DNA of 64,000 nt from Thermoanaerobaculia bacterium (GTDB lineage: Bacteria > Acidobacteriota > Thermoanaerobaculia > UBA5066): positions 2,126 to 66,125 of the forward strand of contig JBBQRP010000021.1 in assembly GCA_038214715.1 (NCBI GenBank), written 5' to 3'. A program made the position numbers and the translations under genes. Below, one piece after another: positions 1-64,000 of this stretch. The first letter of the stretch is position 1; the number at the start of each line of letters is the position of its first letter. The notes under the pieces were generated by a model. The model was not told where the DNA came from. It was given only the letters and a program-made list of their open reading frames with translations, and made no database searches.

Positions 1-365
1 CTCTCCCCGCCCTCCGGAGCGAACGTGTAGGGATCGGCGTCCCAACGCGCGTACTCCTCCGGCCAAAGCGCCTCGACCTCGCGGCGCATCCTCGTCTCCC
101 ATCGCCCGTGGGAGATCTCCCGGAGGCCAGGGACCGGCTGGACGGTGAGCCCGTGCGGCGCCGCGAGGATGCCGGCGCTCTCGAGCGTCCGGCGCATCGG
201 GCTCGCGTAGACGGCGCAGAGAGGCTCCTTCGAAAGGCGCACGGCCAGCGCCCCAAGCTGGGCGCGGCCCGCGTCGGACAGGTCGACGTCCGTCTCGCCT
301 GCGAAGCGGTCCTCGGCCGAGAGGATCGTGGCCCCGTGGCGGACGAGGTAAACGCGCGTCGGCAT
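1..365 (-). CDS. Histidine phosphatase (phosphoglycerate mutase-like) family protein, runs off the window edge
   Basis: Not in the ORF track. Manual translation from ATG 365: MPTRVYLVRHGATILSAEDRFAGETDVDLSDAGRAQ...AVYASPMRRTLESA...LREISHGRWE...PEGGE, with the RHG motif. Confidence 0.9.
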   Translation of the reverse strand, partial: MPTRVYLVRHGATILSAEDRFAGETDVDLSDAGRAQLGALAVRLSKEPLCAVYASPMRRTLESAGILAAPHGLTVQPVPGLREISHGRWETRMRREVEALWPEEYARWDADPYTFAPEGGE

Positions 366-369
366 GGGT

Positions 370-723
370 TCAGCCTTTCACGAGGAAATTTCGTTCGGAA
401 AGAATTCTTCGAAGGGTGTCACGGTGGTCGCCCTGGAGCTCGATGAGAGCCTGACCGATCGTCCCACCGGTGCCGAGCTGCTTCTTGAGCTCTTTTCCCA
501 GAGCTTCCAGGAAATCTGAATTCCTCGGCAGCCCATCCAGGATCGTGACTACCTTCCCGCCGCGCCCCTTCTTCTCGAGCCGCAGCTTGACGACGACCCT
601 CGGAGGGACCTTCTCTTCCTCGTTCGACGAACACTTGCACTGGTCGCTCGGCCAGCCGCAGGTCGCGCAGACGCTCCCGACCCCGGTCGAGTAGACGAGC
701 CGCACGGGATCGGGGCGGGACAC
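370..723 (-). CDS. yciH: SUI1/eIF1-family translation factor YciH
   Basis: LVYST, CxxC, RLEKKGRGGKVVT, LKKQLGTGGT, IELQGDHRD motifs; GTG start. Confidence 0.9.
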   Translation of the reverse strand: MSRPDPVRLVYSTGVGSVCATCGWPSDQCKCSSNEEEKVPPRVVVKLRLEKKGRGGKVVTILDGLPRNSDFLEALGKELKKQLGTGGTIGQALIELQGDHRDTLRRILSERNFLVKG

Positions 724-746
724 GCCGGGATTATCCTCCGCGGTGC

Positions 747-1178
747 ATGGCCGATCCGATTTCCGTGGCGCCCGGCGTCACCATCCCCGCGGCCGCGCTC
801 GAGGCGCGGCAGGTGCGCGCGTCCGGGCCGGGCGGGCAGAATGTCAACAAGGTCGCGTCCCGGGTGGAGCTGCTCATCGACGCGACCCGGATCGAGGGGC
901 TCGACGCAGGGGCCCTCTCGCGGCTTCTCGCGCTCGCCGGGCGCCGCCGGGCGGCCGATGGGCGCCTCCGCCTCGTCGCCCAGGAGAGCCGGGATAGGCA
1001 CCGGAACCTCGAAACCGCCCGGGAGCGGGTCCGCGATCTCGTCGCCCGCGCCCTCCTCGTGCCCGCCCGTCGCCGTCCGACGCGGCCGTCCCGGGGCGCG
1101 AAGGAGGCGCGCCTGCGCGAGAAGGTGCGGGACGGGAGGCTGAAATCGGTGCGCCGGGCGGTCGGAACCGAAGACTAG
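747..1178 (+). CDS. arfB: Alternative ribosome-rescue peptidyl-tRNA hydrolase ArfB (YaeJ)
   Basis: RASGPGGQNVNKV (GGQ motif) plus basic C-terminal tail RRPTRPSRGAKEARLREK. Confidence 0.92.
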   Translation: MADPISVAPGVTIPAAALEARQVRASGPGGQNVNKVASRVELLIDATRIEGLDAGALSRLLALAGRRRAADGRLRLVAQESRDRHRNLETARERVRDLVARALLVPARRRPTRPSRGAKEARLREKVRDGRLKSVRRAVGTED

Positions 1179-1268
1179 CGCATCTGAACTACTGCGCTTA
1201 CGGGGTCCCCGGGAGCATGTTGAAGGCGATGGGGGCGGACCCGCCCCAAGAATTAGGAGGATTTGTCT

Positions 1269-2598
<1,330 letters not shown>

Positions 2599-2612
<14 letters not shown>

Positions 2613-3012
2613 GCGAGGGTTCGCGGCGAGTGATCGGGGTCGGCAGCCGTTTTTCGTCCACGTTGACGTAAACGACTTCGGCCTCGGTCACGTTCACCGT
2701 CTCGCCGGTGCTTCGCCAGTGGTCCGCGGTCACGAGGACCTTGATCGTGATCGACGTGCGCCCGACGCGCTCGACCGTCGTATGGAAGCTCACGACGTCG
2801 CCGACGAAGACCGGCGCGTGGAAGACGACCTCGTTCATCTTCACCGTCACCACGAGGTCGCAGTACGGCCGCGTCGCGACGGCGCCGGCCTGGTCGATGT
2901 ACGCGAGGAGGACCCCTCCGAAGATCGTGCCGTGGCCGTTCGTGTCGCGGGGGAGCATCGAGACGCGGATCGCGGGTTCGAGTGCCGGGCGCGGGAGCGA
3001 CGGGTCGTTCAT
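2599..3012 (-). CDS. Acyl-CoA thioesterase (hotdog fold, YciA-like)
   Basis: PRDTNGHGTIFGG...IDQAG, VGRTSI, VYVNVD motifs. Confidence 0.9.
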
Positions 3013-3044
3013 GGCTCCGGATTATGGCGGGCTAAGATCCCGCC

Positions 3045-5267
3045 ATGTCTTCCCCGGCATCCGGTCTCTTTCTGGGTCGCGCCGTCGACCCCGCGACGGG
3101 GAAGACCGGCCCGGAGCCTTTCCGGCTGGATCCCGCGGACCTCACGACTCACGGCCTGATCGTGGGCATGACGGGGAGCGGCAAGACCGCGCTCGGCATC
3201 GTCCTGATCGAGGAGCTCCTGCTCCGGGGCATCTCCGTCCTCGCGATCGATCCGAAGGGCGACCTCGGCAACCTGCTCCTCGATTTCCCCGGTCTTTCGG
3301 CCGCCGAGTTCGCACCGTTCGTGGATCCGTCCGCAGGTACGGCCGAGTCGGAGTCGGCGAAATGGCGGGAAGGCCTCGCGGGATGGGGCCTTTCGGCCGC
3401 GAACGTGAAGACTCTGGTCGAGAGCCGCGACGCCGTGATCTACACCCCGGGTTCGTCGGCCGGCACGCCGATCGACCTCTTCGGCTCGTGTGCACCCCCG
3501 CCTCCCGAGGCTGACGACGACGACCGCCGGGACGTCGTGACCGCGTGGGTCGGAGGCCTCCTCGGTCTCGCGGGCCGGGACGCTGATCCCGTGAAGTCCC
3601 GCGACTTCATCTTCCTGTCCGCCTGCGTCGCGGCGCTCTGGGAAAAGGGGCGGACGGCCACGTTCGAGTCCCTCCTCGAGTCCGCGGCCGCGCCGCCGTT
3701 TGCGAAGGTGGGCGCTCTCCCGCTCGAGACGTTCTACCCCGCGAAGGACCGGCAGGAGCTCGTCCTCGCCGTGAACGCGCTTCTCGCGTCGCCGGCGACC
3801 TCGGCGTTCCGCGACGGCGAGCCGCTCGACGTGGCGACGATGTTTTCGTCCGGCCCGTCGGCCCGGCCCGATGCGCCCGGCCGTGCCCGCCTCTCGATCG
3901 TCTCGATCGCGCACCTCGGGGACGCCGAGCGCGTCTTCGTCGTCGCGACGCTCCTCTCGCGGGTGAAGGCCTGGATGCGTTCGCAGCCGGGAAGCCCGGC
4001 GCTTCGCGCGCTCGTGTACATCGACGAGATTTTCGGATTCTTCCCGCCCTCGGCCGAGCCCCCTACGAAACGGCCGCTCCTCACGCTCCTCAAGCAGGCG
4101 CGGGCGTTCGGCGTCGGAGTCGTCCTCGCGACGCAGAACCCCGTGGATCTCGACTATCGCGGCCTCTCGAACTGCGGCTGCTGGTGGGTGGGCACTCTCC
4201 AGACCGAGAGGGACCGCAAGCGCCTCGCGGAGGGCCTCGTGGAGGCGGGCGGAAAGGACGCGTCGGCGCTCCTCGACAGGACGCGCAAGCGCGTCTTTCT
4301 CCTGAACGACGTCCACCGCGGCGAGCCGGCCCTCGTCGAGACGCGCTGGGCGATGAGCTACCTGCGCGGGCCGATGACGAAGGCCGATCTCGCGCGGCTG
4401 AGGGCCGCTTCGGGAGGGAGCGCCGCGCCCGCGAGGAGGGAGGTCGCCGCCGCGGACTCGACGGCGCCCGCGCTTCCGTCCGCGTGGCCCGCGCGTTGGC
4501 TCGAGAAGCGGAACGCGGACATTGCGTCGCCCGCGCTCTTCGTGAAGTACGCCGTCTGCTATCGGGCCGCGGCGTCCTCCGCGCCCGAGACGACCGCGGC
4601 GAAGCTGTTCCCCCTCTCCTCGGCGTCCGCTGCGGAAATCCTGGAAGGGGACGCCACGGATCTCGACGCCTCGGACCTCGATACGCTGAAGGCGTCCGCG
4701 CCGGCCCGTCCCCTGCGCTACGCGGACCTGCCCGGCTGGTTCGGCGAAGGTGCCGTGAAGGCCGTCGAGAAGGCCGTGAGGACGCGGCTCCCCGACAAGC
4801 TCGCGACGACGCTCCTGAGGGACCCGGTCACGGGCGCACTCTCCGGGCCGGGAGAATCGGCGGCGATGTTCGCCGCGCGGCTCGCGAGCGGAACCGGCGC
4901 GGCGGATCCGCCAGCCGCGCTGCGCGAGAGGCTCGAAAAAAAACGGCGCGACCTCGCCTCCGCAGAAGCCGCGGAGAAGTCCCGCTCGCTCGAGACGTAC
5001 GCGTCGATCGGCTCGGCCGCCCTCGACGTCCTGGGCGGTTTCCTCGGGAGAAAGAAGACGCTGCGGGTGGGGAGGGTCGGCTCCGTGCTGACGAAGAGCC
5101 GCATGGAGGGCACGGCAGAGTCGAAAGTCGAAGGGTTGAGGGCCGACGTCGTGGCGCTCGAGGCGAAGCTGGCACCGCCCGACGCCGCCCGCTTCGAGAA
5201 GGTGAACGTCGTTCCGGCCGCCGCGCACGTCGACGTGCTGTCGATCGGAATTGTTTGGATTTGCTGA
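3045..5267 (+). CDS. HerA/FtsK-like P-loop ATPase (DUF87/DUF853-like) with C-terminal coiled coil
   Basis: Walker A GMTGSGKT, IDPKGD, Walker B VYIDE, QARAFGVGVVLATQNPVDLDY. Confidence 0.8.
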   Translation: MSSPASGLFLGRAVDPATGKTGPEPFRLDPADLTTHGLIVGMTGSGKTALGIVLIEELLLRGISVLAIDPKGDLGNLLLDFPGLSAAEFAPFVDPSAGTAESESAKWREGLAGWGLSAANVKTLVESRDAVIYTPGSSAGTPIDLFGSCAPPPPEADDDDRRDVVTAWVGGLLGLAGRDADPVKSRDFIFLSACVAALWEKGRTATFESLLESAAAPPFAKVGALPLETFYPAKDRQELVLAVNALLASPATSAFRDGEPLDVATMFSSGPSARPDAPGRARLSIVSIAHLGDAERVFVVATLLSRVKAWMRSQPGSPALRALVYIDEIFGFFPPSAEPPTKRPLLTLLKQARAFGVGVVLATQNPVDLDYRGLSNCGCWWVGTLQTERDRKRLAEGLVEAGGKDASALLDRTRKRVFLLNDVHRGEPALVETRWAMSYLRGPMTKADLARLRAASGGSAAPARREVAAADSTAPALPSAWPARWLEKRNADIASPALFVKYAVCYRAAASSAPETTAAKLFPLSSASAAEILEGDATDLDASDLDTLKASAPARPLRYADLPGWFGEGAVKAVEKAVRTRLPDKLATTLLRDPVTGALSGPGESAAMFAARLASGTGAADPPAALRERLEKKRRDLASAEAAEKSRSLETYASIGSAALDVLGGFLGRKKTLRVGRVGSVLTKSRMEGTAESKVEGLRADVVALEAKLAPPDAARFEKVNVVPAAAHVDVLSIGIVWIC

Positions 5268-5343
5268 GGAGAAGAAGAATATTTTCTTAGAAGGGTAATT
5301 TGGCGGATGCGCGCGGGGCACCATATTTCTCTAGAATCCTCAC

Positions 5344-5697
5344 ATGCCCAAGATTTCCCCCCGCAAGGAAGTGACCGACCACCCGCTCTACCGCGCGGCG
5401 ATGGCCGCGCAGCACATCGCCTACCAGCTCATGCGCGAGGTGCCGCCGGACCAGAAGGCGGCGGCGACGCGGCTCCACGCCTCCCTCGTCCATGCGACCG
5501 CGTACGCGGCGTATGCGGTGGATCCGGACCTCGAGGACAAGGCGGCGCAGTGGGCCGGCCTCGCGGCGAACGCGGCCCATGCGAAGGAACAGCTCGCGCC
5601 GCTCGCCCAGTTCGCCGGGGACGCGCGCGACGTCGACGCGTTGAACGCGAAGCTCGACGAGCTGGCGGTCGCCGCCTCGTCGACGGTCGCCGCCTGA
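5344..5697 (+). CDS. Divergent four-helix-bundle (23S rRNA IVP/Avd-like) protein
   Basis: 117 aa, all-helical. TDHPLYRAAMAAQHIAYQLMREVP...TRLHAS resembles the family N-terminus. TAGAAT 6 nt upstream of ATG. Confidence 0.55.
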   Translation: MPKISPRKEVTDHPLYRAAMAAQHIAYQLMREVPPDQKAAATRLHASLVHATAYAAYAVDPDLEDKAAQWAGLAANAAHAKEQLAPLAQFAGDARDVDALNAKLDELAVAASSTVAA

Positions 5698-5700
5698 GCG

Positions 5701-6054
5701 CTACTCTTCCTTCTTCGTCCCGAGGATCACGAGCACGATGAGGAGCAAGAGGACGATCAGCCCGATCACGATCGTCGTGGTGCGCGACGAGCCCGACGGG
5801 AGCTCGGACGAAGGCGCCTCCGCCTTCGTCGCCGGCCTCGCGGTTTCGAGCGTCGCGGCAGCGGGAGCGGACGTCGTGGGAGCGCCTGCCGAAGCGGCCG
5901 GCGAGGCGGTCATCGGGGCCGTGGCCGGAGGGGCCGCGACCGCTTCGGGGGTCGTCTTTCCCGTCGCGCCGGACGCGGACGGCTGCTGCGAGAGGGCGGG
6001 AGACGAGACGAGAAGGGCGAGAAGGAGAGTGGGGATCGCCGGGCTTCGCTTCAT
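5701..6054 (-). CDS. Exported Ala/Pro/Thr-rich protein with C-terminal membrane anchor
   Basis: Signal peptide, low-complexity linker, hydrophobic IVIGLIVLLLLIVLVILG followed by TKKEE. Confidence 0.7.
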   Translation of the reverse strand: MKRSPAIPTLLLALLVSSPALSQQPSASGATGKTTPEAVAAPPATAPMTASPAASAGAPTTSAPAAATLETARPATKAEAPSSELPSGSSRTTTIVIGLIVLLLLIVLVILGTKKEE

Positions 6055-6112
6055 GGTACGCGAAACTATCGGTCCTTCGGGGAAGCGTCAAGCGGCGAAG
6101 AGGGCGGCGGAA

Positions 6113-6478
6113 TCAGTTCGCCGGTTCGCCGGAACGGTCGGCCCTGAGCTGGGCGAGCTCCGCGCGGAGCGCGTTCAGATCGGCGAGGAGGCTTTCGCGG
6201 TCGGCGTCGGGAATCTGGACGAGCACGGGCTCGGATGTGAGGAGGTGCGCGACCTCGGCGAGCTTCCGCTCGGCCAGGGACAGTGCCTCGGTGACGTCCG
6301 TGCCGGAAAGCTCGAGAAACGCTTCCCCCACGAGGGACGGCACCGACACCGCGGCCTTCCGAAGGCGCGTCCCGGCCTCGGTGCCCTTCGCCCCGGCGGC
6401 CTCCACGGCGGCGTAAACCGTGTGAGCAAAGCTCATTCCACGCTTCCACGTCGGGAGATTTTTGTAGTCGCTCACCAT
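6113..6478 (-). CDS. Four-helix-bundle (23S rRNA IVP-like) protein
   Basis: From ATG 6478: [22 protein letters not shown]...[16 protein letters not shown], matching the family pattern Y..L..W..A...QLRRAAVSIPSNIAEG. Confidence 0.75.
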
Positions 6479-6584
6479 CGGTATCCTAGTACGTTTGCAT
6501 GCTCGTCGGCGTCGCAAATCCGGTGTTAGGCTCCCTTTTCGGACACGTCTTTTCGATTTGAAGAGGCGGGGAAGGAACGAAGCC

Positions 6585-7511
6585 ATGCGACGCAAGATCA
6601 CCGTGATCGGGGCCGGAAACGTGGGCGCGACCGTCGCCCAGAGAATCGTGGAGAAGGAGCTCGGCGACGTCGTCCTCGTGGACGTGGTCGAAGGGGTTCC
6701 GCAAGGCAAGGGCCTGGACATGATCCAGTCGGGCGCCGTCGAAGGCTTCGACATGAGGATCGTCGGGTCGAACGGCTACGACGAGACCGCGGGGTCCGAC
6801 CTCGTCATCGTGACCGCCGGCCTCGCCCGCAAGCCGGGGATGTCGCGGGACGATCTCCTGAGAAAGAACGAGGAGATCGTCGCGGAGTGCATCTCGAAGA
6901 CGACTCGAGGGTCGCGCGACCTGAAGGTCATCGTGGTGACGAACCCGCTCGACGCGATGTGCGAGGTCGTCCGCCGCGTCACGAAGCTTCCGAAGCAGAA
7001 CGTGATCGGGATGGCGGGTATCCTCGACAGCGCGCGCATGCGCGCGTTCATCTCGATGGAGCTCGGCGTTTCGATGACGAACATCCACGCGACCGTCTTG
7101 GGCGGCCACGGGGACACGATGGTTCCGCTGCCGCGCTACTCCACGGTCGCGGGCGTGCCGATCACGGAGCTCATGTCGAAAGAGCGCGTCGACGCGATCG
7201 TCAAGCGCACCGCGAACGGCGGCGCCGAGATCGTGAACTTCCTGAAGACCGGCTCGGCCTACTACGCCCCGTCCGCCGCCGCCGTCGAGATGGCGGAGGC
7301 GATCTTCAACGACCGCAAGAAGATCCTTCCGTGCGCGGCCTACCTCGAGGGCGAGTACGGGCTCAGCGGCGTCTTCGTTGGCGTTCCGGTCGTGTTGGGC
7401 GCCGGCGGCATCGAGAGGATCATCGAGCTCAAGCTCACCCCGGAGGAATCCGCCGCCCTCCACAAGTCGGCCGATTCCGTCCACGAGCTCGTCGGCAAAC
7501 TGACCGTCTGA
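6585..7511 (+). CDS. mdh: Malate dehydrogenase (LDH-like)
   Basis: [41 protein letters not shown]; ATG 6585. Confidence 0.96.
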
Positions 7512-7548
7512 TTCCGTCTCAGGGACCTTGGGGAGGAGAATCGCTCGA

Positions 7549-8217
7549 ATGGCCGCGCCCGCAACTCTCCTGAATTCGTCAGTCGGCAAGAAGATCATCA
7601 TGGCGATCACGGGGATCGTCCTGTCGCTTTTCGTCCTCGGCCACATGGCCGGTAACCTCCAGGCGTTTCTCCCGAACGGCGCCGAGGCATTGGACCACTA
7701 CGGTGCTTTCCTGAGGGGGCTCCTCCACGGCACGGGTATCTGGTTCGTGAGGGGCGGCCTCCTCCTCGCGGTGGGTCTGCACATCTGGGCGTATCTCTCC
7801 CTCACGAAGACGAGCATGGCCGCGCGCCCAACCGGTTACCGCATGAACGACTTCGAGGAGGCCACCTTCGCGTCCCGCTCCATGCGCTGGACCGGGCCCA
7901 TCCTCACCGCCTTCATCGTCTTTCACCTCATGCACCTCACGATCGGCAACGTTCATCCCCACTTCGTCGAGGGCAAGGTCTACCAGAATCTGGTCACGGG
8001 TCTCGCGTCCGTGCCGGTGGCGCTCTTCTACATCCTCGCGATGGGTTGCCTCGCGTTTCATCTCTGGCACGGCTCCTGGTCGATGCTCCAGACGCTCGGC
8101 CTCTCGCACCCGAAGTATCTCGGTGCGCGGAAGGTGTTCGCGGTCGTCTTCACGATTCTCGTGACCGGCGGGTTCGTGCTCGTTCCTCTCGCAGTCCTCG
8201 CCGGAGTCCTGAAATGA
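7549..8217 (+). CDS. sdhC: Succinate dehydrogenase cytochrome b558 subunit
   Basis: [19 protein letters not shown], five hydrophobic helices with conserved His; directly upstream of sdhA. Confidence 0.93.
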
Positions 8218-10130
8218 TCGAACTCAAGTCGAACGTTCCCGACGGTCCCCTCGAGCAGAAGTGGGACAAGCACCGCTTCGACATGAAGCTCATCAACCCG
8301 GCGAACAAGCGGAAGTACACCGTCATCGTCGTCGGATCGGGGCTCGCGGGCGGCGCGGGCGCCGCGTCCCTCGCCGAGCTGGGCTACAACGTCTCCTGTT
8401 TCTGTTACCAGGACAGCCCGCGGCGCGCGCACTCGATCGCGGCGCAGGGCGGCATCAACGCCGCGAAGAACTACCAGAACGATGGCGACAGCATCCGGCG
8501 TCTCTTCTACGACACGGTCAAGGGCGGAGACTTCCGCTCCCGCGAGGCGAACGTCTACCGTCTCGCGCAGGTCTCGGTGAACATCATCGACCAGTGCGTC
8601 GCGCAGGGCGTGCCGTTCGGGCGCGAGTACGGCGGGCTCCTGGCGAACCGCTCCTTCGGGGGCGCGCAGGTCTCGCGTACGTTCTACGCGCGGGGCCAGA
8701 CCGGGCAGCAGCTTCTCCTCGGCGCCTACCAGGCCCTCGAGCGCCAGATCGGGCTCGGAAAGGTGCGGATGTATCCGCGCCACGAGATGCTCGAGGTCGT
8801 CGTCGTCGACGGGCGCGCGCGCGGGATCGTGACGCGTGACATGGTTTCCGGCGCGATCGAGTCCCACATCGCGGACGCCGTGATCCTCGCGACCGGCGGC
8901 TACGGAAACGTCTTCCACCTTTCGACGAACGCGACGGGCTGCAATACGACCGCGATCTGGCGCGCCTACAAGAAGGGCGCCGCGTTCGCGAACCCGTGCT
9001 ACACGCAGATCCACCCCACGTGCATTCCGGTCACCGGCGACCACCAGAGCAAGCTCACGCTCATGTCCGAGTCCCTGCGTAACGACGGGCGCATCTGGGT
9101 TCCCCTCAAGAAGGGCGAGATGCGCCCCGCGGACCAGATTCCGGAATCCGAGCGCGACTACTACCTCGAGCGCAAGTACCCGTCTTACGGAAACCTCGCC
9201 CCGCGCGACATCGCATCGCGCGCCGCCAAGCAGGTCTGTGACGAGGGCCGCGGCGTGGGCGAGACGCGCTACGGCGTCTACCTCGACTTCAAGGACGCCA
9301 TCCAGCGCCTCGGCGAGGACCTGATCCGCGAGCGCTACGGCAACCTCTTCGACATGTACGAGCGCATCACGGCCGAGAATCCGTACAAGGTCCCGATGCG
9401 CATCTACCCGGCCTCCCACTACACGATGGGTGGCCTCTGGGTCGACTACAACCTCATGTCGACGATTCCCGGCCTTCACGTCGCGGGCGAGGCGAACTTC
9501 TCGGACCACGGCGCGAATCGCCTCGGCGCGAGCGCCCTCATGCAGGGCCTCGCGGACGGCTACTTCGTCCTCCCGTACACGATCGGCAACTACCTCGCGG
9601 GAGCGAAGAAGGATTCCGTCGACACGAAGCACGCGGCTTTCAAGGAGGCCGAGGATGCGGTCGGTTCGCGCGTCAAGAAGCTCCTCTCGGTGAAGGGACG
9701 CCGGACCGTCGACTCCTTCTCGAAAGAGCTCGGCAAAGTCATGTGGGAGGGCTGCGGCATGGCCCGCAACAAGGCCGGCCTCGAGGCGGCGCTGAAGAAA
9801 ATCCCCGCCCTCCGCGAGGAGTTCTGGAAGAACGTCACGGTCGTGGGCCACCCCGAGGAGCTGAACCAATCCCTCGAGCGGGCGGGCCGCGTGGCCGACT
9901 TTCTCGAGCTCGGCGAGCTCATGTGCCGGGATGCCCTCGCGCGGGAAGAATCCTGCGGCGGGCACTTCCGGGAGGAGTACCAGACCCCGGACGGCGAGGC
10001 CGTCCGCAACGACGAGAAGTTCTGCCACGTGGCCGCCTGGGAGTACGCCGGAGAGGGCAAGGCGCCGGTCCGGCATGTCGAGGCGCTGGAGTTCCAGAAC
10101 GTCCATCTCGCCACGAGGAGCTACAAGTGA
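8214..10130 (+). CDS. sdhA: Succinate dehydrogenase/fumarate reductase flavoprotein subunit
   Basis: [36 protein letters not shown]; ATGA overlap with sdhC (true start 8214). Confidence 0.96.
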
Positions 10131-10900
10131 GACTGACGCTGAACGTCTGGCGCCAGAAGAACGCGAAGGCCGAGGGGGCGTTCGTCACATACGACGCTCC
10201 GGACATCAGCCCGGACATGTCTTTCCTCGAGATGCTCGACGTCGTGAACGAGCGCCTCATCCTCAAGGGCGACGACCCGATCGCGTTCGACCACGATTGC
10301 CGCGAGGGGATCTGCGGCATGTGCAGCATCGTCATCAACGGCTATCCGCACGGCCCGCGCCGGGGGACGACGGCCTGCCAGCTCCATATGCGGAGCTTCA
10401 AGGACGGGGACGCGATCACGCTCGAGCCCTGGCGGGCGGCGCCGTTCCCGGTCTTGAAGGACCTGATCGTCGACCGCTCGGCCTTCGACCGCATCCTCGC
10501 GAAGGGCGGCTTCGTCTCCGTCTCGACGGGGAGCGCTCCCGACGCCAACGCGATCCCGGTCCGGAAGAGCTGCTCGGAGCGCTCTATGGACGCGGCAGCG
10601 TGCATCGGCTGCGGCGCATGCGCGGCGGTCTGCCCGAACGCTTCCGCAATGCTGTTCGTCGCGGCCAAGGTCTCGCACCTCGCGCTCCTCCCGCAGGGGC
10701 AGCCCGAGCGCTATGATCGCGTTCTCTCGATGGTCGCGCAGATGGACGCCGAGGGCTTCGGCACCTGCACGAACCACGGCGAGTGCTCGCGCGCCTGCCC
10801 TAAGGAGATCGGCCAGGAGTTCATCGCGCAGCTGAATCGCGACTTCTTCAAGGCCACGCTCCTGTCGCGGCCGAAGGTCGCGGAAGGCGGATCCGGCTAG
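10127..10900 (+). CDS. sdhB: Succinate dehydrogenase iron-sulfur subunit
   Basis: GTG 10127 overlaps the sdhA stop; [33 protein letters not shown]. Confidence 0.95.
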
Positions 10901-10926
10901 ATTTTCGGGTACGGCACGCACACACG

Positions 10927-11010
10927 GCGATCCTCGAGAACCGGATCACGCTTCTCGGCACGGGCAACCCGCGCCTCGCCCCGGCGCGCGCGGGCCCCGC
11001 AAATGCGTCT
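10927..11010 (+). pseudogene. Remnant of the N-terminus of an MBL-fold (RNase Z/arylsulfatase-like) hydrolase
   Basis: Intergenic frame reads ENRITLLGTGNPRLAPARAGPANA; no start codon and no catalytic domain. Confidence 0.5.
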
Positions 11011-11912
11011 CACCTGCGCGTGACGGACTCGAACCGGACGACCAAAATTCCGATCGTCTCTCCCTCCTGGCGGTTGAACACGATCCTGCGTCCGTCGGGC
11101 GAGACGGCGGGCCGTGCGTCGGAGAAGGGCGGCACCGGGAACGTGATCTGATGGACGTCCGATCCGTCCGGGCGCATGGAATGGAGCGCGAACGGCCCGT
11201 TTCGCCGGGATGCGAAGACGATGCGGCCGCCGTCCGGCGTCCATGCGGGCCATCCGTCGGCGGGAGCGTCGTGCGTGAGGTTGACGGGGTTCGAACCGTC
11301 GCGCCGGCGGAGGATCACGTCGTCTCGCCCTTCTTTAAGGTTCGCGAGGAGCACCATCGTGTCGCCTCGCGGTGAGACCCGCGCGCAGGTCTCCTCGTCC
11401 GCGCTTACGGCGAGCCGATGCAGGCCGGTTCCGTCTGGACGCACCTCGTAGATCTGCAGGCTTCCACCGTCGCGATCGGAGTTGAACAGGATCCACGCCC
11501 CGTCGGGCGACCAATAGGGATGGATCTCGCGGGCGGGGCTCGACGACACGTTGCGCAGTTCCGTGCCGTCCTCCTTCATGACGTAAATCTCGTCGTTTCC
11601 GTCTCGGTTCGACACGAATGCAATTCGCGTGTTGTCTGGCGACCAGTCCGGCAGCTGGTTGTCGAAGTTTCCGGTCGTGAGCGCGCGGTCCCGCGTCCCG
11701 TCCGCGTCCATCACGTAGAGCTGCCACTTCCCGGTGCGATTCGACTCGTAGAGGATCCGTTTCCCGTCCTTCGACCAGCGGGGATAGGCGTTCTTCACGC
11801 CCGCGGTCCAGAGGATCCTCGCGGGTGCGTCCGTGGCCGTTTGTGCGGCCAGCGGACGAGGCGGCGAGAGAACGACGGACACCACAAGCACAAACATGAA
11901 GTGTCGGTTCAT
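11010..11912 (-). CDS. Secreted TolB-like (PD40 repeat) beta-propeller protein
   Basis: Signal peptide; repeated P.WSPDG..I.F.S.R.G...IY.M..DG units. Confidence 0.88.
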   Translation of the reverse strand: MNRHFMFVLVVSVVLSPPRPLAAQTATDAPARILWTAGVKNAYPRWSKDGKRILYESNRTGKWQLYVMDADGTRDRALTTGNFDNQLPDWSPDNTRIAFVSNRDGNDEIYVMKEDGTELRNVSSSPAREIHPYWSPDGAWILFNSDRDGGSLQIYEVRPDGTGLHRLAVSADEETCARVSPRGDTMVLLANLKEGRDDVILRRRDGSNPVNLTHDAPADGWPAWTPDGGRIVFASRRNGPFALHSMRPDGSDVHQITFPVPPFSDARPAVSPDGRRIVFNRQEGETIGILVVRFESVTRR

Positions 11913-11986
11913 GGCCCTAGTACGGAATGCTTGCAGGCCGGGTTTCCAAAGCGCGGCGGAATTCGATCAGGAATCTGGCCCGAAAA

Positions 11987-12625
11987 TCACTTGTCGAGAA
12001 TTTCGAAGGCGCTTCTCGCGCGGATCGTGAGCGCCTTGTCGATCGGCTCCCACAGGGCGCGGGACTTGCCGGCCAGGCGTAGGTCATCGACGGGAGCAGG
12101 CAGCTCGGCGGCCGGCTCGAGGTAGAAGAGGATGACCTCGTGCCGTAGCTCCGGGTCGACGGCGCGGACGTAACGGTCGACGAGCCATCGTTTCGGTGCT
12201 TCGAGCCTCCACCTCGCGAGAAGATCGGCCACCGGCTTCGTCGAAAAGAGCTCCCAGTCCTCCTCGGGAAACGACTGGTGCAGGTACTCCTTGCCTCCGA
12301 GAGTCTCCATGCGAATGCGCGGGTAGCGAAACTTGAAATCCACTCCAGGCACGATGCCCTCGAAGTGCACGACGACCATCCGCCGGATGCGTCCATCGCG
12401 ACTCTCGGCGAAGAAGAACTGCTCCGTCTCCGCTCGCGCGGCCATGGCGGAGCCCTCGACGCGGCCGAGAAATGTAAGTGACTCGTCAACCCGTACGGCG
12501 ATCGTCGGGAGGGCAGACGAGGTGACGACCTGCTCCACGCGGCGGCGTGGAGCCTCGGCGGTGGCGGGGACGCACGCGGTACAGAGAACGAGTCCAAGAG
12601 ACGCGAGAGTGGGAGAGCTTGGCAT
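11987..12625 (-). CDS. Hypothetical exported protein, probable lipoprotein
   Basis: Hydrophobic N-terminus ending LVLCTAC; coherent 212-aa ORF with no recognised domain. Confidence 0.65.
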   Translation of the reverse strand: MPSSPTLASLGLVLCTACVPATAEAPRRRVEQVVTSSALPTIAVRVDESLTFLGRVEGSAMAARAETEQFFFAESRDGRIRRMVVVHFEGIVPGVDFKFRYPRIRMETLGGKEYLHQSFPEEDWELFSTKPVADLLARWRLEAPKRWLVDRYVRAVDPELRHEVILFYLEPAAELPAPVDDLRLAGKSRALWEPIDKALTIRARSAFEILDK

Positions 12626-12633
12626 GACGGAAA

Positions 12634-12660
12634 GACGCAGGCCTCGGAGGATGGTTACGG
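12634..12660 (-). promoter_or_regulatory. Putative ECF sigma promoter CCGTAACC-N15-CGTC
   Basis: Minus strand: GTAACC at 12658-12653, 15 nt spacer, CGTC at 12637-12634, 8 nt to ATG 12625. Same motif precedes the ECF sigma gene. Confidence 0.65.
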
Positions 12661-12692
12661 GGGCCTTCCGCCACGTTCGGAGACACCCATCC

Positions 12693-14777
12693 TCATTTCA
12701 GCATCATCCACAGGTACGCGTACTGCATCGCCGTGACTTCCGCCGTCTGTTTGTTCACCGCGCCGCTGCCGTGGCCGCCCTCGGTGTTTTCGAAGTAGTA
12801 GACGGGATGGCTCTGCGCCTCCATCTTCGCGACCATCTTCCGCGCGTGGCCGGGATGAACCCGGTCGTCTCGCGTGTTCGTCCAGAAGAACGGCGTCGGG
12901 TACTTCGTGCCCTTCTCGAGCAACTCGTACGGAGACCAGGTCTTGATGTACGCCCAGTCTTCCGGCTTGTCGGGGTCGCCGTACTCGGCCATCCAGCTCG
13001 CGCCCGCGAGGAGGTGGCTGAAGCGCTTCATGTCGGCCAGCGGCACCTGTGCGACGACGGCATGAAAGAGATCGGGGTATAGCGTGAATGTCCCGCTGAC
13101 GAGAAGGCCGCCCTGCGACCCGCCCATGATTCCGAGCCTGCGTGCCGACGTAATCTTTCGCGCCGTGAGGTCCGCGGCGACGGCGGCGAAGTCCTCGAAG
13201 TTGTGGATGTGCTGTTCCTTCACCGCCGCCTTGTGCCACGCTGGCCCGAACTCGCCGCCGCCGCGGATGTTCGCGACGACATAGACGCCGCCGCGAGAGA
13301 GCCAGGCGGCCCCGACGCTTCCGCTGTACCGCGGCACCTGGGACTGCTCGAAGCCGCCGTACGCGTAAAGGAGCGTCGGCGCCTTGCCGTCGGCCTTGAA
13401 GCCCTTCGGCGTCACGACGAAGTAGGGGATCTTCGTGCCGTCCTTCGACGTCGCCTCGAACTGTTCGATTTTCATCCCGGTCGCGTCGAAGTACGCGGGC
13501 ATCGACTTCACCTTCGCGGGCGCGGCGCCTGTCCCGGCGATCCACAGGGACGTCGGGGATGTGAAGTCTTGATACGTGAAGAAGAACGTGTTCGTGAGGT
13601 CGCTCGTGCCGTCGAACGTCGCCGTTCCGAGACCCGGTGTGGGGATTTCGGATCTCCTCCACGCCCCGTCCGCGAACGAAAGCGCCGTGATGCGACTCTT
13701 CACGTTGTCGAGCGTGCGGATGAGCAGGCTGTCGCGCGTCCGATCGACACTGGCCAAAGAGATGCGCTCTGTGGGCTCGAAGAGGATGTCGAAGCGCCTT
13801 ACGGAGCGCAGGACGTCATCGATCGGGCAAGCGAGAAGCGAGCCGGCAAGCCAGGTCTTCCCTCCGGTGGTCCAGTCGCTCCGGAGCGAGAAGAGGAGCT
13901 GGTCGCGGAAGAAACCCCTGATCTGGGAATCCTCGGGGAGATCCAGCTTGACGAGCCGATCGCCGAGAAGCAGGAAGGTCTCGTGCCGATAGAACGCCGG
14001 AGTGCGCGTGACGATGTCGTACCGGCCGTCGCTCAAGATCTCGCTCGAACCGCTCGCGGCGACATCCTCGGTCTTTCCCTCGAAAATCGTGCGGGCGGCC
14101 GAGACGGGAGTCCCGCGCTTCCAGAGCTTCACTATCCGCGGATACCCCGATGAGGTCAGCGATCCGGTTCCGAAGTCCGTCCCCAGCCAGAGGGTGTCGG
14201 CGTCGCGCCACGCGACGCTCGACTTCGCTTCCGGCAGCTCGAAGCCCCCGGGCACGAACTGCTTCGTCGCCGTGTCGAACTCGCGCCACACGGAAGCGTC
14301 GGATCCTCCGGGCGAGAGGTTGAGCATGCAGCGGACGTTTGCCGGTGGCAGGCAAGTCGCTCCGTGAAACACCCACGCCTTGCCGTCCGCCTTCGCGAGC
14401 GCATCGACGTCGAGGACGGTTTCCCACTGCGGAGCGGCGGTCTGGTAGGACGCGAGGGACGTGCGGCGCCAGATTCCGCGCTCGTGCGCGTCGTCCCTCC
14501 AGAAGTTGTACACGGTCTCTCCGAAGAGCTCCGGAGTCGGGATCTTCTCCTTCGAGTCCAGGATCTCGAGCGTGCGCTTGTAGATCGGCTCGTATTCCGG
14601 GCGCGCCTTCAGGAGCGCCGTCGACTTCGCGTTGTGCTCGCGGGCCCACGCGAGGGGCTTTTCGCCCTGGACGTCCTCGAGCCACTGGAACGGATCGGCG
14701 CCGGTCTGTACGGCGGCGGATCCCGCCAGCGCGGGGATGAACACCAAGGCTGCCAGCCGTTTCGCGAAGCACCTCAT
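12693..14777 (-). CDS. Secreted prolyl oligopeptidase (S9A)
   Basis: DPFQWLE, SKDGTKIPYF, YGGF, NIRGGGEFG, catalytic GGSQGG, DDRVHP, GGH. Confidence 0.93.
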   Translation of the reverse strand: MRCFAKRLAALVFIPALAGSAAVQTGADPFQWLEDVQGEKPLAWAREHNAKSTALLKARPEYEPIYKRTLEILDSKEKIPTPELFGETVYNFWRDDAHERGIWRRTSLASYQTAAPQWETVLDVDALAKADGKAWVFHGATCLPPANVRCMLNLSPGGSDASVWREFDTATKQFVPGGFELPEAKSSVAWRDADTLWLGTDFGTGSLTSSGYPRIVKLWKRGTPVSAARTIFEGKTEDVAASGSSEILSDGRYDIVTRTPAFYRHETFLLLGDRLVKLDLPEDSQIRGFFRDQLLFSLRSDWTTGGKTWLAGSLLACPIDDVLRSVRRFDILFEPTERISLASVDRTRDSLLIRTLDNVKSRITALSFADGAWRRSEIPTPGLGTATFDGTSDLTNTFFFTYQDFTSPTSLWIAGTGAAPAKVKSMPAYFDATGMKIEQFEATSKDGTKIPYFVVTPKGFKADGKAPTLLYAYGGFEQSQVPRYSGSVGAAWLSRGGVYVVANIRGGGEFGPAWHKAAVKEQHIHNFEDFAAVAADLTARKITSARRLGIMGGSQGGLLVSGTFTLYPDLFHAVVAQVPLADMKRFSHLLAGASWMAEYGDPDKPEDWAYIKTWSPYELLEKGTKYPTPFFWTNTRDDRVHPGHARKMVAKMEAQSHPVYYFENTEGGHGSGAVNKQTAEVTAMQYAYLWMMLK

Positions 14778-14785
14778 CGGTTCCC

Positions 14786-15352
14786 TCACCGGCATTCCGG
14801 CCCGGGGGAAGGGTCGGGATCTCCGTAGCGACTCCTGACGATGCGCATCGTTGCGCCCGCGGGGACGAGAATGAAAAGGCTCGCGTACTGCGACTCGCAG
14901 ATATCCGGCTGTTTCGTGCCCGAGAGCGCGGCGGCGATCGCGGGCAACGTGTTGCTGTGGCCGACCACGAGGACGATCTCGCCCGGGTGCCGGCGAACGG
15001 CGGCGACGACCGCGGCGACGTGCGCCGGGACGTCAGCGGACGCGACCGGCACGATCTCCGGCTTCACGGAGAGAGCGGCCGCGAGTGGCCGGGCCGTCTC
15101 CTGCGTCCTCGCGAACTGGCTCGTGACGATCGCCGTCACCCCGGAGTCGCGCAGCGCATCGGCGAGCGCGGCCGCGCGCGCGCGTCCGGCCTGAGAGAGC
15201 GCCTGGTCGCCGGAGGGCTCCGCGGCCTTCTCGGCGTGCCGGACGAGGATCACGGCGGCGGGCGGAGCATCCGCGGCCTCGACCGTCACGAACGCGGTCC
15301 CCGCGAGGGCCGAGAGGGCGAGGGCGGCGAGAGCACTCGAGAATCTCTTCAC
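14786..15352 (-). CDS. Secreted histidine phosphatase family (SixA/PGM-like) protein
   Basis: GTG 15352, signal peptide, LVRHAEK, RTQETA, VVGHSNT. Confidence 0.85.
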   Translation of the reverse strand: MKRFSSALAALALSALAGTAFVTVEAADAPPAAVILVRHAEKAAEPSGDQALSQAGRARAAALADALRDSGVTAIVTSQFARTQETARPLAAALSVKPEIVPVASADVPAHVAAVVAAVRRHPGEIVLVVGHSNTLPAIAAALSGTKQPDICESQYASLFILVPAGATMRIVRSRYGDPDPSPGPECR

Positions 15353-15511
15353 CGGGAAGCCGGCCTTGCCGGCGTAGGGCGGGACGAAGACGAGCGCGGC
15401 GTCCGAGCCGACGAGCTCCTCCTGCCCTTCTGGCACGGCCTTGCACGAGGGCGCAAGCCGGCCGTCGCCGTGGTGGTCGTCGAGGGGCTTGAAGCGCTTC
15501 GGAGTCGCCAT
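15353..15511 (-). pseudogene. Internally deleted and truncated MmcQ/YjbR-family remnant, in frame with the phosphatase
   Basis: MATPKRFKPL|DDHHGDGRLAPSCKAVPEGQEELVGSDAALVFVPPYAGKAG resembles the YjbR core (HHGDGRLALWCKA...FFVPPYVG..GW). Confidence 0.6.
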
Positions 15512-15540
15512 GGGTACGACGATATCAGGGTCAAGGGGGC

Positions 15541-17355
15541 TCAGAACCCCTTCGGCCGCTCCGCGCGGACGCCGAATGCTTTCTCGAGCGCGATTCCGAC
15601 GCGGCCGATCGTGCCCTCGTCGAACAGGTGGCCGACGAGCGTCACCCCGTGGGGGACGCGGCGCTTCGGCGAGAGCTTCGGCAGCGGGTGCGCCGGATCG
15701 GGCGCCCAGTCGCTGCGGGCCCTTTCGATCTCGACGAATCCCGCGGGCAGCGTGAGCGAAGGGTGGCCCGTGAAGTTCGTGATCGTGAGGATCTCGTCGC
15801 GCAGCGAAGGCACGAGAAGCAGGTCGACCTTCTCGAAGAGGCGCGCCATCTCGATCGCGACCTTGCGGCGCAGCCGGTCGGCCTGCACGTAGTCGACCGC
15901 GGACAGGAAGCGCGACTGGCGGAACGTGTTCGGCCAGGCGTCCGGCACCTGCATCTTCAGCTGGTCGAGGCCGCCGGAAAGCGTCAGCTCCTCGAAGGCG
16001 GCCGCGGCTTCGGCGAACAGGATCGTGTTCAGGGAGCCGTACGGCCAGTCGGGCAGGCTCACCGGGACGGGAACCATTCCGAGCCGCTTGACGGTCCCGA
16101 GCGCGGCGCGATCGACTTCCGTCGCGGGCGCTTCGTTCATCCACGCGGGAAGGAACCCGACCCGCAGGCCCGCGACGGGACCGTCGGCCTCGAAATCCAG
16201 CGCGCCCGGGACGCTCGAGACGTCGCCTTCATCGGGGCCCGAGATCGCGGCGAGGACGAGAAAGGTGTCCTCCACGCTCCGCGCCATCGGCCCGAGCTTG
16301 TCCATCGACCACGACAGCGTCATCGCACCCGTGCGTGCGACGCGTCCGAACGTGGGCCGGAGTCCCGTCACGCCGCAGCGCATCGAGGGGTCGATGATCG
16401 AGCCCTCGGTCTCGCTTCCGATCGCGAAGCCGACGAGGCCAGCGGCGGTGGCCGAGCCGGGGCCCGCGCTGCTGCCGCCCGAGCCCTCCTCGGGCGCCCA
16501 CGGGTTCTTCGTCTCGCCCCCGAACCAGATGTCGTTCAGTGCGAGTGCGCCGAGGCTCAGCTTTGCGACGAGGACCGCGCCGGCCTCGTGGAGGCGCTTC
16601 ACGACGACCGCGTCGGCGTCGGGCACGCGGTCGCGGTACGGCTCGGCGCCCCACGTCGTCGGGATGCCTTTCGTGTCGAGGAGGTCCTTGACGCCGAACG
16701 GGATGCCGTGGAGCGGGCCCCGATACCTTCCGGCCGCGATTTCGGCGTCCGCACGCCGCGCCTTTTCGAGTGCGAAGTCCGGCGTCAGGGTGATGACGCA
16801 CTTCAGCTGTGGGTCGAATCGCCTGAGACGCTCGAGATAGATCTTCGTGAGGCGCTCGGACGTGAGGCTCCTCGTCTCGATCCAGCGAGAGAGGGCCGTC
16901 ACCGGCGCGAATGCGATGTCCTCGTCCCGCGACGGGAGGGGGGCCGGCGCGGCGTTGCTGCGCGCGAAGACGTCGCGCGCCGGGCCGGCGGAGGTGCCGG
17001 GCAGCACTGGATTCCACTGCGATGCCGGCGCGAGAGTCGGCTCGAGGGAGACTCTTTTCGGGCCGGTGCGCCGTTCCATCGTGCCCGCGAGGGACGTGCG
17101 CCAGTTGCCCGCGGCCTGCGCGCGGTCCTTCGGCGTCAGGGTGACGCGGACGAGTTTTTCGGCCTCGGCGATCGTCGCGGGGGAGATCTCGGCTCCCACC
17201 GGCGGCGCCGTCCCGAAGGCGGGCGGCGTCCCGGCGGCGGGCGTTGGCTGCGAAGGCGGGGTGGACGGCGTCTGGGCATCGCCGCGGGCGCTCACGGCGA
17301 TCCCCGCGGCTCCGGCGGCGGCGGCGGTCAGGAAGTCCCGGCGGGAATTCGGCAT
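15541..17355 (-). CDS. Tat-exported amidase-signature enzyme with N-terminal GatC-like extension
   Basis: SRRDFL Tat motif; GVKDL, GGSSAG, GSETEGSI...CGVTGLRPTFGRV. Confidence 0.9.
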   Translation of the reverse strand: MPNSRRDFLTAAAAGAAGIAVSARGDAQTPSTPPSQPTPAAGTPPAFGTAPPVGAEISPATIAEAEKLVRVTLTPKDRAQAAGNWRTSLAGTMERRTGPKRVSLEPTLAPASQWNPVLPGTSAGPARDVFARSNAAPAPLPSRDEDIAFAPVTALSRWIETRSLTSERLTKIYLERLRRFDPQLKCVITLTPDFALEKARRADAEIAAGRYRGPLHGIPFGVKDLLDTKGIPTTWGAEPYRDRVPDADAVVVKRLHEAGAVLVAKLSLGALALNDIWFGGETKNPWAPEEGSGGSSAGPGSATAAGLVGFAIGSETEGSIIDPSMRCGVTGLRPTFGRVARTGAMTLSWSMDKLGPMARSVEDTFLVLAAISGPDEGDVSSVPGALDFEADGPVAGLRVGFLPAWMNEAPATEVDRAALGTVKRLGMVPVPVSLPDWPYGSLNTILFAEAAAAFEELTLSGGLDQLKMQVPDAWPNTFRQSRFLSAVDYVQADRLRRKVAIEMARLFEKVDLLLVPSLRDEILTITNFTGHPSLTLPAGFVEIERARSDWAPDPAHPLPKLSPKRRVPHGVTLVGHLFDEGTIGRVGIALEKAFGVRAERPKGF

Positions 17356-17423
17356 GCCCTACTCTACAAGGCGCCGCGTCCGCGAGTCCCGGTCGATAAT
17401 CCCTCCATCGAATCGGAGGCACC

Positions 17424-20075
17424 ATGCGCCGCTTACTCGCTCTCGCCCTTCTGTCGTGGACCGGTCTCGCCCTCGCCGTGCCGCCTTTCGTGGAGAAGAC
17501 GCTCCCTAACGGTCTCACCGTCGTAGTCGTCGAAAGCCACGCCCAGCCGCTCGTGACCGTCGAGATCGGTGTGAAGAACGGCTCCATGACGGAGGACGAG
17601 CGATACAACGGCGTCTCGCACCTGTACGAACACATGTTCTTCAAGGCGAACGCAGTCCTCCCGAATCAGGAGGCGTATATGGCGCGGGCGCGCGAGCTCG
17701 GCCTCCTCTGGAACGGGACGACGAACACGGAGCGCGTGAACTACTTCTTCACGACGACGACCAAGCACTTCGCAGACGCGATGGTCTTCATGCGCGACGC
17801 GATCGTCTCGCCGCGATTCGAGTCGAAGGAGCTCGAGAAGGAACGCGTCGTCGTCACCGGCGAGATCGACCGGAACCTCTCGAATCCGTACTTCCATCTG
17901 TATCACGACGTCCTCGAGAAGCTGTGGTGGAAGTACCCGACGCGGAAGGACCCGCTCGGTACGCGTGCGACCGTCCTTTCGGCCACGCCGGAGATGATGA
18001 GGACGATCCAGAAGCGCTACTACGTTCCGAACAACTCGGTCCTTGTCGTGACGGGCGACGTAAAGGCGGACGACGTCTTCGCGTCGGCCGCGACGCTCTA
18101 CGCGGGCTGGCCGCGGGCGGAGGATCCGTTCGTGAAGTTCCCGCTCGTCGTGCACCCGCCCCTGCCGAAGACCGAGGTCGTGTGGGTCGAGCAGCCCGTG
18201 CGGACGATGACGGCGTCCTTCAATTGGCACGGTCCGTCGACGGAAGGGCCGGACGTCGCGTCTACCTATGCGGCGGACCTCCTCGGCTACGCGGTCGCGC
18301 AGCCGTCTTCGAGGTTCCAGAAGGCGCTCGTCGACTCCGGCGCCTGTGTGAGCGCCCAGTTCAGCTGGCAGACGCAGCGCAACGTCGGGCCCGTCATGCT
18401 CCGCGTGACGGCGATGTCTGAAAAGGGGGAGGCGTGCCTCGCGGCCGCGCTCGCGGAACTTCCCAATATGAGGGGACCGGACTACCTCTCCGGCGACGAA
18501 ATGACGAACGCCGCACTTGCGTTGCGCATCGACTTCGCGAAACAGCGCGAGCAGCCGAGCGGCTACGCCCACACGATCACGTTCTGGTGGGCCTCGGCGG
18601 GCCTCGACTATTACCGCCATTACGAGGACAACGTCGCGAAGGCGACGCGAGCCGATGTCGCGCGCTTCCTCGACGCGTACGTCCTCGGGAAGCCGTACGT
18701 CCTCGGCGTCATGGTGTCGCCCGAGGCCGCGAAGTCCGTCCTTTCCCGCGGTCAGATCGAGGCCCTCGTCGCGAAGGCCGCGGCCGCGCCCGCCGCCTCT
18801 GCGGTCCGGGAGGCCGTTCCCGCCGCGACCGCCGTCGACGGCGACGTCACCGCGTTCGACGTGAACGGCCTCGAGATCCTCGTCAAGCGGGTTCCGTCCG
18901 CAGAGTTCGTCGCCGCCTCTCTCGTCGTGAAGGGCGGCGTCCGCAACTGGACGAAGGAGCAGGCCGGGATCGAGGCGCTCGCGCTCGGGACCGCGTCCAC
19001 CGGCGGGACGGACCGTCTCGACAAGGACGCGTTCGCCCGGCGCCTCGAGTCGATGGGGAGCACGATCTCCGCGCGGTCGACGAACGACTTCGGGATGCTG
19101 TCCGTCAAGAGCCTGCGGGCGAGCTTCCCGGCCACGTTCGACCTCCTCGCGGACGCGTTCCTGAGGCCGGCGCTGCCGGCCTCCGAGATCGTCCTCGTGA
19201 AGCAGCGGATGCTCACGGGCCTCAAGCACCAGCTCGAGGACCCGGACGGCGCGCTTGGACTCCTCGAGGAGAAGGCCCTCTTCACCGGACACCCGTACGA
19301 GCGGCGGGCCGGCGGGATGCTCACGACTGTCGCCGCGCTCTCGCGCGAGGACGCGGAGCGGTATCTCGCGAGGGTCCGCGAGGCGGCGCACCTCCTCCTC
19401 GTCGTCGTCGGGGACGTGGAGCCGGCCGACGTCGCCCGCCGGGCGCGCAGCGCTTTCGGGGCGCTGCCGCGGGGCGATTTCCGCGAGGAGCCGATCGCGC
19501 CTCCCGCCTTCAGGAAGCCGGCCCTCGCCGCCGAGTCGCGGCCGCTCGACACGAACTACGTCGCGCGCCTCTTTCCGGTGCCGCACCCCGGTGACGAGGA
19601 GTACCCGGCGGCGCGCGTCGCGACCAGTCTCCTGAGCTACCGCCTCTTCGAGGAGGTCCGCACGAAGCGCAATCTCTCGTACGCCCCTTTCGCGGCGATC
19701 AACAACGGTGCCGTCGCGTACGGGGAGCTTTACGTCACGGCCGTCGACCCACCAATGACGCTGAAGGTCATGGACGCCGAGGTCGAGAGGCTCAAGAAGA
19801 AGCCGGTCTCGGCCAAGGAGCTGACGGACACGAAGGAGCAGTATCTGAGCAACTTCGTCGCCGCGAACGAGACGACCGACGCGCAGGGGCTCTTACTCAC
19901 CTCCTGGAGGATCTTCTCCGGCGACTTCCGCGAGGCGCGGACGATCCCGGAGCGGATCCGGGCGGTGACCGCCGAGGAGGTGAGGGAGTTCGCGCGGAAG
20001 TACTTCGTGAACATGCAGACCGCCTATCTCGGCGACACGGCGAAGCTTCCGGTGGAGCTCAAGCCGGTTCCGTAG
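17424..20075 (+). CDS. Secreted M16 (pitrilysin-like) zinc peptidase with tandem domains
   Basis: Signal peptide, LPNGL, HLYEH (HxxEH), second half with RLFEEVRTKRNLSY; RBS GGAGG. Confidence 0.92.
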   Translation: MRRLLALALLSWTGLALAVPPFVEKTLPNGLTVVVVESHAQPLVTVEIGVKNGSMTEDERYNGVSHLYEHMFFKANAVLPNQEAYMARARELGLLWNGTTNTERVNYFFTTTTKHFADAMVFMRDAIVSPRFESKELEKERVVVTGEIDRNLSNPYFHLYHDVLEKLWWKYPTRKDPLGTRATVLSATPEMMRTIQKRYYVPNNSVLVVTGDVKADDVFASAATLYAGWPRAEDPFVKFPLVVHPPLPKTEVVWVEQPVRTMTASFNWHGPSTEGPDVASTYAADLLGYAVAQPSSRFQKALVDSGACVSAQFSWQTQRNVGPVMLRVTAMSEKGEACLAAALAELPNMRGPDYLSGDEMTNAALALRIDFAKQREQPSGYAHTITFWWASAGLDYYRHYEDNVAKATRADVARFLDAYVLGKPYVLGVMVSPEAAKSVLSRGQIEALVAKAAAAPAASAVREAVPAATAVDGDVTAFDVNGLEILVKRVPSAEFVAASLVVKGGVRNWTKEQAGIEALALGTASTGGTDRLDKDAFARRLESMGSTISARSTNDFGMLSVKSLRASFPATFDLLADAFLRPALPASEIVLVKQRMLTGLKHQLEDPDGALGLLEEKALFTGHPYERRAGGMLTTVAALSREDAERYLARVREAAHLLLVVVGDVEPADVARRARSAFGALPRGDFREEPIAPPAFRKPALAAESRPLDTNYVARLFPVPHPGDEEYPAARVATSLLSYRLFEEVRTKRNLSYAPFAAINNGAVAYGELYVTAVDPPMTLKVMDAEVERLKKKPVSAKELTDTKEQYLSNFVAANETTDAQGLLLTSWRIFSGDFREARTIPERIRAVTAEEVREFARKYFVNMQTAYLGDTAKLPVELKPVP

Positions 20076-20152
20076 CGTCTCAGCCGCGTCGGAAGGCCTT
20101 ATGATGGGTCATCGTCTCCCGAGACGCTGACTCCTCGATCCCCTTGCCGGGA

Positions 20153-21589
20153 ATGGCTCCCGCGCCGTTCCGGGCGATCGAGCTCGCTCTCCCGCTCGCG
20201 CTCGCGGGGGTCCTGGGCGCCACGGTCTTCCGTCACGGGCCGCGGATCGTGGACGACGCGTACATCACGTTCCGATACGCGCGGAACCTCGCCGAGGGCG
20301 TCGGGCTCGTCTACAACGCCGGCGAACGTGTGCTCGGAACGTCGGCTCCGCTTTTCGCCGCGCTCCTGGCCGGACTTCACCGGCTGACGCCTTCGTCCGT
20401 CCCCGGGGCCGCGTTCGCGGTGGGCGTCCTGTGCCTCCCGGCCTGCGCTCTCCTCGGCTACCGCCTCGCCCGGCGCACGGTCTCCCCGTCTCTCGCGATC
20501 CTCTTCGTCGCCGCGGCCCTCACGCCCCAGGCTTCGCTCGAGGTCTTCGCGTCCGGAATGGAAACACCCCTCGTCCTCCTGGGACTTCTCGGCGCCGTCG
20601 AACTCGCGTGCCGGGGGCACGACGCCGCTGCGTTCGCGGTCGCCGCGGCTCTCTTCTTCCTGCACCCGGACGCCACCGCGCTCGTGCCGGCTCTCTGCAT
20701 CGCGCTGCGCGTGGAGCGCGGGAAGTGGCCGTGGAAAGCAGCCGCGGCGGGTCTCGCACCGGCGGTGGCGGCCGCGGCCGCGCTCTCGGCTGTGTACGGG
20801 TCTCCGCTGCCTCAAAGCGTGACGGCCAAGAGGCTCGTCTACGCGATGCCGTCCGGCCACGCGCTTCGCATGATGGAGGAAACCGTTCTGGACACGCTCG
20901 TCGCGTCCGCATCTCCCGTTCCCCCCGTCCTCGCCGCTCTCCTCGCGGCGCTCGCGTTTGCCGCCGTTCTCCTGGCGGGTCGGTCTGCGCTGGTCCGGCT
21001 TCCCGTCCTCGCCTTCGGGCTCTTCGCGTGCGCGACGCTCGCGGCGTTCGGCCTCGCGAATCCTCTCGTTTTCCCCTGGTACCGCCCTCCGCTCGCGCTC
21101 GCGACGGCTTTCGTGGCGGCGGCCTGTGCCGCGCGGCTGCCGCATCCCGGGCGCGCGGTCTCAGGAGTTCTCCTCGCGATGGCCGCCGCCGTCCATCTGT
21201 GGGCCTTCCGCCCGTACGAGCCTTCCGGTCGCGAGGAGGTTTACGCGCGCGCGGCGGCGCTCCTCGATCTCCGTGAAGGCGACACGGTCGCCGCGCCCGA
21301 GATCGGGGCGCTCGGCTGGGCGACGCGCGCGCGGGTATTTGACACGGCGGGGCTCGTGTCGCCCGGCGCGTTGCGCTTTTTCGAGCGGACCTCGGGCCAG
21401 GGAGGCGCGATTCCGCCGCGTCTCCTCCGCGAGACGGAGGCCGGCGCCCTCGTTGCGCTCGACCGGTTCCTTTCCCCCGCGCTTGCCGCGGATTCCGGTG
21501 CGCTCGACCGCTGGACCGAGGTCGCGCGCCTTCCGGCGCGAGCGTTCGGCAGCCGGGGCGAGGTTTGCGTTTACCGGCGCGCACGCTGA
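20153..21589 (+). CDS. GT-C-fold integral membrane glycosyltransferase-like protein
   Basis: DDAYITFRYARNLAEG.GLVYN.GERV.GTS.PL, SGME, multiple TM helices, C-terminal EIGALG...DTAGLV. Confidence 0.75.
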   Translation: MAPAPFRAIELALPLALAGVLGATVFRHGPRIVDDAYITFRYARNLAEGVGLVYNAGERVLGTSAPLFAALLAGLHRLTPSSVPGAAFAVGVLCLPACALLGYRLARRTVSPSLAILFVAAALTPQASLEVFASGMETPLVLLGLLGAVELACRGHDAAAFAVAAALFFLHPDATALVPALCIALRVERGKWPWKAAAAGLAPAVAAAAALSAVYGSPLPQSVTAKRLVYAMPSGHALRMMEETVLDTLVASASPVPPVLAALLAALAFAAVLLAGRSALVRLPVLAFGLFACATLAAFGLANPLVFPWYRPPLALATAFVAAACAARLPHPGRAVSGVLLAMAAAVHLWAFRPYEPSGREEVYARAAALLDLREGDTVAAPEIGALGWATRARVFDTAGLVSPGALRFFERTSGQGGAIPPRLLRETEAGALVALDRFLSPALAADSGALDRWTEVARLPARAFGSRGEVCVYRRAR

Positions 21590-21641
21590 GGCGGAAACGC
21601 GGGTGCGCCGGCGGAGAGAGCTCCGGCAGTTTCCTTCGCGG

Positions 21642-22469
21642 TCACGCGAGGACCTCGAGGGCGGGCTCGGCGTATTTGCGCGTGCGGTAGAACAGCGAGT
21701 GTCCCATCCCGGAAAACCCCGCCGCCTCGTAGACGCGGCCAGCGCGCTCGTCCGCGGCGGAGAGGAAGACGAGCGAGCCTCCCCGCTCGAATGCCCTTCG
21801 AACCGTCTCATACGCCAGCGCAGCACCGATTCCGCGCCGGCGAAACTCGGGGAGCGTCGAGACGCCGACGAGCTCCGCGAGACCGTCGCCGCCCGGCTGA
21901 ATCATGGCGGTCGCGACGCGCTGCTCACCGATTTTCCCGACGAGCGTGAACCCGTCCCCGACGGAATCGCGCAGGGAAAGCGCGTCGTCGCGGGACGTCG
22001 GCGTCAGGGACGGGAACCCGAACGCGAGCCGCTGGAGATCCAGAAAGAGGCCGAACTCCTCGGGCGGAGCCGCCGCGTCGAGAAACTCGATCGCGAGACC
22101 GGGCACGGCCGGCACCGGCCTCTCCCGGCCTCGCCCGCAGACCATGATCTGCGCCCGGTTCTCGAGGACGAAGCCTTGGGACTCGAGAGCGTGCGCAAGC
22201 TCGGGCGCGCAGGTTTCGACGAACTCGAAGCGCGGCACGCGGCCGCGGGCTTCGAAGGTCGCCCGCAGGCGCGCCAGCGGCGCCGCGAGATCTCCGAATG
22301 CCACTTCGTGCTCGTCGGGGATCGCGTAGTTGAAGAAAGGCAGCGGGTCCGACGCGTGAAAGAAAAGTGTGAACGGCGGGACCGGGACGGCTTCGTACTG
22401 CTGGTGCGCGACCGTGCGCATCCGGGCCTGGATGCGCCGTAAAAGGACGGGATCGACGCTCTCGACCAT
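21642..22469 (-). CDS. GNAT family N-acetyltransferase
   Basis: VSTLPEFRRRGIG, RVYEAAGF. Start 22469 preferred because TAGAAT lies 7 nt upstream; alternative 22478. Confidence 0.85.
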   Translation of the reverse strand: MVESVDPVLLRRIQARMRTVAHQQYEAVPVPPFTLFFHASDPLPFFNYAIPDEHEVAFGDLAAPLARLRATFEARGRVPRFEFVETCAPELAHALESQGFVLENRAQIMVCGRGRERPVPAVPGLAIEFLDAAAPPEEFGLFLDLQRLAFGFPSLTPTSRDDALSLRDSVGDGFTLVGKIGEQRVATAMIQPGGDGLAELVGVSTLPEFRRRGIGAALAYETVRRAFERGGSLVFLSAADERAGRVYEAAGFSGMGHSLFYRTRKYAEPALEVLA

Positions 22470-22532
22470 CGCGCTCATTCTAGAGGCGGTCTCTGCCTGC
22501 CCGGCCGTCAGCCCTCTGCTAGCCTTCGCGGC

Positions 22533-22636
22533 ATGAAGTCGACATACGCCCTTTGCCGGCCCGTCCTCGTCCTATGCACACGCACGTCACGGTCTCCTTC
22601 GTGATGAAGGGCGGAGAGGTCGTGGTGCCGCGATGA
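22533..22636 (+). pseudogene. Ghost of a secreted amidohydrolase (first and last codons only)
   Basis: ATG 22533 gives MKSTYALCRPVLVLC (signal-like). A shifted frame ends VSFVMKGGEVVVPR*, a typical amidohydrolase C-terminus, with TGA overlapping ATG 22633. Confidence 0.55.
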
Positions 22637-24300
22637 GCTGTCGGACACTCGTCGGCGTCGTAACGGCGATTTCGTTCGCGCTCTCCTCTCCCGCCGTCGC
22701 GACAGACGTCGCGACGCTTTTTCGAGGTGCGACGGTGGCCGGAGCGTGGGATGTGCCTCCTCAGCGCGCTTCGATTCTCGTCGTCGCGGGCGCCGTGCGT
22801 TTCGTGGGCCCGGAAGCCGAAGCGCGGGCGCTCGCACCCGAAGCGCGCGTCGTGGACCTGTCCGGGGCGGTCGTCCTGCCCGGCCTCACCGACGCGCACG
22901 GCCACCTCCGCGGACTCGGGGGCCTGCGCCGCGCGATCGAGGCCCGCGGACTCTCGAAGGAGGAGATCCTCGCACGCGTGAAGGAGCGCGCCGCATCCGC
23001 CGCTCCCGGCGAATGGATAAGGGGGCGCGGCTGGGACCAGAACCGCTGGAAGGTGAAGTCGTTCCCCACGGCCGCCGAGCTCTCGACCGTCTCGCGGGCG
23101 AATCCGGTGATCCTCGGGCGGGTGGACGGCCACGCGATCTGGGTGAACGAGGCGGCGCTCGAGGCCGCGCGCATCACGAGGGACACGAAGGACCCGGCCG
23201 GCGGCCGCATCGAGCGCCTGAATGACGGGCGGCCGGCGGGAGTCCTCGTGGACAACGCGAAGGCTCTCGTCGAAAAGGCGACTCCCGCGTCCACTCCCGA
23301 GGAAATCCGGCGCGATTTCCTCGCGGCATTCAGGGCCTGCGCGCGCGCCGGCCTGACCGGGGTCGGCGAGGCCTCCGGATCCTCCCCCGAAGACATTTCC
23401 CTCCTGAACTCTCTCGCCAGCGAAGGAAAGATGCCTATCCGTGTGTACGCGACCGTCTCGCCGAAGAGTCTCGACGAGGCGATCGCGAAGGGGCCGATCC
23501 AGAACGGGCGCCTGACGGTGCGGGCCGTCAAGATCGTCGCGGACGGGGCGCTCGGCTCGCGCGGCGCCGCTCTACTGGCGGACTATTCCGATGCACCGGG
23601 GAACCGGGGCCTCGACGTGACGGCTCCCGAAGAGACCGAGCGGATCGCGGAGAAGGCGTTCCGCGGCGGGTTCCAGGTGTGGACGCACGCGATCGGCGAC
23701 CGCGCGAACCGCGTCACGCTCGACGCATACGAGAAAGCGCTCGCGCGCGTGCACCCCGTCGACCCGCGGCCACGCATCGAGCACGTCCAGGTCCTCGCGC
23801 CGGGCGAAGCGGAGCGCTTCCTGAAGCTCGGCGTCATCGCGTCGATGCAGCCCACCCACGCGACGTCGGATATGCCGTGGGCCGAGACGCGACTGGGCCC
23901 CGAAAGGATCAAGGGAGCGTACGCATGGCGCACGCTCCTGAGGGCCGGCGCGCGGCTTGCGGGGGGGAGCGATTTCGCGGTCGAGTCCGAAGACCCGCTC
24001 CTCGGTATCTACGCCGCCGTCACGCGCCAGGACGTCACGGGCAAGCCGACCGGCGGCTGGCGGAGCGACGAGGCGCTCACCCGGGCCGAGGCGCTCAAGC
24101 TCTTCACGGCCGACAACGCGTACGCCGAGTTCGCCGAGAAACGCCGCGGCCGGATCGGGCCGGGCTTCGACGCCGACTTCACGGTTCTCGATCGCGACAT
24201 CCTTTCGACCAGGACATCGGCCGCGGATATTCCGAAGGCAAGGGTCGTGATGACCGTCGTCGGTGGCGAGATCGTCTACCGGGCGGACGCGAAGCGCTGA
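22633..24300 (+). CDS. Secreted amidohydrolase (Amidohydro_3, YtcJ-like)
   Basis: PGLTDAHGH, RVDGHAIW, ADGALGSRGA, HAIGD, RIEH, GSD. Confidence 0.92.
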   Translation: MSCRTLVGVVTAISFALSSPAVATDVATLFRGATVAGAWDVPPQRASILVVAGAVRFVGPEAEARALAPEARVVDLSGAVVLPGLTDAHGHLRGLGGLRRAIEARGLSKEEILARVKERAASAAPGEWIRGRGWDQNRWKVKSFPTAAELSTVSRANPVILGRVDGHAIWVNEAALEAARITRDTKDPAGGRIERLNDGRPAGVLVDNAKALVEKATPASTPEEIRRDFLAAFRACARAGLTGVGEASGSSPEDISLLNSLASEGKMPIRVYATVSPKSLDEAIAKGPIQNGRLTVRAVKIVADGALGSRGAALLADYSDAPGNRGLDVTAPEETERIAEKAFRGGFQVWTHAIGDRANRVTLDAYEKALARVHPVDPRPRIEHVQVLAPGEAERFLKLGVIASMQPTHATSDMPWAETRLGPERIKGAYAWRTLLRAGARLAGGSDFAVESEDPLLGIYAAVTRQDVTGKPTGGWRSDEALTRAEALKLFTADNAYAEFAEKRRGRIGPGFDADFTVLDRDILSTRTSAADIPKARVVMTVVGGEIVYRADAKR

Positions 24301-24358
24301 ATTCCCGGGGCGTCAGCCCCGCAGCGCGAGAGCCTCGGGCGCGTCCGTCACGGAGGGC

Positions 24359-24595
24359 TCAGCCGGCCGCAGGCGGAGTCTCGCCGGCAGGCGGTGTGGA
24401 GGCGGGCGGGGCCGGGGCGGTTGGAGCGGGCGCGGCAGCAGCGGCAGCAGGGGCCGGCGGCGGTTCGCCGTTCGGGAACGCTTCCGCGCGGCAGAAGTAA
24501 CACTTCACCTTCGGTTGGGATGTCGAATCGGGCACCCAATAGAAAAAGCTCTTCCCGCATGTCGCGCACGTGTAGAGCTGCCGGCCACCCATCAT
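24359..24595 (-). CDS. Small zinc-ribbon protein with Pro/Ala tail (78 aa)
   Basis: MMGGRQLYTCATCGKSFFYW...KCYFC, two CxxC; ATGA-coupled to the CPBP protease stop. Confidence 0.7.
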   Translation of the reverse strand: MMGGRQLYTCATCGKSFFYWVPDSTSQPKVKCYFCRAEAFPNGEPPPAPAAAAAAPAPTAPAPPASTPPAGETPPAAG

Positions 24596-25491
24596 CCCGT
24601 CGAAGGATACTCGCTCGCGAGCCTTCTCGCGCTGCGGCGAATCAGGACGGCCAGGACGGCGGCCAGGCCGAGCGTGCCGGGAATCGATCCCTCCGGTCCA
24701 AACGCGCCTCCGCTCAACGCCGGAAGGCCGGCTCCCAGGACGCCGCTCGAGACGAGCGGCGGTCCGAATGTGAGGCCGCTGACGGGAAGGGCTAAGGCGG
24801 CGAGCGTGAAGTTCCAGACCGCGTGAAACGTCCAGCATCCGGCCAGGCCCGCTTCGGACCAGAAGAGCCACCCGAGAACGGCGCCCGCGAGGCCGACGTT
24901 CACGAGGGCGAGAGGCGTCACGTTGGGGTTCCGGGCGTGCAGGAGCGCGAACGCGAATGCCTGTCCCGCGTTCGCGAGGATCCCGGCGCCGAACCACCGT
25001 TGCGCGGCGCGGCTGGCGCGAAGCGGATCGCCTTTCGGGGGGAGCGGCCCCCGGAAGAGCCGTACCGCAAAGAGGAGGAGGCCCGCGAGGACGGTAAGAA
25101 AGAAGGCCCGGAAGAGAAGCTCCTCCGTGAGGCTCTGCAGCGCGAAGAACCCGAACATCGGAAGCGTTCCAGACGCTGCCGCGGGCCCGCGCGCCGGGAC
25201 GAAGGCCGCGTACCCATCGGCCCCGGGCCGGAAGGCTCCGAGGAGCGCCGGCGGAGCGAGTGCCACGAGAAGGAGGGCGAACGCGGCGGCGAGACCGGCG
25301 AGGAACGAGGTCCGCGCGCGATCGCGCCACCGTGGCGAGGATTCCGAGAGACGGGGCAGGAGGCCGAAGCGGAGAAGCGCGAGGCCGGCGACACCGAGCG
25401 GGAGCGCGAGGAGGAGGCCCGACGCGAAGAGGACGTCGAGCCCCGACCCCATCGCCCCAGGCACTGCTGAGCCGAGGGCCAGGACGTTCAC
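24592..25491 (-). CDS. CPBP (CAAX/Abi) family intramembrane protease
   Basis: EELLFR, FALLH, HAVWN, GAFGPEGS motifs. Confidence 0.9.
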   Translation of the reverse strand: MNVLALGSAVPGAMGSGLDVLFASGLLLALPLGVAGLALLRFGLLPRLSESSPRWRDRARTSFLAGLAAAFALLLVALAPPALLGAFRPGADGYAAFVPARGPAAASGTLPMFGFFALQSLTEELLFRAFFLTVLAGLLLFAVRLFRGPLPPKGDPLRASRAAQRWFGAGILANAGQAFAFALLHARNPNVTPLALVNVGLAGAVLGWLFWSEAGLAGCWTFHAVWNFTLAALALPVSGLTFGPPLVSSGVLGAGLPALSGGAFGPEGSIPGTLGLAAVLAVLIRRSARRLASEYPSTG

Positions 25492-25544
25492 TTCGCGGCG
25501 GGGGCCGCCGGCTTCTTGTCCTTCTCCTTGTCCATCATCTTCAT
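25488..25544 (-). CDS. 18-aa mini-ORF MKMMDKEKDKKPAAPAAK (leader peptide or gene ghost)
   Basis: Strong RBS AAAAGGAG 5 nt before ATG 25544; TGA overlaps the GTG start of the CPBP gene. Confidence 0.55.
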   Translation of the reverse strand: MKMMDKEKDKKPAAPAAK

Positions 25545-25640
25545 GAAAGCTCCTTTTCGTGCGGCGAGAGGCCGACGGATCTTATCCGCGGTCGCGTAGA
25601 ATCGACTCCAAATGTCGATTTCGACCCTCAAGGAGACCCC

Positions 25641-26501
25641 ATGACAAAAGTCCGCGTTCCTTTCGTTCTCGCCGCCCTCGCGGCCGCCGTGGCTCTCGCC
25701 GCGCCGGCCCTGTCGCAGCTGTCCACGCCTCTCCCGAGCCCGAACGCGACGGTCGCGCAGACCGTGGGCGTCACGAAGATCGAGGTTGCCTACAGCCGGC
25801 CCGGCGTCAAGAGCCGGACGATCTGGGGAGAGCTCGTTCCCTACGACAAGGTCTGGCGCACCGGCGCGAACGCCGTCACGAAGATCACGCTCGACGGCGA
25901 CGTCCTCGTGGAGGGCAAGAAGCTCGCGGCGGGCTCGTATGGCCTCTACACGATTCCCGGCAAGACCGAGTGGACCGTCATCTTCAGCAGCGTCTCGACG
26001 GGAGGCCCCGACTACGCTGAGAAGAACGACGTCCTTCGCGTCAAGGTCAAGCCGGTCGCGTCCGACATGAAGGAGCTCTTCACGATCGGGTTTCCGTCCG
26101 TCACGTCGGACGGTGCGACGCTCACATTCTCGTGGGAGAAGCTCCGCGTTCCCGTGACGATCGCAGTGGACACGAAGGCCCGTTTCCTCGCGAACGCGAA
26201 GGACGCCGTCGCGAAGGCGAAGGCGGACGACTGGCAGACGCCGTTCGTCGCGGCGCGATACCTCTACGAGAGCAAGTACGCGCCCGAAGAGGCCGGTGCG
26301 TGGATCGACAAGTCGATCGCGACGAAGGCGACCTTCGGAAACCTCTCCGTGAAGGCGAACGCGCTCGCCGCACAGGGGAAGACGAAGGATGCCGTCGCCG
26401 CCGCCGAGAAAGCGCTCGCGGCCGGGGCAGCCGCCGAGCAGAAGCCGTCGCCTGAGGCTATCGCCGCGCTGGAGAAGAAGATCGCGGAGTGGAAAAAATA
26501 G
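25641..26501 (+). CDS. Secreted DUF2911-domain protein with TPR-like C-terminus
   Basis: PSP..TV.QTVG...YSRP...IWGELVPYDKVWRTGANA...AGSYGLYTIP; RBS AAGGAG. Confidence 0.9.
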   Translation: MTKVRVPFVLAALAAAVALAAPALSQLSTPLPSPNATVAQTVGVTKIEVAYSRPGVKSRTIWGELVPYDKVWRTGANAVTKITLDGDVLVEGKKLAAGSYGLYTIPGKTEWTVIFSSVSTGGPDYAEKNDVLRVKVKPVASDMKELFTIGFPSVTSDGATLTFSWEKLRVPVTIAVDTKARFLANAKDAVAKAKADDWQTPFVAARYLYESKYAPEEAGAWIDKSIATKATFGNLSVKANALAAQGKTKDAVAAAEKALAAGAAAEQKPSPEAIAALEKKIAEWKK

Positions 26502-28161
26502 TCAGCACGAGCGCGACGCCGATCACGACGACACATCCGACGACGTTGAACCAGAGATAGCTCAAAGGAGTGAACGCGAAGCAGGCCCAGACGGACGCGA
26601 GGCCGGCGATCCCACCCGCGAACACCGGCGTCCCGCGGATCCGGGGCAGGTAGAACGCCACGAGGAAGATCCCGAGCATCGTCCCGTAAAAGAGCGAGCC
26701 GAGGATGTTCACGGCCTCGATGAGCGTGCCGACCCGGTTCGCGAACATCGCGACCGCGATCGAGAACGCGCCCCAGAGCGCGGTCGCCACCCGCGAGACG
26801 GCGAGGTAGTGTGCGTCGGGGCGGTTCTTCTTCACGAGGCGCACGTACACGTCCACGACGGACGTCGAGGCGAGGGAGTTGAGAGCCGCCGAGTTCGAGG
26901 ACATCGACGCCGCGAAGACGACCGCGAGGATGAGACCGACGAGGCCCGTCGGCAGGTGAGCGAGGACGAAGGACAGGAACACGTAGTTCGTGTCGTTCGC
27001 GTCCGCGGGCACGTCGTGAGCCTTCACGAGCGCCACGGCCTCGGCCCGGACCGCCGCGTAGGAAGCGTCCGCCGCGATCAGGGCGTTTCCAGCGGTGCCT
27101 TCCGCCTCGGTGGCCCCCTTTTCCGTCCTCACGAAGGCTTCGGCGGCGGCACGCCGCGCCTCGAAGGCCGCGCGGTGCCGCGTCTCGATGCCGGCAAGCT
27201 CCTCCGCGTGAGGGCCGCTCCGGAGCCGCGCGAGCGGGGCCGGATTGAAGAGTACGGGCGGCGCGACGAACTGGTAGAAGACGAAGACCATGGCCCCCAC
27301 GAAGAGGATGAAGAACTGCATCGGGACCTTGAGGAGACCGTTGAAGAGGAGTCCGAGCCGGCTCTCTCTGACCGAGCGCCCCCCGAGGTAACGCCCGACC
27401 TGGGACTGGTCCGTGCCGAAGTACGCGAGCGAGAGGAAGAAGCCTCCCACGAGGCCGGACCAGAGGTTGTAGCGGTTCGTGAGGTCGAACTTCAGGTCGA
27501 CGACGTTGAGCCGCCCGAGCTGGCCCGCGACCCGCGTCGCGCCCGCGAGCGAGACGGCCTCGGGCAGCGAGCGGACGATGACGACGAGCGCGACGATCAT
27601 GCCGCCGATCGCGATGAGGAACTGCCACGACTGCGTCCAGTTGACGGCGTTCGAGCCTCCCGACGTCGTGTAGACGACGACGAGCCCGCCGATCACGAGA
27701 TTCGTGAGGGGCAGAGACCACCCGAGGAGGACCGAAAGGACGAGCGACGTCGCGTAGATCGAGATGCCCGTCGAAAGACCGCGCGACACGAGGAAGAGAA
27801 GGGTCGCCAGCGTGCGGGTCTTGAGGTCGAAGCGCTTTTCGAGGAACTCGTAGGCGGTGAAGACGCGCAACCGGTGATAGAGCGGCACGGCGGTCACGGC
27901 GAGGACGATCATTGCGAAAGGCAGTCCGAAGTAGAACTGCACGAAGCGCATGCCGTCGGCGTAGGCCTGCCCCGGCGTGGACAGGAAGGTGATCGCGCTC
28001 GCCTGCGTCGCCATGATCGAAACGAGGACCGTGTACCAGCGTGCCGACTGGTTCGCGAGGAGGTACCCGTGGAGCGTCTCGCACCGATGGTTCTTCCATA
28101 CGCCGAAGCCGACGATGAACGCGAGCGAACCCGCGAGAACGGTCCAGTCGAGAGGAGTCAG
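26458..28161 (-). CDS. Sodium:solute symporter (SSS family)
   Basis: ATQASAITF, YFGTDQSQV, FAASMSS. The frame extends upstream to (M)TPLDWTVL... at CTG 28161; first ATG is 28014. Confidence 0.88.
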   Translation of the reverse strand: MTPLDWTVLAGSLAFIVGFGVWKNHRCETLHGYLLANQSARWYTVLVSIMATQASAITFLSTPGQAYADGMRFVQFYFGLPFAMIVLAVTAVPLYHRLRVFTAYEFLEKRFDLKTRTLATLLFLVSRGLSTGISIYATSLVLSVLLGWSLPLTNLVIGGLVVVYTTSGGSNAVNWTQSWQFLIAIGGMIVALVVIVRSLPEAVSLAGATRVAGQLGRLNVVDLKFDLTNRYNLWSGLVGGFFLSLAYFGTDQSQVGRYLGGRSVRESRLGLLFNGLLKVPMQFFILFVGAMVFVFYQFVAPPVLFNPAPLARLRSGPHAEELAGIETRHRAAFEARRAAAEAFVRTEKGATEAEGTAGNALIAADASYAAVRAEAVALVKAHDVPADANDTNYVFLSFVLAHLPTGLVGLILAVVFAASMSSNSAALNSLASTSVVDVYVRLVKKNRPDAHYLAVSRVATALWGAFSIAVAMFANRVGTLIEAVNILGSLFYGTMLGIFLVAFYLPRIRGTPVFAGGIAGLASVWACFAFTPLSYLWFNVVGCVVVIGVALVLTIFSTPRSSSPARR

Positions 28162-28168
28162 TGGATGC

Positions 28169-30775
28169 TCAGCGGGCGGGAGGCCCTGGGGCGGTCGTCT
28201 TGAGCCGTGCGCCCGCGCCGGCGGAGACGAGATTCACGAAGAGGCGGTAGGCCCCGGGAACTCCGGCCGGGAGCTGGCGGAAGAACGCGTAACCCGTGTA
28301 GACGAACGCGCCCTTGCCGTACCGCGCGTAGAGAAGCCCGCCGGGCTTGTCCCCTTCTCCCGGATCGTGGGCCTCGAGCACCGTCTCGTACCGCGGATCC
28401 CACGTCCCGGGAAAATAGAGGCCGCGTTCCTGTACCCAGCCGTCGAAGTCGGCGGGCGTGAGGCGGTTCGGAAACGTGAGGAGGGGACTCGACGGGTTCA
28501 GGAACTCAACGGGTGCTTCTTCCACCGTCACCCGGTCGCGCGAGAGCTTGAAGGGCCACGGGCCGAGCTGCTCCGTGACGAGGTCTCCCGACGTGTTGTA
28601 CTGCGCGACCACGGTGCCTCCCTTCTCGACGTACTCCATGAGGCGCGGCTCGGCGAGCTTCAGTCGCGGACGGGTGTTGTACGCGCGGATCCCGGTCACG
28701 ATCGCGGCGTAGCGCGACAGATCGCCGTTCTCGAGCTCGTCGTCCGACAGGAGTGTGACGGCGTAGCCCATCTGGCGGAGCGCCTCGGGCACTTCATCGC
28801 CCGAGCCCATCACGTAGCCCACAGGAGCCTGCGGCGCCTTCACGTCGAGCCTCAGGACGCGCGCCTCGGCCGGCGGAAAGAGCGTCTGGACCGCGATGTG
28901 GGGATAGTCGACCCGGACGAGTCCCCGCGCATACGTCTTCCCGTTCACGGTCGCCTCCGCCGCGATCGAGCCGGCTGCCGGAGCGGCCCCGGGAGGAGGC
29001 GTCAGCGTGAAGGAGAACGCCTTCTCCTCTCCGCGCGCCGTGAACGCGAAGGAACGCTCCGCGGGCGTGGCCGCGAACCCGGCCGGCGTCCGGAGGCGGA
29101 GAACGCCCGCCGCGGGCCCGCCGCTCGTCAGCGTGACGCGCACTTTTTTCGGCTGGGCGGAGCCGAACGCATAGACCTTCTCGTCGAAGGTCGCCATGAC
29201 GGGAGGCGTGATCACGAACGGGCGGTAGACCTCGCCCCTGACGGGATCCGTGCGGCGCACCGCGACGGGGGCTTCGAAGGGAATCGACGCGCCCGAAACG
29301 TTCACCGTGAAGCGCGCGACGAGCGGCGGCGGATTTTCCGGCAGGCCGATGAGGGAAGAATCGGCCACCTTGAAGAGGCCCTTGCCCGGGCGCTCGCGCA
29401 GCCAGTACGGCTGCGTCGTCGGGACGTCCTCGGGCAGCGTCAGCGCGATCTCCCGGCGGACAGGCTCGTTTGCGGGGAGCGGGATGCTCGCTCCACCCTT
29501 GGCCGGCGCTCCGGCGTACGTCACGGAGATGGATTCGAGCGAGACGGGTCGCGCCGAACGGTTCAGGATCATCGTCGCAACCTTGAGGCCAGCTCCGGGC
29601 ATCGCGGAGGGCTCGCTCGCGATCGCCTCCGTCCAGAGGCCGAGGCACGCGCGAATCGCGTCGGCGATATCGCGCTGTTTCCGGAGGAGGAGGCGATCGG
29701 AAGACCCCCTTGAAGGTGAAGAGGGGGCCTCGCTTCCCGCGGCGGCCAGCCGCTCGACGGCGGTCCATGCCTCCACCAACCGCGGAACCGAGGCGGCCGG
29801 ATCAACCGGGCGAAATTCTTCTTCCGCCCTTCTCAGCAGTCTCTGTATTTCCTTTCCTTCTTCTCCGAACCTTCCCCACGTGAGATCGATTCCCTCGAAG
29901 AGATCTTTCTCCGCGGGCGAGCCCGCGATGTTCTTGAAGTCGTTCAGCCACGTGCCGCGGCGCTCGGCGGAGCCGAAGCCCTGGCTCTTGTGCATCGAGC
30001 GGCTGAGCGCCGCGATCTCCGTGTACGAGCGCCCGAGGAGCGCGTTGTACGCGCCGAGGTCCGCGGTGACCTGCCCGGGAACGTCCTGGCGAGGGGTGTC
30101 GCCTCCGAATCGGAAGACGTTCCAGAGGAGCCGCTTCGGCTTCCACGGCGAGAGCGTCGTGAGCTGCTCGGGGAAGCGCGACGGATCGCCGGCCGCCTCG
30201 AACGCCTCCACGGCGAGGAGCGCGGATGCCGTGTGATGGCCGTGCCCGCCTTCGCCCGTCGTCGGAAAGCGCGTCACGATCACGTCGGGCCGGAACGTGC
30301 GGATGACACGGACCGTGTCGGCGAGGACCTGCTCCTTTCCCCAGATGCGGAGCGCCTCCTCGGGACTCTTCGAATAGCCGAAGTCGATCGCGCGGGAAAA
30401 GAACTGCTTCGCACCGTCCAGCCGTCGCGCCGAAAGGAGCTCCTGCGTCCTCAGGACGCCCATGAGCTCGCCGCTCTCCGTCCCGATGAGATTCTGGCCG
30501 CCGTCCCCACGCGTCATCGAGAGGTAGCCCGCGTCGACGAGCTTTTCCCGCGATGCCCAGGCGAGGAAGGCGGTGTTCTCGTCGTCGGGGTGCGCCGCGA
30601 CGTAGAGCGCTCCGCCGACGACGTTCAGCTTCGCGAGGGCGAGGCGGATCTCGGCGGCGTTCGGCGTTTCGGCGGGGCCCGCGGCCTGGAGCCGGGACGA
30701 GAGGCCCGCGGACGCCGCGAGAACGAGAGCGAGGAGGCTGCCGACGGGGAAGCGGAAGGGGGAGCGTCGCGTCAT
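28169..30775 (-). CDS. Secreted PIG-L/LmbE family deacetylase with C-terminal Ig-like and GATase-like domains
   Basis: AAHPDDE, TRGDGGQN, DFGYSKS, GHGHH, WVQERGLYF. Confidence 0.9.
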   Translation of the reverse strand: MTRRSPFRFPVGSLLALVLAASAGLSSRLQAAGPAETPNAAEIRLALAKLNVVGGALYVAAHPDDENTAFLAWASREKLVDAGYLSMTRGDGGQNLIGTESGELMGVLRTQELLSARRLDGAKQFFSRAIDFGYSKSPEEALRIWGKEQVLADTVRVIRTFRPDVIVTRFPTTGEGGHGHHTASALLAVEAFEAAGDPSRFPEQLTTLSPWKPKRLLWNVFRFGGDTPRQDVPGQVTADLGAYNALLGRSYTEIAALSRSMHKSQGFGSAERRGTWLNDFKNIAGSPAEKDLFEGIDLTWGRFGEEGKEIQRLLRRAEEEFRPVDPAASVPRLVEAWTAVERLAAAGSEAPSSPSRGSSDRLLLRKQRDIADAIRACLGLWTEAIASEPSAMPGAGLKVATMILNRSARPVSLESISVTYAGAPAKGGASIPLPANEPVRREIALTLPEDVPTTQPYWLRERPGKGLFKVADSSLIGLPENPPPLVARFTVNVSGASIPFEAPVAVRRTDPVRGEVYRPFVITPPVMATFDEKVYAFGSAQPKKVRVTLTSGGPAAGVLRLRTPAGFAATPAERSFAFTARGEEKAFSFTLTPPPGAAPAAGSIAAEATVNGKTYARGLVRVDYPHIAVQTLFPPAEARVLRLDVKAPQAPVGYVMGSGDEVPEALRQMGYAVTLLSDDELENGDLSRYAAIVTGIRAYNTRPRLKLAEPRLMEYVEKGGTVVAQYNTSGDLVTEQLGPWPFKLSRDRVTVEEAPVEFLNPSSPLLTFPNRLTPADFDGWVQERGLYFPGTWDPRYETVLEAHDPGEGDKPGGLLYARYGKGAFVYTGYAFFRQLPAGVPGAYRLFVNLVSAGAGARLKTTAPGPPAR

Positions 30776-32076
30776 GCGGCGATTCTAGGGTCTCGGTCGG
30801 AGACGTGCCTTCCGAAGGTTTCCGTCACGGTGAGCGCGAGGACGCACGCGAGGGCGAGCGTGGCGAGGCTCGCGAGGAATGCCGCGTGATATCCCGCGGC
30901 GGGATAGCGGCGCGCGCCGTTCTCGACGATTCCCGTCCAGCGCGCGTCCAGGATGCGTCCGAGGACGCTCTGCATGACCGCCGCCCCGAGGAATCCGCCC
31001 GCGTTCACCGTGGCGGTCGCGATCCCCGAAAACCGGGGCGGATTCACCTCGCGCGCGAGGACCCACGTGAGCGTGAAGCAGCTCGCCGTAAGGCCGACGA
31101 GAAAGCACAGCGGACCGAGAAGAGCGCGGGGAGGGCCTCCGGCGGGGACCGCGATACAGGCCCACACCGCCGTGTAGACGAACGTGAAGAGGACGTACGG
31201 GAGCCGGCGTGCCCGGAAGACGCGGTCCGAGAGGAAGCCGGCCGAAGGAGCGCCGAAGACGACGCCGATCCCCACGAGGGACACGATTTCCGAGGCCTTC
31301 CGGGGCGACATCCCGTAGACGTCGCGCATCCACGGGACGGCCCAGAGCCCGGAAAAAGAGATGAGCGTTCCGTACTGGCAGAAGAAGACGAGGAACATCG
31401 GCCACGTACGTCGGTTTCCCCACACGGCCCGATAGCCTTCGCGGACGCTCATCGGCGGCGGATCGCCCCGCGGGGCCGGGGGCGTGAATCCTGCGTCCTC
31501 GGGACGGTCGCGGACGACGGCAAGGCACAGCGCCCCGAGAAAAAGAGACAGCGCGGCGACTAAGCCGAAGGTCGTTCGCCAGCCGGCGGCGGACACGGCG
31601 AAGGCGAGAGGCGCGGCCGCCAGGAGGCCGCCGAGGTTTCCCGCCACCTGCGTGAGGCCCGACCACGTACCGAACTCGTCGGGCCGGAACCACGCGCCGA
31701 CCAGCTTGAGCGTGCCGATGAAGATGACGGAAGCTCCGGCTCCGACCACCACACGCGCGCCGTAGGCCGCCGGGAGGCCGTGGGCGCCGGCGAAAAGCGC
31801 GCCGCCTGAGGCCATCACGGCGGCGCCCGCGGCCACGGCGCGGCGCGGTCCCCACGCGTCGACGGCCGCGCCGACGAGGAACTGCATGGCCGCGAAGGCG
31901 TACAGATACAGCGCGGCCATCGTCGCGACCTCGACACCCGTCGCCGCGAAGCTCGCCATGAGGTCCTTCGCGAGGACCGCGGGCGCGATCCGGTGGAAGT
32001 ACGAGACGACGTACACGAGGGCGAGAACGCCCCAGACGAGGAGACGGCGGGCGCGGAAGGAGAGGGCGATCGTCAA
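30772..32076 (-). CDS. MFS transporter
   Basis: About 12 TM helices, DAWGPRR and GFLSDRV loop motifs. Confidence 0.9.
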   Translation of the reverse strand: MTIALSFRARRLLVWGVLALVYVVSYFHRIAPAVLAKDLMASFAATGVEVATMAALYLYAFAAMQFLVGAAVDAWGPRRAVAAGAAVMASGGALFAGAHGLPAAYGARVVVGAGASVIFIGTLKLVGAWFRPDEFGTWSGLTQVAGNLGGLLAAAPLAFAVSAAGWRTTFGLVAALSLFLGALCLAVVRDRPEDAGFTPPAPRGDPPPMSVREGYRAVWGNRRTWPMFLVFFCQYGTLISFSGLWAVPWMRDVYGMSPRKASEIVSLVGIGVVFGAPSAGFLSDRVFRARRLPYVLFTFVYTAVWACIAVPAGGPPRALLGPLCFLVGLTASCFTLTWVLAREVNPPRFSGIATATVNAGGFLGAAVMQSVLGRILDARWTGIVENGARRYPAAGYHAAFLASLATLALACVLALTVTETFGRHVSDRDPRIAA

Positions 32077-32801
32077 GCCTTGCCGGCGGCTTCGCCGAGG
32101 TACGCGGCCCGCACGCGGAGGTCCTTCGCGAGCGTTTTCGCGTCGCCCGAAATCTCGATCTTCCCGTGCTCGATGACGTACGCGGTGTCCGCCACGGCGA
32201 GAGCGCGGTACGCGAGCTGCTCCACGAGGAGCATCGTGATGCCGCGCGCCTTGAGGAGGGAGAGGATTCGGAAGACCTCGTCGATGAGAAGAGGCGCGAG
32301 GCCCATCGAGGGCTCGTCGAGGAGGACGACGCGCGGCTTGCTCATGAGAGCGCGCCCGATCGCGAGCATCTGCTGCTCGCCCCCGGAGAGCGTGCCCGCG
32401 AGCTGCGTCTTACGCTCGGCGAGCCGCGGAAAAGATGTGAAGACGTCCTCGAGCAGGGCGTCGATCTCCTTCTTCGGCGTCCGTCCCCGGTGGGAGAACG
32501 CGCCGAGGGAGAGGTTGTCGAGGACGCTCTGGTCCGGAAACACGCGCCGGCCCTCGGGCACGTGCGCGACGCCGAGGCGTGCGATCACGTGCGGCTTCTC
32601 ACCGCCGAGCGGACGGCCCTCGAGGCTCACGGTGCCCGAGGCGGGCCGGAGCAGGCCCGAGATCGTCCGGAGCATCGTCGTCTTCCCGGCGCCGTTCGAC
32701 CCGATGACCGCCACGAGCTTCCCCTCGGGCACCGAAAGCGAGACCCCGTGAAGGGCCTCGAGCGGGCCGTACCTCACGACGAGATCCCGGATCTCAAGCA
32801 T
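32073..32801 (-). CDS. livF: Branched-chain amino acid-type ABC ATPase
   Basis: GSNGAGKT, VPEGRRVF, LSGGEQQML, DEPSMGLAP. Confidence 0.93.
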   Translation of the reverse strand: MLEIRDLVVRYGPLEALHGVSLSVPEGKLVAVIGSNGAGKTTMLRTISGLLRPASGTVSLEGRPLGGEKPHVIARLGVAHVPEGRRVFPDQSVLDNLSLGAFSHRGRTPKKEIDALLEDVFTSFPRLAERKTQLAGTLSGGEQQMLAIGRALMSKPRVVLLDEPSMGLAPLLIDEVFRILSLLKARGITMLLVEQLAYRALAVADTAYVIEHGKIEISGDAKTLAKDLRVRAAYLGEAAGKA

Positions 32802-34608
32802 CGGCGGCCATGCCGTGCGCGTCGGTTCCGAGATACGCGCTGATCACGCGCTCGTCCTTCTGGATGTCCGCGGGGATGCCCTCGGCGATCTTCTCGCCGA
32901 AGTCGAGGACCGTGATCGCGTCCGAGACGGACATCACGAGGTCCATGTGGTGCTCGATGAGGAGGACCGCGAGCCCGCGCTCCTTCATCCTCGCGATGAG
33001 GGTGTCCACGCCCGCGATCTCGCCCGCCGTGAGACCCGCGGCGGGCTCGTCGAGCACCACGAGGAGGGGGTCCTGTGCAAGGGCCCGCGCGATCTCGAGG
33101 AGGCGCTGCTTGCCGTAGGGCAGGTTCCGGGCGCGCTCTCCCGCGAGACCCGCGAGGCCCACGAACTCGAGGAGCGAGAGAGCCCGGAGGCGCGCGTCCC
33201 GTTCCTCGCGCTTCGCGCGCGGCGTCCTCAGGAGGACGTGCAGGAGGCCGCCGTGGAAGGTGTGGTGAAGGCCCACGAGCACGTTCCCAAGGACCGTCAT
33301 GTCGCCGAAGAGCGCCACGTTCTGGAACGTACGGGCCACTCCCGAGCGCGACACCTCGAACGGGCTCGCGTTCCCGTAGGGCCGCCCCGCGAGGACGACG
33401 CGGCCCGACGTGGGCCGGTAGACGCCCGTCAGGAGGTTAACGGTCGTGGACTTGCCAGATCCGTTCGGGCCGATGAGCGCGTGCACCTCGCCGGGACGGA
33501 TTGCCAGGTCGAGCCTGTTCACGGCAACGAGGCCGCCGAAGGCGATCGTGAGGCGTTCCGTCGAAAGGAGGGTCCCGCCCGCCTGCGTCGCCCGTCGCGC
33601 CTCCTCTCCCTCGCGCACGCGGATGGCGGAGGGCACCGCGTCGCGGGCTGCCTTGGCCACGGGCGCGCGCGGCTTCCAGAAGAGACCGAAGAGCCTGCGG
33701 AGGAGGCCCGCGAGGCCGCCCGGCAGGACGTAGAGCGTGAAGAGAAGAAGGCCGCCGAACGTCATCAGCTGGTAGTCGGCGAAGCGGTTGAAGACGTCGG
33801 GCAGGACGACGACGACGAGACATCCGAGGACGTTCCCGAGCAGCGACCTCGTCCCGCCGAAAATGAGCGCGATGAGGAAGAGGATCGAGAGCTGGAGGGA
33901 GAACGTCGTCGGGCCGACGTACTTGTCGATGTGGATGAAGAGAGCGCCCGCGAGGCCCGCGAGCGCCGCCGAGAGGACGAAGACGGAGAGTTTGTAGCGG
34001 TAGCGGCTGATGCCCGAGCACTCGGCCGCGATGGAGCTCTCCTTCAGGGCCTCGAACGCGCGTCCCCAGTAGCTCGTCGCGACGCGGTGCACGGCGAGGA
34101 GGGAGAGCAGCATGAGGGGGTAGACGAGGAAGTAGAGGTTGTTTCCCTCGAAGTTGAGTCTTCCCCATACGAGCTTCGGGATGTTCTGGATGCCCTGCGA
34201 GCCCTCGGTCAGGTTCTCGGCCTCGTTGACGACCGTCTGGACGATGATGCCGAACGCGATCGTCGAGACCGCAAGGTAGGGGCCCGAGAGGCGGAGAGCC
34301 GGAACGCCGAGGAGGAGCCCGAAGAGCGCGCCCATCGCGATCGCGGCGAGCGCCGCGGGCAGGAAGGGCCAGTGTGCCTTCGTGACGAGGATCGCGGCGG
34401 TGTACGCGCCCGCCGCGTACAGCCCCGCGTGACCGACCGAGACGTCGCCCGAGTAGCCGACGACGAGGTCGAGGCCGGAGACGAGGATGACGTAGATGCA
34501 GACCTTGCACGCGACGCTGTGGACGTAGTAGGGGTTCTGCGTCACGAACGGCAGAAAGAGGAAGGCGGCCGCGGCGACGAGGACGAGGACGCGGAGAGCG
34601 CGCGGCAT
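32794..34608 (-). CDS. Fused LivM permease/LivG ATPase
   Basis: N-terminal permease (LRLSGPYLAVST), C-terminal GPNGSGKS, RTFQN, LPYGKQRLLEIARAL. Confidence 0.92.
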   Translation of the reverse strand: MPRALRVLVLVAAAAFLFLPFVTQNPYYVHSVACKVCIYVILVSGLDLVVGYSGDVSVGHAGLYAAGAYTAAILVTKAHWPFLPAALAAIAMGALFGLLLGVPALRLSGPYLAVSTIAFGIIVQTVVNEAENLTEGSQGIQNIPKLVWGRLNFEGNNLYFLVYPLMLLSLLAVHRVATSYWGRAFEALKESSIAAECSGISRYRYKLSVFVLSAALAGLAGALFIHIDKYVGPTTFSLQLSILFLIALIFGGTRSLLGNVLGCLVVVVLPDVFNRFADYQLMTFGGLLLFTLYVLPGGLAGLLRRLFGLFWKPRAPVAKAARDAVPSAIRVREGEEARRATQAGGTLLSTERLTIAFGGLVAVNRLDLAIRPGEVHALIGPNGSGKSTTVNLLTGVYRPTSGRVVLAGRPYGNASPFEVSRSGVARTFQNVALFGDMTVLGNVLVGLHHTFHGGLLHVLLRTPRAKREERDARLRALSLLEFVGLAGLAGERARNLPYGKQRLLEIARALAQDPLLVVLDEPAAGLTAGEIAGVDTLIARMKERGLAVLLIEHHMDLVMSVSDAITVLDFGEKIAEGIPADIQKDERVISAYLGTDAHGMAADA

Positions 34609-34614
34609 GCAGGG

Positions 34615-35493
34615 TCAGACCTTCTTGATCGTCTTCTTGCCGAAGAGGCCGGACGGCTTCACGAGGAGAATGAGGATGAGAAGGACGAAACCCGGCGTGT
34701 CCTTGTATCCCGTCGACACGTACCGCGCCGTGAATTGCTCGGAGAGGCCGAGGAGGAGACCGCCCACGAGGACGCCGAGCCCGGACTGGAGCCCGCCCAC
34801 GATCGCGACGGCGTACGCCTTCGTGCCGAGGAGCGTCCCCATCGTGGCACCCGCGAGCGTGAGCGGCGCGACGAGGACGCCGGACACCGCGGCGATCGAC
34901 GAGGAGAGGACGAAGGAGAACGTGATCACGAGGGGGACGTTGATGCCCATCAGGGCCGCCGCGTCCTTGTCGGCCGCGACCGCGGTGACCGCCTTTCCCC
35001 AGATCGACTTCCTGAGGAAGAGCTCGACGCCGGACATGATGACGGCCGCGGCGCCGATCACGAGGAGTTCCTGGGGGAGCACCCGCACGCCGAGAAACGT
35101 GAGCGGCTCGTCGCCGAGGGGCGCGGGGAAGCGGACGTCGTCCGTTCCCCAGATCCTTTCCGCCGCGTTGCGCGCGATGATGCCGAGAGCGACGGTCGCG
35201 AGAATCCAGCTCACCGCCGAACGGGTCTTCAGGGCCGGGGCGATCGCGGCCTTTTCGAGGACGACGCCGAGGACGCAACCGACGAGAGCCGACGCGAAGA
35301 GCGCGCCCGCGTAGCCGAGCTTCCACGTGACGGCCGCCGTGAGCCCGGTGAGGGCTCCGAGCATGAGGAACTCGCCCTGCGCGAAATTGATCGTCCGCGA
35401 CGTCGAGAACGTGATGCTGTAACCGAAGGCGAGAAGCGCATAGATCATCCCGAGGGCGACGCCGCTCAGGATCAGCTGCAGGAGGTCGGTCAT
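34615..35493 (-). CDS. livH: Branched-chain amino acid ABC permease
   Basis: GMIYALLAFG, INFAQGE, AALMGIN, KPSGLFG. Confidence 0.92.
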   Translation of the reverse strand: MTDLLQLILSGVALGMIYALLAFGYSITFSTSRTINFAQGEFLMLGALTGLTAAVTWKLGYAGALFASALVGCVLGVVLEKAAIAPALKTRSAVSWILATVALGIIARNAAERIWGTDDVRFPAPLGDEPLTFLGVRVLPQELLVIGAAAVIMSGVELFLRKSIWGKAVTAVAADKDAAALMGINVPLVITFSFVLSSSIAAVSGVLVAPLTLAGATMGTLLGTKAYAVAIVGGLQSGLGVLVGGLLLGLSEQFTARYVSTGYKDTPGFVLLILILLVKPSGLFGKKTIKKV

Positions 35494-35549
35494 CTCCCGG
35501 CCGGCGCCCTCGCCTTCACGTCATCATGCTCCGCCGTCCACGCGGTCAT
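35490..35549 (-). CDS. 19-aa bridging mini-ORF MTAWTAEHDDVKARAPAGR
   Basis: ATG overlaps the SBP stop (ATGA) and TGA overlaps the livH start (ATGA); exactly 20 codons. Confidence 0.5.
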   Translation of the reverse strand: MTAWTAEHDDVKARAPAGR

Positions 35550-36706
35550 TTCGTGGGGGGCTGAACCTCGCCCTTGCCCACGACGCCCATGAGGACCTGT
35601 TCGCGGTGGACGGCTTCGTGGTCGGTCTTGCTGAAAGGCTTCGCCCACGTCGCGATGACGCCGACGTAGGGCTTCTTGAGGTCCTCGAGCGCGGCCTTGA
35701 TCTTCGGCCCCTCGGTGCCGCCCGCCTGCTCGATCGCCTGCGCCAGGACGTACATGGAGTCGTATCCCTGCGCGGCCGAGACGGCGGACGGGATGCGCTC
35801 GACCGTGAACTTCTTCTGGTAGTCCGCGATGAACTTCTTCGCCTTCGGGCTCGTGGCGCCGCGCTGGATGAAGGTCTGCGGCATCGTCGCGCCGTCGCCG
35901 TTCGGACCCGCCGCGTCGATGAAGTTCGACATCGAGAGCGTCCAGCTTCCGATCATCGGGACCCTCCAGCCCAGCTTCTGCATGCCGTTCGCGATCTGCG
36001 CGAGCTCGGGCCCGATCCCGTAAGCGAGGATCGCCTCGGCGCCCGCCTTCCGTGCCTCCTGGAGCTGCGCCGTCATGTCCGTGTCCTTGATCTTGAACTT
36101 GCCGACGTAGACGGGCGTAATCTTGCGGGCCGCGAGCGCGTCTTCCATCTTCTGCCGGCCGTTCTGGCCGTAGTTCGTGTCGTCGCAGAGGAGCGCGACC
36201 TTCTTGAACTTCTTCTTGTCCACGCCCTCCGACACGATCATCTCGGCCTGGATCGGATCGCCGGCCGCGATGCGGAAGACGTAGTTGTCGGGATAGTCCT
36301 TGAAGAGCTCGTTGACCGGCGCGCCCGCCGAGACGTTGATGAGGAGAGGGACCTTCGCCTCCATCGGATACTTGTAGGAGGCCAGCGCGACGCCGGTGTT
36401 GATCGGCCCGAGAACGGCCGCCACCTTCTCGTTCGAGACGAGGTCCTGCATGACCTGGGCGCCGCGCTCGTTCACGGCCTGGTCGTCGCGGTCGACGAGC
36501 TCGATCTTGCGGCCGAGGATCCCGCCCTTCGCGTTGATCTCGTCCGCGGCGAGGCGCACGCCATTGCGCATCGAGAGCCCCATCGGGGAGGAGCCGCCCG
36601 AGAACGGACCGTAGACGCCGATCTTGATCGGGTCGGCGGCGAACGCCTGCGCTCCGAAGAGGGCGCCGGCGAGGAGGACGAAGAGACGTGTTGAAGGGCT
36701 GCGCAT
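35546..36706 (-). CDS. Liv-type ABC substrate-binding protein
   Basis: Signal peptide, IKIG, INAKGGILGRKIELV, AAQGYD; RBS AGGAG. Confidence 0.92.
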   Translation of the reverse strand: MRSPSTRLFVLLAGALFGAQAFAADPIKIGVYGPFSGGSSPMGLSMRNGVRLAADEINAKGGILGRKIELVDRDDQAVNERGAQVMQDLVSNEKVAAVLGPINTGVALASYKYPMEAKVPLLINVSAGAPVNELFKDYPDNYVFRIAAGDPIQAEMIVSEGVDKKKFKKVALLCDDTNYGQNGRQKMEDALAARKITPVYVGKFKIKDTDMTAQLQEARKAGAEAILAYGIGPELAQIANGMQKLGWRVPMIGSWTLSMSNFIDAAGPNGDGATMPQTFIQRGATSPKAKKFIADYQKKFTVERIPSAVSAAQGYDSMYVLAQAIEQAGGTEGPKIKAALEDLKKPYVGVIATWAKPFSKTDHEAVHREQVLMGVVGKGEVQPPTK

Positions 36707-36767
36707 GGGATCTCCTTCTGATGATGTGACCGGAAGAATACGGCGTCCGGCGGTGCCGCGTCGAGCG

Positions 36768-38183
36768 TTACGCGAGGGTCGGCGGCCTCTTCCGGTACCA
36801 CTCCGTCCGCGCCTGGTACGCCGTGCCGAGAGCGACGAGCGTCTCGTCGGAGAACGCGCGGCCCGTGAACTGGAGAGCCGTCGGGAGCGCGTTCTCGCCG
36901 AACCCGTTCAAGACCGAGAGCGCAGGCTGTCCCGCGAGGTTGCCCGCTGCGATGACCGAGGGGCCGCCGCTGATTCCCGGGTAGACCTTGTCGAAGTCCG
37001 GTCCGATCGGGTACGACACGGAAGCCCGGGTGGGGGACACGAGCGCGTCGAACTTAGCGTAGAGACCGTCGAGGGCCCTCTTCATCGGAGCCCTGAGGCG
37101 CATCGCCTGGATGTAGTCGACCGCGAGTGTCATGGACGCGGCGTATCCGCCCCAGCGGTCGTTCGGAACGCGCAGCTCCTTCGACCGTCCGCTCTCCACG
37201 AGGTCGCGGAATGCGCTCGCGCCTTCGGCCGACACGATGGTTCCAACAGCCGGCCCGTAGGGAAATTCCGGAAATGCGACGTCGGGAAAGATGTCCGCGA
37301 ATTCCGCGAGGATCTTCAGGGAGGCCTCGAAATTCCTTCGCACCTCGGGCTGCACCTTTTCGGTCGTGCCCTGGATGACGCCGATCCGGAAGCGGCGGGG
37401 CCTCGCGCCCTTCGCCGGCGCGTGGAACGGCCGCGCGAGGGACGACGCGTCGAGGGGATCCCGCCCGGCGATCGCCGCCATCACGAGGCCGCAGTCCTCG
37501 GCCGTGCGGCACAGGGGGCCGAGCTTGTCGAGCGTCCAGCAGAGGGCCATGGCGCCGTGCCGGCTCACGCGGCCGTAGGTGGGCCTGAGGCCCGTGACGC
37601 CCGAGAACGCCGCCGGCGTCACGATCGAGCCCGATGTCTCCGACCCGATCGAGAATCCGACGAGCCCGGCGGCGGTCGCGGCGCCCGGGCCCGAGGACGA
37701 TCCGCCGGACCAGAAGTCCGTGTTCCAGGGAGTCCGTCCCGGTCCGGTGAACGACGCATCGGCGTTGTTGTATCCGAAGCCCCCGGCGAGCTCGACCATC
37801 GCGAGCTTTCCGACGAGAACGGCGCCCGCTTCGCGGAGCCTCTTCACGACCGTCGCGTCCTCGCCGAAGACCTGCGTCCGGAATGGCTCCGCTCCCCACG
37901 TCGTCGGAATCCCCTTCGTCGCGAGGAGATCCTTCACGCCGTACGGGATCCCGTGGAGAGGTCCCCGCCACTTCCCGGCCGCGATCTCCGACTCGGCGGC
38001 CTTCGCCTCTTTCATCGCGAGATCGCGCGTGACGGTCACGACAGCGCCGAGCTTCGGCCCGATGCGCTCGAGGCGCGCGAGGTATCCCTCGGCGAGGTCG
38101 ACCGGCGACAGCTGCTTCGCCTTGAGCTTCGCGGAGAGCTCCGCGATGGAAAGGAAGAAGAGCGACTCGTCGAGCGCCATCAC
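36768..38183 (-). CDS. Amidase-signature enzyme (GatA/AtzE-like) without signal peptide
   Basis: GVKDL, GGSSSG, GSETSGSI, GLRPTYGRVS. Confidence 0.92.
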   Translation of the reverse strand: MMALDESLFFLSIAELSAKLKAKQLSPVDLAEGYLARLERIGPKLGAVVTVTRDLAMKEAKAAESEIAAGKWRGPLHGIPYGVKDLLATKGIPTTWGAEPFRTQVFGEDATVVKRLREAGAVLVGKLAMVELAGGFGYNNADASFTGPGRTPWNTDFWSGGSSSGPGAATAAGLVGFSIGSETSGSIVTPAAFSGVTGLRPTYGRVSRHGAMALCWTLDKLGPLCRTAEDCGLVMAAIAGRDPLDASSLARPFHAPAKGARPRRFRIGVIQGTTEKVQPEVRRNFEASLKILAEFADIFPDVAFPEFPYGPAVGTIVSAEGASAFRDLVESGRSKELRVPNDRWGGYAASMTLAVDYIQAMRLRAPMKRALDGLYAKFDALVSPTRASVSYPIGPDFDKVYPGISGGPSVIAAGNLAGQPALSVLNGFGENALPTALQFTGRAFSDETLVALGTAYQARTEWYRKRPPTLA

Positions 38184-38539
38184 CGGCCCTCTTCGACGTC
38201 CGCCGAAAAGACGAAGTCCGGCTCGTCCGCGTTCGTGAGCGCGACCTTCCTCATCGCATCGGCGCCTTTGAGGCGGCTATCGAGCGTCTTCGCAATTTCC
38301 GAAAGCTGCTCGCCCGAGAGGTTCCGGCCCCAGCGGATCCTGACCACTTCCGTGAGCGCCTCGGCAGCGGAGGACGGGGCCTCGGGAGTGGGAGCCGGAG
38401 CGGGGGTCGGAGACGGCCTTGGCGGCGTCTGGCCGAGGGCGGCTCCGGCGCCCACGAGGGTGGGAGCGGCGGCCGCGAGCGCAAGGCTCTTCGCGAATCC
38501 GCGGCGCGAGGGTGAGGTCAGCCGATTGGGATCGGACAT
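38180..38539 (-). CDS. Small Tat-signal GatC/AtzG-like partner protein
   Basis: SRRGFAK Tat motif, Pro-rich linker, helical domain ending LTNADEPDFVF; GTGA-coupled to the amidase; RBS GGAGG. Confidence 0.7.
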   Translation of the reverse strand: MSDPNRLTSPSRRGFAKSLALAAAAPTLVGAGAALGQTPPRPSPTPAPAPTPEAPSSAAEALTEVVRIRWGRNLSGEQLSEIAKTLDSRLKGADAMRKVALTNADEPDFVFSADVEEGR

Positions 38540-38696
38540 TTGTCGCCTCCGTCAGAGATTTCGGGAGCGGTCAATCTATCTTGATTCGACGAGACCCGCT
38601 CTCCATACCTCGCGCGCGATGCCGAAGATCCGCGAAGTGGGCGGCAGCTTCGGCGCGGCGGCAAGGCCGGAGCCAAGAAGCGCCCAGGCCGGAGGG

Positions 38697-41147
38697 TCAG
38701 TAAAGCAGGAACGGCGTCCTTCGCGTCTCGAACTCCATCGTACCGGCGGCCCATGCACCGGCGATCTCGCCGGCCGTCTCGCCGCGCTGGAAGCGGGCGA
38801 GGGCGGCGGCGTTCACGAGGAGGCGGCTGAGCCTTTCGGATTTCCAGTCCTTCAGGTGGAGATCGCGGAGAGCGGTTGCCACGTGGAATCCGAGCAGGAC
38901 CGCGTTCAGCGCGTCGCGGTTCACGACCGTGATGCGGAAACCCGAGCATTTCTCGCCCTTGAAGACGGACGAGGCCGGAGTGAACGTGACGGGCGTAAAG
39001 CGTACGCCCGCGATCCCCCGCGCGTTAAGTGTCATGGCGACCCGCGGCCCGTCCATCCATGGAGCGCCGAGCTGCTCGAACGGCGCGTCCGTCCCGCGGC
39101 CCACGGAGACGTTCGTCGTCTCGAGGAGGCCGATTCCGGGGTAGAGAGCAGCCTCCGTGACAGAACGCAGGTTCGGCGACGGGTTCACCCACGAAAGCCC
39201 CGTCTCGTCGTACCAGAGGTCGCGGGCATAGCCGGACATCTTCACGACCGTGAGGTCTGCGCCGATCTTCCTCTCGGCATTGAAGAGACCGGCCAGCTCG
39301 CCGATCGTCATCCCCGTGCGGATCGGAATGGAGTGGTATGCGACGAACGTGAGAGCGTCTGCGTCCGCAGGTGGGCCTTCCGTGACGTCCGCGCGTATTG
39401 GGTTGGGCCGGTCGAGGACGACGACCTTGACCTTCGCTCTCGCCGCCTCCTCGAGGACGTATCCGAGGGTCGTGAGGTACGTGTAGAAGCGGCAGCCGGC
39501 GTCCTGCAGGTCCACGACGAGAGCATCGAGGCCGGCGAGGTCCGCGGCCGAAGGCCGCCTCGACCCGGGCGTGTCGCCGTAGAGCGACCGCACGTGGAGG
39601 CCGGTCCTCTCGTCGACGGAGTCCGAGACTTCTTCGTCCAGGGTGCCGCGAATCCCATGCTCGGGAGAGAAGAGCTTCGAAAGAGTCACTCCCGCGGCCC
39701 GAGCCTTCTCCGAATTGAGCACGTCGATCGTGGACCTTCCGTCCCTCGTGAGCCCGGTGTGATTGGTCAGGAGCGCGATGCGCATTCCAGCCAGCTGCTT
39801 GAAGGAATTCTCCTCGAGTGTGTCGATGCCGGGCCGGACCTGACCCAGGACGCGCGCCGGCGCAGCCGCTGACACTTTCGCCTTCGAAGAAGGCGCCGAA
39901 GGCGCGCTCGCACTCCTCGCGCCGGACGCCATGGAGCCCACCGCGGCCAGCAGCGCGGTCTCCTCCGAAGCCCTTCTAAGCTCTTCCGGCCTTCTGTCCG
40001 TAATTGCCGAAGCCACGATCGTCGCGACCTTTCCGCGCAGCGCGACGACGTTGCCCGACTCGTCCGGGTGATTGCGGTTCGTCAGAAGAATCACGAACGT
40101 GTCCGTCGCGGGGTCGAGCCACATCGAAGTGCCGGTCCATCCCGTGTGTCCGACCGAACCGAGGGGAAAAAGGTCCCCACGGTTCGACGAAAACGAGCTC
40201 CCGACGTCCCAGCCGAGGCCGCGCAGGACGCCGTCCCCGTAGAAGCGGGGCCGCATCATCGACGCGACGCCCGCGGGCGACAGGACGCCGCCGCCGTCCT
40301 TGAGCATCGCCGCGCAGAAGCGGGCGAGATCGTCTGCCGTCGAAAAGAGTCCCGCGTGCCCCGCGACACCCCCGAGCGCGTACGCGCGCGGGTCGTGGAC
40401 GGCGCCGCGGCGCACGACTCCGTTGATCTTCTCGGTTGGCGCGATGCGCGAGAGAGGAGGAGAAAAGGAAGAAATTTTCTTAGAAGGTGAAGAGAGAGGG
40501 AGAAAGCCCGTGTCCTTCATCCCGAGCTGCTCGAAGATGCGTTTCGCCGCGTATTCGTCGAGGGGCTGGCCCGAGACCTTGCGCACGAGCTCGCCGAGGA
40601 CTTCGTACCCGACGTCGGAGTACACGAAGCGCGCGCCGGGCAGATTCGCGAGAGGCTGCTTGTATTTCCTTTCGAAGATTTCTTCTTTCGTTCCCGTGTA
40701 GAGCGACATTGGGTCGTCCGGTGCCAGTCCCGCACGGTGCGTCAGGAGCTCCTCCACCGTCACCTGGTCCCGCGCGCCTCCGCCGGAGGCGAATTCGGGA
40801 ATGTGCTTCGCGACGCGATCCTGAAGGCGGACCCTTCCGTCCTCGACGAGCGTCAGGACGCTCGTCGCCGTCGCGACGACCTTCGTGAGAGATGCCATGT
40901 CGAAGACCGTGTCGACGGTCATGGCCTCCACGCCCGGGGAAACCGCCCGGTTTCCGTACGCCTTTCGGAACACGACGTTGCCGCGACGGCCGACGAGAAC
41001 GACCGCGCCGGGGCACTCCTTGTTCCGGATCGACTCTTCGACCACACGGTCGAGGGCACGCAGCCGGTCGGCTGACATCCCAGCGGTCGCGGGAGGCGCG
41101 AGCGCGAGCGCCGCCGCCTGCGCGGCCGCCAGAAAAACTGCCGTCAC
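38697..41147 (-). CDS. namZ: Fusion of beta-lactamase-like serine hydrolase (AmiE-like) and exo-beta-N-acetylmuramidase NamZ (DUF1343)
   Basis: True start GTG 41147. SLTK (SxxK), YSD, GHTG, then FSPEHG, DLQDAGCRFYTY, LDRPNP, WVNPSPNL. Confidence 0.88.
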   Translation of the reverse strand: MTAVFLAAAQAAALALAPPATAGMSADRLRALDRVVEESIRNKECPGAVVLVGRRGNVVFRKAYGNRAVSPGVEAMTVDTVFDMASLTKVVATATSVLTLVEDGRVRLQDRVAKHIPEFASGGGARDQVTVEELLTHRAGLAPDDPMSLYTGTKEEIFERKYKQPLANLPGARFVYSDVGYEVLGELVRKVSGQPLDEYAAKRIFEQLGMKDTGFLPLSSPSKKISSFSPPLSRIAPTEKINGVVRRGAVHDPRAYALGGVAGHAGLFSTADDLARFCAAMLKDGGGVLSPAGVASMMRPRFYGDGVLRGLGWDVGSSFSSNRGDLFPLGSVGHTGWTGTSMWLDPATDTFVILLTNRNHPDESGNVVALRGKVATIVASAITDRRPEELRRASEETALLAAVGSMASGARSASAPSAPSSKAKVSAAAPARVLGQVRPGIDTLEENSFKQLAGMRIALLTNHTGLTRDGRSTIDVLNSEKARAAGVTLSKLFSPEHGIRGTLDEEVSDSVDERTGLHVRSLYGDTPGSRRPSAADLAGLDALVVDLQDAGCRFYTYLTTLGYVLEEAARAKVKVVVLDRPNPIRADVTEGPPADADALTFVAYHSIPIRTGMTIGELAGLFNAERKIGADLTVVKMSGYARDLWYDETGLSWVNPSPNLRSVTEAALYPGIGLLETTNVSVGRGTDAPFEQLGAPWMDGPRVAMTLNARGIAGVRFTPVTFTPASSVFKGEKCSGFRITVVNRDALNAVLLGFHVATALRDLHLKDWKSERLSRLLVNAAALARFQRGETAGEIAGAWAAGTMEFETRRTPFLLY

Positions 41148-42937
41148 GGCCGGTCCGCCGGCTCCGCCGCGACGATCGCGCGCAGCTCCTCTGCGGTGCG
41201 GTAGACGCCGCCACGGACGACGCCCCTGACGGAGCGGACGTTCGCGATGGTGACGGAGGGATCCTTCGCGAAGACGACGAGATCGGCGAGCTTGCCTTTC
41301 TCGACGGTCCCGATCTCCTTCTCGCGCGAGAGGGCGAGGCTGCCGCCCCGCGTCGCCGCGACGAGAACCTGCATCGGCGTCATCCCCGCCGCCTGCATGG
41401 CCTCCATCTCGGCGTACGCCGACGGCCCGTGAAGAGTGCCGGGATTCCCCGCGTCCGTGCCCATCGCGACGGGGAGGCCCGCGTCGACGACACGCTTGAG
41501 GTTCGTGCGCCCGACTTCGGCGAGCGTCGCGGCCCGGACCTCGCGCTCGCGCACCTTCGAAGCGACGGACGAGGGGTCGATCTCGGGCGTCGCGGCGAGC
41601 CGCGCGCGCGTGGAAGGGTCGACGCAGCCGTTCGGGTCGTCGAAGGAGAGGGCCGTGCCCCGGGCGGCGGCCTTCGCGAGCGCGACGTAGCCGTCGATCA
41701 CGACGAGAGTCGGGTTGTAGATCGCACCGCTCTTCTTCAGGAGGTCGAGAAACTCGTCGTCGACGAGCCTGTCCGAGACGCCATGGACGAGGAGCGAAGC
41801 CCCCGCCCTGAGTGCGACCTTCGCCTCGGCGAGCCCCGTCGCGTGCACGATGAGGGGGAGTCCCCGCTTTTTCGCCTCGGCGCCGGCCGCGAGGACGGCG
41901 GGCTCGGAGGCCTCTACGGACCGGTCGGCCGTGACGACGTACCAGACTTTCACGGCCTGAGCGCCCCGCGATGCGAGGTAGGAGACGGCGGTCTTCGCCG
42001 CGTCGGCGTCCTTGAGGAAGATGAACTGCCTTTCCGCGGGAAGATTCATCCAGAAGTCGATGGTCGAGAGCAGGGGACCGGCGGCGCGCACGCGGGGCGC
42101 GAGCGAGTCGTTCTCCGCGCGGGAGGGGAGGTCGAGCGACCACGCGTATCCGCCTACGTCGAAGACGCTCGTGATTCCCGAGCAGACGTACGAGCGGAAG
42201 AACCTTTCGGGTCGCGTGCGGAGATCCTTCTGGACGTCCTCGTACGGATGCTTCGTGCGCACGTCGAAGGCGTCGGGGCGGCCGTCCGCCCAACCAGTCT
42301 GACTGAAATGGACGTGGGCGTCGACGAGGCCGGGGGACAGGAAGGACCCCGAGAGGTCGGTGACGCCGACGCCCCGCGGAACGGGACAGGCCGAGCGCGT
42401 GCCCGCGCAGTCGATCCGCCCGCCGCGGACGACGACGACCGCGTCCGCCACGGGAGGACCTCCCTTCCCGTCGAGGAGCGTCGCCCCGGTGAACGCGCGC
42501 GGCGGCGGCGGGGTCCCGGACGGAGCCTCGAAGGCGGACGTCACGGCTATCCTCCAGCCCTTCGCACCCTTCACGAAGAGGCGCTCGGAGATGCCGGACT
42601 GCTCGTCGCCTCCGTAGCGCACGCGGTACCTGTACGTTCCGTAGACGACGCCCTCCCGGACGGGAACGAGCTGGAGGTCCGAGGCCTCGAGCGTGTCGGG
42701 CCACTTCGTCCCGGCCTGCTTCACGAAGTCCACGAAGCCCAGGGCGGGACCGTCGGGCGACGTGCGCACGAGCCGCTCCGAATCGAGATAGCAGTCGAGG
42801 TACGCCGCCTTGTCGCGGTGCTGGATCGCCGCGAGGTTTCTCTCGAAGAGCGCGCGCGCCTCGTCGACGTCCGAGGCGAGGGCGGATAGCGACGCGCAGG
42901 CCGCGCATGCGACCAGGAGCAGGCGAAGTCGTCTCAT
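41144..42937 (-). CDS. Secreted amidohydrolase with N-terminal SnoaL/NTF2-like domain
   Basis: ATG 42937, signal peptide, NTF2-like segment ending GWRIAV, then PGLVDAHVH, MGTDAG, GKLADLV. Confidence 0.85.
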   Translation of the reverse strand: MRRLRLLLVACAACASLSALASDVDEARALFERNLAAIQHRDKAAYLDCYLDSERLVRTSPDGPALGFVDFVKQAGTKWPDTLEASDLQLVPVREGVVYGTYRYRVRYGGDEQSGISERLFVKGAKGWRIAVTSAFEAPSGTPPPPRAFTGATLLDGKGGPPVADAVVVVRGGRIDCAGTRSACPVPRGVGVTDLSGSFLSPGLVDAHVHFSQTGWADGRPDAFDVRTKHPYEDVQKDLRTRPERFFRSYVCSGITSVFDVGGYAWSLDLPSRAENDSLAPRVRAAGPLLSTIDFWMNLPAERQFIFLKDADAAKTAVSYLASRGAQAVKVWYVVTADRSVEASEPAVLAAGAEAKKRGLPLIVHATGLAEAKVALRAGASLLVHGVSDRLVDDEFLDLLKKSGAIYNPTLVVIDGYVALAKAAARGTALSFDDPNGCVDPSTRARLAATPEIDPSSVASKVREREVRAATLAEVGRTNLKRVVDAGLPVAMGTDAGNPGTLHGPSAYAEMEAMQAAGMTPMQVLVAATRGGSLALSREKEIGTVEKGKLADLVVFAKDPSVTIANVRSVRGVVRGGVYRTAEELRAIVAAEPADRP

Positions 42938-42960
42938 GCGGGGATTATCCCCGCGACGGG

Positions 42961-45129
42961 TCAGGACACCCGTTTCAGAACGAAGAGTGCCGCGGCGACG
43001 AGGGCAAGGCCGAGGAATGCGAGCATCGCGTCGGAGAGAGCGGGGACGCTGCTCGCCGGGCCGGGAGGTCCGCCGGGAGCCGGGGTGGGCGTGATCGTGG
43101 GCGTCGTCGTAGGGAGGGGAGAGGCGGTCGCCGTGGGCGTCGGAGTGGGAGTGGGCGTCGGCGCGCCGCCGGAAAGAAGACAGGCCGAGAACTCCGAGGT
43201 GTTGCCGCCCGGATCCGTCGCGGTGGAGGTGATGACCGTCTGACCGGGCGGGATCGCAAGCGGGGGAGAGGTGAAGTTCGCGCCACAGAAAGCGTCCGTC
43301 GTAACGTTCATGAAACCCAGGAAGGTCCGGCCATCGCCGTTGCCCGAGGGAGTACAGGCCGTCCCCGAGAAGAACTCGACGCGGAAGGTCGTGCTGGCGG
43401 TGCTGTTGAGGGTGCCCGAGATCGTGACGCTGCCCCCGGCGATGGGCGCCGCGGTGATCACAGGGAAGTTTTGCAGGTTGTTCGGCCCGGTGTCGGCGTC
43501 GCATGAATCATTCGCAGTCACGCCGTCGTCGTTGAGATCGATCGGGGGACGATTGCTGGCGGGATCCGTGTCGTTACCGAACATCGAGTTGCCCAGAATC
43601 GTGGCGTGGGCGGTATTCTTGACCACGATTGCAGCGTTGAAACTGTAGGCAATTACGTTGCCCTGTCCGGCTCCGGCGCCGCCGATGGTGGCGACGGCAT
43701 CGTTGTCCACACGAAGGGCGTTGTTCTGGTTGCCCAGCGCCGTGACGCCGTCCGCGGCTGTGCCGAAGTAGTTGCCCTGGACGGTGACCGTCCCGCCGAA
43801 GATACCGACACCGGCGCCCTTGGTTGAAATCACGTTTCGGGCCCCGGCCGAGGTTCCGCCGATCGTGGCCGAGCCGCCGACCGATATGCCGACGCCGCCG
43901 CCGAAGAAGCCCGTGGCGCCGGGTGCCAGAACCGTGCCGGTAATGTCGGTGCCGATGTAGTTGCCCTGCACCGTCAAGCCGAGGGCATTGCTGACGATGC
44001 CAGTGATCCTGTTGTTGTAGATGACGTTGCGAGAGCCAGCGGCGGTTCCGCCAATCAGCAGGACGCTGCTGCCGGAGGTAACACTATTCAGGTTGATACC
44101 GCTCACGCCATTCCACAAGGCCGTTGCTCCGGTCGCATCGAGGCCGATGATGTTGCCTTGAATGGTGAGGCCGCCGCCGGGGCGCGAGGCAATGTAGATC
44201 CCGTCGCTGTTGATGCCGCCGTTGCTGCTGTTGCCGGAGATCACGTTGCCCGCGCCGGTACCGGGAACAGGGGTGAGGCCACCGATCGTGATGTCGGAGA
44301 GAGCGGAGCCGATCACGTATATCCCCGCGCCGAGGCCGAGCGGCGCGCTGCCGGCCGCATTGGTGCCGATGTAGTTGCCCTGAACCCGCGTTCCAGACTG
44401 AGCTGTCTGGACGAGAATGCCGCCGCCGCCGCCCGCGGAGAGCTCCGTGTTGTTTCCAGAGAAAAGGTTCCGGTCCGCGGTCGTCGTGCCGCCGACCAGA
44501 TTGTTGGCGCCCGCTTCGATGCTGACTCCGTAACCGAAGTTCGCAAGGCCCGCGCTTCCGGTGGCGTTGCTGCCGATGAAGTTCCCGGCAACCACGTTGT
44601 TGTCGGAACCGAGCCGGATGCCGCTGCTCCCAAGGAATGCGCCGGCGTTCGACCCAAAGCGGTTGACGACGAGCCCGCGCACCGTGCTGCTGCCCCCGCC
44701 GAGGTTGATGCCGATCGCTATACCGGTTGTGTTGGCGCCGTTGAGCTCGATCAGAAGTACGGCGTTGTTGCCGACGGCCAGAGTGTTCATGCTCGCGCCC
44801 GGCTGGGTGTAGCCGTTGATGAAGACCGGAGTGGTGATCGTCGGAAGAAACGAGGCCGGCGTGATCGTATGCACGCCCGCCCCGGCGATGTTGAAGGCGA
44901 TGGTGTCATTCGTCCCGTAGGCGCCCACCGCGACGACGTCTCCGTTCGTGTTCGCGCCTGCGTTGATCGACACGATGGCCTCGCGGAGAGTCACGACCCC
45001 GTCGACCGCGAGCGTGTCGCCCGTGCCTGTCACCGTGACGGTGGCGCCGTGGGTGGGCGGAGCGAGAAGGACGCCAAAGAGGAGGGCCGGGATCCAACGA
45101 GCGCCAGTCGGGATTCGCGGACGGGTCAT
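42961..45129 (-). CDS. Secreted parallel beta-helix surface protein with CSLREA-like N-terminus, PT linker and IPTL-CTERM-like sorting signal
   Basis: VTLREAI, repeated QGNYIGT.A.G and NVIS units, GPNNLQNFPVI, GNTSEFS, PTPTPT, VPALS+TM+KR; RBS GGAGG. Confidence 0.82.
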   Translation of the reverse strand: MTRPRIPTGARWIPALLFGVLLAPPTHGATVTVTGTGDTLAVDGVVTLREAIVSINAGANTNGDVVAVGAYGTNDTIAFNIAGAGVHTITPASFLPTITTPVFINGYTQPGASMNTLAVGNNAVLLIELNGANTTGIAIGINLGGGSSTVRGLVVNRFGSNAGAFLGSSGIRLGSDNNVVAGNFIGSNATGSAGLANFGYGVSIEAGANNLVGGTTTADRNLFSGNNTELSAGGGGGILVQTAQSGTRVQGNYIGTNAAGSAPLGLGAGIYVIGSALSDITIGGLTPVPGTGAGNVISGNSSNGGINSDGIYIASRPGGGLTIQGNIIGLDATGATALWNGVSGINLNSVTSGSSVLLIGGTAAGSRNVIYNNRITGIVSNALGLTVQGNYIGTDITGTVLAPGATGFFGGGVGISVGGSATIGGTSAGARNVISTKGAGVGIFGGTVTVQGNYFGTAADGVTALGNQNNALRVDNDAVATIGGAGAGQGNVIAYSFNAAIVVKNTAHATILGNSMFGNDTDPASNRPPIDLNDDGVTANDSCDADTGPNNLQNFPVITAAPIAGGSVTISGTLNSTASTTFRVEFFSGTACTPSGNGDGRTFLGFMNVTTDAFCGANFTSPPLAIPPGQTVITSTATDPGGNTSEFSACLLSGGAPTPTPTPTPTATASPLPTTTPTITPTPAPGGPPGPASSVPALSDAMLAFLGLALVAAALFVLKRVS

Positions 45130-45161
45130 GTGTCCTCCTCGGGCAAATCGAGCGAACCCGC

Positions 45162-45206
45162 AATCTAGGTGATCACCTGCCGCTTCTGCATAGCATGGGG
45201 ATGCGG
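45162..45206 (-). promoter_or_regulatory. Operator (CCGCAT-N4-ATGCta on the minus strand) and promoter of the surface-protein gene
   Basis: Motif at 45191-45206, followed 23 nt later by TAGATT (-10 at 45167-45162). Confidence 0.55.
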
Positions 45207-45250
45207 GAGCCGATTTCGGGGCGGAACAGCCTCGGAGCGGGGATGAAGCG

Positions 45251-45901
45251 TCATTCGATGAGGCGCCGACGCAGCCCCTTGCTTACCGCTTCCGAGCGGG
45301 AGTGGACGTGGAGCTTGTCGTAGATCGCCCTCACGTGGTCGCGCACCGTGTTGAGAGTGACCTCGAGGAGGTCGCCGGCCGAGCGGTAGCTGTGTCCGTC
45401 CGCGAGAAGGCGCAGGAGGCGGATCTCCTGCGCGGTGAGGAGGGGCCGGGGGCGCGCGGGACCCGGAAGCCCGCGGAACCGGCGGACGATGTGTCCCGCG
45501 ACCTCGGGAGAGAGAGGAGTGCCGCCGAGCCGCGCCTGCCTCACGGCCTCGAGGAGCTGAGCCGTGGGCGTCGTCTTCAGGAGATAGCCGCTCGCGCCGT
45601 TGCAGATCGATTCGAAGACCCGCTCTTCGTCCTCGTAGACCGTGAGCATGAGGACGCGCATCTCGGGGAATCTCTCCGTGAGGACGACGACGCCCTCGAC
45701 GCCCGACATTCCGGGGAGATGGATGTCGAGAAGGAGAACGTCGCACGGTGACGCTTCCAGACCGGGGATCGCCGCCTCCACGGAGGCATAGAGACCCACG
45801 CATCGCGTGTTCGGCGCGGCGTCGACGAGCGCGCCCAGACCCTCGCGCGTCAGGCGCTTGTCCTCCACGAGGGCCACCCGGGTGAGGCCGCGTTCGGTCA
45901 T
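45251..45901 (-). CDS. NarL/LuxR-family response regulator
   Basis: VED, LLDIHLPGMSG, GASGYLLK, HTH LT.QE..LL...GHSY...IYDKLHVHSRSEAV. Start 45901 or 45919. Confidence 0.93.
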   Translation of the reverse strand: MTERGLTRVALVEDKRLTREGLGALVDAAPNTRCVGLYASVEAAIPGLEASPCDVLLLDIHLPGMSGVEGVVVLTERFPEMRVLMLTVYEDEERVFESICNGASGYLLKTTPTAQLLEAVRQARLGGTPLSPEVAGHIVRRFRGLPGPARPRPLLTAQEIRLLRLLADGHSYRSAGDLLEVTLNTVRDHVRAIYDKLHVHSRSEAVSKGLRRRLIE

Positions 45902-45917
45902 CGTGTTCTTCGCGGTC

Positions 45918-45962
45918 ATCCTCTGCCCGCCTTCCGTCGTCCGCAACCGCATTACCATGCGG
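45918..45962 (-). promoter_or_regulatory. Perfect palindrome CCGCAT-N4-ATGCGG abutting a TTGCGG-N17-GAGGAT promoter of the response regulator
   Basis: Palindrome at 45947-45962, overlapping the kinase stop codon; same geometry as the site at 45191. Confidence 0.55.
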
Positions 45963-48900
45963 CACGGCGGGACGCCGCGACGAGGGGAACGCCGAGGAGA
46001 ATTCGCGTCCCGCCCCCGGGATGCGATTCGACCCGAAACTCCGCTCCGAGCGCGTCGGCGCGGGCGCGCATGCTCGCGAGGCCGTTTCCGGACGACCCTT
46101 TGACGGACGGCGACGCCTCCGACGGGTCGTCGAAGCCCTTGCCGTCGTCCTCGATCGTGATCGAGAGAGTGTTGGCGGACACACGGAAGCGCAGCACGGC
46201 CCGCGAACACTCCGAATGGCGGGCGATGTTCGTGACCGCTTCCTTCACGATCAGATAGATCTCGCGTCGCCTCTCCGGGCCCAGGGAAAGGCTTTCGAAC
46301 CGCTCCGGGGACTCGACCGTCCAGAAGACACCGCGGGCCTCCAGCGCGTTCGCGGCGAAGTGCCGGATCCTCTGGACGACGCTCCCGAGGTCATCTCTTC
46401 GCGGGTCCGTCGACCACACGATGTCTCCCATCGTGTCGACGAGGCGCCGGGCGGAGTTTCCGATCTCGATCAGCAAGGGCGCCCGCTCGCTCTCCCCGCG
46501 TTTTCCGGCCAGCTCGCTGAGGATCGCGATCTCCGAAAGGTCGGCGCCGATATCGTCATGCAGATCCGTGGCGACACGGATGCGCACGCGCTCGACGGCG
46601 AGAGCGCTTCGGAGGCGGTTGCGGTGCAGGACGTAGCCGAGCACGGTGGCCGCGAGAAGGGCGAGCAGGACGAACTCGGGCCGTCTCCAGAGAGGCGGGA
46701 GCACGGTAAAGCGAACTTCCGCCGCCATCGTCCCGACGGAGCCGTCGTTCGCGATCGCGCGCGCCTGAAACCGGTAGGCGTCGCCGGGAAGGCGCGCGAG
46801 GACGACGGAGCGCTTTTCCGAGGGAGCGCTCCAGCCGCGGTCGACGCCTACGAGCCGGTACTGGTAGCGGAGTCTTCCGCCGGGAGCGAAATCGATTCCG
46901 CCGAAATCGATCTCGAGAGGCGCCGCCTCGCGTGCCGCATCCGGGAGCGACACGAGAGAGTCGCCGAGAGGCGGCAGCGGCTGCGCGACGCCGTCGAGCG
47001 TGACGCGGGTGATTCGCACGTCAGTCGAGGCCCTCCGTTTCTCCCGCACGGGCTCGAGCCGCGAGAGGCCTTCGGAGGATCCGAACCAGAGCCCGCCCCC
47101 CGCGTCGCGGAAGGTGGTCATGATCTCGCCGGGCGCCAGCCCGTCGTCGGCGGTGAAGCGCTGGATGTTGTCGGACGCGGGATCGATCCGTTCGAGCCCG
47201 TGCTCGGTCCCGGCGTAGATCCGGCCGAAGCGGTCTTCCGCGAGAGACGACGCCGCGCTGCCCGTGAGACCCCGCACCTTTCCGAACGTCAGGAAACGCG
47301 GCGTCGCGTCGGCGGGCGCGTCGAGGCGCGCGACGCCGCCCCGGCTCGACGCGATCCAGAGCCGCCCGGCCGCGTCGACGAGGAGGGCCCGGACCGAGCC
47401 TCCCGGCAGCCCGTCCTTCTCGCCGAAGACATCCGTACGCCCCTCGCGGTGGCGCGCGAGCGCGCCCCCCTTGAATCCGATCCAGACGGCTCCGGCCGCG
47501 TCTTCGGCGAAGGCCATCGGGAGCGCGTCCGGGACCCCGTCCGCTTCCCCGTAGACCCGGATGGAATCCGACCGGCGATCCCAGCGCGCGAGGCGCCCGC
47601 TCTCGCCGGTGAGGAGCGAGATCCAGAGATCGCCGCGGCTGTCCTCGTAGAGGCGGAAGACCGAGTTCGACGGCAGCCCGTCGGCGGTCGTATAGACGCG
47701 GCGGGGCGGAACCGATTCGAGCCGATCGAGGGGGATCGCCGGAAAACGGAAGAGTCCGGAGAACGTCGGGACCCACCATTCGCCGGCGCGGTCCCGGCGC
47801 ATCATCTGCTGCCAGCCCCAGCCGAACTTGGTGCCCGCCGGAAGCCTGGGGCGGCCTGTGTGGAAACGCGTTCCGTCCCAGCACTCGAGATACCCGTCCG
47901 AGCCCGCGATCTCCTCGGGCGTCTTGCCTCGAGTGAACGCGCACGGCAGCGATCCGGGCCCCTCGAAGAGCGCTGTGACGCGGTCGCTCTTCATTCCGTC
48001 CCGGGCGCCGTAGCGGCGAAATCCGTCGCGCGCGAGGCGCATGAGGCCGGAATCGTCGCCGCCGATCCAGACGTTCCCGTCCCGGTCCTCCGCGAGCGAC
48101 CAGATGCCGAGGCCGGACAGCCCTTCGGCCTGCGTGTACGCGCGGACGGACCTTCGGTCGGGCGAGATCTCGGTCACGCCCCCATAGCTGGCCGCCCAGA
48201 GCCTCCCGTCGGACGTCTCGAGAAGTGCGGTCACGTTGTGGCCCGCGAGCCCGTCGCCCCGCGTGAGCTGGCGGAGCACGGATGCGCGCGCGCCGGCCCG
48301 CGGGGAGGAGAGCTCGAACAGACCGTCGAAGAAGGTCCCTGCCCAGACGGAGCCGTGCCGGTCCTCGACGAGAGTTCGCACGTGGGGCATTGCCACGCCC
48401 GGAAGCTCTACCCGCTCGGCCGCGCCGTTCGGCGCCTTCCGGTAGAGACCGTTCTCCGTCCCGGCCCACAGGAAGCCGGAACGGTCCTCGAGGAGGGAAA
48501 CCACACTGTCCCCGCCCTCGCCCGGATCGCGCCCGAGGCGAACCGGTAGCGCGTTCCATGCGCCGGCGGTTCGGTGGAGTGAAAACAGTCCGCGCGCGGT
48601 GCCCGCCCAGACGGCGCCGGAACGGTCCTGGACGAGAGCCTGGACATCGGCGACGGAGCCTTCCGGACCGAGCGCGACCGGCGCCAACGTCGCGTTGACG
48701 CGGGAGGCTTCCCAGCGCACGAGGCCCCTCGTGGTCGCGATCCAGTACGCGCCGTCGCGCGATTCCAGGAGCGCCTGGACGCTCGCAGAGGGCAGTCCGT
48801 CCTCGACCGAATAATTCGTGAAGCCGTAGCCGTCGAAAAGCGAGAGCCCGTCACCGGTGCCAAGCCAGAGGAAGCCGCGCGAATCGGCCAGGATGCACCG

Positions 48901-49044
48901 GACACGGCCGCTCGCGAGCCCGTCCGCCGTCGTGTAGCTCTTGAGGGGGAGCTGCTCACTCGGGGCGCGCGCGGGAAGGAAGAGGAGGGCCGCCAGCAAA
49001 AGCCGGCGCGCGTCCGGTCCTCTGGCGGCGATCGCGAGTGTCAT
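45952..49044 (-). CDS. Sensor histidine kinase with periplasmic beta-propellers (Reg_prop), Y_Y_Y domain, TM and HisKA_3/HATPase
   Basis: Repeated DGL.S..V..L.ED..G.LW.GT; YQYRL.G; DLHDDIG; EAVTNIARHS; DDGKGF; GNGL.SM. Confidence 0.93.
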   Translation of the reverse strand: MTLAIAARGPDARRLLLAALLFLPARAPSEQLPLKSYTTADGLASGRVRCILADSRGFLWLGTGDGLSLFDGYGFTNYSVEDGLPSASVQALLESRDGAYWIATTRGLVRWEASRVNATLAPVALGPEGSVADVQALVQDRSGAVWAGTARGLFSLHRTAGAWNALPVRLGRDPGEGGDSVVSLLEDRSGFLWAGTENGLYRKAPNGAAERVELPGVAMPHVRTLVEDRHGSVWAGTFFDGLFELSSPRAGARASVLRQLTRGDGLAGHNVTALLETSDGRLWAASYGGVTEISPDRRSVRAYTQAEGLSGLGIWSLAEDRDGNVWIGGDDSGLMRLARDGFRRYGARDGMKSDRVTALFEGPGSLPCAFTRGKTPEEIAGSDGYLECWDGTRFHTGRPRLPAGTKFGWGWQQMMRRDRAGEWWVPTFSGLFRFPAIPLDRLESVPPRRVYTTADGLPSNSVFRLYEDSRGDLWISLLTGESGRLARWDRRSDSIRVYGEADGVPDALPMAFAEDAAGAVWIGFKGGALARHREGRTDVFGEKDGLPGGSVRALLVDAAGRLWIASSRGGVARLDAPADATPRFLTFGKVRGLTGSAASSLAEDRFGRIYAGTEHGLERIDPASDNIQRFTADDGLAPGEIMTTFRDAGGGLWFGSSEGLSRLEPVREKRRASTDVRITRVTLDGVAQPLPPLGDSLVSLPDAAREAAPLEIDFGGIDFAPGGRLRYQYRLVGVDRGWSAPSEKRSVVLARLPGDAYRFQARAIANDGSVGTMAAEVRFTVLPPLWRRPEFVLLALLAATVLGYVLHRNRLRSALAVERVRIRVATDLHDDIGADLSEIAILSELAGKRGESERAPLLIEIGNSARRLVDTMGDIVWSTDPRRDDLGSVVQRIRHFAANALEARGVFWTVESPERFESLSLGPERRREIYLIVKEAVTNIARHSECSRAVLRFRVSANTLSITIEDDGKGFDDPSEASPSVKGSSGNGLASMRARADALGAEFRVESHPGGGTRILLGVPLVAASRRAAW

Positions 49045-49053
49045 GCGGGCCGT

Positions 49054-50883
49054 CTATGGACCGGCCGATGCCGCCCGCGAGATCCCGTCCCCCCGCTTCG
49101 CGAGTCCCGGGATCGTGATCGGCAGCGTGCCGCCGATCGCCGTCTCTCCGAAGAGGGCCTGGACGGCCGCGACCTGGCCGACGTCCTGGCCGCCCCACGC
49201 GCAGAGATACGTGGGGAGGTCGGGAAGGTCCCTGAGGAGGTACGGACTCCCGAACGAAACGGCGACGACGGGTTTGCCGAGCGCCAGTATTTGCGGCAAC
49301 GCCACGAACGCCGCGCGGGGAATGGTGATCTTTCCCTGGCCGGATCGCGTCCTGACGAAGAGTGACACGAGGACCGCGTTCGCGTCCCGTGCGGCGTCGA
49401 CGGCGGCCATCGTCTCCTCGGGCGTCGAGCGCGGATCCAGACGCAGGGTCCTGAGGGACGGGACGCGCAGTTTCAGCTCCGCGGCGAGAGGCCCCGTGGG
49501 CCCTTTCAGGGTCGCCTCGTCCGCGATCACGAGGGAAAGCAGCTTCGTCCCCTTCCGGAGCGGCAGGGCGCCCTTTTCCTCGCGCACGAGCGTGAGGGAG
49601 CGCCGGGCGATCTCGGATTCGAGGTCTCTCGAGGCGGGGGTGTCGACGATTCGGGCGAGGGCGCCCACGAATGGGATTCGATCGTCGTAGAGCTTCAGCT
49701 TCCGCTTGGCGTCGAGGATACGTTTCACGGACTCCTCGAGGCGCGCCTCGGAGACTCGCCCCGACCGAACGGCATCCATCACGGCGACGATTGCGGCATC
49801 CGTGTCGGTCGACATGAGCACCTGGTCCGCTCCCGCCAGAATCGCACGCACCGCGGCTTCGCCCGGCTCGTAGTGGGACGTGATCCCGCCCATCCGCATC
49901 GCGTCCGTCACGACGAGCCCCGTGAAGGCGAGCTCTTTGCGGAGGACGCCGGTCACGATGGGCTGAGAGAGCGTGGCGGGGACCGTGCCTTTCGTCTCGA
50001 TCTCCACACTCTCGCCGATCGCGTCCTCCGGCTTCGGCGGGTTCGCGAGAACAGGCGCGGGGGAGTCGTCGAGCGCGGGCACGGAGACGTGCGCGACCAT
50101 GACGGACCCGGCACCGGCCTTGATGCCGGCGCGGAACGGGACGAGCTCGACGGACTCGAGGCGCGAGCGGTCGGCGCCCACGATCGCGAGCGAGCGGTGC
50201 GTGTCCGTCGCGGTGTCGCCGTGCCCGGGAAAATGCTTGAGCGTCGCGAGGACGCCGCCCGCGGAGAGTCCTTTCACGGTCGCCTCGACGTACCGCGAGA
50301 CGTCCGCGGGGTCCTCGCCGAAGCTCCGCACGTTGATGACGGGATTGTCCGGGTTCACGTTCACGTCCGCGACGGGCGCGTAGACTTGGGCGATTCCGAT
50401 CGCGCGCGCCTCGCGCGCGGTCGCGAACGCGCCGCGCTCGGCGAGGGACGGGTCGCCGGTCGCGGCGATCGCCATCGCCCACGGCGCGTAGGGCACCTCG
50501 TCGAAGCGCATCCCGAGGCCGGCCTCGAGGTCGGCCGAGACGAGGAGCGGGACGCGGGCGAGCTCCTGCAGCTTTCCCACGAGGACGGCGGCGCCGTAGA
50601 CGTTCGACCGGAACAGGATCACGCCACCGACGCGGTTGTCGACGACGTGGTGGCGCAGCTTCCGGAAGTCCTTCGAATCCTCGCTCTGGAATACGCCTTC
50701 CGCCGGCACGACGAAGAGCTGGCCGACCTTCTCGTCGAGCGGCATCGAGATCGCGTGTGGCGCGTCCGCGGTGAGCTGGCCGAAGTCGACCGTGACCGGC
50801 GGAAACGGGTTTCCTCCGCAGGACGCGAGGAGGGCGGAAGAAAGGAGAAGAGCGGCGAGGCGAACGGTCTTGTATTGCATCAT
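49054..50883 (-). CDS. nagZ: GH3 beta-N-acetylglucosaminidase, lipoprotein (NagZ-like)
   Basis: Lipobox LLASC, RSFGED, KHFPGHG..TDTH, VVTDAM. Confidence 0.88.
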   Translation of the reverse strand: MMQYKTVRLAALLLSSALLASCGGNPFPPVTVDFGQLTADAPHAISMPLDEKVGQLFVVPAEGVFQSEDSKDFRKLRHHVVDNRVGGVILFRSNVYGAAVLVGKLQELARVPLLVSADLEAGLGMRFDEVPYAPWAMAIAATGDPSLAERGAFATAREARAIGIAQVYAPVADVNVNPDNPVINVRSFGEDPADVSRYVEATVKGLSAGGVLATLKHFPGHGDTATDTHRSLAIVGADRSRLESVELVPFRAGIKAGAGSVMVAHVSVPALDDSPAPVLANPPKPEDAIGESVEIETKGTVPATLSQPIVTGVLRKELAFTGLVVTDAMRMGGITSHYEPGEAAVRAILAGADQVLMSTDTDAAIVAVMDAVRSGRVSEARLEESVKRILDAKRKLKLYDDRIPFVGALARIVDTPASRDLESEIARRSLTLVREEKGALPLRKGTKLLSLVIADEATLKGPTGPLAAELKLRVPSLRTLRLDPRSTPEETMAAVDAARDANAVLVSLFVRTRSGQGKITIPRAAFVALPQILALGKPVVAVSFGSPYLLRDLPDLPTYLCAWGGQDVGQVAAVQALFGETAIGGTLPITIPGLAKRGDGISRAASAGP

Positions 50884-52196
50884 TCTGCCGGTGTCGGACG
50901 CGTCTCACCCCGAAACAGGTCCTCGAGCGTCCCGCGGCGGCGTATGAGCGTTGCCGTGTCGCCGTCGACGAGGACCTCGGCCGGGAGCGGCCGCGCGTTG
51001 TACGTCGAGGCCATCGCGAACCCGTAGGCGCCCGCGTCCAGGAAGACGACGAAGTCGCCGGCCTTCGGCCGCGGCAGGAGCCGTTCGGCCGCGAGGATGT
51101 CGCCGGTCTCGCACACGTCACCCGCGACGTCGAGCGTTTCCGGCGCGCCCTGCGCCCCGACGACCCGCGCGCGGTGATGCGCCGCGTACATCGCGGGACG
51201 GAGCAGCGTGTTCGATCCCGCGTTCACGTTCACGAACGTCTTGATCGGCGTCGTCTTGACGGAGTTCACGCGCGTCACGAGATAACCCGACGGTGCAACA
51301 AAAAAGCGACCCGGTTCGAGCCAGAGGGCGGGCCGCAGGCCGTCCAGCCCGGCCAGGGCCTCGTCCCAGACCGGCGCGAGCGCCTCGGCGAGAACCTCCG
51401 GGGCGAGTCCCCCCTCGCCGTCGTGGTACGGAACCGCGAGCCCCCCGCCAAGGTCCACGAACTCGAGCGAGAGCCCGAGATCGCGCTTGAGCTCTGCCAC
51501 GAACGCGAGCAGCCTCCGCGCCGTCTCGACGTACCCCTCGGTCTCCATGATCTGGGAACCGATGTGGCAGTGGATTCCCGTGATGAGAACGGACGGGAGC
51601 TCCTTCGCCCGCGCGTACGCGGCCCGTGCAAGGCCGCCGTCGAGGTGGAGGCCGAACTTCGCCTCGGGAATGCCGGTGTTGATGTGGTGGAGCGTGTGGG
51701 GATCGACGCCCGGGTTGATCCGGAACGAGACGCGGACGAGGGTGCCGGCGCTCGCGGCGCAGGCGGCCGCCTGCTCGAGCTCGTCGCGGGAGTCGACGTT
51801 CAGGACGGCCCCGATCTGCACGGCCTTCGCGATCTCCTCCGGGCCCTTGGAAGAGCTCGTGAAGAGGATCTGATCGCCTCTCCATCCGGCACGGAGCGCC
51901 GTCATGATTTCTCCGAGCGACACGACTTCGGGCGCGGCGCCTTCGGCGCGCAGCAGCGCGAGGATCGCGCCGTTCGCGTTCGCTTTGAGCGCGTAGTGGA
52001 TGCGGACGCCCGGGAAGCGCGTCACGAAGGCTTCGCGAAAGGCGCGGAACTGAGACACGATGGAGGCTCGGTCGTAGACGTAGAGCGGCGTTCCGAATTC
52101 CTGCGCGAGTCGCCGGACGGCGGAGAGGGCGGCCGGGTCCGAGGAGCGATCGTCGCGCAGGGCCTGCAGTCCCTCGTGGAGAGTCTGGTCGGTCAC
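50880..52196 (-). CDS. lysA: Diaminopimelate decarboxylase
   Basis: GTPLYVYD, YALKAN, HCHIGSQI, LEPGR, VCETGD, GAYG..MAS.YN.RP. Confidence 0.94.
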   Translation of the reverse strand: MTDQTLHEGLQALRDDRSSDPAALSAVRRLAQEFGTPLYVYDRASIVSQFRAFREAFVTRFPGVRIHYALKANANGAILALLRAEGAAPEVVSLGEIMTALRAGWRGDQILFTSSSKGPEEIAKAVQIGAVLNVDSRDELEQAAACAASAGTLVRVSFRINPGVDPHTLHHINTGIPEAKFGLHLDGGLARAAYARAKELPSVLITGIHCHIGSQIMETEGYVETARRLLAFVAELKRDLGLSLEFVDLGGGLAVPYHDGEGGLAPEVLAEALAPVWDEALAGLDGLRPALWLEPGRFFVAPSGYLVTRVNSVKTTPIKTFVNVNAGSNTLLRPAMYAAHHRARVVGAQGAPETLDVAGDVCETGDILAAERLLPRPKAGDFVVFLDAGAYGFAMASTYNARPLPAEVLVDGDTATLIRRRGTLEDLFRGETRPTPAE

Positions 52197-52243
52197 GCGC
52201 GAGATTGTGCCTCAGCGTCTGCCTTCGCGGTACGATCCATGTG

Positions 52244-52582
52244 ATGCACGTGGAAGTCCGCAAGTCGAAAGACGTCGTGATCGTCGATCTCTCCGGGAAG
52301 CTCCTCGCCGGGATTGGCGACGAGATCCTCCGGAGCGTGGTCAACGAGCTCCTCGCCGAGGGGTGGAAGAAGATCCTCCTGAACCTGTCCGACGTGTCGG
52401 CCATCGACAGCGCGGGCACGGGCGAGCTCGTGGCGAGCCTGAAGATCAGCGAACGATTCGGTGCGAGCCTCAAGCTCTTGAACCTCCACGAGCGCGTGCG
52501 CAAGAGCCTGCATCTCTCGCAGCTCCTTCCGGTCTTCGAGGTGTTCGACGAGGAGACCGTGGCCCTCCAGCACTACGCGTAG
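52244..52582 (+). CDS. STAS-domain anti-sigma factor antagonist
   Basis: LNLSDVSAIDSAGTGELV; ATG 52244. Confidence 0.9.
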   Translation: MHVEVRKSKDVVIVDLSGKLLAGIGDEILRSVVNELLAEGWKKILLNLSDVSAIDSAGTGELVASLKISERFGASLKLLNLHERVRKSLHLSQLLPVFEVFDEETVALQHYA

Positions 52583-52621
52583 GGCCGCCCGAGTTCTCGA
52601 CACTACGCTGAGGGAGGACTC

Positions 52622-52869
52622 ATGGTCCCGTTGCTCATCGCAGCGGCGCTCGCCGCGGCCCCGTGGCCGCGCGTCGCGCTGACCCGCGTCGCCGCCGGCT
52701 TCTCGAGCCCCACACAGGTGACCTCCGCGCACGACGGCTCGGGCCGCCTCTTCGGCCCCCGCGGGAAAACTTTCGACCCTTCCTCGTCTACGGCATCGTG
52801 AACGACGGCGCTTCGCCGGGCGAGGGCACGGGCGACGGGAGCTATCTCGGAATGAGCGGCGTGAAGTAG
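52622..52869 (+). pseudogene. Ghost of a secreted PQQ-dependent sugar dehydrogenase-type gene (5' and 3' ends only)
   Basis: RBS GGAGG and ATG 52622: MVPLLIAAALAAAPWPRVALTRVAAGFSSPTQVTSAHDGSGRLF, stop at 52801. Another frame ends PFLVYGIVNDGASPGEGTGDGSYLGMSGVK*. Confidence 0.65.
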
Positions 52870-52911
52870 CCGCGAAACCTCGCGGGGCCCGGAAGCGTAG
52901 ACTTCTGTGCC

Positions 52912-53241
52912 ATGAGTGGCCGTGTCGTCCGTGTCGCCCTCCTCGTCCTGCTGGCACCACTGGCGCTGGGCGGAGCGTTCGGACACGTCGACGGCGTCGA
53001 GCTTCTCTCCCAGGGCACCCAGCTCTTTGCGCCGGACCATCCGGCGCACGCGCCATTCGTTCCGCAGGCCGAGCACGCATGCGCGGCCTGCGCCGTCTCC
53101 AACCTGACGCCCCCCGCGTCCACACCCGTTTTCCTCACGCCGCCCGCCGTGGCCTCGATCCTCGAGGCGCGCGTCGAGCGGCGGGTCCACGCGCCTGCTC
53201 TCCCGGAGCTTCCCGGCCGATCCCCTCCCGCGATCGCGTAA
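52912..53241 (+). CDS. DUF2946-like (CruR/CutF-like) leader protein with signal peptide, CxxC and C-terminal RSPP
   Basis: Hydrophobic N-terminus, His-rich segment, HACAAC, Pro-rich linker, GRSPPAIA*; directly upstream of a metal RND operon. Confidence 0.8.
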   Translation: MSGRVVRVALLVLLAPLALGGAFGHVDGVELLSQGTQLFAPDHPAHAPFVPQAEHACAACAVSNLTPPASTPVFLTPPAVASILEARVERRVHAPALPELPGRSPPAIA

Positions 53242-53306
53242 CCGTTCACACGCGTCGCCCGCCGCGGAAAGGCGTTTCGCCTTCCGCTTCGAGAACTCAG
53301 GGAGGG
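53223..53306 (+). promoter_or_regulatory. Putative translational attenuator: anti-SD CCCTCCC, SD GGGAGGG and an internal hairpin
   Basis: CCCTCCC at 53223-53229 is complementary to GGGAGGG at 53300-53306; hairpin GCGGAAAGGCG-TTT-CGCCTTCCGC at 53264-53287. Confidence 0.55.
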
Positions 53307-53313
53307 TTCAGTC

Positions 53314-54591
53314 GTGAGCATTCGAAATCCGGCGTGGAAGGCTTTGGTCTTCCTGCCACCGCTCATTTTCGCGGCGGCTCCGGCGGGTGGAGAGGAGCTG
53401 CTGCGCCTCACGAGGGAGCAGTCGATCCAGGAGGCCTTTGCCCGCAATCCCGCATTGCTCGCCGCGCGGGAGCAGGTGGAACAGGCCCGCGCGCAGGTGG
53501 TCGTCGCCGGCGCGTTTCCGGACCCCACGTTTTCGGCCGACATCGCGGGCGAAACCCATCCGTTCAATCCGGCGTCGGGCGCGGGCAGCGACCAGGGACT
53601 CGGCGTGACCGTTCCCTTTCCAGGGAAGATCGGAATGCGGCGGGCCGTCGCCCGGTCGGCGGTCAGCGCGGCCGAGTTCAACCTGATTCAGCTGCGTCAG
53701 CAGGTGGCCTCGCAGGCGGCGCAGGCGTACGACGCGCTTCTCGTGGCTCTTCGGCACCGCGTGGACCTTCTCAAGAGCAAGGAGTTCGCTTCGGACTTCC
53801 TCGACAAGACGCAGGCGCGATTCCTGGGGGGAACGGTCGCGAAGGTGGATGTCCTGAAGGCGCACGTGGACGTTTCGCAGGCGGAGAACGACCTCATCGC
53901 GAACGAGCGGGCGACCGCCACGGCGCGCGCTTCGTTGAACCGCCTCCTCGGTCGCCTGGGCGGTGCGTTTCTGGAACCGACCGACAGCCTCGAGATCCCG
54001 GACGCCCTGCCCTCCCTGGAAACGCTCGAGCAGCTCGCGGAGGCTTCGCGACCGGAGCTCAAGAGCCTCCTCGCCCAGGTCCAGGGGGCGAAGGTCGCGA
54101 CCCGGCTCGCGAAGAAATACTGGGCACCGGACGTCAGTTTCAGCCTGGATCGCAACAACGTCGACGGCATCCCGTCCTCCTTCACGAGCGGAATCTCTTT
54201 CTCCTTTCCGCTCCTCTTCTGGCAGCACGAGAAGGGCGAGGTTGCCGCGGCCCGGCACCGCGAAGCGGAGCTCGCCGCGAACATCAAGGACAACCGGGCC
54301 CAGGTGAGCCTCGACGTGCACAGCGCCTTCGCGAGCGCCTCGACCGCGCTTCGCCAGGCGATCTTCATCCGCGACGAGCTCCTTCCGGAAGCGCAGGACG
54401 TCTATCGCATCGCGGCGGCGAGCTACGGCCTGGGGGGCTCTTCGGCCCTCGACTTCCTCGACGCCAAACGGACCCTGGTCGACGCTGAACGGCAATACGT
54501 CGACGCACTCGGGGCGGCGAACGACGCGGAAGCGGCACTCGAGCTCGCGACCGGAGCTCCACTTCCCAGGAAATCAGGAGACCATTCATGA
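53314..54591 (+). CDS. TolC/CzcC-like outer membrane efflux protein
   Basis: Signal peptide, A.ARNPAL.AAR, FPDPT, Y.LG..S.LDFLDA.R repeats. Confidence 0.9.
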   Translation: MSIRNPAWKALVFLPPLIFAAAPAGGEELLRLTREQSIQEAFARNPALLAAREQVEQARAQVVVAGAFPDPTFSADIAGETHPFNPASGAGSDQGLGVTVPFPGKIGMRRAVARSAVSAAEFNLIQLRQQVASQAAQAYDALLVALRHRVDLLKSKEFASDFLDKTQARFLGGTVAKVDVLKAHVDVSQAENDLIANERATATARASLNRLLGRLGGAFLEPTDSLEIPDALPSLETLEQLAEASRPELKSLLAQVQGAKVATRLAKKYWAPDVSFSLDRNNVDGIPSSFTSGISFSFPLLFWQHEKGEVAAARHREAELAANIKDNRAQVSLDVHSAFASASTALRQAIFIRDELLPEAQDVYRIAAASYGLGGSSALDFLDAKRTLVDAERQYVDALGAANDAEAALELATGAPLPRKSGDHS

Positions 54592-55730
54592 AGCAGCGTG
54601 GCCATCTGAACCCGCGCTCCCCGGGCGCAATCTTCTCCGCTATCGGGCTCGCTCTTCTCACGGCCGCATGTCATCGCGAGGCAGCGGGAGGCGCGGGCGA
54701 GCCGAACACGAAGGTCCCCGCGCTCCGCGACGTACGCACCGAGAAGGTCGCCATCTCGTCTTTCCGGCGGAGCATCGAGACGACGGGAACCGTGGCGTTC
54801 GACCAGAACCGCTCGACCGCGGTGCTGTCGCCCATCTCGGGGCCCGTCACCCGGGTTCTCGTCGAGATCGGCGCGCAGGTGAAGGCGGGCGATCCGCTCG
54901 CCATCGTCCTCTCGCCCGACTTCGCCTCCGCGATGAGCGGACTGCGCAAGGCCGAGGCCACCGCGCGCCACGCCGAACGCATCGCGGACCTCGACCGACA
55001 GCTCTTCAAGAACGACGCGATCTCCCGGCGGGACCTCGAACAGGCCGACACGGACGCCGTGGGCGCGGCCGCAGACCGGGATTCCGCTGTCCAGCAGCTG
55101 CGGAGCATCGGTGTCGACGAGAAGACTCTCGACGAGATCCGGCAGAACCATCCGGTCGCGACTCCCGGCGGGATCATCCGCGCGCCGCTGACCGGCACTG
55201 TGGTCGAGAAGCTCATCTCGCCCGGTCAGCTCTTGCAGGCGGGCACGACCCCGTGCTTCACCGTCGCCGATCTCTCCGCGGTGTGGGTCATGGCGAGCGT
55301 GTTCGAAGCGGATCTTCCGTTCGTCAGGATCGGCGACCCCGCCGAGGTGAGGACGAGCGCCTCGCTCGCGCCGCTGCCGGGAAGGGTCGGCAACATCGCC
55401 GCCCTCGTGGATCCGGCGACGCGTGCGGTCGCCGTGCGCCTCGAGGTGCCGAACGCGGGAAGGGTCCTGAAGAGGGACCTCTACGTACGCGTGTCGATCC
55501 GCTCGCGAACCGAGAGCCGCGGCGTCATGGTTCCCGTTTCGGCCGTCCTGCGCGACGAGGACAACCTTCCCTACGTGTTTACCGCGGCCTCGGACGGCAC
55601 GTTCGCGCGCCACACGGTTCAGATCGGGGCACGGGTCGGTGAGAGCCAGGAGATTACGTCGGGCCTCTCCGCGGGCGATTCGGTCGTCGTCGAGGGAGGG
55701 CTCTTCCTGTCGACGGCGGAGCACTCGTGA
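54588..55730 (+). CDS. RND periplasmic adaptor (CzcB/CusB-like), lipoprotein
   Basis: LTAAC lipobox, SPISGPV, IRAPLTGTV, VADLSAVWV, VDPATR. Confidence 0.9.
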   Translation: MKQRGHLNPRSPGAIFSAIGLALLTAACHREAAGGAGEPNTKVPALRDVRTEKVAISSFRRSIETTGTVAFDQNRSTAVLSPISGPVTRVLVEIGAQVKAGDPLAIVLSPDFASAMSGLRKAEATARHAERIADLDRQLFKNDAISRRDLEQADTDAVGAAADRDSAVQQLRSIGVDEKTLDEIRQNHPVATPGGIIRAPLTGTVVEKLISPGQLLQAGTTPCFTVADLSAVWVMASVFEADLPFVRIGDPAEVRTSASLAPLPGRVGNIAALVDPATRAVAVRLEVPNAGRVLKRDLYVRVSIRSRTESRGVMVPVSAVLRDEDNLPYVFTAASDGTFARHTVQIGARVGESQEITSGLSAGDSVVVEGGLFLSTAEHS

Positions 55731-58700
55731 GCGACTCCGGGTCGGCTCCGCCGCCGGAGATCCGGGAACGGACGGCGACGTCTTTGATCAACGGCGTCGT
55801 GGCGGCCGCCCTCCGCCAGCGATTCGTCTGCGCGTTCCTCTTCGTCCTCCTCGCCGCGGTCGGCGTCGCCTCGTTCCGCCGCCTTCCCGTGGACGCCTAC
55901 CCCGATCTCTCCCCTCCGCAGGTGGAGGTGATTACCCAGTGGGGGGGGCGCGCCGCGGAGGAGGTCGAGCGCCTCATCACGGTCCCGATCGAGGTCGAGA
56001 TGAACGGCGTGCCGAACGTGACGGTCGTCCGCTCGATCTCGCTCTACGGACTCTCGGCCGTTCGCCTGACCTTCGAGAACGGAACCGACAGCTACTTCGC
56101 GCGGCAGCAGGTCTTCGAGCGCCTGCCCGGCGCCTCGCTGCCGGCCGGCGTCACGCCATCCATCGCCCCGCTCTTCTCTCCCTCGGGCCTCATCTACCGC
56201 TACGTGCTCGAGAGTCCCGACCGCTCTCCGATGGAGCTGAAGACGCTGGAAGACTGGGTGGTCGAACGGCAGTACAAAGCGGTGCCTGGCGTCGCGGACG
56301 ACTCGGGCCTCGGCGGCCCCACGATGCAGTACCAGGTTCTTCTCGATCCGGCGAGGGTCGCCGCCGTCGGCCTCTCGGTTCCGCTCGTCGTCGCGTCGCT
56401 CGGCGCCAACAACAGCAACTCGGGCGGGGGCTTCTACTCCCAGGGGGGCCAGTTTTATTACGTCCGGGGGCTGGGCCGTCTCACGACGACCGAGGACATC
56501 GGCAACGTCGTCGTGTCCGTCCACAACGGCACGCCGGTCCTCGTGAAGGACGTCGGCCAGGTCGTCATCGGCGAGGCGCCGCGCCTTGGCCAGTTCGGGT
56601 TCAACGAGCGCGACGAGGCGGTGGAGGGCGTGATCCTCATGCGTCGCGGGGAGCAGGCCCAGGTCGTTCTCGACCGCCTCGAGAAGAAGACGAAGGAGCT
56701 GAACGACTCGATCCTGCCCAAGGACGTCAAGATCCGCCCCTTCTACGATCGGCGGGACCTCATCGAGCTCACGACCGGGACCGTGGAGGAGAACCTGCTC
56801 CGCGGGATGGTGCTCGTCATCGTGGTCCTCGTGTTCTTCCTCTACGACTTCCGCTCCGGCCTCATCGTCGCCATCACGATCCCGCTGTCGCTCCTCTTCG
56901 CGTTCATCTGTCTCGACCTCAAGCACGTGCCCGCCAACCTCCTTTCGATCGGAGCGATCGACTTCGGAATCCTCGTGGACGCGAGCGTCGTCATGGTCGA
57001 GAACGTGTTCCGGCGGATGGCACTGAACGGGGAGGAAGGGAACCGCCTGAGCGTCTCCGAGGTCATCCTGCAGGCGGCGGCCGAGGTGGACCGGCCCATC
57101 TTCTACGCCGTGGCCGTGATCATCGCCGCGTTCCTGCCCATCTACGCGCTCGCGGGTCCGTCGGGCGCGCTCTTCCGTCCGATGGCCGACACGACGATCT
57201 TCGCCCTCGTCGGCGCGCTCGTGGTGGCGCTCACGCTGGTACCCGTGCTGTGCGCCTGGGCCCTCCGGAAGGGTGTGAAGGAGCGGCGGAACGTCGTGTT
57301 CGAGAAGACGCGCGACCTCTACGGGCGCGGTCTCGACAAGTGCCTCGCCCATCCGTGGCGGACGACGATCGCGAGCGTGTTCCTCCTCGCGCTTTCGCTC
57401 CTTCTCGTGCCGGGAATCGGTGCCGAGTTCATGCCCCATCTGGACGAGGGAGCGCTGTGGATCCGCGCCACGATGCCCTCGACGATCTCCTTCGAGGAGG
57501 CCGCGAAGATCTCGCCCCAGGTCCGATCGATCCTGCGGTCCTTTTCCGAGGTCACGGTCGTGGGCTCGGAGCTCGGGCGGCCGGACGACGGCACGGATCC
57601 CACGGGCTTCTTCAACGACGAGTTCTTCGTCGGCTTGAAACCGTACCGGGACTGGAACGGGAAGTACCGTGACAAGAAGGCTCTCGTCGCGGCGATCGAC
57701 GAGAAGCTGAAGGCCTTCCCCGGAATCGTCTTCAACTTCACGCAGCCTGCCGAGGACGCCGTCGACGAGGCCGAGACCGGCCTCAAGAGCGCCCTCGCGG
57801 TCAAGGTCTTCGGGCCGGACCTGTCGATCCTGGAATCCCGCGCGAACGCGATCAAGAGCGTGCTCGCGAAGGTCCGCGGAATCGGCGAAGTGTCCGTCGT
57901 GCGGCAGCTCGGGCAGCCGAGCCTCACGGTGACGATCGATCGCGCGAAGATCGCCCGCTACGGCCTGAACGTGGCCGACATCAACGGCCTCGTCGAGGCA
58001 GCGGTAGGCGGCACGGTCGCAACCCAGGTCGTGCAGGGAGAGAGGCTTTTCGACCTCGTCGTGCGGCTCAGACCGGAGTTTCGGCAGACCCCGGCCGCCA
58101 TCGGCAATATCCTCGTGGCCACGCCGGGCGGCCAGCAAGTGCCCCTGCGGGAGCTGGCCGACGTCCGCGTGGTCAGCGGCGCATCTTTCGTCTATCGCGA
58201 GAACAACTCCCGGTACATCGGCGTCCAGTACTCGGTCAAGGGCCGCGATCTCGCCGGCGCCGTCGAGGACGCAGAGCGTGAGGTGTCCCGGGCGGTGTCC
58301 GTTCCGACGGGATACCGCATCGTCTGGGGTGGCGAATACGAGAACTACACCGCGTCGAAGAAGCAGCTCCAGGTAATCCTGCCCGTGACGCTGCTCGTGA
58401 TCTTCATGCTGCTCTTCATGCTCTATTCGAACTTCAAGTTTCCGGTGATCACGGTCGCCGCGGTCCTTCTTTCGGCGCCGATCGGTGGGCTCCTCGCGCT
58501 CAAGCTCTCCGGGACGCCCTTCTCGGTCTCGTCGGGCATCGGTTTCATCGCGCTCTTCGGCGTCTCCGTCCAGACGGCCGTGATATTCATCTCCTATGCG
58601 AACGAGCTTCGAAAGAAGGGGATGGGAATCCTGGAGGCGACGCGTGAGGCCGCAATCCTCCGCCTTCGCCCCATCATGATGACCGGCCTCGTGGCCGCGT

Positions 58701-58867
58701 TCGGCCTCCTTCCGGCGGCGCTGTCGACCGGAATCGGATCCGACACGCAGCGTCCGTTCGCCCTCGTGATCGTGGGAGGTCTTTTTTCGCGCCTCCTCGT
58801 CAGCGTCTTCCTGATGCCCGCGTTGTACGTGATCGTCGCCGGTCCGAACGACCGGCTGGAGGTCTGA
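55727..58867 (+). CDS. czcA: CzcA/CusA-family heavy-metal RND efflux permease
   Basis: LPVDAYPD, EEVERLIT, GAIDFGILVDASVVMVEN, RLRPIMMT, QRPFA.VIVGG. Confidence 0.93.
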   Translation: MSDSGSAPPPEIRERTATSLINGVVAAALRQRFVCAFLFVLLAAVGVASFRRLPVDAYPDLSPPQVEVITQWGGRAAEEVERLITVPIEVEMNGVPNVTVVRSISLYGLSAVRLTFENGTDSYFARQQVFERLPGASLPAGVTPSIAPLFSPSGLIYRYVLESPDRSPMELKTLEDWVVERQYKAVPGVADDSGLGGPTMQYQVLLDPARVAAVGLSVPLVVASLGANNSNSGGGFYSQGGQFYYVRGLGRLTTTEDIGNVVVSVHNGTPVLVKDVGQVVIGEAPRLGQFGFNERDEAVEGVILMRRGEQAQVVLDRLEKKTKELNDSILPKDVKIRPFYDRRDLIELTTGTVEENLLRGMVLVIVVLVFFLYDFRSGLIVAITIPLSLLFAFICLDLKHVPANLLSIGAIDFGILVDASVVMVENVFRRMALNGEEGNRLSVSEVILQAAAEVDRPIFYAVAVIIAAFLPIYALAGPSGALFRPMADTTIFALVGALVVALTLVPVLCAWALRKGVKERRNVVFEKTRDLYGRGLDKCLAHPWRTTIASVFLLALSLLLVPGIGAEFMPHLDEGALWIRATMPSTISFEEAAKISPQVRSILRSFSEVTVVGSELGRPDDGTDPTGFFNDEFFVGLKPYRDWNGKYRDKKALVAAIDEKLKAFPGIVFNFTQPAEDAVDEAETGLKSALAVKVFGPDLSILESRANAIKSVLAKVRGIGEVSVVRQLGQPSLTVTIDRAKIARYGLNVADINGLVEAAVGGTVATQVVQGERLFDLVVRLRPEFRQTPAAIGNILVATPGGQQVPLRELADVRVVSGASFVYRENNSRYIGVQYSVKGRDLAGAVEDAEREVSRAVSVPTGYRIVWGGEYENYTASKKQLQVILPVTLLVIFMLLFMLYSNFKFPVITVAAVLLSAPIGGLLALKLSGTPFSVSSGIGFIALFGVSVQTAVIFISYANELRKKGMGILEATREAAILRLRPIMMTGLVAAFGLLPAALSTGIGSDTQRPFALVIVGGLFSRLLVSVFLMPALYVIVAGPNDRLEV

Positions 58868-58904
58868 GCGCCACAGGGCGCGGACCTCGGCCTAGAATCC
58901 CGCT

Positions 58905-59993
58905 ATGCCGACCAGCCGACGCACGTTCCTCGAGGAAGTCTCGTTCGCCTCTCTCATCGCCGGGTTCCCTCTTTCGGCGCAGGCCGCCCTGACGAAATAC
59001 GCGGAGAAGCCGCCGGATCCGCTCTTCCCGAAGGCTCTCAAGCCCGGAATGACGGTCGCGCTCGTCACGCCGTCGTCTCCGGGCGACGGTCTCGCCGACA
59101 CCGACTGGGGCGTCGAGATCGTGAAGGCCCTCGGCTTCAAGCCGAAGGTCTTCCCGCACGTGGGCGAGGAGACGCGCTACCTCGCCGGGCCCGACGAGCA
59201 TCGCGCGGCGGACCTCAACGCCGCCTTCGCGGATCCGTCCGTCGACGCGATCTTCTGCCTCCACGGCGGCTACGGCGCGTCGCGCATCCTGCCGCTCCTC
59301 GACTACGAGACGATCCGGAAGAACCCGAAGGTCTTCTGCGGATACAGCGACATCACGGCGCTCCTGAACGCGATCCACCGGCTGACCGGCCTCGTCACGT
59401 TCCATGGCCCGGTGGGCTCGGAGGCGCAGACGGATTACACGCTCGCCTCCTTCCGCAAGGTGATCATGCAGGCGCAGCCCGCGGGCCGAATCGCGGAGCC
59501 CCCGGCCCCGAAGGGCCCGTCGCGCGAGATCTCGATCGACCGCGAGAACTGGATCTACAAGCTGGCCCCAGGGAAGGGGAGGGGGCGCCTCGTCGGAGGG
59601 AACATCAGCGTTTTCTCGACGCTCGTCGGGACGCCGTTCGAGCCCGAGCTCAAGGGCCGCATCCTCTTTCTCGAGGAGGTCGGCGAGGATCCGTACCGCA
59701 TCGACCGCTGGCTCACGCAGTTCCTCCTCACGGGCAAGCTTTCCGGCCTCGCGGGCGTCGCCCTCGGGAAGTTCGCGCACTGCACGCCGGGCGACTACAA
59801 GCCGAGCTTCGGCGGAAACCAGTGGACGTGGCAGGAGGTCTGCAAGGACCGTCTCGGCAAGCTCGGAATCCCCGTCGTCGCGAACCTCGTGTTCGGCCAC
59901 GTTCCGGACAAGGCGACGCTTCCGCTCGGCGTCCTGGCCGAGCTGGACGGGGACGCGGGCACGCTCACGCTGCTGGAAGCCGCGGTTCGGTGA
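58905..59993 (+). CDS. ldcA: Tat-exported LD-carboxypeptidase (S66, LdcA-like)
   Basis: SRRTFL Tat motif; GGYGASR, GYSDIT, GGN, LEEVGE, FGH catalytic motifs. Confidence 0.87.
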   Translation: MPTSRRTFLEEVSFASLIAGFPLSAQAALTKYAEKPPDPLFPKALKPGMTVALVTPSSPGDGLADTDWGVEIVKALGFKPKVFPHVGEETRYLAGPDEHRAADLNAAFADPSVDAIFCLHGGYGASRILPLLDYETIRKNPKVFCGYSDITALLNAIHRLTGLVTFHGPVGSEAQTDYTLASFRKVIMQAQPAGRIAEPPAPKGPSREISIDRENWIYKLAPGKGRGRLVGGNISVFSTLVGTPFEPELKGRILFLEEVGEDPYRIDRWLTQFLLTGKLSGLAGVALGKFAHCTPGDYKPSFGGNQWTWQEVCKDRLGKLGIPVVANLVFGHVPDKATLPLGVLAELDGDAGTLTLLEAAVR

Positions 59994-60022
59994 GGGCCGC
60001 CCCGCGCCTCCGGAGGTAGTGG

Positions 60023-60706
60023 ATGGCGGACACGGACTCGCGCTCGGGTCTCTCGTACGCGACGCACGACATCCTCGCCTGGTGCGCGCGCGTCCACGCG
60101 CCCCACGACGCCGCGCTCACCGGCGCGTTCGGCTCGCCCGCCACGCACGGGATGCCCGCGATTCAGCTCGGCCCTTCGGAGGCGAAGGCAGTCGGCCTTC
60201 TCCTGAAGCTCGCGGGTGCGAAGAAAGTCGTCGAGGTCGGGACCCTCGCCGGCTACTCGGCGCTCGTGATGGCACGCGCCCTCCCCGCGAACGGGCGCGT
60301 CTTCACGATCGAGCACGATCCGAAGCACGCCCGCGTCGCGCGCGAGAACGTCGCGGCAGCGGGCGAAAGCGCGCGTGTGACGGTTCTCGAAGGCGCCGCG
60401 CTCGAAGTCCTGCCGTCCCTCGAGAGAGAGGCACCCTTCGACGCGGTCTTCATCGACGCCGACAAGCTCAACTACGACGGTTACGGACGCTGGGCGGCGC
60501 GGAACGTGCGTGCGGGAGGCCTCCTCGTCGGAGACAACGCGTACCTCTTCGGGCAGCTCCTCGAGGACTCCGCCGAGGCCGCCGCGATGCGCCGCTTCCA
60601 CGAAGAGGCCCGCGAAGCGTTCGACACCGTTTGCCTTCCGACGCCGGACGGCATGCTGCTCGGACTCCGGCTCGGTCTCGGCTCGATCGGGAAGGAGCCA
60701 CGATGA
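60023..60706 (+). CDS. O-methyltransferase (COMT/YrrM-like)
   Basis: VEVGTLAGYS, FIDADK, GGLLVGDN; RBS GGAGG. Confidence 0.9.
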   Translation: MADTDSRSGLSYATHDILAWCARVHAPHDAALTGAFGSPATHGMPAIQLGPSEAKAVGLLLKLAGAKKVVEVGTLAGYSALVMARALPANGRVFTIEHDPKHARVARENVAAAGESARVTVLEGAALEVLPSLEREAPFDAVFIDADKLNYDGYGRWAARNVRAGGLLVGDNAYLFGQLLEDSAEAAAMRRFHEEAREAFDTVCLPTPDGMLLGLRLGLGSIGKEPR

Positions 60707-60795
60707 ATTCCGGCGGATGCGTCCTTCCTTCCCAGAGGTTCGCCGCCTTCGACCTCACGTCCGGCGTGGGACGCCTCCAGATCCGCGGCTGCTGA
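60703..60795 (+). CDS. 30-aa mini-ORF MNSGGCVLPSQRFAAFDLTSGVGRLQIRGC (probable gene ghost)
   Basis: RBS AAGGAG and ATGA overlap with the methyltransferase stop. Confidence 0.45.
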   Translation: MNSGGCVLPSQRFAAFDLTSGVGRLQIRGC

Positions 60796-60807
60796 GCGCC
60801 CTCCCCG

Positions 60808-60834
60808 CCGTAACCTTCCGGCTGCCCGGCCGTC
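60808..60834 (+). promoter_or_regulatory. Putative autoregulatory ECF promoter CCGTAACC-N15-CGTC
   Basis: GTAACC at 60810-60815, CGTC at 60831-60834, immediately upstream of the ECF sigma start; ECF -35 AAC and -10 CGT pattern. Confidence 0.7.
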
Positions 60835-60843
60835 CTATTGAGC

Positions 60844-61467
60844 GTGGGCGCTGCCATCTCAGCCTTGGAGGAAAGCCTGGAAGCACCCGCGACGAACCCG
60901 GACCATGAAGCGGATCTCGAAGCGATGGAACAGGTTCGCCGGGGAGAAGCCGCCGGAGCGACCTGGCTTTTCCAGCGTTACTCGGCACCTCTCCTGAGGT
61001 TCACGGGGCGCCTTTTGGGAAGCCGGGCCGAGGCCGAGGAAGTCACGCAGGACGTCTTTCTCAAGCTCATGTCGCGGGCTGACCAGTACGACGGGCGCGC
61101 CCCCGTCGGCTCCTGGCTGTTCGCGATCGCCACGAACGCATGCCGGGACCGGCTGCGCCGCTCGGTCCGTCGGCCCAGCGTCGCTCTCGATTCGGTGGCC
61201 GAGACGGCCGAGCCCGGGATCCCGGTGGACGAGCGTCTCGCCGACCGCCAGCGCCGCGAGGCCGTCCGCCGGGCGCTCGCTCACCTGTCCGAAGAGCAAC
61301 GCGAGGCCCTCATCCTCGCGCGTTATCACGGGATGCCTTACGCCGATATCGCGCGAACGCTGAAGATCAGCGAAGGCGCCGTCAAGACACGGATCTTCCG
61401 GGCCATGGAAACGCTCAAGGCCCATTTCTCCGCAGGAGACTCACCATGGATTGCCGCAACGCACTGA
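60844..61467 (+). CDS. ECF sigma factor (sigma-70 group 4)
   Basis: AEEVTQDVF, WLFAIATNACRD, LSEEQREAL, YADIA..L.ISEGAVKTRIFRA. Start is GTG 60844 or TTG 60838. Confidence 0.93.
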   Translation: MGAAISALEESLEAPATNPDHEADLEAMEQVRRGEAAGATWLFQRYSAPLLRFTGRLLGSRAEAEEVTQDVFLKLMSRADQYDGRAPVGSWLFAIATNACRDRLRRSVRRPSVALDSVAETAEPGIPVDERLADRQRREAVRRALAHLSEEQREALILARYHGMPYADIARTLKISEGAVKTRIFRAMETLKAHFSAGDSPWIAATH

Positions 61468-62453
61468 ACGTTCGTGACCTGATTCTCGACCGCCTCGCCG
61501 GGACACCGATCGCGGAGGCGGACGCGTCGTTCCTCGAGGAGCACCTCGCGTCCTGCGAGGCCTGCCAGGCCGAAGAAGGCGGGATGAAGTCCGTCTGGTC
61601 CCGCCTCGGCGAGGACGACGGTGCGGACCTTTCCCTTTCACCCGCGTTCGTATCCCGGGTGACCGCGGCGATCGCGTCCCGCGGCAACGGAACGCTGCTC
61701 GCCTTTCCCGCCGCGAGCTCCCGGGGAAACTTCCTGAAGGCAGCCGCGGTCGTCCTGGCGGGAGGCCTCGGCTTCCTCGTGGCGCGGGGCACCGAGCGTC
61801 CCGCTTCGCTCACCGCCGCGACCGCCCTGCCCACGCCGAACATGAAGTTCGGCGAGAACGTCGCCCTCGTCTCGAACCGGACCGTGGACGCGTCCCGCGC
61901 GGCGCTCGACCTGTCGGACAAGCCCCGTCTCGCGAACGTCTCCTACCGCGCCTCGGAAGAGGCGGGCAAGATCGCGGTGTCGTTCGACGTGACGACGCGC
62001 TACACGGTCGTGGGACGGCCCGAGGACAAGAGCGTGGCCGACCTCCTCGTCTCGCTCATGTCCGGCGCCGCGGAGACGGAGGGCGCGAAGGGAAGGGTGC
62101 TCGACTTCGTCTCCGCGACCACGAAAGACGGCGCCGCTGTCTCGCCGGAGATCGTCGGCCTCCTCCGCCGAACGCTCGAGACGGACAAGAACCCCGGCGT
62201 GAGAAAGAAGGCCGCGGAAGCCCTCACCCAGATGCCGCCGACGCCGGAGATTCGCGACGCATTCGCGAAGGCGCTGAAGGTCGACTCGAATCCCGCGGTG
62301 CGGATCCTGGCGGTCGAAGGGCTCGCGAAGGCCGCGTCCGTCCTGAAGGATCCGCTCACGATCGAGACGCTGCGCCAGAAGGCGGGAGACGACCACGAGA
62401 ACGGCTACGTGCGCAGCCAGGCCGCGCTCGCCCTGAAGCGGATCGAGATCTGA
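61446..62453 (+). CDS. Membrane anti-sigma factor: zinc-binding (HxxxCxxC) domain, TM, extracytoplasmic HEAT repeats
   Basis: ATG 61446 MDC; HLASCEAC; TM AAAVVLAGGLGFLVA; repeats D.NP.VR..A.E.L. Confidence 0.85.
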   Translation: MDCRNALNVRDLILDRLAGTPIAEADASFLEEHLASCEACQAEEGGMKSVWSRLGEDDGADLSLSPAFVSRVTAAIASRGNGTLLAFPAASSRGNFLKAAAVVLAGGLGFLVARGTERPASLTAATALPTPNMKFGENVALVSNRTVDASRAALDLSDKPRLANVSYRASEEAGKIAVSFDVTTRYTVVGRPEDKSVADLLVSLMSGAAETEGAKGRVLDFVSATTKDGAAVSPEIVGLLRRTLETDKNPGVRKKAAEALTQMPPTPEIRDAFAKALKVDSNPAVRILAVEGLAKAASVLKDPLTIETLRQKAGDDHENGYVRSQAALALKRIEI

Positions 62454-62490
62454 TGTCGATACCTTTCGTCCGCGGGAGCGTCTTTTTCGC

Positions 62491-64000
62491 ATGAGCACGA
62501 CCCCATTTCCCCACTCCCCGAACGGGCCCACGACCGGCCGCGCGAACCGCAACCGCGCCGCCATCTGGGCGCTCCTCATCGCCGCGCTCGTCTTCCTCAC
62601 CCTGGCGGCGGGTCTTCGCGCGGACGCCCGCGAGTTCGCGGCTCACGCGAGCCGCACGCAGAACTTCACCGCGTCCGGAAATCTCAAGTCTCTTTCCGTC
62701 GAGAACATCAATGGCAACGTCGACGTGGTCGCGGGCGCTGCGTTCAAGGCCGACGCCGAAGTGACCGTGTACGCCTCCAGCCAGTCGCTCGCGAAAAAGC
62801 GCCTCGAAGAGGTCCAGGCGCGCTTCGAGAACGACAACGGCGACCTCTCGCTCTTCGCCGAAGAACCCGGCGTGTCCGTGAGGCGGAACGGCCGGGGCTG
62901 GAGCATCCACAGCCGCCACGACGACGACAACTGGCAGACCGAGGTGAAGTACCGCATCACGGTTCCAGCGGGCGTCTCCGTGAACGTATCGACGGTGAAC
63001 GGCGCCGTCACCGTCGGCGAGCTCGCCGCGGCCCTGGATCTCTCGACCGTGAATGGAAAGATCGAGGTGGCCGGCGCGAGGCGCGACGCGAAGTTCAACA
63101 CGGTGAACGGCGTGATCAAGGCCGTGTTCGCCGACCTCCCGAAGGGCGCGAACGTGGACGTGCGCACCGTGAACGGGGGCATCACCCTCACGATGCCCGC
63201 GAAGTCAAGCTTCCGCTTCGAAGGCCGCACGATGGGCGGCGAGATCCTCTCGTCGTTCGCGCTGCCCGCCGCCCCGGAAGCCGACGAGGCCGTCCGCGAG
63301 CGCGACGAGACGAGGGCCGCCCGCGAGAAGATCCGCTCCGAGCGGGACAAGATCCGGTCGGAGATCCGGGAAAAACAGCGCAAGGCCAGCAAGAGCGACG
63401 ACGAGGACACCGTCGTGGTCGATCTTGCGGACCTGAACGAGTCGCTCGCCGACCTGAATCGCGAGATGGCGGAGATGAGTCGCGAGATCTCGCGCACCGT
63501 CACGTCCCACCTGAACCGGGCGTACGAGGGCACCGTCGGCGGCGGAGGAGCGAACGTGAGGTGCTCGAACCTGAACGGCCGGATCCTCCTCCTCGCCGAG
63601 GGGACGAACGAAGCGCAGGCGAAGAGGCTTTCCTCGGGTCGGGGTCCGCTCGTGATGGTCGCGCCCCGTGTGACGGTCTCGCCGCGCGTGTTCGCCGTTC
63701 CCCGTGCGCCGGTTCCGCCCCTGGCACCCCTGTCGCCTGCCTTGCCCGTGCCCCCGACAGCTCCGAGTGCGCCTCTCGCGCCCATCCCGCCCGACCCCTG
63801 GGGGCGCTCGATCGTGAAGGGCGACATGAACGGCGACTTCGTCCTCACGTACGCGCCGAGCGACGTCTCGGTGGGACGCGTGGGCGGCCGCGTGAAGATC
63901 TCGACCCAGTCGGGGCAGATCAGCGTCCGCTCCGCCGCGAGGGGTGCGGAGCTCTCGTCCGCGGGCGGTGACATCCGGATCGAGACCGTCACGGGAGATC
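62491..64000 (+). CDS. DUF4097-family beta-strand repeat protein, exported, 3'-partial
   Basis: Not in the ORF track (no stop in window). ATG 62491, signal/TM segment, repeated STVNG.I.V and SAGGDI.I units, central coiled coil, Pro-rich linker. Confidence 0.85.
   Translation, partial: MSTTPFPHSPNGPTTGRANRNRAAIWALLIAALVFLTLAAGLRADAREFAAHASRTQNFTASGNLKSLSVENINGNVDVVAGAAFKADAEVTVYASSQSLAKKRLEEVQARFENDNGDLSLFAEEPGVSVRRNGRGWSIHSRHDDDNWQTEVKYRITVPAGVSVNVSTVNGAVTVGELAAALDLSTVNGKIEVAGARRDAKFNTVNGVIKAVFADLPKGANVDVRTVNGGITLTMPAKSSFRFEGRTMGGEILSSFALPAAPEADEAVRERDETRAAREKIRSERDKIRSEIREKQRKASKSDDEDTVVVDLADLNESLADLNREMAEMSREISRTVTSHLNRAYEGTVGGGGANVRCSNLNGRILLLAEGTNEAQAKRLSSGRGPLVMVAPRVTVSPRVFAVPRAPVPPLAPLSPALPVPPTAPSAPLAPIPPDPWGRSIVKGDMNGDFVLTYAPSDVSVGRVGGRVKISTQSGQISVRSAARGAELSSAGGDIRIETVTGD

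Follow-up and report, generated by a model that had tools for sequence, protein, structure and literature searches.

The window analysed here is a stretch of 64,000 nucleotides from a member of the Thermoanaerobaculia (Acidobacteriota), a lineage of little-studied bacteria of soil and sediment. Within it, a small open reading frame (ORF), P0001, is followed after 72 nt and on the same strand by the gene for an outer-membrane efflux protein (OEP), and then by genes for a periplasmic adaptor (MFP) and an RND permease. The three pump genes overlap by 4 nt at each junction and, with permease and adaptor above the cut-offs of their models and an OEP alongside, we classify them as a heavy-metal (HME-RND) efflux operon. 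The TIGR00914 cut-off is exceeded at only two loci in the genome, one of which is the permease of this pump. The fourth-helix region of the permease carries DFG...DAS...VEN, a pattern that may mark a divalent-cation HME subgroup. The features of the locus are as follows.

52912-53241, + strand: leader ORF P0001, 109 aa, an exported-type small protein with CxxC...GRSPP
52912-52983, + strand: signal-peptide-like N-terminus, residues 1-24 (...LGGAFG, then His25), from inspection and a predicted helix at residues 4-20
52984-53091, + strand: putative metal-ligand region (H25, D42, H43, H46, H55, C57-A-A-C60), from conservation
53015-53260, + strand: C>G bubble over the last two-thirds of the leader and the first part of the spacer (C minus G 10-27% in 78-nt windows)
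53080-53091, + strand: CxxC codons (C57, C60)
53200-53204 (CTCCC) and 53209-53214 (CTTCCC), + strand: CU-rich motifs in Leu-Pro codons that resemble an anti-Shine-Dalgarno (anti-SD) element, alternative SD partners
53218-53229, + strand: predicted R-S-P-P arrest-motif codons CGA TCC CCT CCC, with R, P and P invariant
53223-53229, + strand: CCCTCCC, candidate anti-SD, exact complement of the downstream SD, from sequence and fold
53230-53241, + strand: tail codons A-I-A and TAA stop, three residues past RSPP
53264-53287, + strand: intergenic hairpin GCGGAAAGGCG-UUU-CGCCUUCCGC, with an SD-like 5' arm and an anti-SD-like 3' arm, without a U-tract
53300-53316, + strand: SD GGGAGGG (53300-53306) and GTG start (53314-53316) of the OEP gene, the SD 7 nt before the GTG
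53314-54591, + strand: OEP (TolC/CzcC-like), 425 aa, Pfam OEP 7.5e-60
54588-55730, + strand: MFP, 380 aa, HlyD_D23 3.5e-45, TIGR01730 158 bits against a cut-off of 94.9
55727-58867, + strand: CusA/CzcA-family heavy-metal RND permease, 1046 aa, TIGR00914 890.2 bits against a cut-off of 701.45

The flanking genes encode a STAS protein, a gene remnant, an LD-carboxypeptidase and an O-methyltransferase, which bears out the remark in an earlier note on this DNA that no metal-responsive regulator gene is adjacent. An ECF sigma factor and zf-HC2 anti-sigma factor pair is located at 60838-62453, approximately 2 kb past the pump. No Rfam family matched positions 52500-53450 at E<=1, and scans for sigma-70 promoters and for intrinsic terminators each returned zero sites.

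The product of P0001 reads MSGRVVRVALLVLLAPLALGGAFG followed by HVDG...EHACAACA...PGRSPPAIA and the stop. The 109-aa ORF, its HACAAC and GRSPPAIA segments, the CCCTCCC element, the intergenic hairpin and GGGAGGG all lie where the earlier note had placed them. The GC content by codon position (0.81/0.55/0.81) is coding-like, and the frame is shared with the OEP gene. Within the motif, R103 is encoded by CGA (53218-53220), S104 by TCC, P105 by CCT (53224-53226) and P106 by CCC (53227-53229). An AF2 model of the product has a mean pLDDT of 53.3, with helices predicted only at residues 4-20 (the signal) and 58-63 (a short helix).

Conservation and genomic context of the leader family

Of 260 candidates in searches for homologues of the leader, 194 proteins reached E<=0.01, with a family length of approximately 109-110 aa, and an exhaustive HMMER search gave 9 representatives. 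One of these nine, P0128 (1563 aa, 10 repeats), was rejected as a homologue because its similarity was a chance match to a Cys/Thr-rich repeat. We examined 124 loci, ten of which carried no leader by pattern: L001 was unrelated, and L022, L029-31, L051, L060, L065, L103 and L106 were partial, degenerate or cut. Merging identical 180-nt keys reduced the remaining 114 loci to 79 unique ones. The family is narrow, every one of these loci belonging to the Thermoanaerobaculia/Acidobacteriota, and since they are close kin, counts across them overstate their independence. Analyses of SD accessibility used 71 of the 79 loci, eight being set aside with an unassigned start or a mis-assigned 473-nt spacer, and the codon alignment comprises 78 sequences, one having been too short.

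Conservation is concentrated in the putative ligands and in the C-terminal motif. Across 26 sequences, H25, D42, H43, H46, C57, C60, R103, P105 and P106 are invariant, as are G20, G21 and F23, and H55 is kept in at least 90%; residues 79-97, a linker, vary freely. The CxxC is retained in 79 of 79 unique loci, and a C..C pair is also found in distant members of 37-46% identity. The C-terminal motif is GRSPP in 62 loci, ARAPP in 10, ARSPP in 4, SRSPP in 2 and DRSPP in 1, such that the variable position of RxPP is Ser in 69 of the 79 and Ala in 10. CxxC and RxPP are separated by 42 residues in 78 of the 79 loci and by 41 in the other one, and the tail between RxPP and the stop measures three residues in 29 loci, four in 30 and five in 20.

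The leader invariably lies directly upstream of its partner gene, on the same strand. That gene encodes an unknown barrel-like protein at 41 of the 79 unique loci, a TonB-dependent receptor at 26 and an OEP at 5, with 7 unclassifiable; the pump is a minority context (5 of 72 classifiable loci). The end of the leader, the spacer and the first ~11 downstream codons form a single conserved block in OEP and non-OEP contexts alike. Because the family precedes three unrelated types of outer-membrane gene, it appears to behave as a leader rather than as a pump subunit. A large gene ends 30-42 nt 5' of the leader in 26 of 69 loci, and therefore the leader is not always the first gene.

The only other HME-RND operon in the genome is headed by an unrelated exported-type leader with an invariant RGPP. 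We collected 10 loci of this second family, of which two are off-pattern; among the remaining 8, three lack a usable SD (the start is mis-assigned or the next gene is missing), leaving 5 informative loci. The putative stall and tail codons hold perfect SD complements of 6-8 nt that vary along with the SD variant, pairing GCUCCUUC with GAAGGAGC in 2 loci and CUCCUC with GAGGAG in 3, and the first Pro codon is CCT in just 2 of the 8. Judged from its sequence, the RGPP leader is apparently an independent parallel to the RSPP leader.

Relation to known regulatory leaders

Leaders of this general design are known from other bacteria, and the earlier note had pointed to those carrying DUF2946 (PF11162). 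This kinship did not hold up: P0001 scored 9 bits (E=3), below the cut-off of 23.7 bits, with residues 17-106 aligned to profile positions 28-117, and the model matched 7 of 26 family members at E<=10, with a best E of 0.049. A whole-genome DUF2946 scan gave no match at the leader locus, and hhalign against 9 Acidobacteriota DUF2946 proteins reached a probability of 5.2%, over the signal peptide only. With the HMM score below threshold and the hhalign alignment confined to the signal peptide, we rejected membership of DUF2946. Pfam and NCBIfam likewise gave no match to the leader at E<=1. One neighbouring cluster set in the ESM Atlas has DUF2946 in 13% of its members, which we treat as a lead only. 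CxxC is common to DUF2946 and the leader family; the C-terminal RAPP of DUF2946 lies ~3 residues before the stop, whereas the leader family has RxPP, mostly RSPP, with a tail of 3-5 residues. The CxxC-RAPP spacing of DUF2946 and CruR is 45 +/- 1-2 residues (PMC9426467), and that of the leader family is three shorter and equally rigid.

CruR (Bp2923) of Bordetella pertussis shares with the leader an export signal, CxxC, RxPP, fixed spacing and a C>G bubble (PMC9426467). The CruR product is predicted to be unstructured, like the AF2 model of the leader, its tail of 3 residues equals that of the window's leader, and its relatives precede TonB-dependent receptors, as do 26 of the 79 leaders here (PMC9426467). 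Unlike the leader family, CruR passes the DUF2946 model, has RAPP as its motif and acts via Rho across a 162-nt spacer (PMC9426467), whereas the candidate coupling here is occlusion of the SD. Copper relieves the stalling on CruR and thereby turns the uptake gene off (PMC9426467), and its arrest has been demonstrated in vitro, with one Pro codon in the P site and the next in the A site (PMC12992588).

The operational definition of CutF-like genes (Ozturk et al. 2023, PMC9973294) covers P0001, which has 109 aa, PP at residues 105-106, an OEP gene 72 nt downstream and, by inspection, a signal peptide. CutF of Rhodobacter capsulatus and CutF-like proteins are, like the leader, small (<150 aa) and of exported type, with a Cys metal motif, a Pro motif in the last 15 residues and a metal-homeostasis gene directly downstream (PMC9973294). 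Stalling on CutF is proposed to expose an SD otherwise shielded by mRNA structure (PMC9973294; 10.1101/2025.02.05.636593), as we propose here, although CutF has CxxxC, PPP and an anti-SD in an intergenic stem-loop, whereas the leader has CxxC, RSPP and a best candidate anti-SD that overlaps the stall codons. The earlier note had also suggested that an RND efflux operon would be a new target class for such leaders, yet the genes most often reported next to CutF-like ones are those for OEP/RND proteins, and CzcI, upstream of czcCBA, is named there (Ozturk et al. 2023, PMC9973294). [quoted passage not shown] The term "Acidobacteria" does not occur in the main text of that study; its supplementary lists, and those of PMC9426467, may include Acidobacteriota or this leader family.

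Like the arrest peptides ApdA, ApdP and SecM (RAGP), the leader is a small protein of secretory type with an R-x-P-P core close to its C-terminus, but these RAPP/RGPP-type peptides monitor Sec/YidC (PMC12992588). The view that the variant RSPP is a plausible stall motif finds support in its being arrest-permissive in ApdA/ApdP and in random arrest screens; Ser at position 2 of RxPP is partially permissive, RSPP is depleted from proteomes, and proteomes strongly avoid RxPP, the exception being positions close to the C-terminal end of small exported proteins (PMC12992588). Fujiwara et al. 2025, in their census of RxPP, took in RAPP and RGPP only, and the word "efflux" is absent from the main text of that study (PMC12992588). 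With its export signal, invariant CxxC and His/Asp ligands, RxPP near the stop and fixed spacing, the leader has the CruR/CutF-type architecture that the earlier note had recognized.

Codon choice and predicted RNA folding

In the window alone, the case for a meaningful complementarity between CCCTCCC and the SD is modest because the stretch is GC-rich and Pro-rich, but it is clear across relatives. P105 is written CCT in 58 of the 79 loci and CCC in 9, compared with 7.0% CCT and 36% CCC among genomic Pro codons, and T takes the third position in a fraction of 0.73 at P105 versus 0.01-0.14 at nine other conserved Pro columns. In 63 of the 79 unique loci, CCTCC is found in the stretch from the Arg codon to the stop, whereas synonymous recoding by the genome's own codon usage would give 10.4; five loci without CCT at P105 draw CCTCC from neighbouring codons. 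CCUCC is therefore under selection at synonymous sites, and the CCT bias at P105 and the excess of CCTCC support an anti-SD written into the stall codons. In the window, the duplex between tail and SD has an energy of -17.5 kcal/mol versus -11.3 on average after synonymous recoding, and only a fraction of 0.005 of the recodes pair equally well; across the 71 loci, the duplex beats 95% of recodes in only 16 (3.6 expected). The ARAPP/TonB-receptor class alternates CCT and CCC, facing a GGGGGG element, and here the tail pairs with an intergenic G-run rather than with the SD. The Leu column just 5' of the CU-rich motif is CTC or CTT, never CTG, in the 78 sequences.

Codons ending in T are likewise over-represented at Arg (29%), at Ser (37 of 69 are TCT) and at the second Pro (47%), which counts against an anti-SD in these codons because CCUCC pairing alone needs none of them. 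The same enrichment fits the possibility that CCT at P105 reflects a use of rare codons. This alternative is weakened by the loci lacking CCT that obtain CCTCC from adjacent codons and, since the RAPP of CruR is written with frequent codons (PMC9426467), rare codons are not generally needed for such arrest.

As the earlier note had anticipated, the minimum free energy (MFE) structure computed for 53195-53335 has CCCCUCCC paired to GGGAGGG, enclosing the hairpin, at -58.3 kcal/mol (z = -2.21; 6 of 200 shuffles equal or better). The unpaired probability of the window's SD is 0.00 in the free RNA, where 0.99 of its pairing is with the 3' end of the leader, and rises to 0.43 once the footprint of a stalled ribosome is removed. 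Over the 71 loci, the mean is 0.06 free and 0.25 stalled, and the SD pairs mainly with the leader end in 32. Synonymous recodes of R-S-P-P still sequester the SD (mean unpaired probability 0.09 vs 0.06 for the native codons); thus thermodynamics alone does not single out the native codons, and SD sequestration as such is not specific evidence.

A check for covariation, which the earlier note had suggested, detected no compensatory change between anti-SD and SD in alignable relatives; GGGAGG is invariant across 16 aligned loci, and with an invariant SD none can be seen. The hairpin has its homologous counterpart in 16 loci; 89% of its cells are paired there, and compensatory changes occur in 2 of 9 pairs. 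RNAalifold, applied to 16 related loci, pairs the SD with the upstream Leu-Pro CUYCC (the motif at 53200-53204) and not with the S-P-P codons, a preference seen in two locus classes; the competing helices are about equally compatible with the alignment (87.5% of cells paired for the S-P-P codons, 95% for the upstream motif). The proposal of an anti-SD in the stall codons thus stands in that CCUCC is kept by an unusual synonymous choice, but the assignment is not unique, as other CU-rich codons fit equally.

A model for the leader and its alternatives

We lean towards the interpretation that P0001, at the head of the OEP-MFP-HME-RND operon, specifies a CutF/CruR-type peptide that is exported, senses metal and acts in cis, and whose stall codons mask the SD. 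That it is a cis-acting arrest leader we consider probable; that its own 3' codons are the operative anti-SD is close to an even call, tipping slightly towards the negative. According to this model, the N-terminal part of the leader (the mature N-terminal His, DHPxH and CxxC) would thread through the Sec translocon during translation, and the ribosome would pause at R-S-P-P once the first Pro codon occupies the P site and the second the A site. By analogy with the CruR toeprint (PMC12992588), a ribosome stalled with P105 in the P site would cover the mRNA roughly up to the stop codon, and would mask the pyrimidine-rich final codons, including CCCUCCC. In free mRNA, these codons are predicted to pair with the OEP SD around the intergenic hairpin. 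During a pause the hairpin alone would stay folded and, because the paused ribosome covers the anti-SD codons, the SD would be exposed and the pump translated. If there were no long pause, the ribosome would terminate, the anti-SD:SD helix would re-form and the pump would be off. By the logic of an efflux pump, metal on the exported ligands would be expected to lengthen the pause, as in CutF.

The same leader and RSPP stall could be coupled to the pump through Rho-dependent termination, as in Bordetella CruR, with the C-rich, G-poor 3' part of the leader as a rut site, a stalled ribosome blocking Rho and the CU-rich codons serving Rho loading. This would fit the C>G bubble of the locus, the CruR rut having been mapped to a similar bubble that extends out of the uORF into the spacer (PMC9426467); in the final 150 nt of the leader, C minus G averages 18.7% in the family, and pump genes average 1.4% (sd 8.5). 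G-avoiding codons at Ser, both Pro and Leu, the lack of an intrinsic terminator in the scan, and the presence of TonB-dependent receptors, the CruR target class, after 26 of 79 leaders would fit as well. However, G-avoidance predicts CCC well above CCT at P105, the reverse of what we found, and the spacer is short (57-131 nt vs 162 nt in cruR) and holds a stable hairpin and an invariant, strong SD flanked by complements. Native codons, moreover, pair better than recodes with the SD region and worse with the remaining spacer. We therefore regard Rho as an unlikely basis for the coupling and SD occlusion as the candidate, although the two mechanisms could coexist.

Alternatively, P0001 could be translated into a stable metal-binding protein of the periplasm that works in trans, serving outer-membrane metal systems as an accessory or chaperone in the manner of CzcI or CusF; RSPP and CCUCC would then be structural or incidental. 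The strong conservation of the exported part (its His, Asp and Cys ligands, together with the invariant His that directly follows the probable cleavage position) would be expected of such a protein, and CzcI, encoded in front of czcCBA, has been discussed as a regulator that senses metal yet has no Pro motif (PMC9973294). Yet the AF2 model shows no fold beyond the signal helix and a short helix, and a free linker, a fixed spacing of 42 residues and RxPP near the stop fit the distance to the peptidyl-transferase centre better than they fit a fold. Synonymous-site selection at the motif, the avoidance of RxPP in proteomes save at the C-termini of small exported proteins (PMC12992588), and a gene that is always immediately upstream on the same strand argue in the same direction, and we consider a trans-acting protein quite improbable. 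We disfavour most strongly, as a very remote prospect, that the ORF has no regulatory role and that its S-P-P codons match the SD merely as a side effect of Pro codons meeting a strong SD where the genome is GC-rich. The modest z-score of the window's fold, matched by 6 of 200 shuffles, and the sequestration of the SD by recoded variants speak for this reading; the excess of CCTCC in tails, a codon bias that is position-specific, the near-fixed motif spacing, a module common to three gene contexts and the parallel RGPP leader on the second pump operon speak against it.

If the cis-acting leader is correct, metal-sensing arrest-peptide leaders would extend to the Acidobacteriota through a family missed by current domain models, and censuses based on DUF2946 or on RAPP/RGPP alone would therefore undercount them. 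The principle and the link to RND pumps are already published, and the gain would be in breadth and mechanistic detail rather than a new concept, including a compact natural design in which arrest codons double as an anti-SD. In a single genome, each HME-RND pump (2 of 2 above the TIGR00914 cut-off) would be under such a leader, which would suggest a lineage-wide leaning to translational over transcriptional control of metal response. We entertain, with considerable doubt, a broader joint proposal that exported RxPP arrest peptides are the standard outer-membrane metal switch of this genus, in place of two-component or MerR systems, combining a synonymously written, ribosome-masked anti-SD with a portable cassette, and that the unrelated RGPP leader converged on this design at the genome's other HME-RND pump. 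The cassette, comprising leader end, hairpin, SD and ~11 codons, would have been grafted onto the HME-RND pump, TonB-dependent receptors and the barrel-like protein. One sign of metal response for both the pump and TonB-dependent receptors would be odd, and a leader that stands before both efflux and uptake-type genes would be a good system in which to learn how that sign is set.

A leader gene ahead of an RND pump operon

The operon for an OEP, an RND adaptor and a CusA/CzcA-family permease, whose genes are joined by 4-nt overlaps, is preceded in the window by a small open reading frame (ORF), the leader. This ORF is coding-like by its GC content by codon position (0.81/0.55/0.81), and it is a real gene. 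The sequence description of 52912-53316 in an earlier note on this DNA was matched exactly by the sequence, and its statement that no metal regulator is adjacent also holds, the neighbouring genes being without a two-component, MerR or ArsR gene.

Features of the leader locus and its neighbourhood (window positions)
Upstream flank, minus strand: GH3 enzyme gene and DAP-decarboxylase-like gene
Between this minus-strand pair and the leader operon: STAS protein gene
52622-52869, plus strand: remnant of a PQQ-sugar-dehydrogenase-like gene (large secreted type), lying after the STAS gene and before the leader
52912-53241, plus strand: leader ORF, 109 aa, with a basic, hydrophobic N-terminus to LGGAFG, then HVDG...FAPDHPAHAPFVPQAEHACAACA...PGRSPPAIA-stop
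53218-53229, plus strand: R-S-P-P codons CGA TCC CCT CCC
53223-53229, plus strand: CCCTCCC, inside the stall codons
53264-53287, plus strand: intergenic hairpin GCGGAAAGGCG-UUU-CGCCUUCCGC
53300-53306, plus strand: Shine-Dalgarno sequence (SD) GGGAGGG, 7 nt upstream of the GTG at 53314
First of three genes after the leader: OEP gene (Pfam, 7.5e-60)
Second of three: RND adaptor gene (TIGR01730, 158 bits vs cut-off 94.9)
Third of three: CusA/CzcA-family permease gene (TIGR00914, 890 bits vs cut-off 701)
Downstream of the pump: LD-carboxypeptidase gene, then O-methyltransferase gene
60838-62453, plus strand: ECF sigma factor and zf-HC2 anti-sigma with HEAT repeats, about 2 kb past the pump

Of the original gene, the remnant keeps only a signal-peptide/N-terminal part and, from the other end, the final ~34 codons (...YGIVNDGASPGEGTGDGSYLGMSGVK*). 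An intact gene of this type (>819 aa in locus L037) stops 30-42 nt upstream of the leader in 26 of 69 related loci; therefore, the leader does not come first at every locus, and the window shows a rearranged order. Scans of the leader locus for sigma-70 promoters and intrinsic terminators returned no site, and an Rfam scan of 52500-53450 returned no match at E<=1.

Relation to known metal leaders

CruR, a DUF2946 protein, has as its defining features an export signal, a CxxC motif and, at a distance of 45 +/- 1-2 residues from it, a RAPP motif that lies three residues from the stop; it is described as acting through ribosome stalling and Rho (PMC9426467). Its arrest has been reported in vitro, with the two Pro codons held in the P and A sites (PMC12992588). 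CutF is described as having a Sec signal, CxxxC and a PPP motif (PMC9973294). The RSPP motif is reported to be arrest-permissive in ApdA and ApdP, to be recovered by random arrest screens and to be depleted in proteomes (PMC12992588).

The window protein falls within the operational 'CutF-like' definition and resembles CruR, itself reported to be poorly structured, in that its AF2 model (pLDDT 53) has, besides the signal helix, no more than a single short helix. Membership in DUF2946, for which the earlier note proposed an HMM search, was rejected: the protein scored 9 bits (E=3) against the DUF2946 model, only 7 of 26 family members matched at E<=10 (best E = 0.049), a whole-genome DUF2946 scan gave no match at the leader locus, and hhalign, run with nine bona fide DUF2946 proteins from Acidobacteriota, returned a probability of 5%. 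Nor can the RND pump count as a new target class, since Ozturk et al. (PMC9973294) already report that the genes next to CutF-like genes are most often RND-system OEP genes, followed by TonB-like ones, and name CzcI, upstream of czcCBA. What stands of the earlier reading is its kind. Judged by its sequence, the leader appears to be a new arrest-peptide-type metal leader that belongs with CutF and CruR and comes from a new lineage; its testable twist is that a candidate anti-SD, the pairing partner of the SD, may be encoded within the stall codons.

Family size and conservation

A word-indexed protein search (260 candidates) gave 194 leader homologues at E<=0.01. Among the 120 matches listed, lengths were 98-132 aa and identities 61-85%, and every named source was a Thermoanaerobaculia or Acidobacteriota MAG. 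The family is narrow, because HMMER, run exhaustively against 1.84 billion cluster representatives, yielded only nine matches at E<=0.001, of which one is spurious. Across the class, the leader was present in 21 of 401 genomes sampled and absent from all 22 other families in that sample; it occurs in all 18 sampled genomes of the window's genus and in two more genera of the same family.

Invariant positions among 26 aligned members are H25, D42, H43, H46, C57, C60, R103, P105 and P106, while residues 79-97 are free to vary, and C..C and R[S/A]PP are kept even in members at 37-46% identity. A wider sample of 124 loci from genome and metagenome contigs included 114 with a leader by pattern, reducing to 79 unique loci, which are close kin, so that counts over them are not independent events. 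The CxxC-to-RxPP spacing is 42 residues in 78 of these loci, the one exception having 41; RxPP is followed by three residues in 29 loci, four in 30 and five in 20; and the motif reads GRSPP in 62, ARAPP in 10, ARSPP in four, SRSPP in two and DRSPP in one.

Genes downstream of the leader

The next gene encodes an unknown protein of ~360-380 aa, without a Pfam or NCBIfam match, in 41 of the 79 loci, a TonB-dependent receptor (CarboxypepD_reg and Plug domains) in 26 and an OEP in five, with seven loci too short to classify; an orthologous adaptor follows the OEP in all three OEP loci with enough sequence. As these genes are of several outer-membrane types, the family acts like a leader for which the pump is a minority context. 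The unknown protein (L004:1892-2986, L003:1904-3043 and 39 other loci) has a signal peptide, a conserved NVFNPN(I/M)SVIGN at its start and GAHGAHPF at its C-terminus, and may be an outer-membrane barrel linked to metal traffic.

In an alignment of 16 loci (A2), the leader end, the spacer and the first ~11 downstream codons form one conserved block, common to the window OEP and the unknown-protein genes. Nucleotide conservation runs from the SD over ~11 codons, V/M-S-I-R-N-x-A-W-K (window 53300-53345; A2 columns 125-170), and extends to both gene types, so the leader-spacer-start block looks, on this alignment, like a portable cassette. The spacers of the TonB-receptor class (for example L028, L085, L102 and L115) carry a conserved, partly palindromic AT-rich word, GATTTCTTAGAAGGTGAAT-like, 20-40 nt past the leader stop in an otherwise GC-rich spacer; this word may act as a promoter, bind a protein or work at the RNA level.

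Predicted pairing between leader codons and the SD

By the usage in 1060 long, confidently coding ORFs, CCT makes up 7.0% of Pro codons genome-wide and TCT 4.8% of Ser codons. The first Pro of RxPP is CCT in 58 of the 79 loci, its third-position T fraction being 0.73; across nine further conserved Pro columns this fraction is 0.01-0.14. The stretch from the Arg codon to the stop contains CCTCC in 63 of 79 loci, vs 10.4 expected by synonymous recoding, and 5 of the 21 loci that lack CCT at the first Pro obtain CCTCC from neighbouring codons. The window's own tail:SD duplex is predicted at -17.5 kcal/mol vs a mean of -11.3 for recodes, in which the leader end is rewritten with synonymous codons by genome usage; a fraction of 0.005 equals it. 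A partition-function model has the window SD fully paired in free RNA, 0.99 of the pairing being with the leader end, and 0.43 unpaired after removal of the stalled footprint. In the ARAPP class, CCT and CCC alternate opposite an intergenic GGGGGG, and the switch predicted there by RNAalifold has four elements, the tail pairing with the G-run and the anti-SD arm with the SD.

The earlier note's SD-complementary stall codons gain from this CCTCC retention and from the window fold, but RNAalifold favours another SD partner, CUYCC in upstream Leu-Pro codons, and the same partition-function model still sequesters the SD in recodes. A tail:SD duplex better than 95% of recodes occurs in only 16 of 71 loci of the family, and the Arg, the Ser and the second Pro likewise show an excess of T-ending codons. 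The anti-SD/SD covariation proposed as a check was not seen, because the SD is identical in all alignable loci; the alignment does support the intergenic hairpin, in which 89% of cells are paired and two of nine pairs show compensatory change. As the precise anti-SD, the stall codons are a candidate. Rho-type coupling of leader to pump, singly or combined with SD occlusion, is a live alternative, given that C exceeds G by 10-27% over about 53015-53260 (family mean 18.7%), a signature also borne by the cruR rut region (PMC9426467). G-avoidance by itself, however, predicts CCC over CCT, and the opposite is seen.

A second leader in the same genome

Besides the window's own locus, just one other in its genome (G000) exceeds the TIGR00914 cut-off; it lies on another contig (C4; locus L135).

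Features of the second locus
G000 C4:71746-72093 = L135:7244-7594, minus strand: second leader, an exported 117-aa ORF with an RGPP end
L135:1629-7185, minus strand: second OEP-adaptor-permease operon, headed by the 117-aa ORF

The 117-aa ORF is unrelated to the window leader. Its family comprises 71 proteins with invariant R, P and P and no Cys, which end three to four residues after RGPP (five in the G000 copy). Stall or tail codons in this family hold 6-8-nt perfect SD complements that differ with the SD variant among relatives: CCUCCGG faces CCGGAGG of the SD region in G000, the SD variant GAAGGAGC is paired with tail GCUCCUUC in two of five informative relatives, and GAGGAG occurs with tails holding CUCCUC or UCUCCU in three of the five. 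This co-change is of the compensatory kind, for which the first family offers no opportunity, and, as a comparison of sequences, it makes it more likely that pairing of the leader tail with the SD is a genuine design of this lineage. The first Pro is CCT in only two of eight second-family loci, which argues against a codon-specific stalling need.

The bona fide DUF2946 genes of other Acidobacteriota (L126, L128, L130, L133) have R(G/A)PP codons CCT CCT or CCT CCG. The tail CCUCCUUCUUUCCUU in L126 and L128 is complementary to an SD-like run, GGAAGGAA, ahead of the next gene; therefore, tail:SD pairing may extend beyond the leader family.
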